Made by a program: the position numbers and the translations under genes. This document shows positions 1-7,284 of a DNA stretch of 7,284 nt, one piece after another. The stretch's first letter is position 1; the number at the start of each line of letters is the position of its first letter. Below the pieces are notes generated by a model, which was not told the DNA's origin, ran no database searches, and worked only from the letters and a program-made list of their open reading frames with translations. This DNA comes from a virus (taxonomy: Duplodnaviria > Heunggongvirae > Uroviricota > Caudoviricetes). Location: the IMG/VR virus record IMGVR_UViG_3300029745_000310, positions 1-7,284 of that record; one strand, given 5' to 3'.

Positions 1-1164
1 TTATGCTTTCTTTGCATCCTCAAAAACCTCAGGGTGGGACAAATTTGGGACATCGTCACCCAATATGTCGTCAATTTTCCTCGCGTGCTCTGTCAAATGA
101 TTAGGTGCAAGGTGTGCGTACCTACGCACCATTTCGATAGACTCCCAGCCGCCCATTTCCTGAAGTACTGACAGTGGTACACCTGACTGAATTAACCAAC
201 TGGCCCAGGTATGGCGGAGGTCATGAAAACGGAAATTTTCAATTCCTGCCCGACGACATGCTGTTAACCACGATGTGTTATAGTCCAGGCGCATCTTTCT
301 GATGCTTGGTGTCATTGTCCCGTCAGGCCTTCTGGCAGCAGTGGTATAAACAAACACCCAGCGGTGATGTTTGCCTATTTGATCACGCAACACCTTGCAG
401 GCAGTGTCATTCAGTGCGACCCCAATAGCGCGGTTTGACTTACTGTCTTCAGGGTTTACCCAGGCAACACGTCGCTGCATATCGATTTGTTGCCACTCCA
501 GATTAATAATGTTTGATCTCCTCAGGCCAGTTGCCAGTGCAAATTTAACTACAGATTTCAGGGGATCAGAACATGCATCAATGAGTCTCCTGGCTTCTTC
601 TTTTTCCAGCCATCTCACGCGTTTGTTTTTTACGGCAGGTATTTTGATTACAGGTGCTTTTTCAAGCCATTTCCAGTCTCGCTCTGCGGCGCGCAGAATA
701 GCCTTGATCATTGCCAGGTGTGTTGCTTTTGTTTGCGTGCTCACCGATTTAGGTATATAGGCTGGTGGTTCTTTCCCTTTTCTTAATGCAGCCTCCACCT
801 GCAACTTCCATCTCTCCTTTGTTTTTCGGTTATACGCTTTGCTGATAACTGAGTAGATCATTGCCTCCGATATATCCTTAATCCTTATTCCCTCGAAATG
901 CTCAATCCAGAATGCGATTCTGGATTTATCGGAATCGATGGATTTCTTGTCGGCTTTTTCCTCAAGCCATCTCAGGCAGGCTTCTTCGAAAGTGACATCT
1001 GGCATATCCCCCAGTCTGTCTACTCGCCAGAGTTCTGCTTTTCGCTTGTCGTGCAACTCCTGAGCTTGCCGCTTGTCCTTTGTGCCAAGAGACTCCTTAA
1101 TTCGCTTCCCGCCCGGGAGCGAGTACGAGGCGTACCATATTTCACCTCTGCGGAAGAGTGACAT
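1..1164 (-). CDS. intD: Phage tyrosine integrase (IntD/IntR-like, lambdoid prophage)
   Basis: 387-aa ORF with ATG at 1164..1162 preceded by SD-like AGAGGAAAG. N-terminus [12 protein letters not shown] and C-terminal catalytic region [11 protein letters not shown] ... [15 protein letters not shown] (Arg/His/Tyr active-site pattern of tyrosine recombinases) match my recollection of the E. coli cryptic-prophage integrases IntD/IntR. Stop codon is the first three bases of the window. Confidence 0.93.
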
Positions 1165-1391
1165 TTTCTTTCCTCTGTTATGCCATCACCCGCGCTCACC
1201 TGGACAGTATGCAGCGGTGAATGAAGTGCTGCAATGCAGGCTTGCCGGGTTGTGAGATAAGGTGATCTTTTACCGGAAGAATTTTTTCGGGTTGCCTGTA
1301 GTCGGCCCGTTCGTATCCAGTTAACAGCTGTTGGCCTTGATATCTTGAGAAACTTACAGGCCTCTTTGAGGGTGATACTGTGTGAATCCAT
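1020..1391 (-). CDS. xis: Excisionase-like HTH DNA-binding protein (Xis/AlpA-type)
   Basis: ATG at 1391..1389 opens [36 protein letters not shown], a helix-turn-helix typical of phage excisionases, sitting immediately upstream of int on the same strand. The frame stays open to 1020 and overlaps the int start by about 145 nt, so the true C-terminal extent is uncertain. No clear SD; may be translationally coupled to the upstream ORF. Confidence 0.6.
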
Positions 1392-1425
1392 ATTTTCGCC
1401 ATTAAAAACCGCCCGAAGGCGGTTG

Positions 1426-1686
1426 TCAGTTGATTGATATGCGGCGCATTTTTCGAAGGCTGGCAATATGCTTTTCCTTCTCAATTTCTGCTTTAATCAT
1501 ATGTAGTTCGTTGTGATCGATTCGCTCAAATTCTGCATTAAATGAGTTAATTGATGCGGCTCTGGTTCTCCCATCCAGCCTTCGGAAGATCACCTGTGTC
1601 AGCGTTACCTTGCAGACTTGAACCGGATAGTTGTTGGCGTCGACGAAGGACTGCCCGCGCTGGATCAGAACGAACACAGGTAGCAT
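1426..1686 (-). CDS. Hypothetical small protein (86 aa) between exo and xis
   Basis: ATG-initiated ORF on the same strand as int/xis/exo, packed tightly between the exo stop (1725) and xis start (1391), with AAGGA directly abutting the ATG. No recognisable motif. Supported only by operon context and lack of a competing gene. Confidence 0.45.
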   Translation of the reverse strand: MLPVFVLIQRGQSFVDANNYPVQVCKVTLTQVIFRRLDGRTRAASINSFNAEFERIDHNELHMIKAEIEKEKHIASLRKMRRISIN

Positions 1687-1724
1687 TCCTTAACTGTCAT
1701 ATCATTTGCACCTCGTTGCTACGG

Positions 1725-2420
1725 CTATCGCCATTGCTCCCCAAATACAAAACCAATTTCAGCCAGTGCCTCGTCCATTTTTTCGATGAACTCCGGTACC
1801 ATTTCGTCAAAAACCTCCATGTATTTTTCATCCCGTTCGACCACGACATAATGCAGGCCTTCACGCTTCATACGCGGGTCATAGTTGGCAAAGTACCAGG
1901 CATCTTTTCGCGTCACCCACATGCTGTACTGCACCTGGGCCATGTAAGCCGACTTTATGGCCTCGAAACCACCGAGCCGGAACTTCATGAAATCCCGGGA
2001 GGTAAACGGGCATTTCAGTTCAAGGCCATTGCCGTCACTGCATAAACCATCGGGAGAGCAGGCGGTGCGCATACTTTCGTCGCGATAGATGATCGGGGAT
2101 TCAATAACATTTACGCCGGAAGTGAACTCAAACAGGGTTCTGGCGTCGTTCTCGTACTGTTTTCCCCAGGCCAGTGCTTTAGCGTTAACTTCCGGAGCCA
2201 CACCGGTGCAAACCTCGGCAAGCAGGGTGTGGAAGTAGGACATTTTCATGTCAGGCCACTTCTTTCCTGAGCGGGGCTTTGCTATCACGTTGTGAACTTC
2301 TGAAGCGGTGATGACGCCGAGCCGTAATTTGTGCCACGCATCATCCCCCTGTTCGACAGCTCTCACGTCGATCCCGGTAACGATATCCGTCTGATGCGTG
2401 AACGTGATGGACGTAACCAC
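1725..2420 (-). pseudogene. exoD: Lambda Exo-family 5'-3' exonuclease (Red-alpha/YqaJ-like), N-terminus replaced, no ATG start
   Basis: Translation from about 2377 down to the stop at 1725 ([30 protein letters not shown] ... [11 protein letters not shown]) is near-identical to phage lambda Exo as I recall it. The first ~10 codons of lambda Exo (MTPDIILQRT) are replaced by unrelated sequence, and the frame has no in-frame ATG upstream of the homology; the only candidates are GTG at 2420 (no SD) and TTG at 2540. Body appears otherwise intact, so it could still be expressed from a non-canonical start. Confidence 0.75.
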
Positions 2421-2429
2421 CGCGACATG

Positions 2430-2615
2430 TGTGTACTGTTCCGCTGGGCCTGCCAGGACAACTTCTGGTCCGGTAACGTGCTGAGTCCGGCCAAACTCCG
2501 CGACAAGTGGACCCAGCTCGAAATCAACCGGAACAAGCAACAGGCTGGCGTGACAGTCGGCAAACCAAAACTCGACCTGACAAACACTGACTGGATTTAC
2601 GGGGTGGATCTATGA
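2430..2615 (+). pseudogene. Replication initiator O, C-terminal remnant only
   Basis: Plus-strand frame ends ...[38 protein letters not shown] with TGA at 2613..2615 overlapping the P start in an ATGA junction, exactly the lambda O/P arrangement. Homology is secure from about 2502; the left boundary (about 2430) is approximate. No N-terminal DNA-binding domain or ori iterons are present. Confidence 0.7.
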
Positions 2616-3313
2616 AAAACATCGCCGCACAGATGGTTAACTTTGACCGTGAGCAGATGCGTCGGATCGCCAACAACATGCCGGAACAGTACGACGAAAA
2701 GCCACAGGTACAGCAGGTAGCGCAGATCATCAACGGTGTGTTCAGCCAGTTACTGGCAACTTTCCCGGCGAGCCTGGCTAACCGTGACCAGAATGAACTG
2801 AACGAAATCCGCCGCCAGTGGGTGCTGGCTTTTCGGGAAAACGGGATCACCACAATGGAACAGGTTAACGCTGGAATGCGCGTAGCCCGTCGGCAGAATC
2901 GACCATTCCTGCCATCACCCGGGCAGTTTGTCGCCTGGTGCCGGGAAGAAGCATCCGTTACCGCCGGGCTGCCAAACGCCAGCGAGCTGGTTGATATGGT
3001 TTACGAGTATTGCCGGAAGCGCGGGCTGTATCCGGATGCAGAGTCTTATCCGTGGAAATCAAACGCGCACTACTGGCTGGTTACCAACCTGTATCAGAAC
3101 ATGCGGGCCAATGCGTTGACTGACGCGGAATTACGGCGCAAGGCTGCCGATGAACTGTCCTGTATGACCGCACGAATTAACCGTGGTGAGGCTATACCTG
3201 AACCAGTAAAACAACTTCCTGTCATGGGCGGTAGACCTCTAAATCGTGCACAGGCTCTGGCGAAGATCGCAGAAATCAAAGCTAAGTTTGGGCTGAAAGG
3301 AGCAAGGGTATGA
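2612..3313 (+). CDS. P: Lambda-type replication protein P (DnaB helicase loader)
   Basis: 233-aa ORF MKNIAAQMVNFDREQMRRIANNMPEQYDEKPQVQQVAQIINGVFSQLLATFPASLANRDQNE ... AKIAEIKAKFGLKGARV, near-identical along its length to phage lambda P as I recall it. Start overlaps the O-remnant stop (ATGA); stop overlaps the ren start (ATGA at 3310..3313). Confidence 0.93.
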   Translation: MKNIAAQMVNFDREQMRRIANNMPEQYDEKPQVQQVAQIINGVFSQLLATFPASLANRDQNELNEIRRQWVLAFRENGITTMEQVNAGMRVARRQNRPFLPSPGQFVAWCREEASVTAGLPNASELVDMVYEYCRKRGLYPDAESYPWKSNAHYWLVTNLYQNMRANALTDAELRRKAADELSCMTARINRGEAIPEPVKQLPVMGGRPLNRAQALAKIAEIKAKFGLKGARV

Positions 3314-3612
3314 CGGGCAAAGAGTCAATTATTCATTACCTGGGGACTCATAAGAAATTCTGTGCGCAGGACGTTGCCGCGGTAACAGGCGCAACGGTAA
3401 CCAGCATAAATCAGGCTGCGGCTAAAATGGCGCGGGCAGGAATCCTAGTCGTTGATGGTAAGGTCTGGCGAACGGTGTATTATCGGTTCGCTACCAGAGA
3501 AGAATGGGAAGGAAAGGTGAGCACGAATTTGATTTTTAAGGAGTGTCGCCAGAGTGCCGCGATGAAACGGGTATTGAGGGTATATAAAAGAACATCAATG
3601 GGTACACAATGA
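3310..3612 (+). CDS. ren: Ren protein (lambda ren homolog)
   Basis: 100-aa ORF MTGKESIIHYLGTHKKFCAQDVAAVTGATVTSINQAAAKMARAGILVVDGKVWRTVYYRFATREEWEGK ... closely matches lambda Ren as I recall it. Strong SD AAGGAG at 3297..3302, and the ATG overlaps the P stop. Confidence 0.88.
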   Translation: MTGKESIIHYLGTHKKFCAQDVAAVTGATVTSINQAAAKMARAGILVVDGKVWRTVYYRFATREEWEGKVSTNLIFKECRQSAAMKRVLRVYKRTSMGTQ

Positions 3613-3629
3613 TGAAACAGGTGAGTTGA

Positions 3630-3664
3630 GTTCAAACTGTAGTACAATTCTCTCCAGTTTGAAC
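3630..3664. repeat. Perfect 10-bp inverted repeat GTTCAAACTG-N15-CAGTTTGAAC between ren and emrE
   Basis: Read directly: 3630..3639 GTTCAAACTG and 3655..3664 CAGTTTGAAC are exact reverse complements, separated by a 15-nt spacer. The right arm ends one base before the emrE SD (AGGAAA 3665..3670). No U-tract follows, so it is not a classic intrinsic terminator. Confidence 0.6.
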
Positions 3665-3679
3665 AGGAAAGAATATGCT

Positions 3680-4012
3680 ATGAATCCTTATATTTATCTT
3701 GGTGGTGCAATACTTGCAGAGGTCATTGGTACAACCTTAATGAAGTTTTCAGAAGGTTTTACACGGTTATGGCCATCTGTTGGTACAATTATTTGTTATT
3801 GTGCATCATTCTGGTTATTAGCTCAGACGCTGGCTTATATTCCTACAGGGATTGCTTATGCTATCTGGTCAGGAGTCGGTATTGTCCTGATTAGCTTACT
3901 ATCATGGGGATTTTTCGGCCAACGGTTGGACCTGCCAGCCATTATAGGCATGATGTTGATTTGTGCCGGTGTGTTGGTTATTAATTTATTGTCACGAAGC
4001 ACACCACATTAA
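3680..4012 (+). CDS. emrE: Small multidrug resistance (SMR) efflux transporter EmrE
   Basis: 110-aa product MNPYIYLGGAILAEVIGTTLMKFSEGFTRLWPSVGTIICYCASFWLLAQTLAYIPTGIAYAIWSGVGIVLISLLSWGFFGQRLDLPAIIGMMLICAGVL.INLLSRSTPH matches E. coli EmrE as I recall it, including the essential Glu14 (AILAEVIG). ATG at 3680 with SD AGGAAA 9 nt upstream. The listed ORF start at 3626 is a TTG extension. AT-rich relative to the P/ren backbone. Confidence 0.96.
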   Translation: MNPYIYLGGAILAEVIGTTLMKFSEGFTRLWPSVGTIICYCASFWLLAQTLAYIPTGIAYAIWSGVGIVLISLLSWGFFGQRLDLPAIIGMMLICAGVLVINLLSRSTPH

Positions 4013-4043
4013 AAATAATTTGTTTTTAAACGACTAAAATATG

Positions 4044-4084
4044 GAGGCTCGTATATTTATATGGGCCTCGTTTTATGCTTTTTG
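4044..4084 (+). terminator. Possible intrinsic terminator downstream of emrE
   Basis: GAGGC (4044..4048) ... GCCTC (4065..4069) short stem followed by the T-rich run GTTTTATGCTTTTTG (4070..4084). Stem is short and loop long, so this is weak. Confidence 0.35.
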
Positions 4085-4112
4085 TTAATGTCTTTAGTTT
4101 TTATTCATTCTT

Positions 4113-4267
4113 TTGTGCTTTCAAGATTATGGTGTAAGAAAATTGCAATACGATTATTGTTGTATATTCAAGATAATGTGACCTTAATTGTCTTTTTAAA
4201 TAAAAATTAAACAAAAATCATATCTCACCACTAAGGTTTATAAAAGCATACTTTAGCAGGTGTCACC
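4113..4267 (+). promoter_or_regulatory. AT-rich upstream region of the recombinase gene with a direct repeat (TTCAAGAT at 4120..4127 and 4167..4174)
   Basis: 255-bp intergenic region of very low GC. TTCAAGATtATGgTG (4120..4134) and TTCAAGATaATGTG (4167..4180) form an imperfect direct repeat 47 bp apart. A possible sigma70-like pair is GTGACC (4178..4183) and TAAAAT (4201..4206) with a 17-bp spacer. SD AGGTG at 4258..4262 precedes ATG 4268. The promoter assignment is a guess. Confidence 0.3.
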
Positions 4268-5794
4268 ATGAAAAAAGCCATAGCATATATGCGATTTTCA
4301 TCACCAAGTCAGATGTCTGGTGATTCATTAAACCGCCAGAGAAGGCTTATTACTGAATGGCTAAAGGTAAATAGTGATTATTACCTTGATACCGTAACGT
4401 ATGAAGATTTGGGGTTAAGCGCATTCAATGGAAAGCATGCACAATCAGGAGCTTTTTCGGAATTTTTAGATGCTATAGAACATGGTTATATATTGCCAGG
4501 GACTACATTGTTAGTTGAAAGTCTGGACAGACTTTCAAGAGAAAAAGTCGGTGAAGCGATTGAGCGTCTGAAATTGATTTTGAATCACGGTATTGATGTT
4601 ATAACTCTTTGCGATAATACAGTCTATAATATTGACTCATTGAATGAGCCATATTCATTAATAAAAGCCATACTTATAGCACAAAGGGCAAATGAAGAAA
4701 GCGAGATAAAGTCAAGTCGGGTTAAATTATCATGGAAGAAAAAACGGCAGGATGCACTGGAGTCAGGCACGATTATGACGGCGTCTTGTCCGAGATGGCT
4801 CTCATTGGATGACAAAAGAACGGCTTTTGTTCCAGACCCCGACAGGGTGAAAACTATTGAGCTAATTTTTAAACTCAGGATGGAAAGGCGCTCATTGAAT
4901 GCAATAGCCAAGTATTTAAATGATCATGCTGTAAAGAATTTCTCAGGAAAAGAAAGTGCATGGGGACCTTCTGTAATTGAAAAATTATTAGCGAATAAAG
5001 CTCTGATAGGTATATGCGTACCTTCATATCGTGCAAGAGGTAAAGGAATAAGTGAAATCGCTGGCTATTATCCCAGAGTCATATCAGATGATTTGTTTTA
5101 CGCTGTGCAGGAAATTCGGTTGGCACCTTTTGGTATTAGCAATAGTAGCAAAAATCCTATGTTGATAAATCTACTTCGAACAGTTATGAAGTGCGAGGCT
5201 TGTGGTAATACCATGATTGTTCATGCGGTATCTGGAAGTTTGCATGGCTATTATGTTTGTCCGATGAGAAGACTGCATCGATGTGACAGGCCATCAATAA
5301 AGAGAGATTTGGTTGATTATAATATCATTAATGAGTTGCTTTTTAATTGTAGTAAAATCCAACCAGTTGAAAACAAGAAAGATGCTAATGAAACTTTAGA
5401 GTTGAAAATTATTGAGCTCCAGATGAAAATTAATAATTTAATTGCTGCATTATCTGTTGCGCCTGAAGTTACCGCTATAGCAGAAAAAATCAGAGTATTA
5501 GATAAGGAATTACGAAGGGCTTCTGTATCATTAAAAACTTTGAAGAGTAAAGCGGTGAGTTCACTTGGTGATTTTCATGCTATTGACTTAACCAGTAAAA
5601 ATGGGCGAGAGCTATGTCGTACACTTGCCTATAAAACATTCGAAAAAATCATAATCAATACAGATAATAAAACCTGTGATATCTATTTTATGAATGGCAT
5701 TGTTTTTAAACACTATCCTTTAATGAAAACAATATCCGCCCAGCAGGCGATAAGTACTCTCAAATATATGGTTGATGGTGAGGTTTATTTTTGA
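4268..5794 (+). CDS. ybcK: Large serine recombinase family protein (YbcK-like; resolvase catalytic domain, recombinase domain, zinc ribbon, coiled coil)
   Basis: 508-aa ORF. N-terminal AIAYMRFSSPSQ fits the serine-recombinase nucleophile motif (compare YARVST.Q), and LLVESLDRLSR matches the conserved D-R-L-x-R catalytic motif. Central CPRWLS region, a Cys cluster CEACGNT ... YYVCPMRRLHRC (zinc ribbon), and a heptad-like stretch LELKIIELQMKINNLIAAL. Length and position immediately after emrE match my recollection of DLP12 ybcK (putative recombinase). Strongly AT-rich. Confidence 0.9.
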   Translation: MKKAIAYMRFSSPSQMSGDSLNRQRRLITEWLKVNSDYYLDTVTYEDLGLSAFNGKHAQSGAFSEFLDAIEHGYILPGTTLLVESLDRLSREKVGEAIERLKLILNHGIDVITLCDNTVYNIDSLNEPYSLIKAILIAQRANEESEIKSSRVKLSWKKKRQDALESGTIMTASCPRWLSLDDKRTAFVPDPDRVKTIELIFKLRMERRSLNAIAKYLNDHAVKNFSGKESAWGPSVIEKLLANKALIGICVPSYRARGKGISEIAGYYPRVISDDLFYAVQEIRLAPFGISNSSKNPMLINLLRTVMKCEACGNTMIVHAVSGSLHGYYVCPMRRLHRCDRPSIKRDLVDYNIINELLFNCSKIQPVENKKDANETLELKIIELQMKINNLIAALSVAPEVTAIAEKIRVLDKELRRASVSLKTLKSKAVSSLGDFHAIDLTSKNGRELCRTLAYKTFEKIIINTDNKTCDIYFMNGIVFKHYPLMKTISAQQAISTLKYMVDGEVYF

Positions 5795-5817
5795 GTAATA
5801 ATCACTTTTTCAACCGT

Positions 5818-5896
5818 GCTATAGTAAGAAAGTTAGGTAAGTACAATAAAATTATCTATCCTGAACGAAGCGTCCTGAGCTATGGTTTTACTATAG
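5818..5896. repeat. Inverted repeat GCTATAGTAA ... TTACTATAG (palindromic CTATAG cores) downstream of ybcK and upstream of the 99-aa ORF
   Basis: Read directly: CTATAGTAA at 5820..5828 and its exact reverse complement TTACTATAG at 5888..5896, separated by 59 bp. A related GCTATGG lies at 5878..5884. The region sits where GC content rises again, at the right edge of the AT-rich block. Confidence 0.5.
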
Positions 5897-5905
5897 GGAC
5901 TGCCA

Positions 5906-6205
5906 ATGGATGCTGGCGTTCTCGTTCTAGCAGTTCAACAATACCCAATCACAAAACAATTCACTGATAACAAACTTTGTGCACGTGCTTGGTTATGGCG
6001 AGCAGGTGATGTGATGTTAACTGCCTGCCAGAACGTTACTCCACTACTTCAGGTTGCGGAGCACCGCGAAGCCGGCCGCTTTACTTCTATCGAGCAAGAA
6101 TATCCCCAGATACTCAACAGAGCGCGAGCAATCCTCGCCAGAGAAACGGCACATGTAAAATTCCAGCCGTGGCTGGATGATAAGTGGAGTCGAGTGTTAC
6201 CATAA
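5906..6205 (+). CDS. Hypothetical protein (99 aa), unknown function
   Basis: ATG at 5906 with SD-like AGGGA 7 nt upstream; a stem-loop plus T-tract terminator follows at 6250..6288. GC content is higher than the flanking AT-rich DNA. No motif I recognise (MDAGVLVLAVQQYPITKQFTDNKLCARAWLWRAGDVMLTACQ...). Confidence 0.5.
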   Translation: MDAGVLVLAVQQYPITKQFTDNKLCARAWLWRAGDVMLTACQNVTPLLQVAEHREAGRFTSIEQEYPQILNRARAILARETAHVKFQPWLDDKWSRVLP

Positions 6206-6249
6206 TTCCGTCAGAATCTGTTCCAATAAAGTCACTAGTTAGAAATACT

Positions 6250-6288
6250 GCCAGCATTCTACGATGACGGAAGTGCTGGCATTTTTTG
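6250..6288 (+). terminator. Intrinsic terminator-like hairpin followed by T-tract
   Basis: GCCAGCA (6250..6256) pairs with TGCTGGC (6274..6280) across a 17-nt loop and is followed by ATTTTTTGG (6281..6289). It lies 45 bp downstream of the 99-aa ORF stop. Confidence 0.5.
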
Positions 6289-6405
6289 GGTAATATGCGA
6301 GTCCATTTCATAAAATACGGGTGCTGTAAACTGGACGATATAATCTAAAATATACCATTACCAGTAGCGTTCAAATCGCTATGTGCCGATACGGATAAAA
6401 TTATA

Positions 6406-6436
6406 TTGATTGTGCACATACCTTATTGGATATTAC
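6406..6436 (+). promoter_or_regulatory. Candidate sigma70 promoter for the 169-aa ORF
   Basis: TTGATT (6406..6411) as -35, about 17-19 bp spacer, then GATATT/TATTAC (6429..6436) as -10, roughly 30 bp upstream of ATG 6464. Sequence-pattern guess only. Confidence 0.3.
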
Positions 6437-6463
6437 TGAGGGGTATTTATATAAGGTGTAACG

Positions 6464-6973
6464 ATGATGTGGAACTTTGACAGTGCCGACTTAAGTGCAA
6501 TAGCAGCAGGTATTTCTGCGTTTGGCACATTAGCCGCAGCGGGGTCGGCGCTTGCAAGTTGGTACACGTCAAAAAAAGCGCTGCAGCTACAAAATAGAGT
6601 TTACCTTTATGAGTCTTTAAAGGCTTGCGCTGAGAGAGCCAATTCATCAGCTAAAGATAAGCGCGGATCTGAATGGAGCGTTAATGATGCAGCGGATATC
6701 ATCAGGTGCCTAGTACGGGCGATGGAGATCATCAAGCAGGATAGCCAGCAGAAAGAAGGTAATCAGGCATTAATGTTGAAACAGTACTTTGTTAATCTGC
6801 TAATAATGGAACTGTACGAGGAAGTTCATAACGGTGATGCGGCTGATTCTGTTTTTAAAAGTACGGAACCTACACAAGTACTTGATAACTTATGGAGCAA
6901 ATGGCAGGAGGCTATAGCTTTTTTTGATATTTGGAATTACCCAGTTGCGACTGAGGAAGACTTGGCAGACTAA
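6464..6973 (+). CDS. Hypothetical membrane-anchored protein (169 aa): N-terminal hydrophobic helix plus acidic helical soluble domain
   Basis: Tandem ATG ATG at 6464/6467 with AAGGTG 5 nt upstream. Residues about 10-33 (LSAIAAGISAFGTLAAAGSALASWY) form a single predicted transmembrane or signal-anchor segment; the remaining ~135 aa are charged and helical in composition. Preceded by an AT-rich intergenic region with its own promoter-like sequence. No homolog I recognise. Confidence 0.6.
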   Translation: MMWNFDSADLSAIAAGISAFGTLAAAGSALASWYTSKKALQLQNRVYLYESLKACAERANSSAKDKRGSEWSVNDAADIIRCLVRAMEIIKQDSQQKEGNQALMLKQYFVNLLIMELYEEVHNGDAADSVFKSTEPTQVLDNLWSKWQEAIAFFDIWNYPVATEEDLAD

Positions 6974-7053
6974 TTTTCAGCACATTTGATTTCCAATAAT
7001 CAACCAGCCATAATCATGCCATTGGGGCCTGAACAACTCCGGTGACTTCTGCG

Positions 7054-7284
7054 CTAAACGGGGACGTTTATGCGCACATACAATCCAACCTCTCTTCTCC
7101 ATTCACAGATGCAGAAATGCACCTGCGATATTTTGCATCCAGCGTTTGATCTCTGCGGAGGTGAAGCGTGAACCTCCCACAAGATGGTATCAAATTGCAT
7201 CGCGGTAACTTCACCGCTATCGGTGTCAGCGCCAGTGATATAAGACGGTAATTCACCATTTGGATTGTCCGCTCCACCCAACAT
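7054..7284 (-). CDS. Partial ORF, 3' end of a convergent gene truncated by the window edge; unknown function
   Basis: Frame is open from the window edge (7284) to TAG at 7056..7054: ...[36 protein letters not shown].... Its amino-acid composition looks more protein-like than the competing overlapping frame (7068..7277). Nothing further to support it. Confidence 0.3.

Follow-up and report, generated by a model that had tools for sequence, protein, structure and literature searches.

The prophage DLP12 of E. coli K-12, whose integrase IntD integrates at argU, is a member of a well-known defective-prophage family and carries the series intD-xisD-exoD'-peaD'-renD::IS3-emrE-ybcK, in which a truncated exo lies head-to-head with truncated replication genes and from which the immunity region and the origin have been lost. 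Phage lambda shares the translational coupling of O, P and ren with the DNA analysed here, and its proteins are close to those encoded there (amino-acid identities of 97% for Exo, 97% for the C-terminus of O and 98% for P), although its immunity region and the N-terminal domain of its O differ from those of the true parent. The trapped cryptic lambda prophages of the Hayes laboratory are engineered lambda fragments under cI857 control; these non-excisable ori-O-P fragments kill on induction, and the survivors bear deletions or insertions in O or P (PMC3640518).

The window, by which we mean the whole 7,284-nucleotide stretch that was analysed, looks like the left part of a lambdoid prophage of DLP12 type. 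Its genes were called from open reading frames, Pfam matches and the annotation of sister loci, and no Rfam family matched anywhere in the window:

1-1164, minus strand: tyrosine integrase of 387 aa, left arm (Pfam Phage_integrase, E=1.5e-45; 99.4% nucleotide identity to a prophage of E. coli EC2)
1426-1686, minus strand: DUF4222 gene, left arm (Pfam DUF4222, E=1.2e-15)
1725-2379, minus strand: exo, first 9 codons missing (what remains is lambda Exo residues 10-226 and the stop; YqaJ domain, collinear with lambda; the open reading frame continues past the joint)
2378-2615, plus strand: O remnant, the 78 C-terminal codons and the stop, 3' of the region of O that bears the origin
2612-3313, plus strand: P, intact, 233 aa, helicase loader family (Pfam Phage_lambda_P, E=8e-62)
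3310-3612, plus strand: ren, intact, 100 aa (full open reading frame; annotated in a sister locus as 'phage exclusion protein Ren')
3680-4012, plus strand: emrE
4268-5794, plus strand: ybcK, large serine recombinase
5906-6205, plus strand: P22AR-C gene
6464-6973, plus strand: 169-aa open reading frame
6998-7224, plus strand: match to the K-12 ylcH-ybcN region, taking in ylcH and the first 57 nt of ybcN

Comparison with K-12 DLP12, which the preliminary description of this DNA had proposed, proved apt. Positions 1727-2004, 3002-5803 and 6998-7224 align to it at 91-96%, and exo'-(O'/P')-ren-emrE-ylcJ-ybcK followed by ylcH-ybcN is collinear with K-12, the primes marking truncated genes; the sister loci hold the same genes. 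K-12 thus has the same series of int, exo fragment, P, ren, emrE, ylcJ, ybcK and ylcH/ybcN. The joints differ, however: in K-12, exoD' (equivalent to 1727-2004) meets peaD' (equivalent to 3002 onward), a larger deletion that spans window 2005-3001 and has removed the joint present in the window. The IS3 that the preliminary description placed in K-12 is real and sits in renD, whereas the window has P and ren whole and no IS3. The left arms have also diverged, the window's integrase being only ~82% identical to IntD and 1257-1726 having no K-12 counterpart, and in place of K-12 ybcL-ybcM the window has the P22AR-C gene and the 169-aa open reading frame. The window begins at the int stop codon, with no att site in view.

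Alignment to lambda, which had been suggested as a check, places the breakpoint to the base. By BLAST, lambda 31350-32002 (exo) lines up with window 1727-2379 at 96.8% nucleotide identity and lambda 39348-40555 (the C-terminus of O, P and ren) with window 2378-3585 at 93.9%, both blocks being collinear. Homology to Exo, on the minus strand, stops at 2379, within two bases of the end first proposed (about 2377), and homology to O, on the plus strand, begins at 2378. In the three-way alignment with lambda the exo block reaches ...GTCGATCCCGGTA and the O block begins TAACGATATCC..., the two overlapping by TA with no filler or inserted base; a second three-way alignment, with the undeleted relative L120 described below, likewise makes the dinucleotide at 2378-2379 common to both parents. 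The two breakpoints, at 32002 and 39348, are 7,346 bp apart in lambda. A spacer of 50-120 bp that had been supposed to separate exo from O is absent; the DNA taken for it is O itself.

2378-2379, no strand assigned: joint; parental sites GATCCCGGTA/CGCTG in exo and GGGTGGGCTA/ACGATATCC in O, with the break at the slash (the O site is also written GGGCTA before ACGATATCC)
2374-2382, plus strand: CCGGTAACG, made by the joint, a 9-bp direct repeat of 2470-2478 within the O remnant

The second copy of CCGGTAACG, at 2470-2478, is the native site of another breakpoint in O, that of the shorter O'' fragment in strain FT130.

Lambda collinearity on both sides confirms that what had been described as a head-to-head recombination joint is a deletion joint, which fuses an exo truncated at its 5' end to a C-terminal remnant of O. 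Very probably, one illegitimate deletion in a lambdoid prophage of the DLP12 family left the scar at window 2378-2379, with TA as its only microhomology. On the left of the scar, Exo residues 10-226 remain (211/217 identical to lambda Exo in a protein alignment) with a complete YqaJ nuclease domain (E=6e-29); the native ATG and nine codons are gone, and the reading frame enters antisense O DNA, where only GTG (2420) and TTG (2540), both in foreign DNA, are available as starts. PGAP calls a 227-aa exo protein in sister loci. On the right, the remnant corresponds to lambda O residues 222-299 (76/78 identical in a protein alignment), 78 codons as against the ~40-60 first estimated, and its amino acids are identical to the C-terminus of L120 O. 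The parts that define a lambda O initiator, the N-terminal origin-binding domain (Phage_rep_O) and the iterons, are missing from it; the lambda iterons (39034-39118) fall in the deleted part of O, and PGAP labels the gene in sister loci an O pseudogene ('Replication protein O, missing N-terminus'). A GTG at 2331, within antisense exo sequence, shares the frame of the remnant and yields a 94-aa chimeric open reading frame that has no Pfam match and has been called as a gene in two sister loci (L117 and L123).

The closest undeleted relative is the prophage L120 (GCA_026619795.1), whose positions 9767-14613 match window 2378-7224 at 99.5%, with 25 differences on this right arm and an identical P; its exo is only 97% identical. 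It is one of the undeleted DLP12-family prophages with emrE-ybcK, another of which (L118) adjoins the fimbrial/fimZ-like genes that flank argU in K-12. Between its two TAs, L120 has 6,850 bp that are missing from the window and contain exo codons 1-9, RecT/bet, gam, kilR, ~3 kb of other open reading frames, an S24-type repressor, ydaS, ydaT and codons 1-261 of a 339-aa O, so that its immunity genes sit between exo and O. The parent of the window's joint is inferred from such relatives, as opposed to an observed direct ancestor, and would have been L120-like, with the order int ... orf60a-exo-bet-gam-kilR-...-repressor-ydaS-ydaT-O-P-ren-emrE-ybcK. The proposed deletion would have covered 6,850 bp, with one end 26 nt inside exo and the other at codon 261/262 of O (339 codons in all), and would have taken with it the first nine codons of exo, the genes bet, gam and kilR, the repressor/operator region and the N-terminal domain of O; by analogy with lambda, the origin iterons would have lain inside the lost part of O.

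In the window, nothing is left between exo codon 10 and O codon 222, and with the immunity region, origin and recombination genes gone the element is defective; its late region lies beyond the window. Judged by the L120 gene order, it would be without a repressor, an origin and a Beta recombinase. The earlier statement that the repressor, Bet and the N-terminus of O with the origin are gone therefore stands, although the list of lost genes had been that of lambda and L120 has no N/cI/cro/cII set. Such deletions may be favoured because they would remove the killing functions of a trapped prophage (origin-dependent replicative killing, kil), and the killing by trapped lambda fragments, together with the O or P lesions of the survivors, makes this a plausible selective reason. 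In that presumed selective logic the window's deletion would resemble the Hayes-laboratory prophages, but it was a natural event and also took the repressor and left-operon genes.

The idea that an intact lambdoid phage might naturally carry exo beside O has nothing in its favour and next to no chance of being correct. None of 283 phage records with a match covers both sides in one place, each listed record matching the query at two separate places, and the genes themselves are broken, exo having lost its start and first nine codons and O 221 (by lambda) or 261 (by L120) codons. The phage records, the lambda alignment and the 6.85 kb that undeleted relatives hold between the two sites together refute it. 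Adjacent deletion mediated by an insertion sequence was also considered and rejected: no mobile element or end of one marks a fixed endpoint, and there is neither element nor filler at any joint. In no locus recovered does an IS end follow the exo site or the orf60a site discussed below, and the IS elements seen lie elsewhere (an IS3-family element in exo in L086, IS3 in ren or P, and IS2 in emrE).

The joint is shared. Among 5,426 complete E. coli genomes, 23 contain the 80 nt around it (22 identical, one 97.5% identical), which also occur in three IMG/VR contigs and in one metagenome contig; NCTC9100 and Z217-2 are two of the strains that bear it. The window's whole arrangement is found in none of the complete genomes, not one of which covers at least 80% of the window. 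In L001 and its sister loci L117, L122, L123 and L125 the joint belongs to a prophage at icd with a different integrase. Window 1-2379, on the other hand, is 99.4% identical to an undeleted prophage of strain EC2, which has the same type of integrase, adjoins ynfG and has an exo that continues into bet and gam. Against EC2 there are 2 mismatches in 1-1982 and then 13 in 1983-2376; against L001 there are 8 in 1797-1839 and then 1 in 1840-7224. This pattern shows that the window is a recombinant, with its crossover in exo:

1840-1982, no strand assigned: homologous crossover interval inside exo, from the mismatch map (EC2-like left arm, L001-like joint-bearing right arm)

The crossover put the joint beside a different int-DUF4222 arm. 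By these comparisons the joint appears not to have arisen in the window's prophage; it would have been inherited and moved. Either the icd type or the window's arm may be the older context, and the transfer could have run in either direction. We regard it as improbable that the deletion arose de novo in the EC2-type integrase lineage, with the identity to the icd prophages due to convergence or reverse transfer. The close match of 1-2379 to an intact prophage whose exo runs into bet favours such an origin, and since the exo site is a recurrent endpoint, convergence on the exo side is conceivable; the mismatch pattern, however, makes the exo DNA beside the joint of L001 type and not of EC2 type, and the near-complete identity of the joint across the 23 genomes likewise speaks against it.

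As had been described, full-length P and Ren are kept and P is coupled to the O remnant through an ATGA overlap (2612-2615), a second overlap joining P to ren (3310-3313). P is 228/233 identical to lambda P over its full length of 233 aa and is predicted from sequence to be a helicase loader, the Phage_lambda_P match being full-length and covering residues 9-86, on which lethality and replication depend (PMC3640518). When expressed, P binds DnaB and cures ColE1 plasmids (PMC3640518, PMC4926192), and it is toxic through DnaB, a P-lethality that has been documented (PMC3640518). These activities lend some appeal to the idea that P, with or without ren, has been domesticated and is kept by selection for DnaB modulation, phage exclusion or plasmid curing, as do the uninterrupted P and ren in all examined joint-bearing loci where they are complete and the coupling of the 94-aa chimeric open reading frame to P.

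We nevertheless consider domestication very improbable. The joint-bearing loci are 99.5-100% identical overall and have 0-1 base differences in P (ren is 100% identical in L001, L002, L013, L016 and L019 and 99.7% identical in L018), so the intactness of P carries no information, and in sister DLP12 variants P is truncated, IS-interrupted or deleted. The identical P protein is listed in 10,626 index blocks and occurs in prophages with a whole early region; so widespread an allele in undeleted prophages explains its good condition. A test for purifying selection on P and ren had been suggested; ratios of dN/dS are uninformative here: window P against other alleles gives 0.04-0.10, but the dead O remnant gives 0.04-0.11 and the K-12 pseudogene peaD 0.07, low values that reflect a history in functional phages and not selection in place. 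A sigma-70 consensus scan found 4 sites (3.5 expected), none of them near the joint, a weak or non-sigma-70 promoter lying beyond the reach of such a scan. There is thus no evidence for purifying selection, and the hinted significance of an intact P without O is unsupported. P and ren would instead be unexpressed passengers, cut off from their native upstream operon region, and probably owe their condition to recent import from a very common phage lineage and not to maintenance by the host, with the caveat that read-through from the antisense strand of exo would express P by way of the coupled 94-aa open reading frame (GTG 2331).

Other members of the family show related but different losses. 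In strain L9, which is 99.8-99.98% identical to K-12, exo breaks at the same base as in the window (2379) and is joined to a P fragment that starts at window 2707, with microhomology GGTAC; K-12 equals L9 plus a further deletion (exoD' ...GAGGTA/CGAG... peaD', microhomology TA) and the IS3 in ren. The L9 form is the direct precursor of K-12. In XJ34 exo is joined to a ybcN fragment, in B-JRPT-4119 a DUF4222 fragment is joined to a nearly whole but frameshifted O, and in FT130 an orf60a fragment is joined to O'', with IS3 in P. Across these forms the DLP12 family is losing its replication genes piece by piece. An attempt to count L9-type joints by BLAST was confounded, since in loci that bear the window's joint BLAST merges two pieces lying close together.

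At least five truncated genes serve as partners of the exo end CCCGGTA: the O remnant (window), a P fragment (L9), a short P piece with truncated ren (L010, L011, L012 and L017), truncated ybcN (XJ34) and an MT-A70 methylase gene (L015). The last is a clean 6,029-bp deletion of an icd prophage like L023, with flanks that are 99.9% identical and parental sites GATCCCGGTA/CGCTG and AAAGGGTA/AGCGGG, and is therefore an event independent of the window's joint. The O end TAACGATATCC has a second left partner, orf60a/DUF1317, in L002, L019 and L020, and this orf60a site, ...GTGATCGCGCCTA (ending GCGCCTA), itself has at least 12 partner sequences, including the O remnant, the shorter O'', truncated ren, P and ybcN, a nin-region gene and a baseplate gene. 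Two controls in the same collection behaved differently: not one non-native continuation was seen at a site 28 nt to the left, and at an internal GGTA of exo the K-12 joint was the sole one. Being recurrent, the exact exo endpoint is probably non-random.

Nearly every joint examined also falls at TA. TA ends 7 of 8 distinct left endpoints and all 13 identified native right sites, although TA makes up only 3.6-4.3% of dinucleotides; a natural mosaic boundary has no TA end, and the window's own right-hand joint, at 7224, is an exception that ends GGT. XJ34 uses the GGGTA site of ybcN as a right end, L001 as a left end. The exo and orf60a sites share no motif beyond TA flanked by CCCGG, and no stem-loop at the joint folds better than shuffled sequences (z-scores -0.4 to +1.8). 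The 5' regions of orf60a and exo are connected by an inverted repeat of 15 nt (87%); such repeats are common in the region and misfit the bet site, and a hairpin or cruciform was set aside. By-eye comparison with several motifs (restriction sites, IS608 TTAC, IS5 YTAR, integron GTTRRRY, invertase sites) gave none that fits all the joints. In the orf60a series most native partner sites read (C)CGGTA, a closer fit to the exo site than to that of orf60a, and this suggests a possible two-step origin through exo-series intermediates; the predicted exo/O'' intermediate is absent from the 5,426 genomes and the predicted intermediates are absent from IMG/VR.

A purely random deletion does not account for one exo base used elsewhere with at least five partners, and the deletion reading might be complemented by a process that prefers certain sites: a nick, stall or structure at the 5' end of exo, or a TA recombinase or nuclease, which would repeatedly join the exo site to other TA sites, mostly GGTA. 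The partner ranges of the exo and orf60a sites, the independence of the MT-A70 joint, the two controls, the prevalence of TA and the use of one ybcN site on either side of a joint all point this way. Yet most of the variants were found by queries anchored on the hot sites themselves, and an unanchored sample of 80 loci has truncations not only at the exo site (834 and 837, two partners) but also at 794, 963, 1052/1053 (the bet site, two partners) and 1759. Neither an IS nor another element is found at any of the joints, folding is like that of shuffled sequence, the numerous inverted repeats are misaligned with some hot sites, and the two hot sites share no convincing protein-site-like motif. 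The GGTA of the partner sites follows in part from microhomology with the exo site, and some exo-series joints (the L9, XJ34 and L010 types) could be nested derivatives of one ancestor. A site preference is for these reasons a tentative proposal that we hold to be possible but on the doubtful side. Rather unlikely, in our estimate, is the fuller mechanism in which prophage-disabling deletions would be channelled through hot sites (26-28 nt inside exo and orf60a; GGTA/TA in bet, O, P, ren and ybcN) by TA-specific strand joining, for which template switching primed by a nick or a stall, or a nuclease or recombinase activity not yet recognised, would be candidates and of which the window's joint would be one product.

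Taken alone, the joint is routine prophage decay of an ordinary kind. The window, in which P and ren are whole and the scar is dated, represents a less decayed DLP12 state than K-12 and so refines the history of the family, and its mosaic structure means that a deletion scar can pass between prophages with different integrases through homologous recombination. Only the recurrence of endpoints and the TA rule may be of specialist interest; if both hold up, for exo and orf60a, they would suggest that E. coli prophages are disabled by a specific route that has yet to be described.

A TA dinucleotide was present in both parental sequences at nearly all of the prophage deletion joints that we examined (at the comparison loci L004, L008, L020, L050, L080, L084 and L109, among others), against a background there in which TA makes up only ~4% of dinucleotides. 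The joints that departed from TA were those of L112 (CATGC) and window position 7224 (GGT). One recurrent endpoint lies 28 nt inside orf60a/DUF1317, at ...GTGATCGCGCCTA, where at least 12 different partner sequences were found joined, and most of their native sites read (C)CGGTA. At a control site 28 nt from this endpoint, there were no joined partner sequences. The orf60a endpoint and a site within ybcN that was also used more than once were located as follows:

L001 (the joint-bearing prophage at icd), 5974; also L002, L019, L020 and L024-L036: orf60a/DUF1317 site
L001, 11666, and L005, 7042: ybcN site, TTGGGTA directly before the joint

This ybcN site was used twice, as the right end of the exo-ybcN' fusion of strain XJ34 and as the left end of the fusion between ybcN' and a tail gene in L001. 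The second joint in the window, at 7224/7225, also falls in ybcN, which is cut after 57 nt (...GCTATCGGT directly followed by GTCAGC...) and gives way to a minus-strand ORF of which the window contains the 5' end and no more; in K-12, L001 and L007, ybcN carries on at the matching position.

Two other segments of the window were compared with its relatives:

Window 5906-6973: gene with a P22AR C-terminal domain, paired with a 169-aa ORF
Window 1257-1726: int-exo interval, with a possible xis/HTH remnant and DUF4222

The first pair, whose 169-aa ORF had no Pfam matches, fills the ybcL-ybcM position of K-12 DLP12 and is also carried by both L001 and L120, the closest undeleted relative. The int-exo interval has no counterpart in K-12 DLP12 and is matched by EC2-type prophages adjoining ynfG. 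Mobile elements were seen in the same module elsewhere: IS3 interrupts P in FT130 (L025 5845-7006), IS2 interrupts emrE in YZ22MPE54 (L009 5650-6878), and an IS3-family element interrupts exo in L086. In L120, an IS200-like Y1 (HUH) transposase gene lies between Q and the lipocalin gene (16695-17153).

At the main joint, 16 antisense-exo codons are in frame with the O remnant, forming a 94-aa chimeric ORF (window 2331-2615). This ORF shows translational coupling to P, and some assemblies (L117, L123) annotate it as a gene. A similar 16-residue leader, differing by one residue, is in frame with an MT-A70 C-terminus in L015. The joint also created a 9-bp inverted repeat across itself (window 2335-2343 and 2392-2400; CACGCATCA/TGATGCGTG) and a 9-bp direct repeat (window 2374-2382 and 2470-2478; CCGGTAACG), whose second copy, in O', is the breakpoint in FT130.

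The exo end itself, CCCGGTA, is recurrent: across genomes, it is fused to five distinct truncated genes (window 2379; L005, L008, L010 and L015). At least one member of this five-partner set, the L015 exo joint, is an independent deletion, whose parent was an L023-like prophage.

What the first reader, a model, noticed from the sequence alone, without database searches (positions are those of the whole stretch)
3613..5905. AT-rich cargo block (emrE plus serine recombinase) bounded by inverted repeats that share a GTA(A)GTACAAT motif
GC content drops sharply after ren (3612) and recovers near 5900. The block carries emrE and a large serine recombinase gene. Its left edge has a perfect 10-bp inverted repeat (3630..3664) and its right edge a 9-bp inverted repeat (5820..5896); both contain AGTACAAT (3641..3648 and 5840..5847). 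Large serine recombinases act on short, imperfectly palindromic att sites, so these could be relics of the sites through which the cargo entered, or operators. The shared 8-mer could also be chance or simply -10-like promoter hexamers (TACAAT).
Basis: inference. Interest (0 to 1): 0.55.

Follow-up and report, generated by a model that had tools for sequence, protein, structure and literature searches.

The report
Phage cargo slot; repeats not boundaries
This is the known emrE–ybcK cargo region of a DLP12-type lambda-like prophage of E. coli; the two "bounding" inverted repeats are not insertion boundaries, the left motif is the -10 box of the emrE promoter, and the right one is a chance match found in only one allele.

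Summary
The att-site interpretation fails.

- **Boundaries.** Relatives place the variable region at 3586 to 6984. It starts inside the last codons of ren and ends just before ybcN. It is a mosaic of at least three modules: emrE with its own promoter and terminator, ylcJ-ybcK, and an antirepressor remnant plus an unknown ORF.
- **Left repeat.** It lies 44 bp inside the left boundary and stays with emrE in genomes that lack ybcK. Its TACAAT sits 8 nt upstream of a published Cappable-seq transcription start (W3656). It is therefore the emrE -10 box.
- **Right repeat.** It straddles a module junction. The repeat and its AGTACAAT are absent from other prophages and phages whose YbcK is 97-98% identical.
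- **Shared 8-mer.** A match this long occurs in 9-17% of shuffles.

Verdict: an ordinary, already known lambdoid cargo slot. Two questions remain open: whether the palindrome around the emrE promoter is an operator, and what the conserved orphan recombinase does.

The parts
3310..3612 (+). ren. Its last 27 nt (3586-3612) already belong to the variable cargo.
   Evidence: Annotated as Ren in relatives. Homology to lambda-type ren stops at W3585; it stops at W3576-3581 in ren-only prophages with other cargo.
3585..3586 (.). True left junction of the variable cargo slot.
   Evidence: E. albertii, E. whittamii and E. ruysiae remnants start at W3579-3588.
3621..3626 (+). Weak -35-like hexamer GTGAGT (3/6), 16-nt spacer to the -10. 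Lies in the block GGTGA.TT that is conserved across Escherichia.
   Evidence: Alignment A2 invariant columns. Assignment as a -35 is inference.
3630..3664 (.). Left inverted repeat: arms 3630-3639 and 3655-3664. Relative to the emrE transcription start they lie at -26..-17 and -1..+9.
   Evidence: The right arm degrades to 9/10, 8/10 and 7/10 pairs in the E. coli fliE-type locus, E. whittamii/ruysiae and E. albertii.
3643..3648 (+). TACAAT, the -10 hexamer of the emrE promoter. It is the core of the left AGTACAAT.
   Evidence: Conserved as TACAAT or TAGAAT in five Escherichia lineages and in Citrobacter murliniae. The Cappable-seq transcription start lies 8 nt downstream.
3656..3656 (+). emrE transcription start (an A), giving a 24-nt 5' UTR.
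   Evidence: PMC4782308 supplementary file 1 lists a + strand start at U00096.2 567,514. The offset to the window is fixed by ATG-24 and by the sigma54 table of PMC4591121.
3680..4012 (+). emrE, a small multidrug resistance (SMR) efflux transporter.
   Evidence: PF00893, E 2e-35; annotations.
4044..4076 (+). emrE intrinsic terminator: hairpin followed by a T-run.
   Evidence: A homologous terminator with a different stem sequence follows emrE in E. albertii and E. whittamii.
4061..4210 (+). ylcJ, a 49-aa hydrophobic ORF whose start codon lies inside the emrE terminator.
   Evidence: PF23688, E 2e-30; annotated as ylcJ.
4268..5794 (+). ybcK, an intact large serine recombinase with no identified substrate sites.
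   Evidence: Pfam; phrog_95 integrase. The family profile matches the SPbeta large serine recombinase, E 1e-18. R9, S11 and Q15 are invariant.
5795..5870 (+). ybcK 3' spacer, shared in diverged form by all ybcK contexts. The patch 5820-5860 is hypervariable.
5819..5896 (.). Right 9-bp inverted repeat (5819-5827 and 5888-5896) with AGTACAAT at 5840-5847. Specific to one allele and judged to be chance.
5906..6205 (+). Remnant ORF with a P22 antirepressor C-terminal domain.
   Evidence: PF10548, E 9e-13; phrog_7640 and phrog_245.
6464..6973 (+). 169-aa ORF of unknown function (phrog_1779), part of the variable cargo.
6985..7224 (+). Start of the constant backbone: a small ORF and the 5' part of ybcN. 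It opens with the palindrome TTGATT-N6-AATCAA at 6986-7003.
   Evidence: Homology resumes here in every relative, whatever its cargo.

Best explanation
The interval is part of the variable cargo ('moron') slot between ren and ybcN in DLP12-type lambdoid phages and prophages. In this window the slot runs from 3586 to 6984.

It is a mosaic of three modules.
1. An emrE expression cassette, about 3586-4080. It has its own sigma70 promoter (-10 TACAAT at 3643-3648, transcription start at 3656), a Shine-Dalgarno sequence, the gene, and an intrinsic terminator.
2. ylcJ-ybcK, about 4080-5870. This is an AT-rich unit that the literature reports as H-NS-bound and Rho-terminated. It encodes an intact orphan large serine recombinase.
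3. A decayed antirepressor fragment plus an unknown ORF.

The modules were joined and exchanged by illegitimate and homologous recombination between phages, not by recombinase action at the two inverted repeats.

The left AGTACAAT is the emrE -10 box. The 10-bp arms around it happen to be perfect only in the DLP12 lineage; they may or may not add an operator function. The right repeat and its 8-mer are a coincidence confined to one allele of the ybcK 3' spacer.

Shown: the boundaries, the modularity, the promoter and transcription start, and the non-conservation of the right motif. Inferred: the -35 assignment and the mode of module exchange.
For: Boundaries
- ren-only prophages and lambda lose homology at W3576-3585, and all relatives regain it at W6984/6985.
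- The slot holds different cargo in different relatives: YajG-like lipoprotein, SIR2 protein, alpha/beta hydrolase, ybcL-ybcM, hypothetical ORFs.

Modularity
- emrE occurs without ybcK next to fliE in many E. coli.
- It occurs next to argU in E. whittamii and E. ruysiae, and in an int-emrE-ybcL-ybcM islet in E. albertii.
- K-12 differs from the fliE-type locus by a 2,096-bp ylcJ-ybcK segment.
- Right-hand homology ends at about 5870 in K-12. O157 has a deletion from 5860 to 6087 at a CTATC microhomology. EC32 and Perceval end at 6075, and Turner at 6201.

Promoter
- TAsAAT is conserved.
- The Cappable-seq transcription start maps to W3656.
- A 9-bp insertion 39 bp upstream of emrE, which is W3641, arose under paraquat selection (bioRxiv 10.1101/2022.12.20.521246).

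Right motif
- It is absent from alleles B and C, which carry intact ybcK.

Statistics and literature
- Shuffle tests.
- H-NS and RpoD SELEX sites in the emrE-ybcK spacer: PMC3946193.
- Rho terminator in the ybcK leader: PMC4150792.
- Phage Perceval has its own tyrosine integrase and Xis in addition to emrE-ybcK.
Against: - The left palindrome is rarer than chance: about 0.1 expected per 3.4 kb.
- Pairing potential is partly kept across Escherichia: 85.7% of cells pair if G-U is allowed, with two double-sided changes in E. albertii, and only 14 of 500 shuffles do as well. Some function beyond the -10 box is therefore not excluded.
- The transcription start was measured in K-12, not in this strain. 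The sequence from -62 to the ATG is identical.
- No substrate sites for YbcK were found, so its role is unexplained.
Confidence: 0.8

Rival explanations
1. The two inverted repeats are relics (attL/attR-like) of the sites through which YbcK inserted the emrE-ybcK block.
For: A large serine recombinase is present and looks catalytically intact. The left repeat is 35 bp, partly palindromic, and rarer than chance. The two sites share an 8-mer.
Against: - Neither repeat lies at a junction: the boundaries are 3585/3586 and 6984/6985.
- The left repeat stays with emrE where ybcK is absent.
- The right repeat straddles the ybcK/antirepressor module junction at about 5870. It is missing in alleles B and C, whose YbcK is 97-98% identical.
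- The 8-mer sharing is at chance level.
- The left 8-mer is a promoter -10 box.
Confidence: 0.03
2. The left palindrome GTTCAAACTG-N15-CAGTTTGAAC is an operator. A dimeric repressor would bind arms at -26..-17 and -1..+9 and occlude the emrE promoter.
For: - The arms flank the experimentally supported -10 box and transcription start.
- The palindrome is rarer than chance.
- The symmetric double changes in E. albertii also fit co-evolving half-sites.
- A selected insertion maps into the spacer.
Against: - The symmetry decays to 8/10 and 7/10 in sister species without consistent compensation.
- The centre-to-centre distance of 25 bp is unusual for a dimer (own knowledge).
- No second copy of the half-site occurs in the K-12, fliE-type or E. 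albertii loci or elsewhere in the window.
- No candidate regulator is encoded in the window.
Confidence: 0.2
3. The left repeat acts as an RNA hairpin in read-through transcripts coming from P and ren. It would modulate the stability or translation of emrE, possibly alternating with a fold that pairs GUUCA with the AUGAAC start region.
For: - The hairpin forms in the minimum-free-energy fold of 3600-3700.
- 85.7% of cells pair with G-U allowed.
- RNAalifold finds an alternative pairing that covers the Shine-Dalgarno sequence and the AUG.
- renD-emrE is listed as one transcription unit in PMC3946193.
Against: - The mapped emrE transcript starts at 3656 and so lacks the left arm.
- The region folds no better than shuffles, z = 0.0.
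- RNAalifold does not choose the hairpin, and its covariation term is unfavourable, +0.82.
- There is no Rfam match.
- There is no U-tract, so it is not a terminator.
Confidence: 0.1

Closest known systems
emrE-ylcJ-ybcK region of the DLP12 cryptic prophage of E. coli K-12
   Same: Same gene order ren-emrE-ylcJ-ybcK, 95.9% identity over W3399-5833. Identical emrE promoter region. Same argU-intD setting.
   Different: - The window has an intact ren; K-12 has an IS3 insertion in it.
- Downstream of ybcK the window has an antirepressor remnant plus a phrog_1779 ORF, where K-12 has ybcL-ybcM.
- The ybcK 3' spacer is a different allele (A versus C).
- The window ends in an IS3-family element that cuts ybcN.
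Moron/cargo slot between ren and the nin region of lambdoid phages (lambda: 73-bp ren-ninB spacer containing tR2)
   Same: - Same position between conserved backbone genes.
- Contents are interchangeable among relatives.
- The cargo has its own promoter and terminator.
- The composition is AT-rich.
   Different: Lambda itself carries only tR2 there. In the DLP12 family the right flank is ybcN preceded by a small ORF and the TTGATT-N6-AATCAA palindrome, and it is not homologous to lambda ninB.
att sites of large serine recombinases (phiC31, Bxb1, SPbeta SprA)
   Same: The left repeat is about 35 bp and partly palindromic, near a gene for a recombinase of that family.
   Different: - It is not at a junction.
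- It is independent of the presence of ybcK.
- It contains a working -10 box.
- The proposed partner site is not conserved.
Palindromic operators overlapping promoters of multidrug-efflux genes (for example QacR IR1 at qacA; recalled from memory, used as a lead only)
   Same: A palindrome overlaps the core promoter and transcription start of an efflux gene.
   Different: - No cognate regulator gene is nearby.
- The symmetry is not conserved in sister species.
- The arm spacing is atypical.

Membership tests
Large serine recombinase (YbcK protein) | N-terminal resolvase-type catalytic domain with the serine nucleophile and conserved Arg/Asp residues | tested here: met
   PF00239, E 1e-18. R9, S11, Q15, D87, R88 and R91 are invariant in 24 homologues. 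Matches the TP901-1 integrase catalytic domain.
Large serine recombinase (YbcK protein) | Recombinase domain plus zinc-ribbon domain C-terminal to the catalytic domain | tested here: met
   PF07508 and PF13408. The family profile aligns with SPbeta YokA/SprA over residues 143-472, E 1e-18. Matches phrog_95 integrase.
Large serine recombinase (YbcK protein) | Cognate att or recombination sites and demonstrable recombination | not testable with these tools
   No sites were identified. Flanks are not conserved among homologues at 50-60% identity. Needs an assay.
Recombinase att-site relics (the two inverted repeats) | They lie exactly at the junction between inserted and flanking DNA | tested here: not met
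   Junctions are at 3585/3586 and 6984/6985. Internal module junctions are at about 4080 and about 5870.
Recombinase att-site relics (the two inverted repeats) | They co-occur with the recombinase and are conserved wherever it is present | tested here: not met
   The left repeat is present without ybcK. The right repeat and 8-mer are absent from K-12, EC32, WP5, O157 and Perceval, which all have intact ybcK.
Recombinase att-site relics (the two inverted repeats) | The two sites share half-site sequence beyond chance | tested here: not met
   They share only an 8-mer; 9.4-16.5% of shuffles do as well.
Sigma70 promoter (left TACAAT) | -10 hexamer close to TATAAT, with a mapped transcription start 6-9 nt downstream | tested here: met
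   TACAAT matches 5/6. The Cappable-seq start at U00096.2 567,514 equals W3656, 8 nt after the hexamer.
Sigma70 promoter (left TACAAT) | -35 element at a 16-18 bp spacing | tested here: inconclusive
   Only GTGAGT (3/6) at 16 bp. The consensus scan did not call it, but the block GGTGA.TT is conserved.
Intrinsic terminator (left repeat, as a ren terminator) | GC-rich stem followed by a U-tract | tested here: not met
   No T-run follows 3664 on either strand. It was not called by the scan, which did call the emrE terminator at 4044-4069.
Known RNA families, including guanidine riboswitches that control SMR genes | Match to an Rfam covariance model | tested here: not met
   No hit at E<=1 in the whole window.
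Lambdoid moron/cargo slot | Variable gene content between conserved backbone genes in related phages, with an autonomous promoter and terminator and deviant composition | tested here: met

The most novel reading that the evidence does not exclude
ylcJ-ybcK (about W4080-5870) is a compact, self-contained serine-recombinase element. On this reading it inserted between the emrE terminator and the ybcL promoter of an older emrE-ybcL-ybcM cargo, and YbcK is still active on sites not yet recognised, for example within the AT-rich 4080-4267 leader or the 5795-5870 spacer.

The evidence that permits this: the ybcK-less emrE-ybcL-ybcM arrangements in E. albertii and at the E. coli fliE locus; the strict conservation of an intact YbcK in about a quarter of E. 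coli genomes and in viable phages that already have a tyrosine integrase; and homologues that sit at prophage ends in other genera.
Probability: 0.1. Interest if true: 0.5.

Novelty: already known. Interest (0 to 1): 0.12.

Why it matters
Practical value is limited. It removes a false lead: no att sites are here.

It does document three things.
- A drug and antiseptic efflux gene (emrE) travels on viable temperate phages as a self-sufficient cassette with its own promoter and terminator.
- The ren-ybcN interval is a recombination-prone slot that also receives defence-like genes.
- An intact large serine recombinase of unknown role is maintained in about 26% of complete E. coli genomes, alongside the phage's own tyrosine integrase. 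This is a modest open question.

Tried and rejected
- Rfam scan of the whole window at E<=1: nothing.
- Consensus promoter scan: did not call the emrE promoter, because the -35 is weak.
- Fold of each spacer: no better than shuffles.
- RNAalifold on seven Escherichia leaders: did not recover the hairpin, and the covariation term was unfavourable.
- Metagenome pattern scan for more leader variants: 69 emrE leaders, but almost all were the two E. coli haplotypes, so it added little covariation power.
- Flank comparison of YbcK homologues from Atlantibacter, Yersinia and Erwinia: homology is confined to the ORF, so no element ends could be defined.
- Single-sequence PDB search: no hit. A profile was needed.
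- PADLOC: no defence-system match for ylcJ, ybcK or the two downstream ORFs.
- Direct repeat D1 (3622-3648 versus 5332-5358, 21/27 matches): about one such match is expected by chance by my own estimate, so it was rejected.
- 16-nt inverted repeat 4369-4384 / 5795-5810 flanking most of ybcK: 15/16 here but 11/16 in K-12 and 14/16 in O157. Judged to be chance.
- Search for other copies of the half-site GTTCAAACTG: none.
- SMRT-Cappable-seq supplements: no emrE entry.
Full report
**What the window is.** The window is a defective DLP12-type lambdoid prophage of E. coli. Over 3400-6100 it is 100% identical to strain ML35, and over 1727-7224 it is 99.8% identical to strain Z217-2. Its content, in order:
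- intD (1-1164, minus strand);
- an exo fragment fused at about 2378 to the 3' end of O;
- P (2612-3313) and ren (3310-3612);
- emrE (3680-4012), ylcJ (4061-4210) and ybcK (4268-5794);
- a P22 antirepressor C-terminal remnant (5906-6205);
- a 169-aa ORF, phrog_1779 (6464-6973);
- the small ORF and the start of ybcN, from 6985;
- the end of an IS3-family element from 7222.

**Check of the observation.**
- The GC drop is real: 0.525 for 2612-3612 against 0.36 for 3613-5905. Recovery is partial, at 0.445, with another dip at 6200-6500.
- emrE and a complete large serine recombinase are confirmed.
- The left repeat is a perfect 10-bp palindrome, 3630-3639 with 3655-3664. This class is expected about 0.1 times per 3.4 kb. 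A second example lies inside the ybcK coding sequence.
- The right repeat is 9 bp with 60 nt between the arms, 5819-5827 with 5888-5896. It is within chance expectation and does not form in the predicted fold.
- AGTACAAT occurs twice. The two spacers share an 8-mer in 9-17% of shuffles.

**Where the boundaries really are.** Lambda and lambda-like phages lose homology to the window at W3585, 27 nt before the ren stop codon. DLP12-like prophages with other cargo lose it at 3576-3581. All relatives regain homology at 6984/6985, whatever lies in between. The interval holds, in different relatives:
- two hypothetical ORFs;
- a YajG-like lipoprotein;
- a SIR2 protein;
- emrE-ybcK alone;
- emrE-ybcK plus an alpha/beta hydrolase;
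- emrE-ybcK plus ybcL-ybcM.

The variable slot is therefore 3586-6984, not 3613-5905.

**The block is a mosaic.** emrE occurs without ybcK in three settings:
- next to fliE, followed by ybcL-ybcM, in a large share of E. coli genomes;
- next to argU and a 171-bp intD remnant in E. whittamii, E. ruysiae and Escherichia sp. E1V33;
- in an integrase-emrE-ybcL-ybcM islet in E. albertii.

These all start between W3579 and W3603 and look like decay products of a ren-emrE junction. In E. albertii and E. whittamii emrE keeps a homologous terminator whose stem has a different sequence. The cassette therefore ends near W4080.

K-12 differs from the fliE-type locus by a 2,096-bp ylcJ-ybcK segment, replaced there by 17 bp. 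To the right of ybcK, a careful alignment shows homology among all ybcK contexts to about W5870. After that point:
- K-12 continues into the ybcL upstream region;
- O157 86-24 has a 226-bp deletion between two CTATC pentamers, 5860 to 6087;
- EC32 and phage Perceval share the antirepressor remnant to 6075 and then carry a hydrolase;
- phage Turner matches to 6201.

The two arms of the right repeat therefore sit in different modules.

**The right motif is not conserved.** The ybcK 3' spacer exists in three alleles.
- Allele A (window, Z217-2, Sx181, NWU_4) has AGTACAAT and both 9-bp arms.
- Allele B (EC32, WP5, Perceval, O157) reads AACTAATA or AACTACTA, with CTATGGTAT in place of the left arm.
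- Allele C (K-12) lacks the segment.

All three encode intact YbcK. The phages tested are 97-98% identical to the window's protein, and K-12 matches at 95.9% DNA identity. A site needed by, or left by, YbcK would not behave this way.

**What the left motif is.** Across Escherichia leaders the conserved elements are GGTGA.TT, TGTAGTAsAAT and the Shine-Dalgarno/ATG region. The right arm drifts from CAGTTTGAAC to CAGTATGAAC, CGGTATTAAC and CGGAATTATC.

I predicted a transcription start about 7-8 nt after TACAAT. The Cappable-seq table of Ettwiller et al. (PMC4782308, supplementary file 1) then listed a + strand start at U00096.2 567,514. The offset is fixed by emrE ATG = 567,538. It is cross-checked by the sigma54 table of PMC4591121: motif centre 567,568 equals W3710, and peak 567,582 + 543 equals the K-12 ybcK start. 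K-12 and the window are identical from -62 to the ATG.

The start is therefore W3656, 8 nt after TACAAT (3643-3648). The left AGTACAAT is the emrE -10 box. The repeat arms lie at -26..-17 and -1..+9, so the left arm is not in the emrE-promoter transcript. An adaptive 9-bp insertion 39 bp upstream of emrE (W3641) under paraquat selection fits a promoter-altering event (bioRxiv 10.1101/2022.12.20.521246).

**Residual question on the palindrome.** With G-U pairs allowed, 85.7% of cells pair, and E. albertii shows two double-sided changes. Only 14 of 500 shuffles do as well. However:
- there are only about four independent lineages;
- RNAalifold prefers a different fold with no covariation support;
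- the region is no more stable than shuffles;
- no other half-site copies exist.

I rate an operator role at about 0.2 and an RNA role in read-through transcripts at about 0.1.

**ybcK.** YbcK has all three domains and invariant catalytic residues. Its family profile matches the SPbeta large serine recombinase at E 1e-18. The ren-emrE-ybcK block is present at 80% coverage or more in 1,401 of 5,426 complete E. coli genomes. It is also in 12 sequenced coliphage records. One of these, Perceval, has its own tyrosine integrase and Xis, so YbcK is not that phage's integrase.

Homologues at 50-60% identity in Atlantibacter, Yersinia and Erwinia lie after the tail-fibre and assembly genes. Two of them are at the prophage end, next to ssrA or lepA. 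This is compatible with an ancestral integrase role, but only the ORF is conserved.

The literature reports H-NS and RpoD SELEX sites in the emrE-ybcK spacer (PMC3946193) and a Rho-dependent terminator in the ybcK leader (PMC4150792). No Cappable-seq start is listed between the emrE start and the interior of ybcK. This is consistent with a silenced gene.

**Verdict.** The proposed meaning is not supported. This is the known DLP12 emrE-ybcK cargo in a mosaic moron slot. One repeat is built around the emrE promoter, and the other is coincidental.

Noticed in passing
window 6986-7003; also L002 3504, L004 8970, L005 6576, L007 4229, L094 16437: The constant backbone to the right of the cargo slot begins in every relative with the palindrome TTGATT-N6-AATCAA. 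The arms are conserved while the 6-nt spacer differs in almost every context. This is the pattern expected of a protein-binding site or a recombination-prone boundary sequence.
   Followed up: partly
window 4044-4076 and 4061; L017 about 4360-4400; L014 about 4365-4400: The emrE intrinsic terminator is homologous in E. albertii and E. whittamii but has a different stem sequence, so the hairpin is maintained. The ylcJ start codon lies inside the 3' arm of this terminator.
   Followed up: partly
L005 5200-5237 versus window 4004-4041: In EC32 and Perceval, the junction between the antirepressor remnant and the alpha/beta-hydrolase module carries a 38-nt copy (84% identity) of the emrE stop-codon and 3' UTR sequence. 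This suggests the hydrolase module once sat directly after an SMR gene.
   Followed up: no
window 5856-5860 and 6083-6087; L006 about 4968-4972: O157:H7 86-24 has a 226-bp deletion relative to the window, between two CTATC pentamers. It is a clean microhomology deletion and shows how this slot is remodelled.
   Followed up: yes
window 3702-3718: GTGGTGCAATACTTGCA inside emrE corresponds to an intragenic sigma54 ChIP-seq binding site reported for K-12 (PMC4591121, site IS05).
   Followed up: no
window about 2378: The exo gene (minus strand) is fused to the 3' end of O. The whole immunity, N and recombination region is missing, so the prophage is defective and has no pR upstream of P-ren-emrE. 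K-12 DLP12 carries a different deletion.
   Followed up: partly
window 7222-7284: The last 63 nt match the ends of IS3-family elements on many E. coli plasmids at 100% identity. The element interrupts ybcN.
   Followed up: no
L008 6001-7530 with tmRNA at 8070-8432; L012 6001-7548; L010 6001-7530: YbcK homologues (50-60% identity) in Atlantibacter, Erwinia and Yersinia prophages sit just after the tail-fibre and tail-fibre-assembly genes. Two of them are the last gene before host ssrA or lepA.
   Followed up: partly
window 4515-4538 and 4369-4384 / 5795-5810: There is a second perfect 10-bp inverted repeat inside the ybcK coding sequence. A 16-nt (15/16) inverted repeat also pairs ybcK codons 34-39 with the first 16 nt after its stop codon. 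The latter drops to 11/16 in K-12 and was judged to be chance.
   Followed up: yes
window 5820-5860: This is a hypervariable patch in the ybcK 3' spacer: about 14 differences in 40 nt between alleles A and B, while the 25 nt before it are identical.
   Followed up: partly
K-12 U00096.2 567,166 and 567,241 (L004 about 4629 and 4704): Cappable-seq lists + strand transcription starts at the right end of the IS3 copy that interrupts ren in K-12. This may be an outward-reading promoter feeding into emrE. It does not apply to this window, which has no IS3 there.
   Followed up: no

Follow-up and report, generated by a model that had tools for sequence, protein, structure and literature searches.

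The large serine recombinases (LSRs) SprA (YokA) of SPbeta, the LI/A118 integrase, and the Bxb1 and PhiC31 integrases are each the sole integrase of their own phage, with known attP and attB sites and directionality factors. They have a common domain order, in which a catalytic domain is followed by helix E, a recombinase domain and a zinc ribbon, and a coiled coil is inserted in the zinc ribbon. In the TnpX/TndX family of LSR transposons (Tn4451, Tn5397), the LSR lies with a resistance gene in a discrete element that has defined ends and excises as a circle. The Pin/Gin/Hin invertases, among them PinE, PinQ and PinR of E. coli cryptic prophages, are ~190 aa long, carry a C-terminal helix-turn-helix and flank an invertible segment with inverted repeats. 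IS607-family serine transposases are small proteins with an N-terminal MerR-like helix-turn-helix.

Here we analysed a stretch of 7,284 nucleotides from a tailed-phage record, hereafter the window. Its ORF at 4268..5794 is ybcK, a gene that is already known, annotated and uncharacterised; the ybcK annotated in E. coli ML35 matches the window DNA at 100% identity and that of Z217-2 at 99.8%. YbcK of the K-12 prophage DLP12 (UniProt P77698, b0544) is the same gene. The K-12 and window alleles are 95.7% identical in DNA and differ at 14 of 508 amino acids, including position 14, which is Gly in K-12 and Ser in the window. Upstream of ybcK the two loci have the same neighbours, ren, emrE and ylcJ, whereas downstream K-12 carries ybcL-ybcM and the window carries an antirepressor fragment and a phrog_1779 gene. 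The earlier note on this DNA had stated that its second recombinase had no assigned substrate. This agrees with the literature searched, in which we found neither a substrate nor a recombinase assay reported for YbcK.

Two other LSRs are informative relatives. Ec07 (HAJ7447475.1), from E. coli, is 40% identical to YbcK over 410 aa, has the same N-terminal signature, Y-x-RFS...GDS-x-RRQ, and is the closest YbcK relative with defined att sites, these being the computationally predicted attP and attB published by Durrant et al. 2022 (PMC10083194). The main text of that paper does not name Ec07, and none of the four YbcK accessions that we looked for is in its LSR atlas supplement. Gp53 of the Burkholderia phage Bcep176 aligns with YbcK over 94% of its length at 27% identity, and its identity to the Bu30 protein of Durrant et al. 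is 68%. Like YbcK it is a phage LSR, in this case of a proteobacterial siphovirus. It is the sole annotated integrase-like gene of that phage, between the early and lysis/tail modules, and is presumably its primary integrase rather than an extra recombinase like YbcK.

Domain architecture and family membership of YbcK

The gene and the domains that it encodes are as follows.

4268..5794, plus strand: ybcK, large serine recombinase of 508 aa (ORF; three Pfam domains)
4277..4750, plus strand: resolvase-type catalytic domain with helix E, residues 4-161 (PF00239, invariant columns, TP901-1 alignment); its key residues are Arg9, Ser11 (nucleophile position), Asp87, Arg88 and Arg91
4838..5119, plus strand: DNA-binding recombinase (RD) domain, residues 191-284 (PF07508; 4kis and SprA 9dxh alignments)
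5171..5338, plus strand: zinc-ribbon domain, residues 302-357, with Cys309, Cys312, Cys331 and Cys339 (PF13408)
5369..5557, plus strand: predicted coiled-coil arm, residues ~368-430, two long helices (AlphaFold2, Foldseek)
5597..5791, plus strand: C-terminal helix/beta-sheet region, residues ~444-508 (alignment, AlphaFold2 model)

We found that the ORF runs from an ATG start without an internal stop, and that all three Pfam domains lie above their curated cut-offs (Resolvase, E 1e-18; Recombinase, E 2.3e-14; Zn_ribbon_recom, E 8e-8). Both results agree with the earlier description of an intact 508-aa LSR free of frameshifts. In the YbcK family profile, YxRFS aligned with YTRVST of the TP901-1 integrase and LDRLSR with LDRLSR, and Ser11 is placed at the nucleophile position because of the first of these alignments. 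The Ser11 motif, the DRLSR motif and the zinc-ribbon cysteines had also been read as intact; in an alignment of 21 orthologues reaching down to 29% identity, R9, S11, D87, R88, R91, C309, C312, C331 and C339 were all invariant. Among 102 more distant relatives, no substitution of D87, R88 or R91 was seen, and at least 90% kept R9, S11 and the four zinc-ribbon cysteines. The window allele reads SSPSQ where the K-12, O157, EC32 and phage 4A7 alleles read SSPGQ, a position that is variable across the family in the orthologue alignment. Within the YbcK clade the C-terminal region keeps the motif CDIYxxNG...FPL.

An AlphaFold2 model of YbcK (mean pLDDT 85.5) predicted the full LSR architecture, in which an alpha/beta catalytic domain leads through a long helix E (128-166) into a recombinase domain built of helices, followed by a beta zinc ribbon. 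Antiparallel long helices in the model (368-397 and 402-430) would form the coiled coil that had been proposed from the sequence. Foldseek searches with the model retrieved full-length LSR-DNA complexes, the best of them SPbeta SprA 9dxd/9dxh (E 7e-20 and 2.5e-17), with Bxb1 9iu2, PhiC31 9tep and LI integrase 4kis as further matches. SprA was also the best PDB profile match (E 1e-12), and residues 167-466 aligned to 4kis, the C-terminal domain of the A118/LI integrase. The profile was needed, since a profile-free PDB search with the N-terminal domain alone as a single sequence gave nothing meaningful. YbcK has the domain order of SprA, LI/A118, Bxb1 and PhiC31, and their coiled coil within the zinc ribbon, at a sequence identity of only 14-19%. 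Unlike these four, it coexists with a tyrosine integrase.

PHROG 95 'integrase' matched YbcK with E 1e-120, and phrog_2371, whose function is not known, also matched residues 348-508, while PHROG 125 'DNA invertase' matched only the N-terminal residues 1-258. YbcK has the catalytic domain of a serine recombinase in common with PinE, PinQ and PinR. A small DNA invertase of the Hin/Gin/Pin type was nevertheless rejected, given the 508-aa length, the RD, zinc-ribbon and coiled-coil domains and the lack of flanking inverted repeats; no alternative tail-fibre segment adjoins ybcK either. We also rejected XisF, the fdxN element excision recombinase (NF041201; 48 bits against a cut-off of 375), and the IS607-family serine transposase (NF033518; 13 bits against a cut-off of 110, in the catalytic core only). 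YbcK carries three features of the LSR family, a catalytic domain, an RD with a four-Cys zinc ribbon, and a coiled-coil arm, the last as a prediction. Sequence and model together suggest that YbcK is an apparently working, catalytically competent LSR of the phage-integrase type. Its relationships to PHROG 95, Bcep176 gp53 and Ec07 indicate that it is descended from integrases.

Prophage setting, leader and the emrE neighbour

The surroundings of ybcK in the window comprise the following features.

1..1164, minus strand: intD-type tyrosine integrase of the prophage (Pfam PF00589, E 1.5e-45)
3577..6984, plus strand: variable lambdoid cargo slot, from the ren 3' end to a promoter-like site upstream of ybcN (pairwise BLAST, six loci)
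3680..4012, plus strand: emrE, SMR efflux pump gene; its position upstream of ybcK is invariant in E. coli (Pfam PF00893, annotation)
4013..4267, plus strand: AT-rich leader between emrE and ybcK
4044-4069: terminator-like hairpin in the leader
4061-4210: ylcJ, small ORF in the leader
4226..4262, plus strand: imperfect inverted repeat CACCACTAAGG-N14-CTTTAGCAGGTG, overlapping the Shine-Dalgarno-like AGGTG
5906-6205: antirepressor C-terminal fragment
6464-6973: phrog_1779 protein

The tyrosine integrase at the left end, not YbcK, integrates the window prophage. By tblastn it is 87% identical to an integrase near DLP12-type genes in two other loci (L012 and L013), and its K-12 counterpart adjoins tRNA-Arg. 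In the infective lambdoid phage 4A7, ybcK is found alongside both int and xis. These observations support the earlier view that the prophage has its own integrase and that ybcK is redundant in this respect. YbcK as the primary phage integrase was set aside: ybcK is internal, between ren and nin-type genes, ~3-10 kb from the tyrosine integrase. The cargo slot, which in the window holds emrE, ylcJ, ybcK, the antirepressor fragment and the phrog_1779 gene, has nucleotide-sharp edges (3576/3577 and 6984/6985) and contains different genes in other prophages. Its right edge was considered as a recombination site and rejected, as position 6985 falls on the -35 box of a promoter-like element, TTGATT-N17-CATAAT, that is conserved.

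A published K-12 study assayed the untranslated ybcK leader as a possible Rho/NusG-dependent terminator that keeps ybcK mRNA low, and this mRNA was raised in Rho and NusG mutants (PMC4150792); ybcK would therefore normally be silent in a lysogen. The window allele of the leader is ~95% identical, and we infer that termination may operate there as well. The inverted repeat at 4226..4262 may act on translation as a hairpin or serve as a site for protein binding, an assignment in which we have little confidence. The predicted RNA fold (z -2.1 in the window allele versus -0.8 in the K-12 allele) gives weak support for masking of the ribosome-binding site, and an ungapped palindrome scan gave nothing significant at this position.

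Next, we considered how widely ybcK is kept. It is present in 26% of complete E. coli genomes, its copy number among them tracks prophage number, and 1,398 of the 1,424 carriers (98% of copies) have it at near full length. Divergent E. coli alleles gave a dN/dS of 0.07-0.08 at a dS of 0.12-0.18, indicating that ybcK is under strong purifying selection. The window prophage itself is defective: exo is fused to a truncated O, the right side is cut by an IS, and immunity and the N region are lost. Because of this last loss, ybcK is most likely an unexpressed passenger in the window. One could extend this to the gene as a whole and regard ybcK as a functionless fossil, an intact, not yet decayed remnant of an integration module. 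Besides the defective state of the prophage, such a reading could draw on the failure to find an att site or rearrangements, on the lack of a known clear phenotype, and on a literature report that single recombinase mutants, presumably including ybcK, left excision of the H47 island unaffected. It is difficult to reconcile with the low dN/dS, the 98% of copies near full length, the catalytic and zinc-binding residues that do not vary even in orthologues at 29% identity, and the presence of ybcK on infective phages, and we consider it very unlikely.

The earlier note had also suggested that YbcK might mobilise emrE, which would make the two genes a small LSR transposon, or catalyse the inversion or excision of DNA at about 3600-6000. 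The layout of emrE and ybcK is superficially like that of the TnpX/TndX-type transposons. The emrE, ylcJ and ybcK genes form a low-GC block (30-40%, compared with 50-57% on the left), and prophages integrated at two different sites, argU and icd, have this block in common; at both, the ybcK-carrying prophages sit beside their tyrosine integrase. However, emrE also occurs without ybcK. In the fliE-locus genome sampled (L007), emrE lies with ybcL-ybcM beside fliE and ybcK is missing, and about 2,700 further records matched only at 90-95% identity, as this divergent fliE-locus emrE allele does. In none of the 21 orthologue loci tested did we find a homologue of emrE, and homology between orthologous loci ends 18-223 bp upstream of the LSR ORF. 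The left edge of the block is a general slot boundary that is used by unrelated cargo too.

Evidence for a local rearrangement was equally lacking. In E. coli, ren-emrE-ylcJ always precedes ybcK, and the emrE-ylcJ-ybcK junction was collinear in 1,398 genomes, the number with near-full-length ybcK. None of these complete junctions had host DNA joined just upstream of ybcK, there were no excision variants among them, and the single truncated junction that was inspected is an IS1 deletion. Neither defined ends of the TnpX/TndX kind nor significant flanking repeats were found. Mobilisation of emrE by YbcK and local inversion or excision are thus unlikely, and the sequence comparisons already disfavour this proposal to the point that we give it almost no credence.

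Orthologues and the search for attachment sites

Full-length orthologues with 40-61% identity were found in Atlantibacter, Yersinia, Erwinia, Ewingella, Citrobacter, Kluyvera and Pantoea. They occupy accessory slots or prophage ends; some directly follow a tail-fibre assembly gene, the usual position of an invertase, and several of those at prophage ends face host DNA. One Pantoea dispersa prophage combines a terminal tyrosine integrase with an LSR located between the replication genes and Q. Relatives of YbcK are also present on plasmids and beside a relaxase. Related loci are homologous only over the ORF and its immediate flanks: homology begins 18-223 bp before the ORF and extends 0-56 bp past it, or +404 bp in a single case. 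Such gene-sized blocks have about the extent that a unit of attP plus gene would need. No partner gene or directionality factor was common to all LSR contexts. A pair of genes for an 80-aa and a UmuD'-like protein lies beside the LSR in three genera and is absent from E. coli. The esterase downstream in 4A7/EC32 and the hydrolase downstream on an Enterobacter plasmid were rejected as a shared partner, their likeness being a general alpha/beta-hydrolase similarity only.

We then searched for sites on which YbcK might act. Between the ybcK flanks, the inverted-repeat search gave one AT-rich 15/20 match only, and a general repeat search gave nothing convincing; the best repeat, 16 nt at 94% (4369-4384 versus 5795-5810), lacks conservation in K-12. 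When the flanks of 20 orthologues were scanned for 46-bp palindromes, with shuffles as the control, few hits were significant and their positions were not consistent. Neither in E. coli nor in the orthologues did significant palindromes or repeats adjoin the gene, and there were no terminal repeats or shared end motifs. Breakpoints downstream of ybcK are scattered (~5803/5833, 5860, 6012, 6075, 6195, 6222 and 6280), a pattern that resembles nested deletions or replacements, and one shared site for them was rejected. Hybrid att junctions were absent from the 1,398 genomes, and near ybcK no att-like repeat or palindrome was conspicuous.

The attP core of Ec07 is ~40 nt upstream of the Ec07 ATG; we confirmed the hybrid attL, with its crossover at this distance, in two independent loci (L029 and L066). 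One locus of the YbcK clade, L015, has the core 11-mer of Ec07, CTTCAGTATAA, the CTTCAG half of which ends 38 nt upstream of the ATG; among the ybcK-type upstream regions compared, it is the only one to share this core. Upstream of ybcK itself no Ec07-type core or half-sites were recognisable. The two genes also differ in position: Ec07 lies at the edge of its element beside host DNA, inside a target gene, whereas ybcK is internal to the prophage, with emrE-ylcJ upstream in every genome.

Possible roles of YbcK

From these data we tentatively favour the possibility, which we rate somewhat below even, that YbcK is a portable attP-integrase cassette, silent in lysogens. The cassette would consist of a short upstream region and the ORF, exchanged as a single-gene module by temperate phages of the Enterobacterales, and would lodge in accessory slots, here the ren-nin cargo slot and elsewhere positions after tail-fibre genes or beside the attachment site. 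During infection or induction, antiterminated early-rightward transcription might read through the leader, so that ybcK would be expressed. YbcK could then recombine attP with attB, providing a second, Int-independent route of integration. Its phage-side site would be expected just upstream of the gene, as in Ec07, and its bacterial site may be absent from E. coli. None of the 1,398 junctions carries host DNA. If YbcK integrates phages at all, there is evidently no such integration in sequenced E. coli, and the strong purifying selection is then left without an explanation. The failure to identify an att site, or a palindrome or repeat beside the gene, also counts against the cassette, as do two further points: an upstream attP does not predict the host-facing orientation of the end-located orthologues, and mosaic junctions at gene borders are normal in phages and need no att site.

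The gene-sized blocks could alternatively reflect a selfish element, in which ybcK and very short flanks are mobile, like a serine-recombinase insertion sequence. Such an element would hop from one accessory slot to another in temperate phages and plasmids and be kept by its own transposition, not by any benefit to the phage. Consistent with this, the blocks lie in unrelated contexts (Atlantibacter, Ewingella, Pantoea, Pluralibacter/Pantoea dispersa), several of them end no more than 4 bp from the stop codon, and relatives occur on plasmids and beside the relaxase. Furthermore, K-12 (emrE-ylcJ-ybcK-ybcL) and the fliE-locus island (emrE-ybcL) differ by a 2.1-kb indel that contains only ylcJ, ybcK and ~300 bp. 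This indel is, however, not a clean site-specific insertion, as 17 bp are replaced and its ends are not inverted repeats. The left boundaries of the blocks vary from -18 to -223 bp, again without terminal repeats or shared end motifs, the left neighbour is fixed in the 1,398 E. coli genomes and copy number follows that of prophages, while phage mosaicism alone yields junctions at gene borders. We regard transposition of this kind as unlikely.

The selection on ybcK, despite the lack of integration events attributable to its product, could also be explained if YbcK acted in trans on DNA outside its own phage, as a conflict or defence function in the cargo slot. Its targets could be the host chromosome, which it would rearrange, or competing phages or resident prophages, which it would recombine or disable. 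In other strains the ren-ybcN slot carries other cargo, including a SIR2-family protein, and a recent paper links phage resistance to small serine recombinases encoded by cryptic prophages of E. coli (PMC12529663). On the other hand, no defence model of PADLOC-DB 2.0 matched YbcK, ylcJ, the 99-aa ORF, the 169-aa ORF or emrE, no partner gene is conserved across contexts, and a gene that is silenced in lysogens fits poorly with constitutive defence. Overall, we think it quite unlikely that YbcK has such a role.

Going beyond the cassette proposed above, the YbcK clade might represent distinct, portable single-gene serine-integrase cassettes that are strongly selected in lambdoid and other temperate tyrosine-integrase phages for a purpose other than routine integration. 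This broader claim is doubtful at present. Possible purposes would be a second, orthogonal integration route for hosts without the primary site, or action in trans during infection on the DNA of the host, of prophages or of rival phages. If it were true, a ~70-bp upstream site together with the ORF would be among the most compact natural integration modules known.

As things stand, ybcK is an ordinary annotated gene of unknown role and not a new kind of system, and few site-specific recombinases of E. coli K-12 other than YbcK are without a known substrate. The comparative data narrow the question, indicating that YbcK is selected, is unlinked to emrE and leaves no local rearrangements, and that its relatives include real integrases with a phage site just upstream of the gene. 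If YbcK is inactive, the strong purifying selection needs another explanation. If it is active with a short, gene-adjacent attP, it would be a compact new orthogonal integrase for the engineering of Enterobacteriaceae, and lambdoid phages would carry a back-up integration system.

Domain architecture and conservation of YbcK

Two recombinase genes were examined, with the following features:
4268..5794, + strand: ybcK, an uninterrupted ORF of 508 codons with an ATG start
YbcK residues 4-161: Resolvase domain (Pfam, E 1e-18)
YbcK residues 191-284: Recombinase domain (Pfam, E 2.3e-14)
YbcK residues 302-357: Zn_ribbon_recom domain (Pfam, E 8e-8)
1..1164, - strand: tyrosine integrase (PF00589, E 1.5e-45)

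All three Pfam domains scored above curated thresholds, and PHROGs assigned YbcK to phrog_95, labelled 'integrase' (E 1e-120). In an alignment with 20 full-length orthologues (29-61% identity), R9, S11, D87, R88, R91, C309, C312, C331 and C339 were invariant. In a wider alignment of 102 sequences, down to ~27% identity, D87, R88 and R91 were still invariant, and R9, S11 and the four cysteines were retained in at least 90%. In the catalytic domain of TP901-1 integrase, YTRVST aligned with the YxRFS motif of the family profile and LDRLSR with its LDRLSR motif, and the C-terminal two thirds of the profile aligned to SPbeta SprA (E 1e-12). An AlphaFold2 model built from the 102-sequence alignment (mean pLDDT 85.5) predicted a catalytic alpha/beta domain and the long helix E, followed in order by a helical recombinase domain, a zinc ribbon of beta structure, a pair of long helices (368-397 and 402-430) and a small helix/sheet end. 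Its first Foldseek matches in the PDB were full-length complexes of large serine recombinases (LSRs) with DNA, namely SPbeta SprA (9dxd/9dxh), Bxb1 (9iu2), PhiC31 (9tep/9rah) and LI integrase (4kis), the fold matching over its full length.

The earlier note had described an uninterrupted 508-residue LSR with intact catalytic motifs and zinc-ribbon cysteines, accompanied by a tyrosine integrase. The ORF, domains, alignments, model and integrase together confirmed this observation in every detail: S11, R9, R88 and R91 are conserved rather than substituted in the family, and the structure prediction proposed as a check returned the LSR domain order, including the two long helices. By sequence and predicted fold, YbcK thus has the structure that defines an LSR, with a catalytic domain, a recombinase domain, a zinc ribbon and a coiled coil, and the model and alignments show a protein with all that activity requires.

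Other assignments failed. YbcK is not a primary phage integrase, because it lies away from the element edge and is not the sole integrase. Size, domains and the absence of an invertible segment exclude a Hin/Gin/Pin invertase, and the scores for XisF (48 bits, cut-off 375) and IS607 transposase (13 bits, cut-off 110) fell below threshold. Codon 14 (window 4307-4309), three residues past the nucleophile position, encodes Ser14 (SSPSQ) in the window, against Gly14 in the alleles of K-12, O157, EC32 and phage 4A7; as this position varies across the wider family, the substitution is probably neutral.

In the literature searched, ybcK is an uncharacterised gene to which no paper assigns a substrate, and the earlier note was correct that its annotation goes no further than putative recombinase. 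One paper lists it as a 'predicted recombinase' (PMC9504249), and another cites YbcK to illustrate three-domain relatives of CisA (SpoIVCA) from Bacillus subtilis (PMC6637259). Over-expression of ybcK improved sabinene tolerance by a mechanism that is not known (PMC7181518). The untranslated region 5' of ybcK has been assayed as a Rho/NusG-dependent terminator and ybcK mRNA is up in Rho and NusG mutants; K-12 ybcK is thus kept silent by Rho-dependent termination in its leader (PMC4150792).

Distribution of ybcK and its cargo slot

The window is an E. coli prophage, lambdoid, defective and DLP12-like. It is 99.8% identical to strain Z217-2 over positions 1727-7224 and 100% identical to strain ML35 over positions 3300-6500, and in both strains the gene is annotated 'ybcK: recombinase family protein'; the window ybcK is 95.7% identical to the K-12 allele. 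The gene is carried by 1,424 of 5,426 complete E. coli genomes, near full length in 1,398. YbcK also occurs at 97-98% protein identity in the isolated lambdoid phages Lambda_4C10, 1W, 4A7, PhiR34_1 and PhiR70_1. Phage 4A7 carries a tyrosine integrase and excisionase beside an icd fragment, and ren-emrE-ylcJ-ybcK-esterase between its replication genes and ybcN. Therefore ybcK is a passenger in viable phages with an integration system of their own. YbcK does not serve as the integrase of its prophage. Between divergent E. coli alleles dN/dS was 0.066-0.082 at dS 0.12-0.18, indicating strong purifying selection on the coding sequence. This contradicts the view that ybcK is a functionless fossil, which we consider very unlikely.

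In lambdoid prophages ybcK occupies a variable cargo slot running from the ren 3' end to a promoter-like site 5' of a 33-codon ORF and ybcN.

Content of the cargo slot
Window: emrE, ylcJ, ybcK, P22AR C-terminal fragment, phrog_1779 protein
K-12: emrE, ylcJ, ybcK, ybcL, ybcM
O157:H7 86-24: only emrE, a small ORF and ybcK
EC32 and phage 4A7: an additional alpha/beta hydrolase on the opposite strand
Prophages without ybcK: unrelated genes, e.g. a YajG-family lipoprotein, hypothetical proteins, a SIR2-family protein

Both edges are sharp to the nucleotide. At the left edge (3576/3577) sequences diverge after ...CGGGTRTTG, within the last ren codons; at the right edge (6984/6985) all six loci resume with TTTGATT, the -35 element of a conserved TTGATT-N17-CATAAT. 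Because unrelated cargo uses the same edges, these boundaries belong to the slot and not to ybcK.

Several other elements were observed here. In the right flank (6985-7050), six prophage variants share the hexamers of the promoter-like TTGATT-N17-CATAAT, but each has its own 17-nt spacer; next, just 5' of the 33-codon ORF and ybcN, comes a conserved hairpin, which in most variants reads CCGGAGCC TGAACAA CTCCGG. Site and hairpin could be a regulatory element of a nin-type operon. Sharing the slot with ybcK, positions 6464-6973 encode a 169-aa protein with an end-to-end phrog_1779 match (E 1e-102) and no Pfam or PADLOC match. Just 5' of the emrE start, a 13-nt inverted repeat at 3630-3664 (GTTCAAACTGTAG ... 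CTCCAGTTTGAAC, 12/13 complementary) that the divergent fliE-locus allele shares may serve emrE as an operator or 5'-UTR hairpin.

The window prophage has a deletion that removed the whole stretch between exo (1725-2540, - strand) and a 3' fragment of O, and is therefore cryptic. Within the region 2331-2615 the joint lies near 2378/2379, exactly where E. coli matches break; Z217-2, identical here, bears the annotation 'Replication protein O, missing N-terminus'. Intact relatives, phage 4A7 for one, carry recombination, immunity, N and cro/cII genes in the missing stretch. With the immunity and N region gone, ybcK is probably not expressed in this prophage. Lambdoid homology ends at 7224, inside the ybcN start, and the last 60 bp (7225-7284) match sequences on many E. 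coli plasmids, some annotated IS3-family transposase; an insertion sequence probably cut the prophage at 7224/7225.

Junctions around ybcK in E. coli genomes

The earlier note had suggested that YbcK could invert or excise a local segment, or mobilise emrE. A 651-bp probe (emrE 3' end, ylcJ and ybcK 5' end; at least 80% coverage) was covered in 1,398 complete E. coli genomes, the same count as for near-full-length ybcK, and in no genome was other sequence joined 5' of ybcK. The one truncated junction inspected was an IS1-mediated deletion extending to appY-ompT. Breakpoints 3' of ybcK were scattered (~5803/5833, 5860, 6012, 6075, 6195, 6222 and 6280), and O157 variation included a simple internal deletion, indicating decay and mosaic replacement rather than a single crossover site. 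Repeat searches around ybcK found no direct or inverted repeats above chance. At the sequence level, these 1,398 genomes show no rearrangement footprint of YbcK.

In E. coli EC0885, a sampled genome (locus L007), emrE lies with ybcL-ybcM beside fliE, without ylcJ-ybcK, in a prophage remnant adjoining yedK. This emrE is a divergent allele (~92% identity to the prophage allele, dS 0.34-0.38), and for ~2,700 more records the only match to the query is at an identity typical of it. The remnant (L007 4745-7260, between fliE and yedK) holds emrE-ybcL-ybcM, the 33-codon ORF region and a quuD fragment, its left host junction corresponding to window position ~3598, just 5' of emrE. Relative to this arrangement, K-12 has an extra 2.1-kb segment comprising ylcJ, ybcK and ~300 bp, whose junctions are not clean and which lacks terminal symmetry. 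By this comparison emrE is not tied to ybcK. Together, the intact junctions, scattered breakpoints, lack of repeats and emrE without ybcK fail to support either emrE mobilisation or local inversion and excision, and we regard a role for YbcK in moving emrE or as a local switch as barely plausible.

Relatives with att sites and possible roles

Full-length orthologues (40-61% identity) were found in Atlantibacter, Yersinia, Erwinia, Ewingella, Citrobacter, Kluyvera, Pantoea and others. None of the 21 orthologue loci tested yielded an emrE homologue. The contexts of the orthologues sort into three groups:
Context 1: between replication genes and the Q antiterminator, in a prophage with a tyrosine integrase at its end (Pantoea dispersa; Atlantibacter RC6, downstream of a P homologue and cytosine methylase)
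Context 2: directly after a tail-fibre assembly gene, at a prophage end near host genes (Atlantibacter by ssrA, Erwinia by lepA, Ewingella, Yersinia between two prophages)
Context 3: either first gene beside host DNA or plasmid-borne (adjoining yedK/SRAP genes in Enterobacteriaceae G50 and Citrobacter pasteurii; adjoining a tyrosine integrase in Pluralibacter; close to a relaxase or plasmid-borne in Pantoea and Enterobacter)

Pairwise, homology between related loci was limited to the LSR ORF with 18-223 bp upstream and 0-56 bp downstream (one exception, +404 bp downstream). These comparisons therefore show a gene that moves between phages as a gene-sized, single-gene module. That it is a selfish single-gene element strikes us as unlikely. 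A role in trans, in host or phage conflict, is unlikely, and no PADLOC match was found.

Some loci had further peculiarities. At the tail-fibre end in Atlantibacter, Ewingella and Erwinia (L010 9092-9684; L094 9212-9845; L092 12207-12772), a small-gene pair adjoins the LSR, preceding it in two genera and following it in the third. The first gene encodes an ~80-aa protein (54-58% identity between genera) and the second a 107-130-aa protein starting MGFPSPAADY, which resembles UmuD from its self-cleavage site and is presumably UmuD'-like. In Enterobacteriaceae G50 (L015) and Citrobacter pasteurii (L018), both at ~7996-8010, poly-A tracts (A8 and A5) after the LSR ATG put the start codon out of frame with the remaining ORF, with an in-frame stop two codons upstream; E. 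coli ybcK has an in-frame A6 tract there. This could reflect a frameshift pseudogene, sequencing error or slippage-dependent expression. In Candidatus Pantoea alvi (L028 7256-7693 and 10152-10859), a complete P flanks the LSR and a 112-aa ORF on one side and a partial, degraded second copy of P (residues ~77-223) on the other. The two P copies share 75% DNA identity, suggesting that two prophages fused or that an insertion brought part of P along.

Among more distant relatives is gp53 of Burkholderia phage Bcep176 (27% identity), a phage in which no other gene is annotated as integrase-like. Durrant et al., in their LSR atlas, list several enterobacterial relatives with predicted att sites (PMC10083194), among them Ec07 (40% identity to YbcK over 410 residues), and Ec03 and Kp03 (32-33%), Kp03 being reported as a highly active landing-pad recombinase (PMC10083194). 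Ec07 is the closest relative with a defined att. Its listed predicted attP ends 11 nt into the ORF, which places the attP core ~40 nt upstream of the start codon. The predicted attL hybrid was present upstream of the Ec07-type gene in both independently fetched loci (Shigella flexneri L029 and Escherichia sp. L066), reading attB left arm to ...GTCTTCAG, attP right arm TATAATGGGT.CCTAAACAC..., then ATG. Within the YbcK clade, L015, which adjoins yedK, shares the Ec07-type 11-mer CTTCAGTATAA. The CTTCAG half of this 11-mer stops 38 nt before the ATG in L015 and 39 nt before it in L029. No Ec07-like core was recognisable upstream of E. coli ybcK.

Because the Ec07 attP lies within ~70 bp upstream of its ORF, roughly the length of flank carried along with the gene, the YbcK module is, by analogy, probably an attP-plus-integrase cassette. 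During infection or induction, N-antiterminated early-rightward transcription would read through the Rho-dependent leader, so that the recombinase would be made then and could provide a second integration route. We favour this full reading, of a cassette expressed on infection or induction as a second route, only tentatively. What weakens it most is that E. coli genomes show no YbcK-mediated integration to which the purifying selection could be traced. Taken together, ybcK is real, intact and annotated already, and belongs to a well-known enzyme family. The new information is comparative; it reveals no new kind of system, and is useful for designing experiments.
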